This document shows positions 1-64,000 of a stretch of DNA of 64,000 bases, in pieces. Within the stretch, counting starts at the first letter, position 1. Every line of letters starts with the position of its first letter. Source of the DNA: Bugula neritina (Eukaryota > Animalia > Bryozoa); the NCBI GenBank assembly GCA_964035545.1, contig OZ037770.1, positions 3,442,662 through 3,506,661 on the forward strand, read 5' to 3'. The translations under genes and the position numbers were made by a program. Below the pieces are notes generated by a model. The model was given only the letters and a program-made list of their open reading frames with translations, was not told the origin of the DNA and did not search any database.

Positions 1-140
1 ATATACGACAAGTCTAGAAAATGCTTATATAATTGCATATGTGTGCGAGTGTGTGCGGGCGGGTGTGTATGTGTGTGTGCTGTGTGTGTGTCTGTGCGTT
101 TCATGCAATCAAAACTGTATGTTTTTAATTATGTTTATAG

Positions 141-3100
141 AAGAAACATACAATAAATCATCAAAAGGGTTTTTTCAACTGATGAAAGTACCAGGCCTAG
201 TGTTGCTGTTCTTTCACTGTTTTACAAACACGTTGTGTATGACGTCTCGTTTGGTCAGTCTCCCGTCGTTTCTCATGACCACGGTATGTTATATGCGTAG
301 AATTCATCAAAATATGAGCTGTATGAACTGAAACCTGTAAAACTGACAAATTAACAGTGCAAGCTGTGATAACCGTAAAATATATATAGTTTACAGTATT
401 TACTATAACGAAGGTTTATAATCGCTATCCCTGTGAGAAACCCCTAACGGGAAGGGTTTTTGTTAAGGCGCGCTAAAGACTTATTCAGAAGTGGCACATG
501 GGAGCAATTATGACTGGCTGCTCTTCTTGCCATCACCAATCACGGGCTTTCCATGTATCGATCTCAGATCGATCTTCACTTAAGAGGAGGCAACTCCGCG
601 AGATCGATTTGACACTCTCATGGAAAAACGATCGATTTGAGCATATTTCTCAGATCGATCTCAGATCGATCTTGCTGAGATCGATCTGAGAAATATGCTC
701 AAATCGATCGTTTTTCCATGAGAGTGTCAAATCGATCTCGCGGAGTTGCCTCCTTTTAAGTGAAGAATAGGCTACTTTAAAATTATAATTTTTTAACCCA
801 CCTGAGTGATTAAAGCTAATGCTTTTGAAAAACAAAATTTTCAAAGTCTAAAATTCAACGCCAGCTATAAACTCTAAGCAATAAAGCTTTTAGTGAGAAG
901 TAATTTAGCCAATTTAAGATAATTAATTTTAATATTTTAGCTTGACAGCTTATATAAAATTAATGGCTGTTGTGCAGATTATTCATAAACTTACAGAACA
1001 ATTAGGCTTAAAATTAAGCAGCAAATAACTACTGAAAGTAAGTTTTACTTATATTAGCCATTTAAATTCAATTTTAATGTTCCTATTTTTTGTACCTTCT
1101 ACCTCTATAATTTTATATAATTGAGTTTTTTTCTTCATAGTACTGAAAGTCAAAGCTTTAGCATCTGAAATGTGGCTATCGTAATTATTAAGTAATTTTC
1201 TTTGTAATTGACAATAAGTTATCATTTTATTAGCGGACGACATTTTAGCGAACAGTCTTTTTCTACTTCTATGATTGATCTTTTGTCTTTCCATGGTCTT
1301 ATTGCTTTGAGATCGATTTGAGTTTGAGCTCTACAGACCGACCAGCTCAGATCGATGGAAATCGATCTTTGGCGTCTTTCCATGTGTCGATCTCGCTGAG
1401 ATCGATCTGAGATCAATCCATGGAAAGCCGGTGTATGGCCTTTCTCCGGTCACGAACCCATGACCCCATGTTTACTAACCTCCCTTACAGTATTTACTAT
1501 AATAATATGTCAAAATTTAAGGTATTTGATATTCACTAATTTCTTTCAGTCTCATGACTCACTCGTGTCTATTTGCAGTTATATTTTGTCTGTAAAAACC
1601 TGACAAGTCTGGTTGATTGATTTGAAAGCTTCAAACAACCTGTCATATAGCCATGTCATGCTAAGCAACCACCTGCAGCCATGGACTATGGCTTCAAACA
1701 TAATATTTTATTCCCAGTTTGGAGCGAGCTCCAGTGACATAGGAAACTTCCTAGGAGTGGCTAGTCTGATTTACTTGCTCTTATCTCCCCTGTGTGGATT
1801 TTTAATGAATAAAGTGAGTATTTAAAATTTTTCAGCAAATGTTTTTGTTATGAAGTTCAGTGAGATCCTTAATCTGATTATTAGATTTTCACTGATGGGA
1901 ACACTGATGCCAAATGAGTCATTATTTTGCTAAGAACTGAAAAAAAATTAACTTGTTATATTGAAATTTGATGAGATCCTTCATTTGATTATTAGACTTT
2001 CACCGATGAAAAAAACTGATGCCAAATGAGTCAGCATTTTGCTAAGAACTGAAGAGAAACAATTAACAATAATTTTGTTCTGAAAATTGTAGAAGTTATT
2101 CTTCTGAAGCAGTTTAACCTGCTAAATTTTAATAATATTGTTCCAGGAATCTAATTGACATCTATTTGTTTAAAGATCACTTCACCCTTTGTAATACATG
2201 CAATCAGGTAATTTAAATGACTTTGTTATGTAGGGGTTGAGTTACACACTTATTATTATCGCATGGCTCATACAATCTCTCCTACTATTACTCATGGGAC
2301 CCTCCCCACTGCTGGATTTTATTTTCCATGGTAAAAAGTGAGTAGAATTGCTTATTGATCGTATTGTTTTTTATTGCATATGCTCTAATGTTAAAGGAAT
2401 GATTAGATTAACCTTAAAGATGTAAAGCTAGGTGGCCAAAGTATCTTAAATTATAAAACTGATAAGATATTGTATTGAAATTTTAGGTATAATAATTTAC
2501 AGTTTTCTTTTTGATTTTTCTACTTTTATTATAATAATTTTGTGCAATCCTCATACTTGCCAATCTCGGTCGAAAATCAGCAAGCATGAAGATATCGGAA
2601 TCGCCTATTGCGTTAGAAATGGCAAGATAAGACGTGTCGGTAATTCCGACATCTCTCAGAAACCCCGATTTTTGAAAGAGTTCGCCGGATTCAATCTAGA
2701 AGAGACTGTATATACAGAGGTGCGCTCACAGAGTAGAATAAGCCTAGGACCACACTGTGCGTATTTTCGCATGCGAAAATTAAAATCACGAATAGCAAAA
2801 GTGTCCACTGTAGCGTCAGTGATGCGTGATAAATAAAGCTTTCATTTTTAAATCGCACTCGCTTTCAATAAAACGCAATTTACTGGAATATAGCACTAAA
2901 TAAATAAATTGGGCTCGCTGAATAGCTACCAGCCAGTTAGGTGACGACGACAGAGACGATTCGCACTTGCGTTGAAAATGCAGAGCGACAAGTGCGAAGG
3001 TTTTCTCAACGCGCACAGTGGACACCTTTGCTACTTGTGATTTCAATTTTCGCATGCGAAAATACGCACCGTGTGGCCCTAGGCTAAGTTTACCACTAGA

Positions 3101-5447
3101 GCTCACTAGACACAAACATACACACACAGACATTCTTATACCTTACAATAAGCCTAGGGCCACACGGTGCGTATTTTCGCATGCGAAAATTGAAATCACA
3201 AGTAGCAAAGGTGTCCACTGTGCGCGTTGAAAAAACCTTCGCACGTGTCGCTCAGCATTTTCAACGCAAGTGCGAATCGTCTCTGTCGTCGTCACCTAAT
3301 TGGCTGGTAGTTATTAGGCGAGCCCATTTCTTTATTTTAGTGCTACATTCCAGTAAATTGCGTTTTATTGAAAGCGAGTGCAATTTAAAAATGAAAGCTT
3401 TATTTATCACGCATCACTGACGCTACAGTGGACACCTTTGCTACTTGTGATTTCAATTTTCGCATACGAAAATACGCACAATGTGGCCCTGGGCTAAAAA
3501 TTACTTCACTCAGAACTACCAACTTACCTTGTTTCTTATATCTCGGAGTTATGCTCCCTACCTAATTGCACTCTACTCACAAAACTACTACAATATTATA
3601 TTGAAACATGCATACAATTTTATGACTTTTGTAATATAATATTAATTTGGGTGGATGTAACAATCTATTGTTGATTTTTATAGTAATGCTTTATATATAT
3701 TCCTTATAACACCACAATAATAACTGCCGATGACAATTATTATATTTAACGTAAAACACATTTTGGGCATTAATATGAAATTTGTTAGTGCGGACATGTT
3801 TTTACAACAATTAGCTAGATAGTAAAAAATAAGTGTACGGCAGCAATCAAACTTCATAACTATTGTTGTAGTTTTGTGCACTACTAGATTTATAGGCGTT
3901 ATTGTGTGCTGATAATTACTGCATATCCACTGTGAGGTTATTTGAAGAACCGAACAAGTTGATCATGGAATTGAGAGAGCTGTATTGAACTAATTACACA
4001 CGATAAAATCAGTATACATATAAAAGAAACAAATATAACAATAATCGAAGCAATTACATACAGTTATCCTAGTAGCTACTAAAACAGTCCAAGACTTGCT
4101 GTGCTCGCCGAAATTAGGCGTTACTTATATACATGGAATCGAGCCTGATTGGACGACACAAGATTCCGGCCGTGTCGTCCGCAGTTTCTGGCGGTGTCGC
4201 CCGTGGTCACTAGCATGGCACTGCATGAAGATGCGTCATAACTTGGAGTTACCGTTCCTGACCATAATCTATTGAATTATGTTTAGCAGGGGGTACTGGG
4301 GGGTATCTTCCGCTAATCATTACACTATTATGTTTGAGTATATTTCAGATATTATCTGGGAACGGTGATCACATGGTGTATTATTCAACTCTCACAAGTG
4401 TGTGTATTCCTAGCTCCTTTCAAGGCCTCTCTCAACTTAGCTGAGTATGTGTTATCATGTTGAGCTTACTTTTTCAAATGCTCAAGAACTTTGATGTAGA
4501 AATCTTGTTATGTTCTTCTTTTTCCCGTTGTTTATAAACGTTATTCAAAACTTTACATGCAGTTATTGGTCCGTAAAGATGCTATGTTATTCTATTTTTC
4601 ATCCATAATGGCAAGATATCTTGGTTTTGTTCAGAGCTACAGGATATGAGAAAAATAGCCTACACACATATGGTATGATAGCTGGAATGGTAAACTGTGC
4701 ACAAGGTCTGGGATCCATTGCGGGGCCAGTTGGGGGCGGAGCTATATATGAAGTGATGGGTTCCCGTGGTTAGTGACTGTTCTTGGATTTCTTCAGTTTT
4801 TACTTGTAAGTATTGATTCAGATTCCACTCTAAGCGTAGGGCCACACGGCTCGGGTCACTTTTTCGTGACGTGTGGGAAAACCCTCTTAGCCCAAAAATG
4901 GGGCGTGGTTTGCAGATTTTCAGGCGTATAATATGCTGAGCAGCAAGTGCAGAAAGCTCGTGTGAGTTCGATCTAATTGGCTGGTTACAGATTAGCGTGT
5001 ACACTTTTTTTATTTCATGTCGCGTTAAGTTTTTAGTGAACTGAATTAAAACAGTTTCATATTGTGCATATATGAACTGATATTTGCATCTGTATTTTGG
5101 TTTGCTTTTTTTACTAAACTTGTCCGTGTAACTGAGGCAAATCAAAATGGGAAATGAAAAAGAAAGTTTTCTCAAAGCCGACTTTTAAAACTATTTTTAT
5201 TCAATGCTAAATACAAAGTTATAATAACCAGGAAGAATCAATAATTGAATATATTGGCATCATGTTCAAGAAAATAACTTTATTTTAAAACTTTTATTTT
5301 GGAAGTACAATCGTATTAGATCTGTATAACCACCATATGTTCTGTATTTTGCAGGCAGCTGTTACTATAATCTACCTCATTGTCATGAGACTAGCAAATA
5401 AACCTCTCACACCAGAGCAAGCGGATGAAATGCGCATCAAGAAATGA
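141..5447 (+). CDS. MFS transporter, SLC18B1-like, 3' part (5' exons lie upstream of the window); 1-nt frameshift in the penultimate exon
   Basis: Phase-compatible AG/GT exons 141-283, 1718-1813, 2234-2337, 4349-4444, 4635-4805, 5355-5447. They translate to hydrophobic helices (FGASSSDIGNFLGVASLIYLLLSPLCGFLMNK; LLMGPSPLL; GYEKNSLHTYGMIAGMVNCAQGLGSIAGPVGGGAIYE) that resemble the C-terminal half of SLC18B1. AATAAA signals at ~6030-6120. Confidence 0.8.
409..1484 (-). mobile_element. tRNA-derived SINE copy interrupted by a MITE
   Basis: 409-540 and 1434-1484 match the repeat at ~30602-30801. Flanked by an 18-bp direct repeat TTACAGTATTTACTATAA (391-408, 1485-1502). Confidence 0.75.
541..1433. 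mobile_element. Non-autonomous TIR element (MITE) rich in GATC/ATCGAT, with an internal hairpin at 574-765
   Basis: Ends CACGGGCTTTCCATGTATCGATCTCAGATCGATC and GATCGATCTGAGATCAATCCATGGAAAGCCGGTG are inverted repeats. A related end fragment lies at ~34168-34260. Confidence 0.8.
1861..2053. repeat. Imperfect ~110-bp tandem duplication in an intron
   Basis: TGAGATCCTT..GATTATTAGA..CTGATGCCAAATGAGTCA..TTTTGCTAAGAACTGAA occurs twice. Confidence 0.8.
2742..3084. mobile_element. MITE with TAA target-site duplication (PIF/Harbinger, Tourist-like)
   Basis: ~70-bp TIRs GCCTAGG(A/G)CCACAC..GTATTTTCGCATGCGAAAAT; TAA at 2739-2741 and 3085-3087. Confidence 0.8.
3152..3494. mobile_element. Second copy of the same MITE, inverted
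   Basis: Near-identical reverse complement of 2742-3084; TAA at 3149-3151 and 3495-3497. A degenerate third copy lies at ~32930-33155. Confidence 0.8.
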
Positions 5448-6900
5448 AACCAGACAGTGATTTGAAGTTGGAGTCAAATTATTGCAGTTGAAATCCAACA
5501 GTAATGAAAATCAAATCATTGATTTTATAAAAACTTCATTTAGAGTCTCTATCTCTGTCAGAGTTTTCTGGAACAAGTAGGTTGGAGTAGACTAAGAGCC
5601 TTAAGTCTTTTACCAAGTCTCGGGCTGTAACTGCAGCACAGTAATTGAATAATAATAGGATGCCCTTCCTGGTATCAATAGTAAAATAGTTGGCGGCCCA
5701 CCGGGATTTCAACCACCGACCTTTGGCTTGCAGGCAGGTGCTACTCATAACACCACAAGGTAGCGTCTGCTTGCAAGCCAGAGGTCTCACAGGATCTGAA
5801 TGCAATATTTGTATTGCTCACTATGCTGCACATGGCTACATGATTTGTAGTTTGGGATGTAATTATGCGTGTAAAATGTTTTTAGAGTATACTTAATATA
5901 TGTATATATTGCCAGGATAGGTTCTAACTGTATAACAGCCAGTTGTAAAATGTTCCCTGAACCATTCATGAATAGAGCAAATGCGAAATCCTATCTATAT
6001 ATCTAAGTGATATTTTACTTTCATTGCAACAAATAAATTGCAGGGAGAAATTTGTATATAAAACATCGAGTTTGTATATTTTTTAATAAACTGCTTTTTT
6101 CTCTGTTACTTCAATAAAGTTTTGATATTTGTGAAGGTGTGTCATTATATACATTCTTGGGTGCAACATGGTTATATTTAAAGCAATTTCGTTATAAAAT
6201 ATATAAAATAATCAAGTTTAGAATCACCACTGTTGGCACAAGATAATGTTTGATTGATAATTACAAATTTGGATGCAGTAGAAGCAACATTGATTAGCCT
6301 AAAGTAAACTACATGAGTTATGTTGAAAACGAATCACATGAAATTGTAAAAAAATATTGATTAAAAAATAAAAAGTAGACACATCATATAACAATTACAC
6401 ACAACGTGTTATTAAAAGTGACAAAACTCTATAAAACAATGTAAAAAATACGTAAAATTCCTATATGAAGCTTTAATTAAAATTATCAGTTTAGATATGC
6501 ATCTTTTGTAAAAAATTAGGTATCAAGATTTTTGCTTGAAAACCTACGAATAATACTCTTAATTTTTAACGCTGAAGACGGTATAAAGGAATTGAAACCT
6601 TAACTGTAGGTTAATTTCTTTAACTTACATAATAACATCCGGCAAAGATGTAATAATTTGTATGTAACTTACACGTTACATTTAAGGTGATAACAATACA
6701 ATCTCTACATATAAACTATACAAGCGCAAAAACTGTAGCTCTAACACTGCGTGAATCATCAAATATGGCAAAACCAATACTGAAATCATGGCAGAATATG
6801 CTTAGAATATGAATATTTCATAAATTTAGGCTAGGGGCCGCCTGTTGGACAGCTCCGGTTTAGAACATAAATATTTCATACGGGGTGACAACTCCAGAGT

Positions 6901-9900
6901 TCACTCTGAAGGAAGATCAAACTTAGGGAACAAGTAGAATTTTCTCCCGTGAGTTGGGAAACACTCATAAGTTGGCTGCTGGCCGCCGATATTCAAATCT
7001 CGTTTGGACATCTCGATACTTTTCTGTCTCACTATATCCTTGACCTGAAATGAATGACAAACCAATATTGACTAGCACAAGGGTAGACAACCTCTTCTTC
7101 CAAGTTCAGAGGTCGGCCAGAATGAAGGGCCACATAATTTTACACACACATATTAAATTTTATTATAATAAAGTAATTTTTCACTAAACCTATACTGTGC
7201 TAATCATAATGCATATAACAGTTTTTACTTATCCTAAGCATTAAAAGGGCCACTGGAAAATGGGAAAACGGCCACAGGTGGCCCTGGGGCCCCAGATTGC
7301 CCACCCCTGGACTAGTATATTAATCACAGAAAGTAATATGAGTGAAAATAATGACAGAAAGTTACTTAGTATTCACATCTGTTGTCCTACTCATTTATAA
7401 ACATTATAATTTACCAGCTACTATATATTGTAATATACACACAGTTTATCTGCAGGGAAACATTTTATTACGCATATTTAGCCTGTAGCTATATATTGCA
7501 ATCTACATGGATCATTTCATTAAATTGTATACCCACTCGAAATCTTCAATTTTCAGCTATTTTTTTACAATTTAGCTGCTAAAGTAGATGGCATTTTGCT
7601 CTAAACTAATAAAATATCAGAATACCGAGGTTCTTTCCAATTTTGCTTGATTTCCTATGTTTGAACCTAATTATTTAGTCAATTTGTATTTTTGGACCGT
7701 CCCGAACAAACCGTGGCGGTCCGAAAATCCAAATTAGCTAAAATATTAGGAAATGACATGGGAAAACAAGCAAAATTGAAAAAAAATAGATTATCTAGTT
7801 GTATTTATTAGGTTTGAGCAAAAACCTATACATTAGCAGCTAAATTGTGAGAAATAGCTTAAACCTAGAGATTAGGAGTGTGTACTGAATTGAGTAAAGT
7901 GATCTACATACTATACTTCACTTGCAGGTAAATATTGTAATATAACCAATATACCTGCTGAAATATACTCTGAATGTCCTTCTCACATGCGTGGTTGTAT
8001 AGCGAGCAAACCAGGGCCCGGATAAACCAGGAGCCCTGCAGCGAGTGCCTCATTGAGCGGAAACCTAGAGAATTAGTTCAGCTCATCTCAATATTTATTA
8101 CATTTATTTCTGCAAATTATATGCTTAGTGCAACCAAAGTTGTTGCTTGCTTCTGTAGAAATTAGATGTAAGAGACCTTAGAAAATAATTATAAAGAGGT
8201 TAATGAAAAGACAATCTACAAAAAAATTAAACAACTCTTGACTAAAGTGATTGCATAAAATTTTCCCCAGTGACTGCCTTTACCAAGTCTCATGGATACA
8301 TGGAAAATACTAAATAATACACATAGTTGAAATTTGTATTAGATGCAATTTCTTTTCAAAATGTTTAAAGAAGGAGGGGGGTCATGTACTACCACCCGCA
8401 GTCTTAATATAAACTTACTAAGAAAACTGGATTTCAGAAGAAACAGATCGTCCGTCGTCAGGTAATTCCCAGGAAATGGCTGATCGTTTTCAACAAATCT
8501 ACTGCCAGGACTGTCATCAGAAAAGTGACCCAAAGTGTCGGCCCGTCCTGCCAAGAAATGACAGGAATCAAATAGGGAAGACAAATCCCAATGATATCAT
8601 AAGTAAATAAACATAGATGCTCATATGATTTGACTTTCCTAACCTGCACTTTATATCAAATGCTCTGCATACAACATGAACTCTCTATAAAAGTCAAAGT
8701 GGTGCAAGAATCAAAACTTGCTGATCAAAAGCTAGAAATGTAAACTCTCAAGCATTATGACACCTGTCACCAGATGACACCTGCCATCAGATGACACCTG
8801 CCATCAGTGGAAACGTGTCATAGGACGGTAATAATTATGCCTCAAGCTGACACCTACTGATACAGCCTGACACATTTCAAGTCCGGCTGACAAGGGCGTT
8901 CATGAATGAAAACTAACAATAGTCAATGTCACTAGCTAGACAAATTGTTATAGGGACACCTGCAAGCACTGATGCTTGCAGCCCCTGGTGTTTGCCAATA
9001 CTGGTACCTGACAATAAGGAAAGGTGCAGTCAATAAATAATGCTGGCACATATTAAAGTCTTTACTGTTGGAGAAATTTTTAGAAATATTCAGGAAGTGA
9101 TGTCACTCACCTCCGGCACATGCCTGTATGATAATAATCTTAGGTTTGCCAGCCATCGACTGAAATGAATACGGAGACATCAAGTCATAAACGTCTGAAA
9201 GGCTGATAGAGCGGCCATCTTTGCCGAAGATCTGGTTCTCTGACCCATGAGTCATGATGACAAGAGCGCTGACACCCAGCTTTTTGTAGTCCGGGTTTCT
9301 CGTCTCGTCCCAAATTCGCTGTCGCATTTCCTGTGGCAAAATCAAATGAGCTCATAACGATATTAGAGCAACGGCTAACTTATAAAAGTGAGTTTCAGGG
9401 TTAAAGATACGCAGAGCTAGTTCCTTTACCCTGATACAGAAACACTTGCACTTTCATTCTCACATGCGTGACATTATGTAAACCTTCCAGTGTGACAAAA
9501 CATTATATTTCATTCTGATAAAAACCACAAGCAAAAATTAGTTTATTAAAAACTTTGCAAGAATAATCTAAATTAGTAACAAAAATTATTTTTGCATTAC
9601 AAATCAAAACCGAAGGGGAGGCCAAAAATGAACTGTTAGTCATTGGGTTGGCTTATAGATGAGTAAAAAGAAATAGCTTAGACTACTTGTAGATGAGTAG
9701 TAGAGGTAACTTAGACTACTTGTAGAGGAGCAGTAGAGGTAACTTACCTTACAAGTAAGATCAGTGTGAACGTCGCACTCAAAGTTCAGCTGATGAAAGA
9801 CGTTACGGACATTAGTGACATCCACATCGGAACCTTCCCTGTACGACAAATCAATTTGATCTCCAGTTGTGGGCCGCTGGAAATTCTGGTTGTTTATGAT

Positions 9901-12715
9901 GAGGCATCTCCCTCGCAAAGGGGCGGACATTTTGTATGCCTGCGTGAGTAACAGAAACATAAATAATATTCTATTTCCTACATAACGCTGTAAACTTTAG
10001 CAAATGCTGCACAATAGATATTCAAAAAAATTTTCAACTGTATTCTCCGAAACACAAACATTTTTTGAATGACAAACTTAGTCAACTTGCTGAGCATAAA
10101 TTATGCAAGTTTTCATGGAAGAATTGACAGATTGGTTCTTACTTCGTGAGAATGGTAGAGTTTGGTGATGGAAGGACTAGTGCAAGGTTTGACACCCAGT
10201 TTCAACACATCAATATCTCGGTTGTGCTCATCCATGTATTGCAGACTGTCGGTCACGTCTTGGTGGTGCTTCCTGGGAACTGAAATAAGTTAGTAAAGGT
10301 CTAAGTTGAACTGAGGGAATTGTTGAATAGAAACTTAGCCTAATAATCACTCTGAACTCTCACCAAGGTCATATTGCGAAAAGGGATCAGAATTATTCTA
10401 TAAGCAGCTCCTAGTTGGGGGTGACTGAGTACAGTATTTGAATTGGGGTTTGGGTTGGAAGTTTGAATCCCAACTACAAATTCAAGACCTCAAACTACTG
10501 CACCAAGTCACCTCTGATTTGGTGCTGCTTATAGATAATTTCACCGTATCAAGTCCTTCAGCTTACTTAAAAGAACTTTTACCTTGCGATATTGTACAAC
10601 TGTAGCTATTTTAATAAGTTTTAATTTATTAAACTATCATTCAATCCTATCACACAACAAGTAAAGTGAGTCTAGTTAAAATGAAACTATTTAAAAACAT
10701 GAAAACTATTGCTTAGCTAGCTCAGTTACTTTAAGTCAAAACAGTCATCATTTTGATTATAAGACTGAGAGATATTGTATAAAACATGCGACATTAACAT
10801 CGCTCAGTAGATAGTACGCCTGGCCAGTAGCCTGAATATTTGCTTACTAAACTATGCCTTTGCAGTGAGGTTCAGAGAAATAAGCTTGGTACAGTATAAT
10901 ATTTAGCAAAAAGTTGCTGACCAAACAGCCGATTATATTCTAAGACCTTGACCTTCGTAAGTAATATACTGCTATGATAACACTACTATATCAACGCCAG
11001 TTAGGACTTAGCTAAAGGTTTAGATAATGACTGGAAGTGAACATTTGAAATGCAGTTACCTTCATTAATATGTAACAATTTCTTTCAACAGAATAAATTA
11101 GGCTACAAAACCCAATTGTGGCCCTTTCTTGTAAAGTGCTGCAGAAAAAACATGGATGTTGCACAGTGGAAATTCTGCAGAGTGATAAAAACAACTCACC
11201 GGAATTAAGCTTTATCCTGTTAGGAACCACCTGGTATTCACTCAAGAGAGCCATCACGTCGGAACGGTTGCTCTCATGAGCTACATCCACTGCTGTTGAA
11301 CTGTTTCTGTCTTGAATGCCCAGCAGCTCTGAACGTTGACCAGGTGATAAAATGTCCAGCATAAATCGCAACGTTTCCACATGGCCCCCGGAAGAAGCTA
11401 GTTTCACAGGCGTTGAGCCGTTTTTATTTTGCATACAGAGTAATGCGAATAAGTCATTATCCAATAACTTATCAGTTATACATTTCATGATCTGGGTCAA
11501 GCCCTTTCTAGCAACCCAGTGCACAGAAGTAAAGTTGTTTGAATCGCGTCCAGAGATGAGGTTTTTAAAGTCAGCCTCTGTGACAGAATCAGCAATGGTT
11601 CTGAATGCTGTCACATGATTATTAGTAACTGCCCAGTAAATGGCCGTCACTCTATTTTTTTCATGCATTTTTAATAGTTTCAACCAATCAGCTGCTGGCA
11701 AATTATCTATAAAGCATTTTATGACCTGTGAACTCCCTTTGTGAGCTGCCCAATGAACAGGAGTGAATCGATCTTTGTCTGGGAGTACCAGGAGTTTGTA
11801 CAGGTCATGAGGAGATAACATTTTAGTGATGGAGTTCATGATTTCAATGCGGTTCTCATGCGCTGCCCAGTGAATAGTTGTGAAGCCATTTATATCCTGA
11901 ACTGTGAGCAGCTCAAAGAGGGTAGACACAGGAAGCGCTCGCACTAGACACTTAAAGATTTCCGTGTGACCATCGTGCACTGCCCAGTGCAGCGCTGTAA
12001 ATTTATTCTTATCTTGAACTGTTAACAGTTTGCATATATCAGAAGGGGGCAACGCTTCAGCAATGGATTTAATAATCTTCAAATTGCCTTTGTGTGTTGC
12101 CCAGTACAATGGCGTGATACCACTTTTGTCAGGTATCAGCAGCAGCTTGTATCGTTCCTCCTTGGGAACGGCATTCAACAAATTTTTTACCATGTCGACA
12201 TAGCATCTACTCACTGCCCAATGCATGGCAGTGAATCTGTTATTATCTTGCATAGATAAGAGTTTACCTACTTCATTTGCTGGCACATTGCATATCAAGC
12301 ACTTGATAGTTTCATGGTTACCTTTGTGAGCAGCCCAATGTACAGCTGTAAAGCCAGCGTTATCCGGTATTTTCAACAGCTGAAAAAGAGAGGAACGGGG
12401 AATCAATTGGAGCAGACCTTCTACTACAGTTGCATGGCCGTTGTGGGCTGCCCAGTGCAAAGGAGTAAATCCACTGGATTCCTGAGAGGCAAGAAAATGA
12501 AACCAGGAGCTGTTGGGCAGGGATTCCCGTATTGCTTTAACGATATCCGTACGACCAATGCTTGCAGCTGCACACACTACCTTTACTTTTTCTGACCGAT
12601 TATCGTGCCTTTTCAACAATGAAATCAAATCACTGTAAGGCATTTCTTCCACTTCCTTATCGAATGCTGCTTCAATATTGCAAGCATTTTGTGTATTTGA
12701 TTGACTATTCGACAT
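6901..12715 (-). CDS. Ankyrin-repeat / caspase (peptidase C14A) fusion protein, ~815 aa, 7 coding exons
   Basis: Exons 12715-11200, 10279-10143, 9939-9748, 9330-9111, 8547-8419, 8064-7955, 7044-6901; all GT-AG and phase-compatible, total 2448 nt. Exon 1 holds about 11 ankyrin repeats. Caspase motifs: RGRCLIINN, REGSDVD, IMTHG (catalytic His), GKPKIIIIQACAG (catalytic Cys), SMRHSLQGSWFI, RKFYLFP. Confidence 0.9.
7078..7309. mobile_element. hAT-type non-autonomous element
   Basis: Termini CAAGGGTAGACAA / TTGCCCACCCCTG; 8-bp flanking duplication GACTAGCA / GACTAGTA. Confidence 0.65.
7509..7905. mobile_element. ~390-bp palindromic MITE family member
   Basis: Long inverted arms (..TTTAGCTGCTAA.. 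/ ..TTAGCAGCTAAA..). Related copies at ~39155-39511, ~49084-49290 and ~52380-52560. Confidence 0.7.
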
Positions 12716-13510
12716 CGTAGAAACATGAAATGATGAATTGAATTGTTACTACGTAGTTGTAGCAGTACTACTAGTTACCGTACTCTACTACTAGCAAGCG
12801 AAACTGCTCATCTGTTGTAACCACTGCATCCGCCTGTTCCAACACCAGCCAATGAAATCACACACAACTCTCGCACTAACAAAAGCTCTATATAGCGTAC
12901 TATCTAGTAGTACTCCAATACGAATATTAAAAGACTACGGAAACCTTTCTCAAACATTTCAGCATCGTCGCCTCAAACTGACAACTCCCAATTATTTCGC
13001 AATTGCATTTGATCAATCAATGCCTCAATAGTAGTTGGGGATATTTAAAGTATGAAAATACTTTTTTAATAGGAAAGCATGAACAGTTATAATAATTAAT
13101 TGCAAACTGGGTTTGAATACGCTTATATAATGAATGAGAAAATATAAATTTTATAACTTGAATTGACAGTTCTGAGACATACAGTGTAATCATACTTAGA
13201 AAACATTTTACACAGCAAAATAAAATGCATAGGAAACAGTAATTTATGTCAAAACCTCTAAAAGTAAAATTCAACAAATATATTTTGTAATGCACCAAAC
13301 ATGAACTTCAAAAGAGTTTCATATTCTTGTAATGACTGACATGAATTTTGACTGATTTTGAAAAGTAAATAGTAATAGTAGAAAATATATAATACATTTT
13401 GTAGCAAAAATATTTCGCAACGATCTGTACAGAATGGACTTGAGAGTTTAGTAATTTGTTTAACTGAAAATATTTCAAAAACTAAGCCTGAGTACCCTCA
13501 GAAAAATAGC

Positions 13511-15295
13511 CTAGGTTTCCTGATAATAGCATTGAACTTGACGAATCAGCTGCTCCAGAGAGTCGCCTTTTTCAGCAGCAATTTTACACACTTCCTGTTC
13601 TATTTGCTCGAGGTGAAGGTCGCTATGACTGGGGAAACATTTTCTGTAGGAATATGTGAGTCGAAGAAAGTAGTCTAGATTTGATCCATTTATACCCTGA
13701 AACAAATAGTAGATTTTTGAAATAGAAATTAATTTTTGGAAATGGTGTTGTGGTGATATCCATTCCATAGAACGTGGTTGATCTGTTACCACTAAAACAA
13801 TCAGCATTCATAGAACTAGATGCATTTTTAAATGGGCTCACTATAAATGAGAGACTGGTTAATCCAATAGCAATTAATCATCACATGAGTCATTTATCAT
13901 GACAAACAGACAGACAATAAGCTGCAGTACATGGTTACCTTTGAGTGGTATATCTGCCATGCTATGTCCCTCTCACTGGCTGGACCGAGATATAAACTCG
14001 CACTCTCATTTGACACGAATATCTCCAGCGCTATACCCTCTTCCTTCACACAACCTGAATCATCTATCGGATAAAATACTGTTCCTATGACATCATATCC
14101 TCTTTCTCGTTCTACCAGACGCTGTTTCACCAGCTCTTCGTCTGCTTTTGGTATTTTGAATGCCACTCCGTGCACAAAGCTCTAAAAATAAATTTGTCAA
14201 TGTGATAACCACGTAGTCCGACGAAGTCAGCTTATGAACTCTCTGATTGGATAAAAGCAGAAGATCTGAATAGTTTAAGTGTTGCATTGCCACATTTTTC
14301 TATGCAAATATTAAAAAATATGGTACAACAATAGCTAATAATTCAAACTTAGAAACATCTAAGAAACTCAAATCGACAGGCAAACAGTTTTAGCGTAATC
14401 CGACTATGATTTGGAAACAGGAAATGGCAGTCAAATGGGTGTGAAGAGTGATTAAAATTGTTTAAAGGCAATGCATAACAACACTCTATGAAGCCTTTCA
14501 ACATACTTTATATTATATTATATATTATATTATATTCCATTCCATATTGAATTATATATTATACTAAATTTGTATATCATATAGACATATACTATATTAT
14601 ATTTAATAATATAGGATGCTACATATTGAATTGTGTTGCAGAAACAAGACTTAGCCAGTACCCCTGTGGCGTGGAGTATCCTTTCCCAAGTTGTACTTAC
14701 ATTAGGTTCATCCGACTTGAAGACAGAAACCACTCTTCCAGGCTGAAAGTACAGCACAGTACTTGGGTATTACATGTTCACTGATTCAGAAGAGAGAGCT
14801 CTTAATTATATAAAATACAAACAAATTTTAGCTTCTGGTGAATATTAGCTCCTATTATCTACACACTCTATCTATTCACCACACACATCACCAAAACCTT
14901 CAAAACAAACGAGCTTGAAACACAATACTAATGTGACTTGATGTTGGTCATGAAACAATTATTTTCCTTTCTTGTTTACTGCCAAATGAATAAAAAATGG
15001 AAAATCAACAAAAAGACCTAAATGGCAAACATTCACTTTTTAAAACAATTCCATGGTTAACTTTAGTGTTATCAAATAAAACGAAATTTCACGTGAAATA
15101 GTTACACAGTAAGATATTCCTTCAGTCAGATTTGGTTAAATTGAAATATTCAAAACTCACTTTGCCGGGCTGACCTCTAAACCGCTCACTTCCCTGCCAG
15201 AAGCGTCTCTTAAACCCCTTGATGTAGCCACACACCTTCTCCTCGTACTGAAATCCTGGATTCCACATTAACGAACCGTATCCAAACACATACAT
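13511..15295 (-). CDS. CHAC: Glutathione-specific gamma-glutamylcyclotransferase (ChaC family), copy A, 201 aa
   Basis: Exons 15295-15161, 14742-14701, 14181-13939, 13696-13511. Motifs [25 protein letters not shown] (catalytic Glu region), YLGPA, GSNLDY. Confidence 0.92.
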
Positions 15296-16584
15296 TCTAA
15301 CTCCTTCAAAACAATAAAAAATATAATTTCACTCATTTCATATTCAGTTGAAAGGTCAATTCAAGCTACACAAGAACATTAAGCCTAGCCAAGGTCGATA
15401 TAAAAACATGCTTTAAATGTACATAGTTTAAGAAATTTGAAATTATTTGCATTTTCACAGTGCAAGCAAATATTTGTAATAATAATACTTACAAAAGATA
15501 TAGGCCTACTAACAAGTACCAAATTCAATAAGGGTTTGAGTTTTCACTTTTTACCAGTATGGAGTGAGTCTCCATCAACAATAGGCTTTTTAACATTGTG
15601 TCGGACAAACACCAAACAGTAGTGGTTAAAAGTCAACACTAAGCCTACTGAAAGCTAGCCCAGACTATGCAGGATAGACTATCAGAGATAGAAAAACCTA
15701 TTGTTAGAGATATTTCACAAACACATAACATCTCATGCTCTTAGAGTGGGACAAGCAATGTGCTGATAAGATTAATTTTTGCTCTCACTGAGATGACCCA
15801 AAAACATCTTAAATTTTCTCGACACAACAAGAGTTTTTTTTAAAATTACATCTTTCAGTTGAACAAAACATGTAAGAAAATTAGGTTCAAAATTGTGATC
15901 GCCAGTTGCGAAATTTGAAAAACTGGTCTAGCTTCAGATGCTAGAATCTACTTACATTGTAAACAACCCTTTTCATTTACACTACAGTTGAAAACTAGGT
16001 GAGCCTGCTTTTATAACAAGAATTTTATGAAACATTTTAGTCAAATATTTACTAACAAAGTAAATTTACAAATGATTATCTACATATACTACAAGTACCA
16101 CTCCACTGCCACTGGTGAGTAAGTAGTCTAACTATAAGTAGGTCATAAAATTAATTATTCATAATAATTTCTTACACTTAATGATACTGTGACTTTTAAT
16201 ATCAAATTCAATATGAATATATGCATACCAATTTTTACAAAGTCAACTTAGATATGCACTTGAATTCTCATTTTCATTTCTCAAAAAACCTCGAAACCTA
16301 ACTCAGTTAGGGTTACACGCTGAACATGAAATCAATTTATTCCAACCTGTAAATTTTAAACTTATATATTTTATGTATTATTTGAATGAAACAAAAAACA
16401 TGATTTATTTGTGCCACTATGATAATAATTATGATTATCATTATCATTATGAGCGTGTTTTAATTTTTACTAATAGTATAACTTATAAATATAGGCTAAG
16501 GATTACACTGAGTAATCATCATAACAGTAAAACTAATTAATCATTATGTAATATTAATACTTATACTAATTAAATAATTTCCCC

Positions 16585-16850
16585 TCCCTTCTGGGAATCG
16601 AACCCCCCCCCCCGGCTTGCAAGCAAGTGTGCTAACCATTACACCACAGAGACCACTGGGTAAACCCATTACTACATCCCACCCAGTTCTCTGAACTCCA
16701 CTGGCCTATCTACTACTCCTTCAGTGTTCAGGCTCCCCTAGCCACTCAACTCCTTCGGAGTACAACTACACTTCACTAAAGGCCGAAATAGCTTGAAAAA
16801 CAATTGCCCCCACTGGGAATCGAACACAAAACCTCTGGTTTGCAAGCACT
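16585..16850 (-). mobile_element. Two tRNA-like SINE heads (second family, TGC-containing loop)
   Basis: Reverse complements read GTGGTGTAATGGTTAGCAC..CTTGCAAGC..GGTTCGATTCCC. The same family occurs at ~58510-58580 (+) and ~5700-5790. Confidence 0.55.
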
Positions 16851-17249
16851 ACGGGGGGGGGGGGGCACTGGGTAAACACAACACTACAAGTATTACTATT
16901 ACTATTAGTAATACTAATACTAATAACTATACTTGGAGTCACAGTAATACCGCGAGGCGCTAAGACTAGGAGTAGGTGATACTGAAAGCAGTTGAATACA
17001 CTATGAATATGTCATTCATTATCACGATGACTATCATTTCGATTATCACTATGACTATGACTAGTTATTTTCTAGCATTACTAGTTTAAGTTATAATTAT
17101 AGTAAAAGTTCTAAGTGATAGTATTAGTATAACTATAAGTATAAGATTAAGTACGAGTATAACTCATCAACAATAACATAAGTGAATAACATTAAGTTTA
17201 ACTCTAACTGTATAGCATTAAGTTTAACTATAAGTTTATTTGTTACTAA

Positions 17250-17537
17250 TGTAGTGAGGACGTAATACGCGCGTCCCCCCCCCCCCCCCCCGCATTCCTT
17301 CAGCCTATCCAAGTGCGTCACGTGATAGGCCTTAGTTAGTTAGTAGTAGTTTTTGCAGTAGAGAGAGCGTGCTAACTAAGCGAAGATGTAATCTCTAATC
17401 TGTGTACGAGCTGTATCTTTTATATAATTAGTAGTAAATAAACTTGGAAGCTTTTACCTAAATACTTTATTGGTGTAGATAAATAGACATAATTACAAGC
17501 TAGGAACCCACGCATAGTAGTTACACCAATTACTACA
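17250..17537 (+). repeat. 5' LTR (288 bp)
   Basis: Reads identical to the 3' LTR except for a C-run of 17 vs 16. Confidence 0.97.
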
Positions 17538-17538
17538 G

Positions 17539-17556
17539 TGGTGGCAGCAGTGGGAT
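17539..17556 (+). promoter_or_regulatory. Primer binding site, tRNA-Leu type
   Basis: TGGTGGCAGCAGTGGGAT, 1 nt after the LTR, complementary to a tRNA-Leu 3' end (ATCCCACYGCTGCCACCA). Confidence 0.8.
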
Positions 17557-17598
17557 TTCTAGCTACTGTATTAGAACAATGAGAAGTATTAGAACATC

Positions 17599-20500
17599 AT
17601 GGACGAAGGAGTAACTGCAATGGAAGGAGGTGAGCAGAACATTATTATAGGCCCTCTCGGAGCTGGAGAGGAGGTATATAGGAACATGTTGGAGGTTCCC
17701 GTGTTCACAGGCTGCGAGGATATTGAACAATTCGTTCAAGAATTCCGTGAAACTGCCGCCATTGCAAGATGGCCGCCAAGAGTAACCCTTACAAAACTGC
17801 GGATGGCACTGACGGGAGAAGCCAAGCCGTACGGGTGGAAGCCTAGCATAAACGGGATCATTGCTACACTACGGGCCCGTTTTGGCATGCCCGTTGCCGT
17901 CGCCAAGTCCAGACTGCGAGGATTACTCCGCAAGACATGTACACCGCTTCCTGACCACGCCACTCTGGTGCAGAGACTGGCACGGACCGCGTATAGCGAT
18001 CTGCCAGAAACACACAGACGGCACTACACATTCGAAGCCTTTGTACAGTCTCTCAATTCTTTGGACTTCCATCACCAGTTGCAAGCCAAGGGAGTGACCA
18101 CAATTGAGGCTGCAATCCAAGAGAACAAGGCCTACGCTGGAGCCGAACGACTCTATAAGACGGAGGAGGCCACGCCCCAGCCCTCTAGGGAACCAGACCA
18201 TCCGGTCCGCATAGCTGCCGCGACCACTAAAACCCCCATAGAGACGGAGATAAGCCGCTTGATGACTAGACTGGGACAATTGGTGGCGACGATAACATAC
18301 AACCACTCAAGGAAGAGTAAGAGGACGGCAGCAAAACCCCCCAGACCCATGATGCGACGCTGGGAAAGCGGCAGTCAGGGACACCGCCACCTGAGCGGCC
18401 CACGATTCAAACGGCAGCAGAAACCACAACCTCCCCGGAGACCCCCAGAGCTCCGCGGACACACACAGAGAGAAAAACGGGGTGGGTGTCGCCAGGAGCC
18501 CGTACGGGCCAAGCGACACACCCCCCGTCAATGGCAAACACCTCGCCGTACCAGCCAACCAGGTCGACCACGAGACCCCTTCTCTCTGCCTCTCACCAAC
18601 CGCTTCAGTCCGTTACCAGTAATGGAACAGACCAGCGAGGCCCCTCAGGGCATCGGGGAGGATCAGAACACCTCCCCGCAAGGAAACTCTCACCGGCCCC
18701 GCAAACCGCGGAACAAACGGGCACAGCCCCGTTCGGCCGAGACCGAGCACGCTGGGGGAATACGGGTACAACCTCACGGAGGCAGCTACTTCTTGCCAGG
18801 GAAGGTGGCCGGTAAAGCTGTCACCTTCCTGTTAGACTCCGGGTGTACCACTAATATCCTCAGCCGTCGGGTCTTCGACACCCTCCCTCTCAAGGAGAGG
18901 GGAGCCTTAGCTCCCTATACCGGGGAACCGGGCACCCTAGCTGACGGGTCACGGATTCCTTTCTACGGTATCATAGAATTGGCTGGGCGCGTCCGCGACC
19001 AAGCCATTCAGGAAACCTTCGTCATCAGCCCACTGGAGGAAGATGCCATACTAGGGATGCCGTTCTTGAAGAGACACGGGTGCCATATTGACTTTAGCAA
19101 GTCAGCCATGCTAATGGGCGGCAAAGAGCTCACCTGTGTCGACAAGTTCGGTCGTCCTCTAGCGGGAGGTGTGCAGGTAGTACGCAACTGTACTATACCC
19201 GGCCGCTCCCGGGCTACCGTTCACTGCAGAGTGAACAATAGCCAACTCTCGGGGCTAGGGGTTGTCGAAGGTGCGCACTCTAGAATCCAACTCGCCAGCA
19301 GTCTTAACCGGCTGACTGACCGAGGAGAGATCTTGGTGCAGTGTGTCAACCCTTTCTCCGAAGCGGTACAATTACCGTCAGGATCCATGCTGGGTCGCTT
19401 CCACTCCATCCAGGAGGGGGATGTAGGGCCGTCGCTGGGAGCTGCGACGGAAGGTCCCCAACAGAGCCCGTCAGTTAGGGGGGGGACCGTCCCATCACAC
19501 GTCAAAGAGCTATACCAGGCAGCGTGTAACGGCTGCACGGGCAACGTGGAACGCCAGACTATGGCTCAGTTGCTACGTGATTATAGCGACGTGTTCAGCA
19601 GTGGGGACCATGACGTCGGCCTGACCACGGCCGTCCGTCATGAGATACCGCTGGCTGCAGGGACTACCCCTATTCGGCAGCCCACCAGGAGGCTGGGACC
19701 AGAGAAGGAAAAAGAGGTAAGCCAACAAGTCCGGGATCTTTTGGACCGCGGCCTCATCGAACCAGCGCATAGCGCGTGGAGTTCACCGGTCGTTCTGGTC
19801 CGAAAGAAAGACGGCAGTTGGCGGTTCTGTGTGGATTATCGCAAGCTCAATAGCGTGACCATACAGGACGCCTACCCCTTACCCAGGATCGACGAATCTC
19901 TGGACGCCTTAGCCGGCAGCAAGTACTTTAGTACGCTAGACTTGTTGAGCGGCTATTGGCAGGTCCCCCTCAGCCCAGACGCCCAGGAGAAGGCGGCGTT
20001 CATCACGCGGGACGGCTTATGGAAGTGGAAAGTCCTCCCCTTCGGACTGACTTCCGCCCCCGCCACGTTCCAGCGGCTCATGGAACAGGTCCTCAGTGGA
20101 CTCCACTGGAAGACACTGCTAGTGTACCTCGACGACGTCATCGTGATCTCCCCAGACTTTCAGACGCACGTCAGTCGTCTGCGGGAGGTCTTCGATCGAC
20201 TCCGAGGCGCCAATCTGAAGCTCAAACCCTCCAAGTGCGCTCTCTTGCAGCCAGAGGTGAAGTACCTGGGGCACATCGTCGGCCGCCACGGCGTGGCGAC
20301 GGATCCTGAAAAGGTACGAGCTATAGAAGATTGGGTAACCCCCCAGGATTTGACCGGGCTACGGGCTTTCCTGGGGCTGGTAGGGTATTACAGGCAATAC
20401 ATACCAGACTTTGCGGGGGTAGCGCAGCCGTTAAACCGGCTCACCGCAAAGGGGGTGACCTGGCAGTGGACTCCCGTCGAACAGAGAGCGTTCGACTGCC

Positions 20501-22695
20501 TCAAAGGCCGCCTGCTGGAGGCCCCTATCCTGGCCTATCCAGACCCTGCCCTGGAGTACATCCTCGATACTGACGCCAGTGACCAAAATGTCGGCGCTGT
20601 GCTGTCCCAGGTGCAGGAGGGCCGCGAAGTAGTCGTGGCCTACTACAGTAAGTCTCTCTCGCCCACTGAACGAAATTACTGCACTACCCGAAAGGAATTG
20701 CTGGCAGTAATCAAGTCGGTGAAGCATTTCAGACCTTATCTATACGGCAGGAAGTTCCGCTTGCGGACCGACCACGCCTCCTTGATTTGGTTATGTAAGA
20801 GAGCAGAACCGTCCAGCCAAGTCGCCCGATGGCTCGAGGTCCTGGCCGAGTTCTCTTACCGGATCGAACACCGACCCGGTAAGAAACACGGCAATGCTGA
20901 TGGACTGAGCCGGCGACCGGACGAGGGGTGTAAACAGTGCCTCAACATCGAGAAGAGGGACGGAGGTCCCCCAAAATCCGAGTTGAGAGCACTGAACCAC
21001 TCTGAAACGGAGTATGACTGGGACCAGGGTCAACTCCTACAGAAGGCCTCTACGCCCCCGGAGGCTATCCAACGCCTCCGTGCCAATCCTGTCTTGGCTG
21101 ATAACGTTAGAGAGCTACGAAGACTCCAGGAGGACCTCCCTGGAGTGGTAGCCGACGTATATCGTGCCAAAAAGGAGGGGCGACGACCCAGTGAAGAACA
21201 ACTGCGGCAGGGATGCACCGAGTTACGGTTGTACTGCCAACGTTGGGATTCCCTGCGGATCGGGCCAGATGGTCTGCTGACCATCACAGTGGCTGCTCAC
21301 AACAACCAATACGGCAGACAAAGGGTGATCTGCCCAGCCGCCATACGCCGGGGGTTAGTATGGGACACCCACAAGCAAGCCCACGCCGGGGTGAGCAGGG
21401 TTCTCTCCAAGTTACAACTCCGGTGGTACTGGCCCGGCATGGAGCGTGAGGTGCGGCGTAGAGTCAAACAATGCGAAATCTGCCAGGCCAGCAAGCATGG
21501 CCGTCTCCCTGGTGAAGCGGGACGGCGTCGGCTATATGCTGGAAGGCCATGGCAGGTGGTAGCTATCGACCTAGTCGGACCCATGCCCGTCACCCCCAGG
21601 GGAAACAGCTGGATCCTAGTATTAACCGACCACTTTACACGGTGGGCGGATGCCCTGGCTATTCCAGATGCGTCCGCCCCCACGGTGGCCAGGGTGCTGG
21701 ACCAAAATGTATTCTGCTATCTTGGACTACCTGAGCAAATACATTCGGACCAGGGGGCTCAATTCCAGTCCCAACTGTTGAGCGACCTCTGCCGCCTCTG
21801 GGGAGTGAACCAAAGCAGGACCACCCCGTACCATCCTCAGGGCAACGGGGTGGTGGAACGCAACAATCGCATGTTGGGCGATGCACTGCGCAGCCTGCTC
21901 CTCGGCCGGGGTCAGGAGGAGTGGGATACGGTACTACCGCAAGTCATGCGGGCCTACCGTAGTACACCACACACCAGTACGGGGGAAACCCCTAACCTCC
22001 TGATGCTCGGTCGAGAGACGCGAGTGCCTGACCACCTCACATACCACATCCCAGAGCAGGACTATACCATCCACGAGTATGCCAGTAAATTGATAGAGGA
22101 CCTGAGGGCCGCACACGAAATACTGCGGGCAAAGCAGTGGCAGGTACGGCGAGAGGACTCTCAGGAACCACCCCTCTATCGAACTGGGGACTGGGTGTGG
22201 ATGATCAACTACCGTAGGCGTCGAGGACAAGCGGCTAAGCTCCAGCCTAAGTTTGTGGGACCCTACGTAGTAGTTGAAGCTATGCCCAATCATACGTACA
22301 AGTTGGAGCGATCTGGACAGGTCTCTGTCCAGAACGAAGCCCGCTTGAAACCGTATTGGGCTAGCCCAGGAGCAGCAGGAGCAGCCCCCCCGTTGTTGGA
22401 GCCCAGGAGGCAGACAGTAACGCGTGGGCGGCAACGGCATGGACCAGAATACGAAGTGGTTGTGCCGCGGGGAGAGGACTTAGTGAGGCAGGAGACGCCA
22501 CTCCCACCAACGGAAGTGCGCCCACCGCCCCCAGTACCAAGTCTACCCCCACCACTTCCGGTTCCGCATCCGCGTCCGGAAGTGCAAAACCCCCCGTGGG
22601 AGGGGCTCCATCTGGAGACAACAGCAGAGAGGGGAACACCACCACCAACGGCGGGCCAGAAACACCACAGGTGGAGCAAAATAGCCCACCAGTGA
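17599..22695 (+). CDS. Gag-Pol polyprotein (gag, aspartic protease, RT, RNase H, integrase), 1698 aa
   Basis: LLDSGC protease; LPFGL and YLDD RT; TDAS..ELLA RNase H; HKQAH..CEIC and DDE integrase; GPY motif. Confidence 0.97.
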   Translation: MDEGVTAMEGGEQNIIIGPLGAGEEVYRNMLEVPVFTGCEDIEQFVQEFRETAAIARWPPRVTLTKLRMALTGEAKPYGWKPSINGIIATLRARFGMPVAVAKSRLRGLLRKTCTPLPDHATLVQRLARTAYSDLPETHRRHYTFEAFVQSLNSLDFHHQLQAKGVTTIEAAIQENKAYAGAERLYKTEEATPQPSREPDHPVRIAAATTKTPIETEISRLMTRLGQLVATITYNHSRKSKRTAAKPPRPMMRRWESGSQGHRHLSGPRFKRQQKPQPPRRPPELRGHTQREKRGGCRQEPVRAKRHTPRQWQTPRRTSQPGRPRDPFSLPLTNRFSPLPVMEQTSEAPQGIGEDQNTSPQGNSHRPRKPRNKRAQPRSAETEHAGGIRVQPHGGSYFLPGKVAGKAVTFLLDSGCTTNILSRRVFDTLPLKERGALAPYTGEPGTLADGSRIPFYGIIELAGRVRDQAIQETFVISPLEEDAILGMPFLKRHGCHIDFSKSAMLMGGKELTCVDKFGRPLAGGVQVVRNCTIPGRSRATVHCRVNNSQLSGLGVVEGAHSRIQLASSLNRLTDRGEILVQCVNPFSEAVQLPSGSMLGRFHSIQEGDVGPSLGAATEGPQQSPSVRGGTVPSHVKELYQAACNGCTGNVERQTMAQLLRDYSDVFSSGDHDVGLTTAVRHEIPLAAGTTPIRQPTRRLGPEKEKEVSQQVRDLLDRGLIEPAHSAWSSPVVLVRKKDGSWRFCVDYRKLNSVTIQDAYPLPRIDESLDALAGSKYFSTLDLLSGYWQVPLSPDAQEKAAFITRDGLWKWKVLPFGLTSAPATFQRLMEQVLSGLHWKTLLVYLDDVIVISPDFQTHVSRLREVFDRLRGANLKLKPSKCALLQPEVKYLGHIVGRHGVATDPEKVRAIEDWVTPQDLTGLRAFLGLVGYYRQYIPDFAGVAQPLNRLTAKGVTWQWTPVEQRAFDCLKGRLLEAPILAYPDPALEYILDTDASDQNVGAVLSQVQEGREVVVAYYSKSLSPTERNYCTTRKELLAVIKSVKHFRPYLYGRKFRLRTDHASLIWLCKRAEPSSQVARWLEVLAEFSYRIEHRPGKKHGNADGLSRRPDEGCKQCLNIEKRDGGPPKSELRALNHSETEYDWDQGQLLQKASTPPEAIQRLRANPVLADNVRELRRLQEDLPGVVADVYRAKKEGRRPSEEQLRQGCTELRLYCQRWDSLRIGPDGLLTITVAAHNNQYGRQRVICPAAIRRGLVWDTHKQAHAGVSRVLSKLQLRWYWPGMEREVRRRVKQCEICQASKHGRLPGEAGRRRLYAGRPWQVVAIDLVGPMPVTPRGNSWILVLTDHFTRWADALAIPDASAPTVARVLDQNVFCYLGLPEQIHSDQGAQFQSQLLSDLCRLWGVNQSRTTPYHPQGNGVVERNNRMLGDALRSLLLGRGQEEWDTVLPQVMRAYRSTPHTSTGETPNLLMLGRETRVPDHLTYHIPEQDYTIHEYASKLIEDLRAAHEILRAKQWQVRREDSQEPPLYRTGDWVWMINYRRRRGQAAKLQPKFVGPYVVVEAMPNHTYKLERSGQVSVQNEARLKPYWASPGAAGAAPPLLEPRRQTVTRGRQRHGPEYEVVVPRGEDLVRQETPLPPTEVRPPPPVPSLPPPLPVPHPRPEVQNPPWEGLHLETTAERGTPPPTAGQKHHRWSKIAHQ

Positions 22696-23057
22696 GTACG
22701 CCGCCCCAACCAACAGCTATAACTCCCCCTCCAGCTGATGCGTCACCTCCCCTGGAACGGGGACAGCGTACTAGACAACCCCCAGCATACCTTAAAGATT
22801 TCATATGTGACCGTGTTACAAACGGCAGTTATGAAAGTCTAGCTGGGCGCCGTACGGAAAGACTGGCAACAAAGCGTGGGAGTTGTGAACACCACGGAAA
22901 TCTCAACTTTTGCGAAGGCGGAGTAGTAAACAAAACTACTACGCCCGAGGCAAATAGTTCCAGCCGTGCGCAACAACCACGCTGCCCAGTCTTTTCGTAC
23001 GCTGACATTGTCAAGGGAAGACGCATTCAAACTCAATCCACGGACATCCAAGCTTGA
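22596..23057 (+). other. Probable frameshifted C-terminal tail of Pol
   Basis: Contains RGQRTRQPPAYLKDF, a typical gypsy Pol terminal motif. One extra C in the C-run at ~22590-22595 would join it to the main ORF. Confidence 0.6.
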
Positions 23058-23122
23058 ACGCTGAGTATGATTACAAATACCGGGTTCTCAGGTAAGCTTG
23101 CTCTGAGCTAACATTTCCACTC

Positions 23123-24211
23123 ATGGAAACCAGTCTACCATCAGTCAGTTCTGATTTAATCGCCTTGATTGAATCACAACTACTGGGGACTGAGTCCTAC
23201 GTGAAAGGCGACGAGAACATAAAGATGGCCGACGATCTACTAGATCTGGAGCTTGACACTATGTCTCTCTGTCAGTCTACACGACACGACTCAGTCCCGC
23301 GAGTGCTATCTGAAAAGATGTATGACTCTCAGACTAGTAACAGTCGGTTGTCATCAGAATTATGGTGTAAAGATCATATCCGATCTAACAGTAATTCTGC
23401 TCTTTTAGATACCGCTCTCTCTCCTCTATCTGGTGACATGCCGTCACTAGAAATGGCTTGGAACGAGGAACCCGTTCCCACTACTCTTCCGGAGGCACTC
23501 CTACAACAATCATGCTGGGTTACAACAGATACGGAAACACTGATACGAGAGCACAAAGGAGATGACCAATGCACCACCTGCCGTTTATGCCAGCTTCACT
23601 TCACTACCCCACGAAGACTCCGAGTTCATATTCCCCAACATTACTTCACCACCTTTTGTCCCTGTGGTGAATATAGTTACCACAGGGACTACATCCTCCG
23701 TCACCAACGAACCATGGGATGCTATATTGGACACCTATTCGAAGTCGACGAACCCTCCTTTCCACAATTCCTTAATCTCATCCGACCGTTCATATCAGAC
23801 CCAGTTCGATATGAACGGCTGCGCCAGGAGTTCCCCGCACCCAGGACCATCACACAGGGACCCTGCCCTAAACCACCCGGATATAGGAAACCCCGCATAT
23901 CCCATTCCTCACCCCCCGCACGCACAGTGCCTCGCCCCGACTCTATACCAAGAGTCGTGTTACGACGCATCGATATACCACAGCGATGGCGTCCCTCCCC
24001 CCCTGTCTCCCCAAGGCCGTCTCGTAAGCGGCGTTGGCCATCTTCATCCCCCAATCGACACTCTGCCCCCGCCAGGAATCTAGGCGAGGCAGAAGAGCGG
24101 ATACGAGAATTAGAGAAAGAGGTGCAAAGACTGACACCGAGAATCTCCGCCGCCGCATCAGAACTCCGGGCCCTCTCTGCCTCTGTAGCCCGAATGAAAG
24201 GAAGTGCTTGA
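23123..24211 (+). CDS. Accessory ORF of the gypsy element: acidic N-terminus, C2H2 plus C2HC-like zinc fingers, Pro/Arg-rich linker, C-terminal coiled coil (362 aa)
   Basis: CRLCQLHFTTPRRLRVHIPQH fits C-x2-C-x3-F-x5-L-x2-H-x3-H; followed by CPCGEYSYHRDYILRHQRTMGC, RPSRKRR and LGEAEERIRELEKEVQRL. Protein-level homologue at 62225-63323. Confidence 0.85.
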   Translation: METSLPSVSSDLIALIESQLLGTESYVKGDENIKMADDLLDLELDTMSLCQSTRHDSVPRVLSEKMYDSQTSNSRLSSELWCKDHIRSNSNSALLDTALSPLSGDMPSLEMAWNEEPVPTTLPEALLQQSCWVTTDTETLIREHKGDDQCTTCRLCQLHFTTPRRLRVHIPQHYFTTFCPCGEYSYHRDYILRHQRTMGCYIGHLFEVDEPSFPQFLNLIRPFISDPVRYERLRQEFPAPRTITQGPCPKPPGYRKPRISHSSPPARTVPRPDSIPRVVLRRIDIPQRWRPSPPVSPRPSRKRRWPSSSPNRHSAPARNLGEAEERIRELEKEVQRLTPRISAAASELRALSASVARMKGSA

Positions 24212-24557
24212 AGGTGATGTCCCTCCTTTCCTATCCGTGATGGTACAGCAGGTGGTGCCCCAGTACAGACCCTTCTCACGCTAGTGCTCACAGACAATTA
24301 CTCAGTGTAACAATATAGTAACCTACCAGTATACGGCTCTACCTCTACAAACTATTCCCTTATAGTGCCTCCCGCCGGTGCCATTGTACATTTACTGTTA
24401 TATTTTTTTTATGTATGTATAAGTTTCTTACTACTGTACATAGCCATGTTTTTCTTTGTGTGCCACACGCTCTCTCAGTTTTTATATATATATAGTTTTA
24501 TAACATTTTATGTTTGAATTATCTAATCTGTGTTATCAGAAAGTAGGGCTTTCTGCT

Positions 24558-24568
24558 GGAGGGGGCGG
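24558..24568 (+). promoter_or_regulatory. Polypurine tract
   Basis: GGAGGGGGCGG directly before the 3' LTR. Confidence 0.8.
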
Positions 24569-24855
24569 TGTAGTGAGGACGTAATACGCGCGTCCCCCCC
24601 CCCCCCCCCGCATTCCTTCAGCCTATCCAAGTGCGTCACGTGATAGGCCTTAGTTAGTTAGTAGTAGTTTTTGCAGTAGAGAGAGCGTGCTAACTAAGCG
24701 AAGATGTAATCTCTAATCTGTGTACGAGCTGTATCTTTTATATAATTAGTAGTAAATAAACTTGGAAGCTTTTACCTAAATACTTTATTGGTGTAGATAA
24801 ATAGACATAATTACAAGCTAGGAACCCACGCATAGTAGTTACACCAATTACTACA
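24569..24855 (+). repeat. 3' LTR (287 bp)
   Basis: Direct repeat of 17250-17537. Confidence 0.97.
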
Positions 24856-25654
24856 CTAAGACCGTATTACTATTAGTATTAGTATTACTAAAACTAATAG
24901 TTATACTAATATTAGTTTAGTCTTAGTTATATCTAAATTACTAGTATTACAATTAGTATGAGTATCACTATCACTGTGAATATGACGTCTGCCTCTGGCT
25001 CTGGTACTGATATGACCGATCCCTGAGACTCAGACTGCTAGGCCAACTCGTGCCTCAATTAAAGAATTTTAGTTTTGACAGCTTAGAACTGGGTTCACAC
25101 CAACATTTATATACTGTTAATTATTCACGAGGCAGTGAGATATTTCTATTAATATTAAAATTGTAAACAACTTTGTCTTTCAATGGAAGAACGTGAGGGA
25201 GACTCAAAATGGGATTTCCAACAATGTGATCATTTTTCCGCATTGACCTCCTAGCACACTATATTTCGTTATTGGCGACTCTGCAAAGTAATGAAACTTG
25301 CTTGAAACAGCACTGGTTTGATAGTCACGAAGTGCACTGGTTAAAAGTCTCAACCCTGAATCAGAACTTTACACGATATGCATGCAGTCACCCCAACCTA
25401 GTGCTGCTTCTAGTCACTTTCACCTTATACTTTACTGAAAAGTCATCATGATGCTTCCATTTTTCATTTTTATTCTACAGTGCTATGAATAGGAATACTA
25501 ATACAAGTCTATCACAGTATCAGTGCACATGATAAACTTCTGCAAAATGACCTTGCAGTGGCTTTACTAGAATAATATAATTATATAAGTGTATGCCATG
25601 ATAGCGACCATTCTTTCACTTTAGGCTTAGGCGAAAGTGTTTAGGCAATAACTA

Positions 25655-26130
25655 ATAGTAATAGTAATTAGTAAATAAGTAATACTAATACTGATAGTAA
25701 TACTAATACTAATACTAATACTAATACTAATAGTAATACTAATACTAATAGTAAATGTAATACTAATAGTGTTACTATTACTATAAGTATAACTGTTTAA
25801 GTAATAGTATAAGTATTACTATTAGTATTACTATTAGTATTATTATTACTATTACTATTAGTATTACATTTAGTTTTACTATAACAGTATAAGTATAAGT
25901 ATTAGTATAATTAATAAATTATAAGATTTAGATTTAGTATCACTATAAGTATAAGGTAATTTATCTTGAATCTTATCTGATGCTCACTATCACTATGATA
26001 CTGATACTGATAGTGATAGTGATACTCATACTGATAAAGATTAAATTTAAGTTTAAAATCAATTTAAATTAAATCATTAAATTTAATAGATAATCATAAT
26101 ACTAATAGTAAATATCAATATGATTAACAT
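25655..26130. repeat. Low-complexity (ACTAAT/AGTATT)n hexamer-periodic tract
   Basis: Runs of TACTAA/TAGTAA followed by their complement. Confidence 0.7.
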
Positions 26131-28499
26131 GATGATTTATTTTTAATTATAATACTAAGTATAACAATTGGGCATACGTTTGCATGCTAAAAATAAATTG
26201 TTGGGGTTAAATAAGTCACTGACTTTCTCCCTTGGCCCCCTCGTTCATGTCAAGAACTGAAGAAGAGTGGGATACAGCTAAACACAAGTACTACTAGTAG
26301 TAATACTACTATTAGTAGCGAGAACTAGGAGCACTAGTTAGTGTTACTATTAGTAGACACAATACTACTACTAGCTCTACCACTAGTAGTAGTAACTAAG
26401 TCACTAACTAGTAGCCTACAGCTAGCTGTAACTTGATAATAATATATAATGATAATACTAAATCTGATACTCGCTAATATTTATAATATTTGTTAATCAT
26501 AATGATAATGTCATCAGATTCAATTATAGTTTATCGCTGACACTGTATTGATATTATAACTATTACTATTAGTAAGTCAAAGTTTAACAGTTGTAATAGT
26601 AATAATAACATAGTGTCAGTGTTAAACCATAATTCATAACCCTAACAAATGTGAATGAATTATAAGCATAAATTCTGTGCTAAAGTTATGCTTTTATTTT
26701 TTAGCAATGCTAGTTCTGCTATGTCTAGTACGTCTCTTGCCACTACTATTAGTCAACCATGCATGCTTATTTAGGAGGGACCGCAATTAGGTTGTAGTTT
26801 AGTGTTTCTATTTTTGTTATTGTCTCGGTGGTATGTTGTTAGATTAACATTTGTATTTTTGTTTAGCCATCAAGTAATTGTCCATTTTAGTATTTCATAT
26901 TGTAGTCTTCTGATGGTTAACTGATGCAAGTTACTTAAATTAGTAGGCTATCTAAACCACATAGTGTGTGGTATTGCATACGTTGGTTAATTGTGACCAT
27001 ATTTCAAGCTTAAAGGAATCACACTATAGTTCTATGTTTATGCACCGCTGTGTAAGTCACCAGTACATCGAATCATCCACGTTTAGTAGTAATAGCATGC
27101 ATGTGACTAAGTTCTAAGACCAACTAGTAATATCGCATGACTGTTGTTGTAATAGTATATACGTTAAATAAAAAGTATAAATTATTTTGAACAGTGTGCT
27201 AAGTATTATTATGCGAAATATCGCAACAATTTGGCAGTTAGTTCATTTCTTGGTAGAATAACCTGGTGTTTTTGAAGTTCTTACACATAATCATAGTTTT
27301 GACATGTTTTGAATAAGCTATGCTATCCAGTTTAAATAGAAGCATTACGACTGAATAAAATTCTGTTGTACTGTGCATGAGCTGTTGCAATATGATACAA
27401 AACATATCATAATGGTTATGGTCGCAGGGAGATTGCGCATATTAAATACCTCATCACAGGGTTCTAAGTTTGATAAAATGTTAAGTATGACATTGATTAC
27501 ATCTTAATGAAATATTTGTGGTTATCTCATCCCTCCTACAAATTTGGTAGTAAGGGCGTGCTTTCCAGTAGCCAAATAGCCAAGTAGTCAAGCACTTCAA
27601 ACCTTTAGTTCTAGTGGTACCTGCTGAGGTGACAGGCATCTTTTCTGCTGACGATTTTGTCCGACCCCCAGACTTCCTTCTATTTAGACATGTAAGTCTG
27701 GAGGTTGGACTATAAATCCACCTGTTTTTACCATGGACTTACTTTGCTAATAATGCTAGAGCAAATATAGAATTTTTTTGGTAGTTCGTTGGCTTTCTAT
27801 GACTTCCCCATAGTTTAGACAGAGTTATGGCTGGTGTGTTTCACTAACCAGCCAAGTAGTTGTTGGTGTATCTTAAAAAATTCAAAATCTACACCAGTTA
27901 CAAGTCTCGGCAATTAAATTCAATCTGATCTTGCATTGAGCATAAATAAGTTTTTACCTCTCATTTGCTCTTTATAGAAAATTTCTGTATACACACAGGC
28001 TAATGACTTTTTACCAAAGTCTAACAATTTTCTCATTTTTACACAGTGGTTTTTACTAGAATAGTCTATCAATTATATTGATGAGGCATGGGAAAAAGTT
28101 GGGTTTTGTTGGTCTGGTGTTATTTTAACTTAACATCACGTTAGAGAAAAACCTAGAAAGCTGACTTTCTGTTCTTCCGTAAAGAAGGTTTTACTTTGTT
28201 AGAAAGGCTAGTTTTTTATATGAGTTTTCGTAAATGCAGCTGACATAGTAACCAGAAACCCAGCCTTTACTGCAGTAAGGAAGATGGCTACAGTTACTAC
28301 ACGTTGCCCAAATGTGACAAAAAGATATTTGCCAAGAGACTGAAAAATTGGTATAGGTCTAATTTTTTAGTAATTTTTTTCTTGATATTTTCATAGTTAC
28401 TTATAGAGCTATGAATTTCATATATTGGGATAATATATGATAATGAGTATAGGTAGTTTTATTGATTTAGTATGTACTTTATTTCCCATTTGATAATAG

Positions 28500-28634
28500 A
28501 CAAGGGCCATTGGTGATGTTAGAAAGAGCATTCAGTCATAATTTCTCCTGTGCCTCATCTGAATAAGTCCTTTGCTCATTTCAGCAAAAACCTTTTATAT
28601 TCGGAGTTTCTCACAGGAATAGCGACTATAAACT
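28500..28634 (+). mobile_element. SINE 3' fragment (family of 30602-30801)
   Basis: Reverse-complement match to ~30602-30730. Confidence 0.65.
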
Positions 28635-28965
28635 TGCATGATTTTTTTTTTAATTTGTTAGATATATAATGTTGAGTTATAAAGTATGGTAAACTGTAAA
28701 AGGCTTGTAATTGTACCTCTAAGCATAGGACCATATAGATTTTATCGCAAAAACTTTGCTGCATTGTGTAAAATTCTTGCTTTGAAAAGCTTCTGCGACA
28801 GTAGCCTAATCGAATTGATTGATCACTACTTAGCTAGGCAGATTGTCACAGTTCTGTTTTACATTATATTTTAATCAGCATCTATACATAAAAAGCATGT
28901 AACACATTTTAAAGCAATAAATTTATTTTTTTCTATAAAAGTGTTATCGTCTCAGGTGAAGCAAC

Positions 28966-31095
28966 ATGCACGTGTTTGGATATGGTTCGTTGATGTGGAG
29001 TCAGGGGTTCCGGTACGAGGAGAAGGTGTGTGGCTACGTCAAGGGGTTCAAGAGGCGCTTCTGGCAGGGGAGTGAGGACCACAGAGGGGAGCCGGGGAAG
29101 GTGACCGCCTCCGTGTCTAATTGTAGTTCTCTTAGTGTAGTGTAGTGTTGTGCAGTGCAGTGGAGTGGAGTGTAGTGTAGTGTAGTGTAGTATACAGTAT
29201 AGTATAGAGTAGTATAGTATAGTATGTAGTGTATAGTATGTTGTGTATAGTGTAGCATAGCATAGTATATATATATAGTATAATATAGTATAGTATAGTA
29301 TAGTATAGTATAGTATGTAGCATAGTATAGTATAGTATATGGTGTATTGTAATATAGTGTGGTGTTATATACTATATACTGTAATATACACAGTAAATCA
29401 GTAGCTCATTATTATTATTTCATTTACTTGTAGCCTGGCAGAGTTCTCTCCGTATTCAAGTCAGATGACCCCAACGTAAGTTCAACAGACCTTGCTTATA
29501 TGATACATTTTTAAAAGTACAGATTGTGTTTTATTTTCAAACTGCAGGAATTACAGGAGTATTGGAATTAACACATCTTGTACTGTGGAAGCGTGACCAT
29601 CTCTTGGACTTGTGTTGACTGACAGCCGGTTTTATGCTGCACTGTTACTAGTCATAAGTTGAAGTATCATTGCTTATAGTTGCAGGCCAATATTTTTGAT
29701 CAATGTAATGATCTTTAATAAACAAAATCACAAATATATTGATCTTGCATATTTCCATGCTCAAACCCGCCAATCAATCAGTAGCTGGCCATTCATTTAT
29801 GACAATAAGATAACTGGTGCAGCCCGGTACTGACGATTTTTTATCTTAAATTGACAATTTATCTCTTACCAAGCATTAGTATAGATGTTTATAGACAGTA
29901 TATGTATTCAGAGATTAGGCACAATAATGAAATTTAAAAAAAAAAACTACAATAAAACCTAATGAACGATGCTTATATTTTTCTCCAATCAGATTCCCTT
30001 TAGTATACTTTCAACCAATCAGGTTATCTGTACTTTAGATGTTATGCACATATTATAGGATATAGTGCTTGGAGTAGCTTTCAAAATACCGGATGAAGAC
30101 GAGGAACTGGTGAGACAGAATTTGATAAAACGAGAAACAGGATATGATGTCATAGAAACATTGTTTTATCCAATAGGCTCCTCGGACACTCATAGCACTC
30201 AGCCAATAGCATTGGAATTATTTTTAGCCAATCAAAACATTTCTACATATCTTGGTCCAGCCAGTGAGAGGGACATAGCATGGCAGATATACCACTCAAA
30301 GGTAACCATGTACTGCATCTTATTGTCTGTCTGTTTGTCATGATGAATGACTCACGTGATGATTAATTGCTATTGGATTAACCAGTCTCTCATTTATAGT
30401 GAGCCCATTTAAAATGCATTTAGCTTTATGAATGCTGATTGTTTTAGTGGTAACAAATCAATCACTTTTTTTTTTACTTCTACTAGAAGTTTCTATAGCA
30501 TGTTAGAATGTTATTTTCTTCTTTTTTCTTCTAACCACAAGCTTAAGGCAACCAGCAAAAAGGATTTCCATAATCTATGTTATGGAAAAAGAAACTCACG
30601 AAAGTTTATAAGTGCTATCCCTGTGAGAAACTCCTGGTGGAAAGGGTTTTTGTTAAAACGGGCTAAGGACTTGTTTAGATGAGACACATGAGCAATTATG
30701 ACTGGATGCTCTTTCTAACATCACCAATGACCTTTTTGGGGGTTCAAACCCATGACCTTGTGTTTACTAGGGAAATGCTTTAACCCCTAGACCAGGGCTA
30801 CATTATGATCCTTCATTGAATCAGATTAATATGATTTCCTATTCTCAGCTCCACTTGATTAGTTGGATTCTGTAATTTAATCATAAAATGTATTTTGCTG
30901 AAAAAGTAACAAATTTATTATTTCCAGGGTTTGAGAGGATCAAATTTAGACTACTTTTTGCGAGCTGTTTCTTCCTGTAGAAACCTTTTCCCGAATAATA
31001 AAGACCTTCACCTTGAGCAAATAGAACAGGAAGTCCGTCAAATCGCTGCCGAAAAAGGCGACACTCTGGATCATCTGATTAATCAAACGCAATAA
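28966..31095 (+). CDS. CHAC: Glutathione-specific gamma-glutamylcyclotransferase (ChaC family), copy B, 195 aa
   Basis: Exons 28966-29100, 29434-29475, 30059-30301, 30928-31095; first three exon sizes equal copy A (135/42/243). Motifs [31 protein letters not shown]. Confidence 0.93.
29134..29345. repeat. (TAGTG/TAGTA)n pentamer microsatellite
   Basis: Direct reading. Confidence 0.9.
30602..30801 (-). mobile_element. tRNA-derived SINE in ChaC-B intron 3
   Basis: Minus strand begins GTAGCCCTGGTCTAGGGGTTAAAGC..GGGTTTGAACCC (A/B-box-like). Body shared with 409-540, 28500-28634 and ~50265-50415. Confidence 0.7.
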
Positions 31096-32404
31096 AACAT
31101 TTCAGTATCTAAAAACATATCCCGATATATACGTATACATACATATATGTTTATATAGGAAAATGTAGGTGAAAAGTTATAGTTGTTAGTCAGACTATTT
31201 TTTTGTTATTTACATAAATTATCTTCAGGTTATTAAAACCAGGGTTTATACTTCATATTTTTTGCTTAAGTTGAATGCCTTTTAAATTCATCTCAGGTGC
31301 TATGCTGCCATTCTTTATTTTTTTAATCCATCCCAGTCTTTCTGGTTTATTTTGTTCGAGAGTTGTTGTGTATAGCGTTGTATAAATGTTGATATAATTA
31401 ATAAAGTTGCTGTGAATTAAAATATGGTACCATTTCCTTTTTGACCTTCAGTATTAATATTTTCAAATAGACTCAGATGCTGCAAGAGTTGTCCCATCAT
31501 GACCCCTTGATTAAATATTCCAGAGCAAAGCACAATAAATACAATACTTATATTCATAGTTATCCCCCTCTAATAACTCATCTATCCCCAAAATTTTCAC
31601 AAAGATGAATTCGTTTTCATTAGAACATTCCAACCCTCTAGACTTTCCTTTTGGGTTTGCTCCCCTTGCAATGAGCATAACTTTGCAACATTCAAATTCC
31701 AAGAACTGCATTATTAACCTTGCTGTCAGTTGCTTAGCAACGTAATACAATATGGAGGCTTAAAATTGAAAAATAGGTATGAAATTGCACAGGATATCAT
31801 TATGAAAGCATTTTTTATTAAATATAAATCTAAAATAGACAAAATATTAACCAGTCCATACAATAATAATGTTCAAACTATCACTGTGACAATTCTATAA
31901 ATGTTGCATGATAGATTCATAAATAGTACAAAGAACAATGAGGTCAAAATCACTCAGTCTTTAGTGAGGCCAGTTTTTGCTTGTTTAGAATCAGTGAATA
32001 AAACCCAACCGAGTTATTAATCACTGATCACACATCAGCCAAAAGTGATTTGAATACCTCCAAAAGTTGAAGAGTAGAAGTTCAGTTAGTATTTTGATCA
32101 AAAACAACATTGAATTTAAAATTTACTTTAAATAACACAAAATGACTGAGAAAATAAAACAAAAAACTTTTACAGTGTCAGACAAAATCAAATAACGGTT
32201 GTGGAATAGAGATAAATCAAATTAATGGAATAAACCTAAGCATGGTGGAACAGAGAAACTGAGATATTCTAATGCACTAATAATAGCATAATTATAATGA
32301 AGATATTATATTATGAGTAATGTCTGCTCTTTATTTAGAATAGTGTGCTGTCATTCTATTGGTTGACAACACCTTGTAAGCTGTAGTCGTATTGGCTGGT
32401 TCAT

Positions 32405-35400
32405 CTATTGAGTACCGTCTGCAGCACTGGAATCTACGACTGGCCCGGGCTAAAAAATATGAACTTATTTAAACTTTCATAGTTGGTATGAACAAAATTT
32501 TACCTTTGATTTGTAACAAATATAAAGGGCGAATCTTGAAGCAGGAAATAAAAGGTAAAGCTGTAAATTAGTCATTTGAAGGCGAATCAGATAAACTTTG
32601 AATATATACAAAATAGAAGATGCGACAATTAAATCCATCACGTTCATAAAAAAATATGTCATGGTTTCCAGTGACAACAAACATTAGATAGCGAATGTAA
32701 ATATTTGAACACACTTGACTTTGAATGATTGAACATAGCAGGTATTAAAGGAATTACAGCAGTTAATATGACTAGAGGTAATTTAGCAGGTAAAAGTTGA
32801 GTCGCAGGGTGTGTATTTTGGCAGACGAAAATTTGAACCACTGTACGGAACGTAGAGTCAGTGAAATAAAAAAACTACTAGCTAATAACAGTTGCGTTTA
32901 ACTTTACTGCTGGCCTTGTTGCTATGGTTACACGATAAATTAAATTTTCATTTTTAAAACTCACTTTCAATAAAACGCAATTTACTGGAATGTAGCACTA
33001 AATTAGGAGAAGTGGATTGCTAAATAACTACCAGCCAATTAGGTGACGACGACGACAAGGAACATTCGCATTCAGAATGCTGACCGACAAGTGCGAATAT
33101 TTTCTCAACACGTACAGTGGATACCTTTTCTACTTCTACGAGTGACCCTACGCTAATAGGGGAATTACCGTAGTTACTGTGACCTAGGTAACCTAGCAGC
33201 TAATAGGGGAATTACCGTAGTTACTGTGACCTAGGTAACCTAGCAGTTAATAGGGGAATTACAGTAGTTACTGTGACTAGAGGTAACCCAGCAGCTAATA
33301 GGGGAATTACAGTAGTTACTGTGACTAGAGGTAACCCAGCAGCTAATAGGGGAATTACAGTAGTTACTGTGACTAGAGGTAACCCAGCAGCTAATAGGGG
33401 AATTACAGTAGTTACTGTGACTAGAGGTAACCCAGCAGCTAATAGGGGAATTACCGTAGTTACTGTGACTAGAGGTAACCTAGCAGCTAATAGGGGAATT
33501 ACAGTAGTTACTGTGACTAGAGGTAACCTAGCAGCTAATAGGGGAATTACCGTAGTTACTGTGACTAGAGGTAACCCAGCAGCTAATAGGGGAATTACCG
33601 TAGTTACTGTGACTAGAGGTAACCCAGCAGCTAATAGGGGAATTACCGTAGTTACTGTGACTAGAGGTAACCTAGCAGCTAATAGGGGAATTACCGTAGT
33701 TACTGTGACTAGAGGTAACCTAGCAGCTAATAGGGGAATTACCGTAGTTACTGTGACTAGAGGTAATCTAGCAGCTAATAGGGGAATTACAGCAATGACT
33801 TACGACTGCGGAGTTGTCTGCACCGGCTGCTGGGTTGTTGGCGACTGTTGTGACTTCGTCTTTGTTACCACCACCCAAACTACAACAGCAGGAACTCAGT
33901 CTATTATACATACAATATGCTATAATTAAACTTGATGATATGATTGGACAGCATAATGATGAAATTGCAAAAAAACACAACTGAACCAAAATTTTTTAGA
34001 ATTTTGATCTTAGACCTAGAAATTACTATTTTACTGTGGAAAACAAAAGCAGTATGTTGAGGTTAACAGAGATGTAGTCTACAGGCGTTATGTGTATTTA
34101 CTCATATGCAAGCAAAATTTCGAATAACCACAAGGTAGGCTTGACAAAATCAGGTTGGTTCATAATCAACGGCTTTCCATGGATCGATCTCAGCAAGATC
34201 AATCCACGGAAAGACGTCAAAGATCGATATTCATCGATCTGAGCAGGTCGGTCTGTAGAGAACTGCTTATTGAATACAGAAGATGTTTACAGTCACTGGA
34301 TTATTACCAAAATAATTGAAATAATGCTAGAGTAAAGTGACAGAACAACCATTAGCCAAATATTCCCGAATATACATTATAAAATGTATTTGCAAGGATA
34401 GTCAACTTTATATTGATGGCTGCGGGAATGTTGGCTAGCAGCAGTATATGAACGTGCCAAAACTAATTTTTAGGGTTAAAATTGACATTCTAAAAATAGA
34501 TGAATTCAAAGGCCAAACCACAGTTGAATGTTTGAAGTTGCCTCCTCAATGCATGAGGAGACCTCGCTGTTACAAAAGCAAACAATGTGTGTAGAAAAGA
34601 CACAACAACAAGAAAACATTTCCTAAAGCAGCATGATGAAAGTGAATAAACTAATGATTGCAATACAACGTTAATTACCAGGAGGAGGCAACTGATAAAA
34701 AATTATATTTTCAAGTGAATAGATATGAAATTATGCTAAATAGAAGGTGTGCAGTAAAACCAAGACAATATCTACAACACTTATGTGAGTGACTTACGCT
34801 CCAGTCCTGGAAAATAAAATATCATATTTTTTAACATCCAAAACAAGAAATATTTGTTTACAGCGGAATTGCTTCATGAGCCAATGAAAACAGTCGAGGA
34901 GAGGAAATTAAAACTCCAATGAATAGCTTACGGCCCTGTGCTTCAACAAACACATCAAGTGTGGGATGTGCAACTGATGTTCCTAACTGAGTGGGCAGCA
35001 AAGAGCCATAGAATCACAGGCTATTTAGTGTACACCAAACTATATAACAGTGGGTGGGTTGGAATTCCAACAACTTTAGAAGGTGCAGTAGACAAACAAT
35101 TCTCAATACTAAAACTACACTCGATACAACGTGTAGAAATGTGATGAAATAAATAATACAACCAAAATTATATACAAAAATAATCTGTGCCTGTAGTGAA
35201 TGGAGTAGAGGGGCAATTGGAACTGTAAAAATTCAGGACTGTCTGCCAGCTAAGTCAAGTATATCAAAGTTTACAGCAATATATAAAATGTAATTCACAG
35301 ACAGTTATGGCCACCTAGTCAGTTGAGCTGTGAATAGAAACTGGGCAGTAGATTAAGGGTATATACTACTTCACAAGTATGTTCTTACATGAAAATATAA

Positions 35401-38400
35401 TCTGAAATACCATTTTGAAATGTTGAATACTACCAACACTACATTTCCACCTTCAGAGTATGATATGCATATAACGACGCAACGACTGGAGTGGGAAATT
35501 CAAGCTTTTTTTCTGAATTCAATATTTCTTGCAGCGTTATGCTGCTGCAGATATAGTAAAATTATGTAATAATAGTTAATGTGACCCTAGTTTGACCCCA
35601 GGCAATGCAGTGCTGCCAGTAAAAGTTCACAGCCCAACTTTTGTGAAAAGCAAATAATAGAATAGACTACAAGATTACAATAGCAAGATATCACCAGGAC
35701 TTACTTCTGAGCTATCCAGACTGCAAAATAACAGCAGAGTGTTATTCTATTTCCACACATATTTCATGTACATAAATCACAAATATAGCTTGAACTTTAC
35801 ATAGTATATACAGTATTGTAGTGTAGTATAGTATAGTATGGTATGGTATGGTATATTATAGTATGTAGTGTAGTGTAGTATAGTACAGTGTAGTGTAATA
35901 TAGCATAATATTGTACAGCTGTATATAGTATAGTATAAAGTATAATATAGTATAGTAATAGGGGGTGGGGGTGCCTGGACAGCCCATGTGTTGCTACGCA
36001 GTATGAAGACCCCAGGCAATGCACAGAGTCCACAACAACCACGAAGCTGCACTACCAAAAAAGTAGCAATGTAATAATATTTACTGAGGTAGATTGTATT
36101 GTATGTACATACATATTTATATTTCTAAATGCTACCAAATCGTCTTATATTTCCATTCTACTTATTTATTGCAAAACATTATAAAACGTTTGGTACCAAA
36201 TAATGACAGCTTAGAAAATGTAAATACTGATGTTGGGTGTCAATATGAAAAATTATTAATAAAAGTAACTTTTTACCAAATCATAGTGTTATGACGTTTA
36301 TAAATTTTGCATTCAGATTTGTTTATTGCTTAAAATATATTGTGTATTATTATATATAATTATAATATATCATATCATATATTGCCACATTAAGTTACTG
36401 CCATTACAGGGTATATAATCATATAATGTTGACATCAATTCAGATACAATGATAAACTATGACACACAACAATAATGGGAGGACTACTCCACGAAAGATT
36501 TGCAAAACCACAATCCCTACAAGTAAAACAGTAAGTGGAAGTTCTATTTTTTTTTGAAAAACAGTTAGATGCCTATCACCAATGCCTTCCACCAAAATAA
36601 AATTTAGATATAGAAACAATTTCTCAAGTTGCGTTTATTTATACATTTACGATTTTCAGTCAGAAACTCAATTTGACCGAGTAGAAATTTTTCCGAGTTG
36701 AAACCTTTCCGAGATGAAATTTTTCCGAGTTGCATTGCATTATAAAAGCCACTCATAAAAATTTTTGTACTGTGATAACTTAATTAGGCGAGTTCAGAAT
36801 AATACTCAAAAGGAGCAATAACTCTTTGCAAACATCGTTATTTAGTTATGATTTTGGCAATTGGATGACGAACTTATATGTTAATAATTATATCGCCTAC
36901 GCCTTCTCAATTATCGCTTTTATGCTGTCAACCTTACTAATTCACGACAATCTTCAAAGGGCATCAACTAGCGATTAAGCGAGTCAGATTTCACTTTTAG
37001 AAAGTAAGCTTTCACATCAATATGATTTCAACAATTTTCAGTTTGACTATAAAGGGATACTCAAACAAGCGTTTATAACTGAAACTCTTAACTTTTTTCA
37101 GCAGAGATATAAACGAAACTTTAAACTGTGCATATTTTAATTAGTTTCCAAATCTGCAAACCAGTAACTTATATTGCTGTGGAAAACTAAAATCTTCTTT
37201 CAACAAAACCAGGTTATACCGGAGACCTTAATCCCAGTTCAACTGTGACAAAAGGGTTGATTCTCGACCCGAGTAAAACTCAATTGACTCTCAGGCTAAT
37301 CAAATTCATCAAGTGAAGCTACAGACTGGGACCAACACTCAGAGAAACCTGCTTACTGTAGATTATAGAGGGCGTGTTACATAGTACACATCGCTATAAC
37401 TGTTAGTAACTGTCCATACAACACTATAACTGTTAGTGACTGTCTATACAAGACTATAACTGTTAGTAACTGTCTATACAACACTATAACTGTTAGTGAC
37501 TGTCTATACAAGACTATAACTGTTAGTAACTGTCTATACAAGACTATAACTGTTAGTGACTGTATATACAAGACTATAACTGTTAGTGACTGTCTATACA
37601 AGACTATAACTGTTAGTGACTGCCTATACAAGACTATAACTGTTAGTAACTGCCTATACAAGACTATAACTGTTAGTGACTGCCTATACAAGACTATAAC
37701 TGTTAGTAACTGCCTATACAAGACTATAACTGTTAGTAACTGTCTATACAAGACTATAACTGCTAGTAACTGTCTATACAAGACTATAACTGTTAGTGAC
37801 TGTATTAAGAAGACTATAACTGCTAGTAACTGTCTATACAAGACTATAACTGCTAGTAACTGTCTATACAAGACTATAACTGTTAGTGACTGTATATACA
37901 AGACTATAACTGCTAGTAACTGTCTATACAAGACTATAACTGTTAGTGACTGTATATACAAGACTATAACTGTTAGTGACTGTATTAACAAGACTATAAC
38001 TTCTAGTAACTGTCTATACGAGACTATAACTGTTAGTGACTGTATACACTACACTATAACTGTTAGTGACTGTATATACAAGACTATAACTGTTAATGAC
38101 TGTATATACAAGACTATAACTGTTAGTGACTGTATATACAAGACTATAACTGTTAGTGACTGTATACACTACACTATGACTGCTGGTGACTGTATTAACA
38201 AGACCTCAAAAACCGATAATTTCGAAGCTTTCCGCTGTATTGTTCACATATTTCAACTATTTTTTTAAAAAATGACTTAAAACGCAATACTATGGGACCC
38301 ATAGCCAGTTAGACTAAGTTCCTGATTTAGCCTTTAACCACCCTGCTATACCATACTGTTTAGGTTTCATTACATAATAAATATTCTTCTAATACTGAAC

Positions 38401-41400
38401 ACCTAAGAGCAAGAAGATATACTGCACTGAAAAGGTTGAAGCAATACAGACAAGGAAAGATAACTTACCAACTACGATCAATATTATGGCAACGATAACA
38501 GCTATGAGGATAAGCCACATCTGTGTGTGAAAAAGAAATAATAACAACAGTGTTACATTGCAGCAGGTACAAAATATGACAAGCAGGTGACAGCAGGTGG
38601 TTGTCAGGCTGCAGTCAGGCACTTGAGGGGAGTCTTTACGACACTATCAGTAAAGGGCAGATAATTCTCAAACCTTTACCAAATTAGAGATTTTAAACAG
38701 TTTTTATTTCAGTTCAATTGGTTAACTTTGTTTAAACAAAGCATTGGGTACCCTAGTTTCCCCCCCCCAAATGAGCTGACTGCGCCATTAGGAAAGACAA
38801 CCCCCTGCAATTTGCGATAATCTACAAATTAGTGCAGTGACTAGTTACAACAGGTGCACAATATTGAGATAGTGTTAAATAAATATATAAACTATAAGTG
38901 AAGAGAAGACAACTCTATATGTACACATATGTTGCCTTCTCTGTAGAAACACTCTACTTATATTACAAACAGATATACAACACCCTAGACTTACCACCAA
39001 CTACTACTAATACCAGAGTGATGACAACTCCTAGTATGATCATCATCTGGTAATCACAATGAATTAACATGGTTTATCATTAGACAAATGTATAAAAACA
39101 TAATATGGTAGATTCTCTTAACATCTTACACAACTATAATCATCTCTAGATTAACTTTACCTAATTTAGTACACACTGGAAATCTTCAGTGTTTAGCTAT
39201 TTTTTACAATTTAGCTGCTAATGAATACAACTAAATAATCATGGTTCTTCTTAATTTTGCTTGATTTCCCATGTTTTTCCTATTTATTTAGCTAATTTGA
39301 AATGCGGACCTTTACGAAATCAAAAGTAGCTGAATAATTAGGAAAAAACATGGGAAATCAAACAAAATTAAAAAGAACCTTGATTATTTAGGTGTATCTA
39401 TTGATATTTTACTAGTTTTGGACAAAATCCCATGTTCATTAGCAGCTAAATTGCAAAGAATAGCTAAAAATTGGATATTTCTAGTGTGTACTAAATTAAG
39501 TAAAATGACCCTTATATAAAAGAATGTAGTAAAATAGTGATTGATAGGGGAACACCAGCGTGATTATAGTTACATCAACTCAGCCTCTTATTGCAACTTT
39601 GAGTGCAACTTTTCAAAACTGTGTAAGTGTAAGCTTCAAGTGACTCATACCAAACTATCACGTTATTAGGTAAAAGGAAAACTGTGATAATTCTACCACA
39701 TGAGCAGCCATCTTGAAATAATTTCGAAAGACAATGATTTGCTAAAAAGCATTCAACAAAGTAACTATACATGTCACGCTATTCCACACACCAACAAAGT
39801 CTAATACATGTTATTATTCCACACACCTTGCAGTTCTTCCACCAGAACTTCCTCTTTAGTTTACCTGCGGCAGCCTCAAACTGAGATGCGCCAGCTTGCA
39901 GGTGATCTACAGAAAATATAAAGAGGCAATCAGCAGCAAAACAACAAGAACACAACTCAGCCCCAAGTCACCAGAGCATGTAGTTTATAACTGATGGTTT
40001 AGAATACAAAATTCATAAATGGAAATAATGGAATAAGACAATCAAACCGAATATGGTAAACACAGAAGATGGTAAAACCATTAGCAGTAAGCAAATGCCA
40101 CTAATTCTAAGCAAGGTGCAGTGATGGAGAAATTGGGATAAGCCCTTGTTTTGAAGAAATGTAGTAAAATATATCAAAATTAATAAACACAGTTAAGTAA
40201 CTCAAGTGAGGGAGTGCAGGAGGTACTTGTCACACATGTGACATTGCCAGCTGGAGCGAAACTCCAGGCACTGATTATAAATTTGCCAATAGCTTTACTG
40301 CCCCATTATAAATTATTTCATTCTGAATAATGAAATCAATTGATAAGAAAAAACGGAATTAAAAATACTGAAACTCAAAAAGCTGCTTACTAAACAGTGA
40401 CCACTACTACTGAAAAATTTGGGCATTTGACAAACAAACACTTCTCGCATGTGCTGAAACCAATCAGTAACTTCAGGCTGTTGAAATTTATCAGTTACTG
40501 ACACTTAGATGTGAAATCCAACACAACACTAATTATTTCATAGCGCAAAGCAGAATCATAAATCATAATTTAAGTGTGCAAGGCACTTGATTGGTCAATT
40601 ATGGAATGCAGCGCCTCCTACCTGCCCGCTGGTCAAGTTCTGACAACTTCTCATCTCTCTGGAGAACTTTGTCTACGTTCACTCTCATGATGTCAACCAC
40701 CTGGATATAAATCAGACACATGTTATACAGAGATGTGTGAGAGAATATTAACATGTTACATTTAGTAAATGTTCAGATATAAGTGTATAATGTAGATTAT
40801 GTCAATCAATGCACAGTCATTCACTGAATACTCTCTCTGACTAACCAAATAGTCACTATGACTCATCAAATAGTCACTATGACTCACCAAATAGTCACTC
40901 TGACTCATCAAATAGTCACTCTGACTAACCAAATAGTCACTCTGACTAACCAAATAGTCACTATGACTTACCAAATAGTCACCTTGACTCACCAAATAGT
41001 CACTATGACTCATCAAGTAATCACCCAGGTTTACTCAACAGTAAATATAAGTCGAATAAATTTCAACTTGCTTTTCATAAAGTATCAGCCATTGTGACTC
41101 ACCAAATAGTTACTATGGGCCACACGTTTAGCCCAAAAATTGGACGGAATTTTGGCTTATTACCATGTAATATTTAGCAAGCACACTTTTTATTTTAATT
41201 TACGATTTAACTTCTAGCGAGCTGAATTAGAACAGTTTTATATAGTTTGCATTTCCGCTTTTATAATATCCAAATCACTTTGCCGATGACATAGTTTTAA
41301 AAGTTTAGCGCTAACATCATTGGCTAATAAATTTTTGCACTCGCAACACACACGCTGTGTGTGGCAGGTCCCTAGCGAGTATTCTCGAACGTCACAATGT

Positions 41401-44400
41401 GTGGCTCTACACTAACTCAACAATCACTCTGACTCATCTAACTATTCACTTGTTTGAAAGAATTATTCACTGAAAGAAGTTAGTCACTCTAGGAAACACT
41501 GACTGGCTTGGAGCTCAAAGTTACTGGGCCATTGCTGACTCAGTTTAATTAACTATTTGGTCATGCTGACTGATTCACAATCAGCCTGCTTTCCTGACAT
41601 CGAACTATCACTAAGTGATCATAAGTTGTTAACTTTGGGGCCAGATATGCTGTCTTATCAACAAAAACTATAAATTCAAAGAAAAAACTTTTACTGGAGC
41701 AATGACTGGTTTTAAAAATTATTTTGAAGAAGCAAGTGCTTTTTGAAAAGCTAAGTTCAGACTTCATTTAAACTCCCCATTTGCTACTACCTAACCTCTG
41801 CTTATGCAGTGGTGGAGAAATTGAGATAGCCTAAGTTCGTAAATTTTATTATTGAGTGCTGGTTTGGGACTCCAGTAGAAATTATTTCGAGAACGTATAA
41901 CTTCTTTTGTTACAATTTTAATCTAGAACACAGGCTTTTCTCAATTTCTCCATTGCTGTTAATTTTGGGGCCAGATATGCTGTCTTATCAACAAAAACTA
42001 TAAATTCAAAGAAAAAACTTTTACTCAAGCAATGACTGGTTTTAAAAATTATGTTGAAGAGGCAAGTGCTTTTTGAATATGCGACTAAAGTTAAGACTTC
42101 ATCTAAACTCCCCATTTTCTGCTACCTAACCTCTACTTATGCAGTGGTGGAGAAATTGAGATAGCCTAAGTTCATAAATTTAATTGTTGAGTGTTGGTTT
42201 GGGACTCCAGAAGAAATTATTTCGAGAACATATAACTTCTCCTGTTACAATTTCAATCTAGAACACAGGCTTTTCTCAAATTCTCCATCGCTGCACCTAC
42301 CTCCTAACATCTACGAGCTGCTCTAAGCAGAGTAGGGGAAAAGAAGACAGGAGAAGCAACTCCACTAGGTAATAATGGAAATAAACATCATAGAGACATC
42401 AAAGATACACTGACCTCATTCACTTGTGCTTGAGTTTGCTGCAGTCTCTTGCCAGCTGCCTGCTGTTGCATGGCCTTGGGGTCAGGTTGGGGAGGTGGTA
42501 CTCCAGCCCTAATAACATGGATAAATAAATGCTAGAGACACACACTAAGCTGATAATTACTTCTAATTAGTATATGTTTGGAAGGAGTGTCAGCTAGATA
42601 ACAATGTAGACTCTAGAGTGAGAAAATATATAAACACAAAGTGTTTTAATAACTATACTGTAATTATTCTAGACATTTATCAATTATTGGAGTATCTACA
42701 CACTGTGAAAATACTTGATAAATCATTTTTATAGGTAAAAAATCTCACTTTGAAGTCATTTTTAAAACAACATAAAGATTCAAAGAAGAACACAACTTCT
42801 TTATAAAGCCACACTGCTATCATAAAGCCTGTCGAACTGCGAGATGGTGTGCATACATCTTTAGATCTCCGCATATGAATTTTAGCAAATACAGCTGATA
42901 TAATTGCAACAGTTATTACAATATAAATCCTACCAACACAGTTTCAAGTTAGAAAATGAAAAAAGATTAAAATTTACATTTTTCAGTGAAATTAATCACA
43001 AATCAATATAATCTTATGAAACCTAAACTACTGTAACTTGAATACAAATGTGGCAGTGAGGTGCAAGTAATGTATATAGGTATACTAGTGTACAGGTATA
43101 CTAGTATACCTGTACACTAGTATACAGGTATACTAGTGTACAGGTCTACAGGTATACTAGTGTACAGGTCTACAGGTATACTGGTGTACAGGTATACTGG
43201 TGTACAGGTATACTAGTGTACAGGTATACTAGTGTACAGGTATACAGGTATACAAGTATACTAATATACAGGTATACAAGTATACTAATATACAGGTATA
43301 CAGGTATACATGTATACAGGTACGTGTGTACGTGTATCAACTCAGCTGTGAAAGGTACAGTGGCATTACATCACTGGCTAATAACTCATCATCACAACAT
43401 ACTAGTTGCTTTCAACAGTTAGTTGTAGTTGAAAATAATAAAAGCATAATTGTGAGGCCAATAAATGAGAAAAAAGCCTTCAAGAAACACACATTAAAAG
43501 ATGGGCATGAAATGTCAGAGAAAAGTCATGTAAGCACTGAGTGACAAGACCACTGTTACTTATCATAGTAACCACTGTCCATTAACATTTATAGAATTTC
43601 AAATGGGAGCAGAAAGAAATATTGATTATCCCCATGGCAAGCCTTTCACAAGCCTTGTCACATTATTGATGTTCTCTACCCACTAATGATCTTCATACAG
43701 GCCTAGTAAGCATGAAACCTGCATTAGAATAGGTTATAGTAGTGAATAAACTTTCCACTGGATGAAAAGTTGTAACACATGTGCACAACCTATCAAATTT
43801 GGCAAAGGAAACTAAGATTCATAAGCTGCTAGTAGCAGGGCAGTAGCACTGTTGGAAAAACCCATACTTTATTAGAAAGCATTTCCTAGTTGACAAAAAT
43901 GTTTCAATTAATGAGAAGAAGGAATTGTGCTAGTTTTAAACAAAAATAAATGAATAGCTCTTGCTTGTTGTAAGCCATTTTTGAAAATGTGGAAACATAG
44001 AGCAAAGCAAATGAAATTCTGCCCAAGCCTACAAGAGTCTAACAAACACTGGATAGTCCTACTGTAGACTTAATACTAAGTGTTAGCGTGAGTTGTGAGT
44101 TGCAGTGATAAAATAAAACTATGAAATAAGCAAACACAACACTGAAACAAACCCATCTGCTCCTTGTCCTTGTTCTACATCAGCCCTGTGTCATACAAAA
44201 TATGAACCAATTAGCTGTTGTCATACAAAATATGAACCAATTAGCTATTTCCATACAAACTATGAACCAATTAGCTGGTTTCATACAAAATATGAACCAA
44301 TTAGCTGTTTCCATACAAAATCTGAACCAATTAGCTGATACCATACAAAAGATGAGCCAATTAGCTGTTGTTAAACAATCAACAGGATTAAACTGTAAAC

Positions 44401-47400
44401 TCAAGAAAAGATATGAAAATCAAATAATTTCCACCAGTTGAAATAAAATACACTTATTTCACTTTAGTTCCTAACTTTATGTTGATGATCAGATAGATAG
44501 TATTGTGCTTTACAATGATTGTCCACCCCGTCACTGACCGAGTAGTAACTGAGTGTGACTGGATTTCTTATATTAAAACCCAATTATAATATGACTGACC
44601 GCTCACAGTTGTTATAAGACTGATCAGCAAGTTCATTTATTAGTGAATAGGGTATTCTTAAGCATAAAGCATATGGGGATAAAAAAGCTTGAGGTGTAGG
44701 AACTAGGACTATGAGTCACACAGAGTTCTAGACTCATTTACACTATCAGTGAATTTTACTCTGTACTAGCTTATTAGCCGCATAGGTTCTCTTAGTTCAT
44801 ATGCATGGATGTTCAACCCAAATGCTATGCTAACTTGATTGTGAAAATGGGCATGTCTAAAAAATACTAGAGCTGAAATTTACCTATACCACCTGCTACC
44901 TGTACTAGCTTATTAGAAGTGAAGGTTCACATGCATGAACAGATGCTTTGCCAACTTGATAATGAAAATGGTAACGTATGACAATAACACCACACGTGAC
45001 ACTTTTATGCGCTACATTCTTTGTAGTGACAAATAATTCCCTTTTGACCATGATATGAAGAGGTTAAAAATGGAAAAGTCTTACAAATTGGAAAAGTACC
45101 AACAAAAGTAGTCTTGAAACTTGATACGGTTAAACAGCATTGACAGTTAAAAAGAAACTGAGCAAGACCTGAAACTTACTATGAGAAACCATTAAAAGCT
45201 CTAAGGCTAGCAATAGAGCCCTCATTATACTAAGATTGAATTAAATCCAGGTTTAAAAACTTGAAATCATTTAATCTACAGTATATGAAAGGTTTCATCA
45301 GCAGAAATGGAGCTCTAACCGGCTGGTAATTTAGAAGAGATGCAATGTAATGCAATATTGCGTAAAAGGCATATGCTGGTAGCCAGTTGGGTAGACATTT
45401 GAGTACATTAGACGGAAATTAGTAACATAACTGTTGGACGGGCAAAATCTTGGGCAACGTCTTGTGATAAAATTTCTCAAGTAAATTGCAATAAATTAAT
45501 TGCAAAACTAACTTATTTAGGAAATAAATAAGCCCTTATAGTTAGTTATACATGTTAGTAAAGCGCAACAAATGTATTAAAAATCCACCAGTTTCATTTT
45601 ACTGAATGACTGAAATATTTTGTAGAATGTCCTAATCAAGTACAAAAGAACAGCAGTGAGAGGTTACCATTAGTAATATTTGCCATTACCAATCAACTAG
45701 CACTCATAACTTTCTAGTCTGAAGCACGTAGAATGAGTGAGTCAATAAGAGTGAGTCATGAGTTTATAGAATTACTCCCTAATACCCTGCTCTTCAAGTT
45801 TACATGAGATATAGAATATCTTTGAAATAAATTAATTAGATATTATCCGAATTTTAATTAATAAAATTAACATCCTGAGTGAAATCTACTCATATGGTAA
45901 AATACTTTAGCCTGAAGAAGGATGCATGGTATAGAATACAACTCATTATTAATCCTGTTATAACATGTTTGCCACATTTTAATAATCTTGAAAGCAATAT
46001 ATGGAGTTTTAATCTGAAGTTAATATTGATACACAACAATTTGGTCTGCCTATTTACTACTCATAATATTAAAACTATATGTTAATAAAACAACCCCTAG
46101 CTGTTCTACTCATTCACAGTGACTACTAACTAAATAACATGGCATTGTGCCTCTGTTTATCTTTCATTACTATCTAACCATATCATACAACCTATTATAA
46201 TAATAACTTCTTAGTTACTGTCACTATCATATGACACTCATATTGACATAGTTAATGGTTGAACAGATACCAAACATGACTCATTATCATTTTACAAATG
46301 CAATATCATGACTTAAAACCACAAGGTAAGTTGAGTCACCTGTTGGTGTCAATTGTGATTTAATGAGTCACCAATTTTAGATTTTAATCTGAACTTAAAA
46401 ATTACAACTCACATTGCATTGCATTTTTACAACTCCAACCATGTGCAATAACAATAGTTGGTGCAATAGAATTTAACTAGCATAAATATGCTTCAAAGAC
46501 TCATTACTAAAATTATTATTTTATTAATTCGTAAAGAGTTACTTTTAAATCTGATTCTAAGTCACTATAAGCATCAAGACACATCTCAAACCACTACCTA
46601 GCACCAAGTCATAAATTCTAATCATATTTACTAAAATGCTTTGAGACAAAGTTAGTCTCAAGGTATCAAATATAGTAGTGGATGTATTATAAGTGATAAT
46701 GGAAGTAATGTTATGAAGCTCACTATTGTCATACTGATTTAGCTATCTTATCAATATTTAAAATTATTCCTGCGTTCCAAAACATTATTTTATAGTTGCA
46801 CTGAAATAAAAAGTCTAGCAATTTAAATGTTTACACATCATAAAAGGCTTATTATTTCATATTTGTTTATGATTTGTTAACTTGCCAATAACACATTTTA
46901 GTAGTTTATACTCATAACTCCTACAGCCCAATAACTAATGACTAAAATTTAATAAAACTAACAAATGAATTTGAATGACTTGCGTAAAATATCTTTGAAG
47001 TCAAATTAAGAATCAACTTGAGGGTTGAAAAGACATTACTCACACTTACTGATGCTTATTTAGTATTCAGTACTACCTCAATGTCACCAACTCTAATATT
47101 TTACAGCTCACTAGACTTACTTGTAAATTTATTCATGCTCATAGTAACTATGATAGCGTGAGCCTAACTAATGACTAGTTTCACAGTGAACTCAAACATT
47201 GACCACAGACCAGTAGGCTAATGAACAACTAAACACTAATTCACACTTACTAACTGAGAGTAGTTGTGTGCCTTAGAAACTAGTACGTCTGAGCTTGATG
47301 CTAAACCTAGTACTAGTAGCTCAAAAAACTATTACTATTAGTATCACTATTTATATTTATTTCTTATTTAGATGACTGGATTTAATATGCAACAGCATAT

Positions 47401-48151
47401 ATTTAATATGCAACAGCATATATAAATTACAGGGCTGCAACATAAAATTACAATATTCATAATGATAAAGACTAGAGCCAAACCTAACTTAAGCTTACAC
47501 TTAAAAAAGTAAGAACTCAAAACTATTACCGTTATATTTAATTTTATACCATGCAACTAATAATGAATAGTAATATAATTATAATATTAACAACATTAAG
47601 TATTTTAGCCTTAGGCATTATAAAATTTAAACAAACCACTTATACAAGTTTATAGTTAAACTTCTTACTATTAGTATTACTATAACTATTGGTATTACTT
47701 TAGTATAACTATAAGTACTACTAATACTAATAGTATCAGTATGACTATACTCGTTATCAGTACGAGTATCACATTCACTTTCAGTTTTACGTCACCAGCC
47801 ATCAATCATGACATGATCCTATGAGTATGACTATGAAGTATGAGGATAACCAAAATTTCAGCGTAAATGAAAAATTGAAATACTCATACTGACTTAGTTA
47901 AGCTAATACTACTAGTACTAGTAAAATTCAGAAAAAAATTAATAGTAACTCACTAATTCAAAATAAACACTTTAACAAGTTCAAGTCGAAGTTCAAGTTG
48001 AAGTTCCAAATGGGAGTTCAAGTTGCAATTGCCAATGGCATCCGCATTGCCATTGGACTTAAATTTCATGAATAGTAATTAGTTTTAATTTAAAAGCTAT
48101 GTTTTAAACAATATAAGACTAAGTAGGCAATAACATATGTGAAACTTACAT
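32405..48151 (-). CDS. VAMP: Synaptobrevin / VAMP (R-SNARE) with alternative TM exons and a luminal C-terminal tail
   Basis: Exons 48151-48150 (AT of ATG), [44185-44153], 42508-42415, 40700-40622, 39906-39827, then 39046-38995 OR 38520-38469, then 35720-35705, 34806-34798, 33879(or 33900)-33804, 32449-32405. Core [64 protein letters not shown] is unmistakable; the tail exons are less certain. Confidence 0.9.
33152..33792. repeat. 48-bp minisatellite, ~13 copies
   Basis: Unit GTGACTAGAGGTAACCCAGCAGCTAATAGGGGAATTACAGTAGTTACT. Confidence 0.95.
35800..35958. repeat. (TAGTA/TAGTG)n microsatellite
   Basis: Direct reading. Confidence 0.85.
37393..38203. repeat. 30-bp minisatellite, ~27 copies
   Basis: Unit ACTATAACTGTTAGTGACTGTCTATACAAG. 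Confidence 0.95.
40834..41016. repeat. 21-bp minisatellite
   Basis: Unit GACTCACCAAATAGTCACTAT and variants, ~8 copies. Confidence 0.9.
41628..42292. repeat. ~330-bp tandem duplication
   Basis: GTTAA(C/T)TTTGGGGCCAGATATGCTGTC begins at ~41628 and again at ~41958. Confidence 0.9.
43074..43323. repeat. 8/16-bp minisatellite (TACAGGTATACTAGTG)
   Basis: Direct reading. Confidence 0.85.
44189..44370. repeat. 30-bp minisatellite, 6 copies
   Basis: Unit CATACAAAATATGAACCAATTAGCTGTTTC. Confidence 0.9.
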
Positions 48152-49605
48152 GTTTTTGCTCTAGATTGCACGTATCAGCATTAATTTTATAACAATATGT
48201 TGATAAAAATTGTTTGAGCAGCAGAAGTCGAGAATGGTAGCAAAATAAAATAGTTCATCAATAAATTATAGTCCAAGACTACAACACTAAGCTGATAACG
48301 CAGACTGAATAATATGTGAGAAAGAATTACCGGTTGCATTTCTAAAAATATCTAGGACTAACATGTGACCATGACATTATTACTTCCGATTTAACGTTGC
48401 AAGACTGAGTTCGCAATTACTCATTTACTGCAAACTTAATAATAATTCAGAATAATAATATATCAAAAATTGGAAAAAAAAACTTAATGGCAAGCCCATA
48501 ATCTTTTTCAACGTGAGTTTCAACGTCTATAATGGTAAGCTCAGACAAAATAATTGACAATTAACCAAATGCTTAGACGAGCCAATAGTAATACTTATAC
48601 TATTACTTGTGAATTATTTTTATTCATTCATATTGAATTTGATATTCATATTGATATAATTTATATTTAATTTTATTCATTATCATTGTGATTATGATTA
48701 CGATTATTGTCACTTTGACTATCAGTATCACTATGAGTTTAACTTTACGTGTTTAAGACTTAGGTTGAGTTTAACTTTAAGTTCAACTTTTACGTTTATA
48801 TCAATATGAATATGTTTTTCAGCATGAGTATCACTATCATCATGGCTATGACATTGAGTTTGACTATTGTCATTGTGACAGTCGTGCTCACACATTACTC
48901 ATAGTCATTAGACTAAGACTTAGAGTTAATCATTGTCATTTTCTTTTGATTTTGAGAACTTAGAGTTAGTAACCCACTTAGTTTATATTTTATAATCAAT
49001 ATCATTATTAATATTATCATAGTGATAGTAATAGTCATATTCGTAGAGTTGCCCGATTCATAATCAATATATCATATTCATATGGGTCATTTTACTTAAT
49101 TTAGTACACACTGGAAATTTCTAGTTTTTGGCTATTTTTCACAATTTAGCTGCTAATAAACAAGGGTTTTTGCCCAAAACTAATTAAATGTCAATCAACA
49201 CACATAAATAATCGAGGTTCTTTTTAATTTTGATTGATTTTCCATGTTTTTTCCTAATTATTCAGCTACTTTTGATTGCAGACTGTTACGAAAAAACCTT
49301 GTAAATATATTATTGTAAAGATATGAAAATCATGGTGCAAGGCCTGGTGGCTCCTTGAAAATACCAAATAAATTTTGAGCTTTTAACAAGAAAAGTTATG
49401 CCTTTTTTGATTAAAAATGAAAGGCTTTGTTATTTAATCATATTAAGTCTCTGGTACACAATATGCTATACTCAGTAGTATTCCTAATTTATATATATAT
49501 CTTTCTATATATGTATGTCTATGTATCTATATATGTATTTCCATATACCTTTTTAATTACCCATATGTTTTAGTTTGATATCGGCTCTTTCACAAATCAG
49601 TAACC

Positions 49606-50619
49606 ATGGGAAAGCGAGAGGGGCAAAGACATTATGATGTCCGGGATGAGTACAGGAAGAAAATAGGTAACTGCTTCTACACTATGAATTATTCATGCTG
49701 CATATAAATAGTGTAGTGCATAATACCCAACACTTATTCAATGCCAACAAGAAAATAAACTCCACTTCAATGTAAATTATAAATTAAAATAAAATTTCTT
49801 TCATCAGTTACCTAATTTCTGCTTAGCTGCTAAATTCTTTTGAAATTTAGATTGTTTTCAAAACAGCAATGTATATAGTTTTAGCTTGGTGGAGTTTTAT
49901 TTAAAATTAGCTGTCAGTTGGTTGGTATTACTCTCAGCTATTATTGACACTGCCGAGTCATGTTCATTCTAGATCAAATATGAATTATCTTAAAACTCAT
50001 GCTATATGTCTTCGTGGACTGAGGCTATATTTAATACATAAATTTATCATCATCCATCATATTTGTTGCCAATACGTTTGCTAACTGTTATTTAGGTAAA
50101 CAAGACTATCTCAAGTCAAAGTCCAGTCTGAAGAAAGCCAAACAAATTGAAGAGTTGAAGAGATCAAGCACGCATTACCAGGTCTGTGTTATATTTGATT
50201 AGACATCAAGTTATTGAGTTACAGCCTCTGGCCCAAGTTTAGCCTAATCATTATCAACTCATGTGGGTTTATAGTCGCCATCCTTGTGAGAAACTCCTTC
50301 CTAAAGGCTAAAAACTTATTATTCATTTGTGGCGAATGACTAAGTTTGCTAAGGGGTTTTACTGGGATGTGAACCACAAAGCCAAGCCATCACTCTAACC
50401 CCTAGACCACTGTTACCCTCCTCTCCCCCCCCCCCCCCCAATATAGTGCTCATGAAATCTCATTGGCACTCTTGGTTGTGCCTAATTTGTTTAATTGTTT
50501 TCTTTGTGACCTGACACTGTTTGTGCGTATTGTTGTAGGATATGATGATGGTAATAGGGACAGTGGCTATGGTGGTTGCAGGAATTTACGCTCTGTTTTA
50601 CTCCATCAGCAAGACATAG
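49606..50619 (+). CDS. TRIQK: Triple QxxK/R motif-containing protein, 75 aa, C-terminal TM helix
   Basis: Exons 49606-49666, 50096-50181, 50539-50619 give MGKREGQRHYDVRDEYRKKIGKQDYLKSKSSLKKAKQIEELKRSSTHYQDMMMVIGTVAMVVAGIYALFYSISKT. YRKxIGKQDY and YAxFY match TRIQK as I recall it. Confidence 0.88.
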
Positions 50620-52569
50620 TGTAGATCAACACATTGTTGTAACTTTCTCATTAGAGCTCAATGTGGATCTCAATTTGCCTAATTATAGTAATCAGTAGAA
50701 GTCATTGTGTAGTATTGGCTGACCTCATATTATGTATTCTACGTCATACCATTAAGTAGAGCTTCGGGTCAAAGGTTACGTTACTTTAAATTTGACAATC
50801 ATTTTATTGTGAACTCCATTGCATGTAGAGTTCTCCCTGTATTCAGAAAGACATGCGAGTGACAAGATGTAAATCTTGTAACTTTTTCTTGTCATTCTTT
50901 GTAATCAGTTTAAACTAACACCAAGTCTACAATCGCAAAACGTTTGAGTTGCGAAGCAATTTAAACAACTTCAACACACAATACATATTATGAAGCCTTG
51001 CTACATAAAACATTTTTATTTTAATATATCTTGTAAATTATTAGTTTTTTATTTTGATGGCTTGTGAGTTGTAGTAGTGCATTGTGCTCATTATCTTGTG
51101 GCCTCAGCATAGCATCACAATATTTGTTGTTTATCTTTCAAATTGTCTTTTTTTTCCTCAATGATTCGTCCAAAATACAAACAACATTTCAGTGGTTGCT
51201 TTAAAATGTTACAGGCTGAATTTATAGTTTTATAGAAATATTATGCAAGATTACTTTTTGAAAACTGTTGATTGAACAAATAAATTAATATAATATAGTA
51301 ATTTGTCTTTCGGCTTTTATTTGCTGGCTTTTTGATATATTCAAGTGTTTTAAAATCCCTGACATATATTATAGCAGCTCTTAGAATTGCCTGCAGCACT
51401 CACTGCAGTGGTTAGTTGTATTGCTCATGATGTAGATCTGTATTATAATAGTCTGGCAGAACTGGGGGTTAGGTTCGCAATCTCTGATAAAGTTTTTTTC
51501 TCTTTTGATAATTTATCTTGAAGGTCCAGGTAAATGTTTCCAGGTGGGTGTGGACCTGCCACCCTTGAGCATTTCGAGAAATCCAAGATGGCCGCCCATT
51601 ATAAAAAAACCGTAATATAATAGGCATAAAGTCTATATTATGTTGCAAAAACAAACTTTTTTTGATGATTCAAATAGATGTTCATTTTTAGAATGAATAT
51701 GTGCCATGCCAGTGCAAAATTTATCAAAGCAAAAAGCTAAGAGACATGTTGCTCAGCTCAAAAATTGGAATTGCTTCAATAAAACATCACATATGGTGCA
51801 GGGAAATGATACAGGCTTTTTGAATAATTGTTTAGACAGATATAAAAAAAAAATTGCTTATTGCCAGCGAATAGAAAGGGAAAAAATGCAGAGGCATATT
51901 GCTCAGCTAAAGTTAAAATGGAACATATATATAAGCATACAGATGTGACGAATTTTTGCTCATGTTCATATTAAACACCTTTCTCATTTTTTCTATCATT
52001 AGCATTTGTTAGAAATGTTAGTTCATTGCAGCGCACCCTGTTACTGCTTCACAAGGACAGAACTCTGTGCATGGGATAGATGTACTAGAACAGCCATATC
52101 TCGTTGTTTTGCATGATTGTTAGCTTCTACAGGAGCATTTAATGAAATTGGGCCATTTTACTTTATTTAGCACACATCAGCAGATTACGATCAAACATTT
52201 TAATATTTGCTCAAAATTTATGAAAACTTACTAAATAAAGTAATAGAATTTGCTGATTCTAACTTTGCATAGCAAAAAAACTGGGAAGAGATCTTGCAAC
52301 ATTTAAACGCGGTGTCATAAGTCATACGAGCTAAATATATATTTGTGAACCATCATGATTCATATAATATTTCAATATACTAATAAATTAGGAAAAAACA
52401 TAGAAAATCATGCATAATTGAAAAAGCTTTAATTATTCAGTTTTATTTGTCAAAATTTTGATAGCTTAAGACAAAAATCTATACACAATAACAGCTAAAT
52501 CGTAAGAAATCGCCAAAACTAGAGTCATCGAGTGTACACCAAATTAGGTAAAATGATCCATGTACTTCA

Positions 52570-55500
52570 TAATACTGTCTGGTGTAAGCCCAACATCATT
52601 TCCTTCTTTTTTGGTAAAAGAGATTCTATTAGATCCCCTTCCACCTACCAATGTTTTAGTGGGTTTAATGCCGATGTTTCATATGGCTACCTGGAGGTGT
52701 GCTCTGGTGACATTGTCCAACACAGTTGGTTTAAGGTCATACTTTTCATTTTCTGGCTCTTTGCCAGGTGCTTTATGTTCTATATGAACAATGTTCCACT
52801 GATAGCTCGAACAGGTTGAATGTCACAGGAACAAAAAAAATATGAAAAGATAAAGAAACTCATGTTCTCCAATATACTTTTTTATTTTTTTCAAAAGCCA
52901 ATTCATGTTTAAGTTATAGCTTGTTGAAAAACATAGTCCCCCTTCCACATTCTTTTCAATTTATACGCTCCTGACTTGTTATTGTGTCTCAATAATATGC
53001 CTTGTATTTGAGTGCTTGTTAGTCTCGCTTCACTAACTTTGCCTATACTTCACAAGTGCCAGTGCTGCTGGCTCAAAAGCTAAATGTTATAAACTGTCAG
53101 CTAAAACCCAATCTTGTATTCCTAGGTTGGTTGGCCTAAATAAAACAATAGTCAAATCATGATTTCATGTTTTAAAAATTTACTCTATTCTAACCTGCTG
53201 CCTAGCTAGTTCTCTTTTTGATGTATAATTACAAAATTTGTGATACATTTTTTTGGCAACCATGTGATTTATAAAATGCAGTAATGGTACTTATAATATT
53301 ATATTATTATCATTATAATATATTATATAGTATTATGTGTGTTTTTATTATACTGCATAATATCTATTTTATTATTGTTGTTGCGCAAACAAGTTCAATT
53401 AACCTAGTTTTCAAAATGTACCTCTAAATTATCAGAATATCAGTTTAGATATTTTCATGCTTTGTTAGGTAAACCTAAAAAAAGAGGCTGTATTCCCAAA
53501 GTAAAGGGTGTTGAACTATGAACTATATTAGATTAGCCACTCTGCTACCAAGTGCATCAGTATAATATTATATGAATAGCTCTGATGCTTTGTCTCCGGT
53601 GGCTGGCTGCGATATGATAACTTGGCCAACTTCCAAGAGTTTAAAATTGGCGCAATTATTCAAGAGGTTACATGCTGCACAGAGCTAGCAGTGATAGTAA
53701 CCTTGCTATTGGCAGTACTTATTACAACTGCCAGCATATAAGCTGCATTGTAGAATGCTGTTGGGGTAGGCTAGTAAAACCAAATTCTGCTCTCTAATAT
53801 ACCTAAGACACAATGCAGCAACATAATTGTTCATTTCAAATTACATTGCCACCCTTACATGAGCTGTGGGCTTCATAAAGATTCATATGATTAGAGATTT
53901 ATGCTATAGGCTAGCTATGATGAAAATAACACACCATTGTCAAAGTTAACTTCAAGTATGTTGTTTTCCAGAAACTCAGTAATGTCCATTTATCTCTCGC
54001 ATACAAATACTTATGTAATAGCATACAGTTTAAGTTTTATTTTAGAGCACATCTGCAAACTCTACAATAAGAGCTTGCTTTACCAGTCTATTTCAGACCT
54101 GTTTTTGTAGCTAGTAATACGCAAGCTACTTATTTTTAAACTTTTGGGTTATTTGTTCAAAACCATTTGCTTTGACTGCTATCAACATGAATTGACAGCC
54201 TAATAATTATAACCCATTTGCGCGCGAAATATTTATGTAATGATAGTCACTCAAATAGTGCACGTTTTAGAAGCATGACTGCGTGGTCCAGAGGTTAGAG
54301 GCGTCAGCGACGAGTTGGTTGGTCATGGTTCAACCCTGTTTTGTTGCAATTTTTTTTGTCAACTTATGCAAATCCTACGCATGTATAATAAATATGGCTA
54401 TAATTGTAAAGTTTTTTTTTTAACTTTTGTTCAACAGTAAGACAACATACATGCATAATAATTAGATACTGAACACTAGACTAAACCTTAAATTGATCTT
54501 ATAGAATACAATGTACTTAAAATAATCATATGTGAATTAGAGAAACTGAAAGTATACACCTGCTGCGCTATAGACAGACCTTTACTGACAAGACTGCAAA
54601 GTGAAGTGATTTAGCTGAAATTAACTCTGCCAAACAAACAAAGAATTATGTTGTGCTGAGGCATTTTCAATATATTATTGTAACATAGTGAGATGATTCA
54701 GCTAAGTGCTAATGTAAAACAGGGAACATTATATTGGCAGAAATCCAATAGATTGCCAATTTGTGCGAGAGGGTACTATATGTTATTGTGATAGCGCAGA
54801 GCGGCAAACGTACTAGGAATGTTATAATTAGTCACAGGAGCGTAGCTAGAACCACCATATGAAGAATTTAGAAAATTGCAGTGAAACTTGCAAAATGGTG
54901 TATGTTTTTACCAAATTGTGAAGAGCATAAACAGAATTTCAAAAAACAAAGAAAGTATATTAGAGAAAACATATCAAGGAATGTCAAGTTTAACTTTTAG
55001 ACTTTATAAAATGAATCCCCTGTGCTACAGCAGTGGAACATGGAGGGTGTAAAATTTTACTTATTATGCAACAACTTTCTCAGAAATTTTTTTATTGAAA
55101 AATTAAAAAAGTATATGAAAGAGGAATGCAAGAGCTATCTTTTCATGTAAAATTTGTTAATGTGAGACAAAAACTGTTCGAGCTATCCCCTGGAAACCGT
55201 TTATATATAACATAAAGCAGTGCATGAATCTGGAAAGTAATGACCTTAAACTAACTGTGAATAGCTTCATCTGTACATAAATTAAAGGCACATCGTAAAC
55301 AGCATTGCTGACCTTAGTTTTCTAAGCCTTTTGTTTTGTAGATGTCATGGAGGAGCACTTTGCATAAGCGTAGCAACATAGCATAACTGTGGTAGCTTGT
55401 ATAAATATTCATCCTGAAAAGAAGCCTTAGTGTAACACAAAAATCACACGTTTCTTCTACCAAGACATTTAGTATGACTCCCTTTTCAATATTTTACATT

Positions 55501-57190
55501 GTTGCCACTGTATCAAACTTTGATGAGAGGCCATGGACCGGCAGCAAATTGTTCATTATAGGGATTTGTCTCGGACTTTCTCACCTAGTACGCTGTGGTC
55601 TAGGATGGGTGGCGGTTTTTCAGGGCACCAAGTGCTATCAGAGAGTGTCATCTGATTCTGTTATCAACATCTTCGTCTAAGAGGCCACATTTCAGTATGT
55701 CGTCTTTCACTGTATCCATTAACCTTTTCTTTGGCCTCCCTCTTTTTCTCTGTATCTTCATCTCAGCCACCATTATAATATCTTCCTCCCTATCTCTTCT
55801 GTGCACATGTTCATACCAGTGAAGAGGTCTCCTCCTCATGCCTATTGTGATGGCTTTTACTTTGGCCTCCTCTTTATATTAGCATTTGTTATATGGTCTT
55901 CCTGCTCTATATTGTAAATGTGTCAAAGCATCCTCATCTCAGTTGCACTTATCTTGTTCTCTTGTGGACATGTCTGATATTCATACATCAGTGTAGTTTC
56001 TATCGCCCTCTTGTATAACAGAACCTTCAGCTTGGTGGACATTTTTTTAACTTCTTGTCGCGAACTGTTCTGAAAACTCATTTTTCACAGATTTTTTTGA
56101 GAATTGACTTGGTCTTAGTTTTTCTTATTTTCCCTGCTTCTTTGAATGTAGAAGGTGGCAATGCTGCAAGTTTATGAGCCATTAAAGGGTCTGCATCCAA
56201 ATTCTTGGTCTGCTTGAGTGCAATGGCTTGAGCATGTGTGACTTCAGTATCATACACAAGAGTATTAGAAACTTTAATATGCCTTTGAGATGATACCATT
56301 GTCTTCACTTTAGATGACAAGGATTTATTTAACCTCTCCGACTACTTCACTTTAAATTTTTGTATAGATGCTTTACCTATAACAAAAATATTGTCAATAA
56401 TAATTGCTGAATAACTGATAACTTTCTCTGTTTCAATATTGACAAGAGCAACTGGGTGGCATCCTTCTTTGAGTGAGACATTGCAGAGTTCAATCTTCCT
56501 TTTGACAGACTCCCTGCCCTTTGAATCAAATTGGATTCTTGATTGCATCTCATCCTTATGAGTAGTGGAAGCATTTATTTCAGACTCATTTGATGTCACT
56601 GAGGCCTTACTCTATCTTGTTGCATGCAGAAGTGCTGTACCTCCACACCTTGCCAATTTCAGTTTTATTGGTGATGCCAATGATTCCCCCTTGCTGTGAC
56701 CAAATCTCACGAAGATCACCTCAATGGTCATGTCTGACCAGATGCCGTCAAGCTAGCCGCGTTTATGATGCATTGTGTGGTTACCAGCCTCGAATTCAAT
56801 TCTTACATTTTGTGGCATGACCTCCATGCTACACAGATATAAGTACATTTCCTCTTCCATTGTTAGATGTAAGGCCCAGTCTCCTTCTCTATCAGCTATG
56901 ATGTGGGTGTTGATGGTGAAAATTGGTCTGCTAAAGCACATGACCCGCAGTTTTGCTGTTTTTGAGCTCTCTGAAATCTTAGTCAACATCTTTTCAAGGT
57001 CCTCCATGCTAGTGATTACACTTTCATCAAAGACTGGCTTCAACAGCTCTCCCACCAATATTCTCAGGCCCCGTACATTCTGCGGAAACTTTTTTTATTT
57101 AGCATTTTGGAGAAACCATGCACCAAAAGTTGAATTGACTACTTTTGCCAAATCCGTTTCAACCATTGGTGTTCCAGTGCTCCCAACATA
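52570..57190 (-). pseudogene. Fragmented transposase-like gene of the TIR element
   Basis: ORF pieces 57058-56753 (REGDWALHL), 56599-56342, 56320-56078 (LAALPPSTF..G.IRK), and a C-terminal relic at ~52570-52820 (PT..N.TRAHLQVAI..LNPL); many stops and frameshifts. Confidence 0.65.
55600..56070 (-). mobile_element. RTE-like LINE 3' fragment inside the transposon
   Basis: ..KISATEMRML..RRRPLHWYEHVHRR..KRGRPKKRLMDTVKDD, a typical RTE-clade RT C-terminus. Confidence 0.7.
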
Positions 57191-58509
57191 GGTCATCGAA
57201 AGGGAGAAATTAATAGTAAGTGTTTATGAAAAGGGATTAGTATGAAAAAGGTAAGGAGCCACTGTTCTCATGAATGTATTACTTCCCCCAGCATAAAATA
57301 GATTCTCTTTCATAAAAAAACTGTTTACAAATGTTTTTAGAGAAAAAGTCAAATGTGCTGATTGTAGAAGTAGTTTTTGAAAGCAAAAATGTCAATATTT
57401 AGATAAATGATGTGTCAATAATAAAGCAATTAAATTATGTTAAGAAGCCATGGTGTTGTATTATCAAAGTTGTTCACCCTTTTTTTCCAATTTTTAAAAG
57501 TATAGCTAGAATTTTAAAACTGAAAATAACTATTAAATTAGCAACTCAGCAAACCTTTTTAATACGCATGCTATAGTTTGAAATAAATTGCTATTTAGCT
57601 CATATGACAATGACGTTGCATTTCAATTTTGCAGAACCCCTTTCAGCTTTATTTGTTGGACATATTTGTAATCAGCATATAAGATCACCCCATATAGTAA
57701 GTTTTCATGAATTTAGAACAAACTGATGCAGAGATGCAAGGAAATGATGAACATGGCAAGGCTAGGTTAAACTTTAAAAAATGAATAATTAAGGCTTAGC
57801 TTAGCTACCCTTGGGTGTCATTTGTCTATTACTCAATAATACACATGACAAAGGCACATGCATCTTTATTATATTAATTTCTAAAGATTTCAAAACATTC
57901 GAACCTTAAATTTAGCTTTGGTGGGTAGATACATTTAAATTATAAAGAATCGTCTGGTGCCTGGCGGCCATCTTGAATTTCTCAAAATGCTCAAGAGTAA
58001 GAAGTCCACACCCACCTAGAAACATTTACCTAGACCCTATATTTGAATAATCAGAAGAGAAAAAAACTTTATCCGGGATTGCGAACCTAAGTCAAAATTT
58101 GGTGTTTTTTTGCCAGACTATAAAGGTTAAATCGACTATGATTTGGAAGAAAAGATGCAATATTAAATTTTGTTTGATAAAGGCTACTAGTTAAAGTGCA
58201 ACAATTTGAACTTGGATATATATTGATAGCTGCATAGTACATATTATATAAGTATATATTGTAATATATGCATAATATGTAATTATATGCTGTAATACAT
58301 ATTATGTTTGTATTGGCTATACAAGTGTGCATATATGTATTTAAAAGGCATCTGACAGAAATTACACAAAATACTACATGCAAAAAGAAACTCTGTAATT
58401 ACTATAAGCTATACAGAAATGTTACATCAAATTAAACAAAATATAATATATATACAAATAATATAATATATACTAAATAATTTGGCTAATCTGTATTATT
58501 GAGTTTACC

Positions 58510-58582
58510 CAGCTGTGGTGTGATGGTTTAGCTCGCCTGCTTGCAAGCCGGAGGTCTGTGGTTCGAATCCCGGTATAGGGAC
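58510..58582 (+). mobile_element. tRNA-like SINE head
   Basis: GCTGTGGTGTGATGGTTTAGCTCGCCTGCTTGCAAGCCGGAGGTCTGTGGTTCGAATCCCGG; has a B-box but no paired acceptor stem. Confidence 0.6.
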
Positions 58583-58992
58583 AAATTTTTACCATATCCG
58601 AAGTTGCTGACTCCACCAGCTCTTCTGAAAGTATATATTCATGCATTGAGGTCTCTGATAAGTTGTGTATAGAGAGCTAATGTGTATTACCTCAATATAT
58701 CATTATGTATATATTATTAATCTAGCTTCAACTATACATAAGGCTCTAAAATGAAAAGCCATACAATTATGAAATTCTGATAATTATATTCTTACACAAA
58801 TCCATACTTTTTATAGATGTTAATATACTATACATAATATACTGGGGTTTTATGCCACCTACCATTGTAAATTATTTTGATATTGAGTGCATTTTCTACT
58901 TAAATAAAAATAGGAAATTGATATGCCTAAACGAATGAATTGATATTATTGGAAGATAAAACTATTACTTGAATTTTTATGCTAAAATCTAT

Positions 58993-59274
58993 CTATCTGC
59001 CTACAGTAACTGATGTAAGAAACCTGCCAACTTCATAGGCTGAGAATACAACTCCAATATAAGTCTGCGTTAAACCTGTTTTCAAGGCTACTTCTGGAAA
59101 CAGAGGATAAAGAAAAGACTCTACACCCAGTGCCCCACCCTGAAGTAACAGAACTACAGTTAATAGTCCTAGGTCTTTCCATCTCCAACCAACTCCTGAG
59201 TGTTTCTGACTTTTTAAATATTCATTTGATTTGTTTATAGTCTTCTCTGAATTTTCAACCAAGAGAGACAACTC
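58993..59274 (-). pseudogene. Isolated SLC18B1-like MFS N-terminal exon (TM1-TM2)
   Basis: LGLLTVVLLLQGGALGVESFLYPLFPEVALKTGLTQTYIGVVFSAYEVGRFLTS; no in-frame ATG and no downstream partner exons recognised. Confidence 0.6.
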
Positions 59275-60380
59275 CTGATTTGATACTTACAGTTATTTAA
59301 GACATTTATTAACTGTTTCATGTTTTATTATTATTGAAAACGGAACTAAATATATTTGGACATCAATAAGTTAGGTATCATGGTATTTTAGAAAGTGTCT
59401 AATGAAATATATATTATAATATAAATTTAAAAAATGGGCAGCAAAACTATAAACACCGTGTTTGAGACAATTCCTATAGCTCTAGGGAAGAAATCAGTTG
59501 AAGTTTGAAATTTATATACCTAACCAAGTAATTATTGTGTTTACTTTTATCTCAGGTTTCTGTAAAATTATATAAGCATTATTTCAATAAATTTCATTTC
59601 ATTAGCTTGGCTTTGCAATGCACTGCAGGTGCTAGGCAACATCTCTAGTACAGTGTTTTCACTACCCATCGGTACACTGTATGCATGACACCTATTATAT
59701 ATATATAGCCTGTCACACCTCAAGTTGCAACTCATGTTATATAACTATATATAAAGCTGTTATAACAATAATCATCTCTATGGTGATAAAAATGTAATTA
59801 TATTCAAAAGGAGTTAATTAGTTGGTAAACATTTTACCTTATTCATAAATTTATCATAGAAGTGTTAGACTATTAATTAGTTAGCTCCCTAAGAAGGTTA
59901 TAGCATGATACCGTTGGTTGCCTGCATTACATGCATGCAGCATGCTATAGATATGCAGAGTTTCATTAAAGTTTTTATTTTAGCATTATTTATATGATTA
60001 TTTGAAGTATTTCTATAATTATTTGAAGTATTTCTATGATTATTTGAAGTATTTCTATGATTATTTGAGGTATTGAAACAGATAAAAAAGCTGTGGTATT
60101 TTACAGATGTAGCGACCATTAACACTGAACGGACTAATAGATGCCGTAAAAATCAATTTATATGAAAGTCTAATTGCAGTCTTTATGTGCATGATAGCAG
60201 AATTAGCTGTACATAAGCTGTGCCATACTAAATACAGAAAAGCATAGAATATAGTTAGTGTAGCTATGAAACTCTAATTAAGTTATAATGATGCGTGCTT
60301 GTTGTTTACATATTAAAAAATTGTATCAAAAGCTTTTATTACTCATAGAATGTTCCCAAAGTAACCAAGGTTGCTGACAT

Positions 60381-60382
<2 letters not shown>

Positions 60383-60473
<91 letters not shown>
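60383..60473. repeat. (TA)n microsatellite
   Basis: Direct reading; further (TA)n runs at 60608-60633, 61376-61420 and 61987-62047. Confidence 0.95.
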
Positions 60474-60476
<3 letters not shown>

Positions 60477-60520
60477 AAATGAGTGTTTATAAAACGTTAC
60501 TAGAGTGCTCTATAGAAATA

Positions 60521-60568
60521 AATCTGACGAGTGCACATCGTTCTTGTGTACGAAACTACTAGTAATAA
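60521..60568 (+). ncRNA. Minimal hammerhead ribozyme motif, degenerate stem I
   Basis: CTGACGA-GTGCACA(TCGTTCT)TGTGTAC-GAAA-CTACTAG-TA: intact core, 7-bp stem II, short stem III, GUA site; stem I only 2 bp. Confidence 0.6.
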
Positions 60569-60602
60569 ATGCCATTATATTAATCAAATCTCATTTTATT
60601 TC

Positions 60603-60633
<31 letters not shown>

Positions 60634-60850
60634 CTCAATCTGTGGACAGCAGCTGTTTCGGGATTTGTTTTACTAAAGCATATTTAAAAGGTGTGTAAAC
60701 TCCAGCCAGAGTGCTGAAGTGACTCTATAAGGGGTCACCTAGGAGTCACGAGCATTGCAAAATGCTAGCAGCTTGAGTTTGTGACCATGGTGAGAGTGCT
60801 CAATCATTTAATGTCATTACTGAGCATCAAATGAGAGCGTAATATCTCAA

Positions 60851-60897
60851 TCTGTGGACAGCAGCTGTTTCGGGATTTGTCCCCTCATCAGCACAGA
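60851..60897 (-). ncRNA. Type I hammerhead ribozyme, complete
   Basis: Minus strand UCUGUG-CUGAUGA-GGGGACAAAUCCC-GAAA-CAGCUGCUG-UC-CACAGA: 6-bp stem I, full core, stems II and III, GUC cleavage site (cut between 60857 and 60856). Confidence 0.92.
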
Positions 60898-61121
60898 ACA
60901 GAGTACCCTGGCCCACACCTTCGCAATAGTAAAACTTATAGTTTTACTAAAGCATATTTAAAAGGTGTGTAAACTTAAGCCAGTGTGCTCAAGTGACTCT
61001 AGGGGTCACCTAGGAGTCACGAGCATTGCAAAATGCTAGCAGCTTGAGTTTGTGACCATGGTGAGAGTGCTCAATCATTTAATGTCATTACTGAGCATCA
61101 AATGAGAGCGTAATATCTCAA

Positions 61122-61168
61122 TTTGTGGACAGCAGCTGTTTCGGGATTTGTCCCCTCATCAGCACAGA
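61122..61168 (-). ncRNA. Type I hammerhead ribozyme, complete (one stem I mismatch)
   Basis: Same as 60851-60897 with 3' arm CACAAA; GUC site at 61130-61128. Confidence 0.9.
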
Positions 61169-61372
61169 ACAGAGTACCCTGGCCCACACCTTCGCAATAG
61201 TAAAACTTATAGTTTTACTGAAGCATATTTAAAAGGTGTGTAAACTCAAGCCAGAGTGCTCAAGTGACTCTATAAGGGGTCACCTAGGAGTCACGAGCAT
61301 TGCAAAATGCTAGCAGCTTGAGTTTGTGACCATGGTGAGAGTGCTCAATCATTTAATGTCATTACTGAGCAT

Positions 61373-61420
<48 letters not shown>

Positions 61421-61424
<4 letters not shown>

Positions 61425-61670
61425 GTGGGAAGATTGTTTACAGTTACATTGTGTGTCGTTTAGTTTAGTAGCGGTAGTAAGAATGTGTGCAGTTTTAAGT
61501 TTGTGTTGGTTTGAGCCATCAATAATATTTTTCATGTTGGGCATGCATGAATAACTAATTTTTGTGGTTTTCCTATTAACAATTTTACTTAGTTGGTTGG
61601 ATGGTGAAAAGCATTTGTCAATGATTTGAAGAAATTTCTTCCCTATTTTGGTTTTTACCGTTGAACTAAA
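61421..61670 (-). pseudogene. Penelope-like element ORF fragment (RT to GIY-YIG linker)
   Basis: FSSTVKTKIGKKFLQIIDKCFSPSNQLSKIVNRKTTKISYSCMPNMKNII..CNCKQSSHCL, broken by (TA)n. Confidence 0.8.
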
Positions 61671-61982
61671 CTTATTTGTGCTGTTTAGCTTTTAATAATT
61701 GAATGATAAAAATTAAATGTGAAGTTTGAAAGGCTTTGTAAGCTTTAGGAACACCACACAAGCACTTTTGTTGAGATGAATTATAATATAATACTACCAA
61801 TAGCTTTGGGCGGATTTGGTTTTGTATTATCAAACAACACAAGTACAAACTCAAGCTCGCTTAAAATATTCAAACAGCATTAGCTATTATAGACATTAAA
61901 AGTATATAGGTATAGATTATAATTTATAAGACATATTGTTATACAAATAGACAGCAAAAGCTTAAAGAGATTATTTGTTGAA

Positions 61983-62050
<68 letters not shown>

Positions 62051-62101
62051 GTAGTGTGTTCAGATTGTTAATGATACATATATATTTTTTTATTTAAAAA
62101 A

Positions 62102-62154
62102 TCTCACATGACTATATAGTTTCGTACAGTAAACTGCACTCGTCAGGTGTTAGA
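62102..62154 (-). ncRNA. Minimal hammerhead ribozyme motif with palindromic stem III
   Basis: Minus strand ACAC-CUGACGA-GUGCAG(UUUA)CUGUAC-GAAA-CUAUAUAG-UC-AUGU; core intact; C-A mismatch at the first stem I pair. Confidence 0.75.
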
Positions 62155-62224
62155 CTAAAAATAAATAAAATCTATGAAGCATACCTATTATTTAAATTTT
62201 TACATAAAGAAAACTATCATAGTC

Positions 62225-63323
62225 TCAGCGGCGGTCTCCAGATCGGCCCCGCTCTAGGCGGCTAACACGTCTCTTGAGTTGCCCCAGCTCCTCCTCATAC
62301 TTGCGAAGCTGCCGGCGTAGATGGTGTACCTCCTCTGCCAACTGGGCCGACGTCTGGTGTCTAGGGCGGACGGTGGTACCATGGGCAGGACGCCGCTGGC
62401 GGTGCGTCTGCTTCTCGCCCGCTGCCGAGGGCCGGGGATCCAGGTCCGATGAATCGGCCCTGGCGCCTGGTCCGACCCGTGCCAGCATGACCCGAAGTGG
62501 CTGGGTGGCTGCCGGTTGGGGTGTCGCGGCGGGCTCCCCTTCTTCCTCCCGAACAGGCCTACACGCGGGAAATTCCCAGGGCGAGAGCAGCCCGTTTATG
62601 GGGATCCGCCACGTGGGGCAGCACCAGGTCCCGAAATTCGGGAAAGGAGGCCTGGTCTACAGCAAACGTGTAGCCCGTGTGGCAGTGAGCTATGCGTTGA
62701 TGTCTCAACACATAGTCTCTCTGGTAGGAGAATTCCCCACACGGGCAAAACACGTTGATGTAGTGCTGTGGTGCGTGTACGCGCAACCGCCGTGCAGAGG
62801 AGAATTTCCTCTTACACTCATGGCAGATGCGGTTGCCCGGCTCACCGCAAGCTTCACCAATCTTAAGATTGGTGGGTCCAGTCACTCAATACTGGCGGGC
62901 GACCAGGGCCCGAGGCAGGGCCAGTATTGGGGAGTTATCTTCTTCTGCTGGCAGGTGATCGCCGTGTAGGATGCCCTGCTCCTCCCCGGCCGTGAGCTGA
63001 AGCTCGACCGGTTTGGGGTCAGGGCCACTAACGATGGCGGAATACACCTCTGTGGAGGAGGTGGCGGCCTGCTGGCTGTTAGAAGCCGAAGCAAGGGCCG
63101 GTGGGAAAGGGGAGTCGGACTGACTGGCCTTCTCAATGTCCATACGCTCCTCTAGAACAGATAGTAGAGGCTGTGATAAGCCGGTCTCACTATCGCCGAA
63201 ATTCGGCACAGGTGTGTATGGAGTTAAATTAAAAACCGAGGGCCGAGGTGTATCGCAGAAATTGACTGAGCCTACGTCATGATTTAACAAAGTATCAATG
63301 GCAGAGTCATCTCCAAGATCCAT
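62225..63323 (-). pseudogene. Disrupted homologue of the gypsy zinc-finger/coiled-coil accessory ORF
   Basis: CHECKRKFSSARRLRVHAPQHYINVFCPCGEFSYQRDYVLRHQR aligns with 23123-24211. In-frame TGA at 62888-62886, +1 frameshift at ~62572, C-terminal LAEEVHHLRRQLRKYEEELGQLKRRVSRLE. Confidence 0.85.
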
Positions 63324-63376
63324 CTCGGTTCAAAGAAATCAGAACCAAGTAAGTCTAATAAAGACCAGTCTACTTT

Positions 63377-64000
63377 CTTCTACACTATGAGTTATTCATG
63401 CTGCATATAAATAGTGTAGTGCATAATACCCAACACTTATTCAATGCCAACAAGAAAATAAACTCCACTTCAATGTAAATTATAAATTAAAATAAAATTT
63501 ATTTCATCAGTTACCTAATTTCTGCTTAGCTGCTAAATTCTTTTGAAATTTAGATTGTTTTCAAAACAGCAATGTATATAGTTTTAGCTTGGTGAAGTTT
63601 AATTTAAAATTAGCTGTCAGTTGGTTGGTATTACTCTGGGCATGCTATTATTGACACTGCCGATTCATGTTCATTCTAGATCAAATATGAATTATCTTAA
63701 AACTCATGCTATATGTCTTCGTGGACTGAGGCTATATTTAATACATAAATTTATCATCATCCATCATATTTGTTGCCAATAAGTTTGCTAACTATTATTT
63801 AGGTAAACAAGACTATCTCAAGTCAAAGTCCAGTCTGAAGAAAGCCAAACAAATTGAAGAGTTGAAGAGATCAAGCACGCATTACCAGGTCTGTGTTATA
63901 TTTGATTAGACATCAAGTTATTGAGTTACAGCCTCTGGCCCAAGTTTAGCCTAATCATTATCAACTCGTGTGGGTTTATAGTCGCCATCCTTGTGAGAAA
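63377..64000 (+). repeat. Recent duplication of 49674-50293 (TRIQK intron 1, exon 2 at 63803-63888, intron 2), running off the window
   Basis: Near-identical direct copy with a few substitutions and indels; lacks TRIQK coding exon 1. Confidence 0.95.

Follow-up and report, generated by a model that had tools for sequence, protein, structure and literature searches.

A tandem hammerhead array in the bryozoan Bugula neritina is probably an old retrozyme insertion of the Penelope-like type

A hammerhead-bearing tandem array in the genome of Bugula neritina is likely one old insertion of a non-autonomous, non-coding element of the animal non-LTR retrozyme kind, placed into a (TA)n tract by the type of insertion that characterizes Hydra-clade Penelope-like elements (PLEs). 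The array lies in a 64,000-nt stretch of DNA, here called the window (C6:3442662-3506661 of the 216-Mb assembly, contig OZ037770.1), and coordinates without a contig prefix are those of the window. Several features by which animal non-LTR retrozymes are recognized are present: the tandem units are non-coding and 271 nt long, with a GC content of 42.8%, they carry a type I hammerhead that spans the boundary of the unit, and they are flanked by (TA)n only, with no LTR, PBS or PPT.

RESULTS AND DISCUSSION

Anatomy of the array

A sequence-only reading of the window had described a minus-strand tandem hammerhead array at this position, and this description holds. The 271-nt units run head to tail on the minus strand from 61377 to 60634, and Tandem Repeats Finder reports 2.6 copies with a period of 271 and 96% matches at 60667-61377, between (AT)n tracts at 61376-61420 and 60608-60633. 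The CTGATGA..CGAAAC core occurs twice on the minus strand (60867-60891 and 61138-61162), compared with 0.01 occurrences expected from shuffles. The parts of the insertion, in the order of its RNA, and the neighboring fragment are as follows.

61378..61420, no strand: (TA)n tract on the 5' side of the insertion (RNA sense, minus strand); Tandem Repeats Finder gives 61376-61420, period 2
61128..61377, minus strand: unit A, 5'-truncated, unit positions 25-271, ending at C17 of hammerhead HHR1 (BLAST and alignment)
61117..61174, minus strand: HHR1, cut site 61128/61127; helix I 5' strand (61163-61174), then CUGAUGA (61156-61162), helix II, GAAA and helix III
61117-61127, minus strand: helix I 3' strand of HHR1, with a private G>A at 61123 that leaves a C.A mismatch
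60857..61127, minus strand: unit B, the full 271 nt between both GUC^C sites, which is the predicted RNA
61069..61109, minus strand: bulged hairpin, unit positions 19-59, present in MFE folds; candidate reverse transcriptase recognition element
60846..60903, minus strand: HHR2, cut site 60857/60856, of family-typical sequence
60645..60856, minus strand: unit C, with a ~60-nt deletion (junction near 60667/60666) that removed the 5' half of HHR3
60798-60838, minus strand: unit C copy of the bulged hairpin
60645-60666, minus strand: HHR3 remnant (half of helix II, GAAA, helix III and GUC)
60630..60644, minus strand: constant 3' tail CACAGATTGAGATAT that leads into (TA)n; insertions throughout the family end here, and it is the putative start of cDNA synthesis
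60608..60633, no strand: (TA)13 tract on the 3' side, common to the retrozyme and to a Penelope-like tail on the opposite strand
60474..60607, plus strand: 134-nt terminal fragment of a Penelope-like family, not part of the retrozyme, with a CUGACGA core at 60524-60530 and a GUA^ site at 60564/60565

The C17 residues fall at 61128 and 60857, and the two GUC^C sites are therefore 271 nt apart, in agreement with the cut sites and the spacing that had been read from the sequence. The same reading had counted two complete type I hammerheads and a third that had lost half of its motif by deletion. Both HHR1 and HHR2 do have the core, the GUC and three helices, but helix I of HHR1 contains the C.A mismatch, and so the count of two stands with that qualification. 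The partial loss of the third was borne out, since unit C lacks unit positions 188-247 and with them the 5' strand of helix I, CUGAUGA and half of helix II. Only HHR2 is family-typical at this locus, helix I of HHR1 being weakened and HHR3 deleted.

Other properties of the locus concern its age. The G>A change at 61123 converts HHR1 to a CACAAA state that is present in 1 of 43 copies. Among the 23 arrays sampled, this one is the most diverged (2.5% from the other arrays, versus 0.6 to 1.7% for the rest), and its own units differ from each other at 4 of 248 positions. Its first unit begins at unit position 25 (query positions 25-271 in a BLAST search with the unit). The studied copy is an old, partly disabled member, and its value is as an illustration of the family.

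Upstream of the array, another high-copy repeat (61434-61731) ends at the (TA)n tract; its depth in DNA runs is comparable to that of the retrozyme, and no hammerhead was seen in it. The window also contains a 21-nt tandem repeat (59987-60074; 4.2 copies, 94% matches), a long retroelement frame of 1698 aa that is followed by another ORF (17599-24211) and, on the minus strand, an ankyrin-repeat frame of 567 aa (11012-12715).

Structure of the unit and of its hammerhead

The spacer had been described as lacking a useful ORF, and in a trimer of the unit the longest stop-free runs are indeed 36 to 45 codons, with no open frame exceeding 45 codons. The unit is strongly structured: its computed fold has a z score of -6.4 in linear form and -6.0 in circular form, with 64% of bases paired, and the inverted repeats that had been pointed out in the spacer form the long hairpins of this fold.

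HHR1 and HHR2 both have the core of a type I hammerhead, namely CUGAUGA, GAAA, the pairs G10.1-C11.1 and A15.1-U16.1 and a GUH triplet, and this core is nearly invariant across the retrozyme subfamilies. Helix I is open and consists of 6 bp, an internal loop and then 3 bp formed by CUC/GAG, which is the extension of stem I past an internal loop that the earlier reading had proposed. Helices II and III have 4 bp each; the former is GGGG/UCCC and includes one G.U pair, and the latter has a 3-nt loop. The 11 nt of helix III are self-complementary at 10 positions, and their computed energy is -0.5 kcal/mol as a hairpin versus -14.1 kcal/mol as a duplex of two copies. By these calculations, helix III is predicted to be marginal as a hairpin and, being near-palindromic, to follow the dimer-type hammerhead design, which is known from amphibian retrozymes and from PLE hammerheads (PMC7229834).

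Searches with Infernal and the Rfam models, which had been suggested as a check of the hammerhead, brought no model to threshold. No hammerhead match was obtained at the gathering score, or at an E value of ≤10 on 1 kb, and a genome-wide search with RF00163 found no member of the retrozyme family. When 81 nt were submitted, the best two matches were to hammerhead models, RAGATH-1-hammerhead with 15.2 bits (threshold 56) and Hammerhead_3 with 12.8 bits (threshold 48), and both of these subthreshold matches were in the expected register. Covariation in the helices was absent within the retrozyme family, whose variants are decayed copies. Between the retrozyme and five PLE families of the same genome, helices I and II differ in sequence and appear to stay paired, as parsed by script.

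A dispersed family with a fixed 3' end

The 35-nt hammerhead has 569 matches in the genome at ≤3 mismatches, compared with 0 for the reversed control. A BLAST search with the 271-nt unit, which had been suggested as a measure of copy number, gave 680 first-look candidates, and these lie on all large contigs. Degenerate hammerhead patterns with CTGATGAGH had almost no matches beyond the family, while the GGH and GGGH patterns matched older retrozyme subfamilies only. These older subfamilies exist at ~92% and ~79% identity.

The ends of the insertions follow a strict pattern. In 23/23 distinct arrays, the 3' end is identical and consists of GUC, CACAGATTGAG and ATAT leading into (TA)n; it lies 11 to 15 nt past the GUC site and immediately follows the 3' strand of helix I. 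The 5' ends are scattered over unit positions 3 to 230; almost all are at an A or T, and most abut (TA)n. Both flanks are (TA)n in all 23 arrays, which bears out the proposal that the element inserts into (TA)n. The arrays contain from <1 to ~4 units, and mean divergence is 0.43% within arrays and 1.17% between them, with four arrays having identical units. The family had been called young, and values of ~0.4% within and ~1.2% between arrays agree with this.

Given that the 3' end is fixed, that the 5' ends vary and that identity goes by array, the copies point to target-primed reverse transcription from one start point, with early termination. Such a pattern is the signature that would be expected of arrays made at insertion. 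Just 3' of the point where insertions end sits the bulged hairpin at unit positions 19-59, in which pair 26-50 has changed from U-A to C-G between the young subfamily and the subfamily at 92% identity. This change lends slight support to the hairpin as a candidate recognition element for the reverse transcriptase.

A chimera of the retrozyme and a spliced host mRNA

One insertion on another part of C6 (C6:8536384-8537645; L069:985-2246) joins the retrozyme to a host sequence. At this locus, ~1.1 kb of intronless coding sequence, rich in tryptophan-containing motifs, continues at its 3' side into the terminal 45 nt of the retrozyme, which begin at helix II, and then into (TA)n; the inverted end of an older retrozyme subfamily lies on its other side. 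Seven colinear pieces of the 1.1 kb match a gene at C1:20169152-20172542 at 95 to 100% identity, and gaps separate them in the gene. Since these exon pieces are colinear and are joined without introns, the insert is a copy of a spliced host mRNA. The simplest reading is that the cDNA was initiated at the site normally used in the retrozyme and changed template 45 nt later. Read in this way, the chimera shows that reverse transcription starts at the tail site of the retrozyme, and copies of the retrozyme are made through RNA.

These observations bear on whether the units are simply a satellite DNA that was spread by unequal crossing-over and has a hammerhead-like motif by chance or as a relic. 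The array is a tandem repeat, as a satellite would be, and Rfam does not call the motif. Nevertheless, the family consists of hundreds of short arrays dispersed over all large contigs with one fixed end, its hammerhead is complete and conserved in the core, the GUC site and all three helices, and a chimera with a spliced mRNA exists, so that we regard a satellite origin as extremely improbable.

Penelope-like elements of the genome share the hammerhead design and the target

The fragment next to the array (60474-60607) belongs to a family with a CUGACGA-type hammerhead, which came to light in a search for further hammerheads next to (TA)n. At its 3' end, the fragment runs up to (TA)13 and faces the 3' end of the retrozyme. 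The first 52 nt of this fragment are inverted in other copies, where they lie ~13 nt beyond the tail. Longer copies of this neighboring family are inverted twins of 1 to 2.4 kb between (TA)n tracts, and the ORF of one of them (L071) encodes reverse transcriptase motifs that include YRDD, a CxCX5C linker and a GIY-YIG endonuclease. The Hydra clade has been defined as short elements with a single ORF, a C-terminal GIY-YIG domain, a CxCX5C linker, a canonical hammerhead and insertion into (TA)n (Craig et al., PMC8557442, section 11). Since the ORF, the short size, the hammerhead and the (TA)n target match this diagnosis, the neighboring family is assigned by its features to the Hydra-clade PLEs.

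The PLE ORF has 869 candidate matches that fall into at least five families, with 44 to 52% identity between classes, and its homologues are ~700-aa proteins of corals and of another bryozoan. Several PLE frames are open over ~714 aa, which suggests recent activity. Among profile searches, the Pfam GIY-YIG profile (PF01541) identified one host gene and no PLE, and the RVT_1 profile returned LINE and LTR elements only.

Five PLE tails were read, and each has the order ORF, hammerhead with a near-palindromic helix III, tail and (TA)n. PLE copies keep 15 to 110 nt past the hammerhead site, and in family A some copies stop ~15 nt beyond the cut site, immediately past helix I, like the retrozyme. 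The design of helices I and III is likewise that of the retrozyme in all five families. The sequences themselves are another matter. A local alignment of the retrozyme with the family A tail scored 17, against a shuffle mean of 19.8; global alignments with the five tails were not significant; and the exact hammerhead of the retrozyme is absent from all five. Only one local block, with family C, reached a z score of 3.95 among 10 tests, and it is not relied on.

The sequence-only reading had the family mobilized by a PLE reverse transcriptase. In favor of this, Hydra-clade PLEs share the hammerhead design and the (TA)n target with the retrozyme, and one of them adjoins the array; against it, this association is circumstantial and does not extend to similarity of the tail sequences. 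We consider Hydra-clade PLEs to be, on circumstantial grounds, the likely helpers of the retrozyme.

A different helper would be a microsatellite-targeting LINE, of which the retrozyme would be a SINE-like parasite. Fixed 3' ends and 5' truncation are signatures of LINEs too, and LINEs are abundant in the genome. However, no (TA)n run was present in the flanks of the 8 sampled loci of the best-scoring LINE families in the RVT_1 search, and tandem copies, inverted twin ends and a hammerhead next to the start site are what the PLEs of this genome have. A LINE helper is therefore very unlikely, and we retain the PLEs in this role.

The retrozyme is separate from PLE coding elements

The earlier reading held that units always attached to full PLE ORFs would be a pseudo-LTR and not an independent retrozyme, and the surroundings of the arrays show no such attachment. 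None of the ~29 arrays examined adjoins a PLE ORF or has one in its flanks, and the long frames near them are host genes with ankyrin, TPR or LIM domains. In addition, no place was found at which foreign sequence follows the hairpin (unit positions 19-59), and, in a search for a larger element sharing the hammerhead, those hammerheads that had a different upstream sequence proved to be 5'-truncated retrozyme copies. Since PLE ORFs are missing from the flanks and the hairpin is never detached, the retrozyme is a separate, non-autonomous family.

At one locus (C6:7462778-7464614; L072:479-2315), a (TA)6 tract separates a 75-nt retrozyme end of an older subfamily from a 5'-truncated PLE ORF. We considered this end as an upstream pseudo-LTR of the PLE and rejected it, as the retrozyme end and the PLE ORF are separate insertions in one (TA)6.

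The units could in principle be pseudo-LTR fragments of an autonomous Penelope-like element, given that PLE insertions are partial tandems with hammerheads and a short 3' extension (PMC8557442) and that a retrozyme fragment does adjoin a PLE ORF at L072. This explanation is very unlikely, however: the pair at L072 merely shares a (TA)6 tract, the ~29 arrays have no PLE ORF beside them, the hairpin nowhere continues into other sequence, and the five PLE tails do not contain the exact hammerhead.

A proposed route of insertion

On the reading of the array as a retrozyme inserted in the PLE manner, the following steps can be envisaged. Transcripts of arrays would be cut at GUC^C by the hammerhead. 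Cleavage would probably take place in pairs, because helix III is near-palindromic. The 271-nt product would be closed by a host RNA ligase, by analogy with other animal retrozymes, in which circular RNAs and closure by a ligase have been shown (PMC7229834). The enzymes of Hydra-clade PLEs would then act on the retrozyme RNA in trans: their GIY-YIG endonuclease and reverse transcriptase would nick (TA)n, the freed TA end would anneal to the AUAU beside helix I of the RNA, and the cDNA would run through at least one unit, by rolling-circle copying of a circular monomer or along an uncleaved multimer. Finally, the 5' end would be joined via TA microhomology.

In a more specific form, which we rate as possible but short of probable, cDNA synthesis would start at the internal AUAU after helix I and just upstream of the conserved hairpin, and the template would be a 271-nt circle that is copied for several rounds, so that arrays would be born at insertion and not by satellite expansion. 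The hammerhead and the hairpin would together serve as a docking signal for the enzymes of Hydra-clade PLEs, both in cis and in trans, and the same enzyme would make processed pseudogenes by template switching.

Alternatively, insertion may be of the PLE type with long, uncleaved multimeric array transcripts as the template, in which case the cDNA would start internally and the hammerhead would have no role in making the template. Since the 3' end of arrays lies beyond the cut site, the RNA that was copied must have been uncut there, an argument that fits a circle and an uncleaved multimer equally, and the identity of units within arrays fits both models alike. The uncleaved multimer gains from the marginal helix III hairpin, which may cause single hammerheads to cut poorly, from the PLE copies that themselves keep 15 to 110 nt past the hammerhead site, and from an RNA library contig that crosses the cut site. 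It is weakened by the shortness of the source arrays (1 to 4 units), by the circular retrozyme RNAs documented in other animals (PMC7229834), and by the consideration that, on a read-through transcript, starting at one internal point would call for the same recognition signal in any case. We rate the uncleaved multimer as possible, though short of probable; the wider reading of a PLE-type insertion of a retrozyme is common to both templates.

Relationship to known elements

The family resembles the metazoan non-LTR retrozymes described from coral, mussel and axolotl (Cervera and de la Pena 2020, PMC7229834) in having short non-coding tandem units (170 to 400 nt in that group), a type I hammerhead, low GC and dispersed arrays from dimers upward. 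The amphibian members of that group have a weak helix III and are cut as dimers, and helix III of the bryozoan retrozyme is similar. Unlike those retrozymes, the present family has a bryozoan host and very short arrays and is known from sequence alone, and it has a fixed 3' end, truncation at the 5' end and flanks that are strictly (TA)n, which that study does not describe.

With the Hydra-clade PLEs (Craig et al. 2021, PMC8557442), the retrozyme shares the (TA)n target and a type I hammerhead near the 3' end, as well as partial tandems that extend slightly beyond the unit boundary, twin ends in inverted orientation and truncation at the 5' end. Targeting of (TA)n has been published for both Hydra and Naiad PLEs (PMC8557442). 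In contrast to PLEs, the retrozyme has no ORF, its unit is only 271 nt, and it has no significant similarity to the tails tested.

Retrozymes have also been proposed to derive from PLEs (Li, Clavereau, Pollet 2026, bioRxiv 10.64898/2026.07.22.740005). The thesis for vertebrates, as here, is that retrozymes co-occur with PLEs and depend on them. The vertebrate study builds on Neptune and Poseidon PLEs and on pseudo-LTR similarity in Xenopus and proposes that arrays were amplified locally, whereas in B. neritina the likely partners belong to the Hydra clade, sequence similarity is lacking and the arrays look as if they were made at insertion. The plant LTR retrozymes (PMC4918200) are comparable in that they are non-autonomous and that hammerheads bound a non-coding RNA, circularization being a feature of the plant elements; they have type III hammerheads, LTRs, a PBS, a PPT and Gypsy machinery, none of which is found in the bryozoan retrozyme.

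A literature search found no paper on hammerhead elements in bryozoans. The earlier description of the family as probably undescribed is thus sound for bryozoans, as far as searchable papers go, but does not extend to the kind of element: animal non-LTR retrozymes and their derivation from PLEs are already published, and the kind is not new. What the family adds is an unusually clean insertion anatomy in a small genome. Copying starts at a single point next to the ribozyme, the units of a newly made array are identical, the targets are strictly (TA)n, and in the chimera the reverse transcriptase was caught as it changed template from the retrozyme to an mRNA of the host. How retrozyme RNA is selected and copied, and whether arrays have a rolling-circle origin, thereby become directly testable.

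Retrozyme sequences in sequencing runs

The RNA and DNA run data consisted of assembled contigs (Logan), which carry no read ends, strand or level. In one oligo-dT metatranscriptome, contigs of the family occur at a depth of 3 to 9, including the one that crosses the cut site, and carry-over of DNA could explain them. No contigs of this library were found on the unique flanks of the studied array. As evidence from RNA the oligo-dT contigs are weak, showing that the family is present in an RNA library. In other runs, of uncertain kind, the family is present at high depth. It also occurs in run X16, labeled with a second organism code (organism B), and in an RNA-Seq sample labeled as a symbiont metagenome, and from its presence in these two the family may be common to close relatives.
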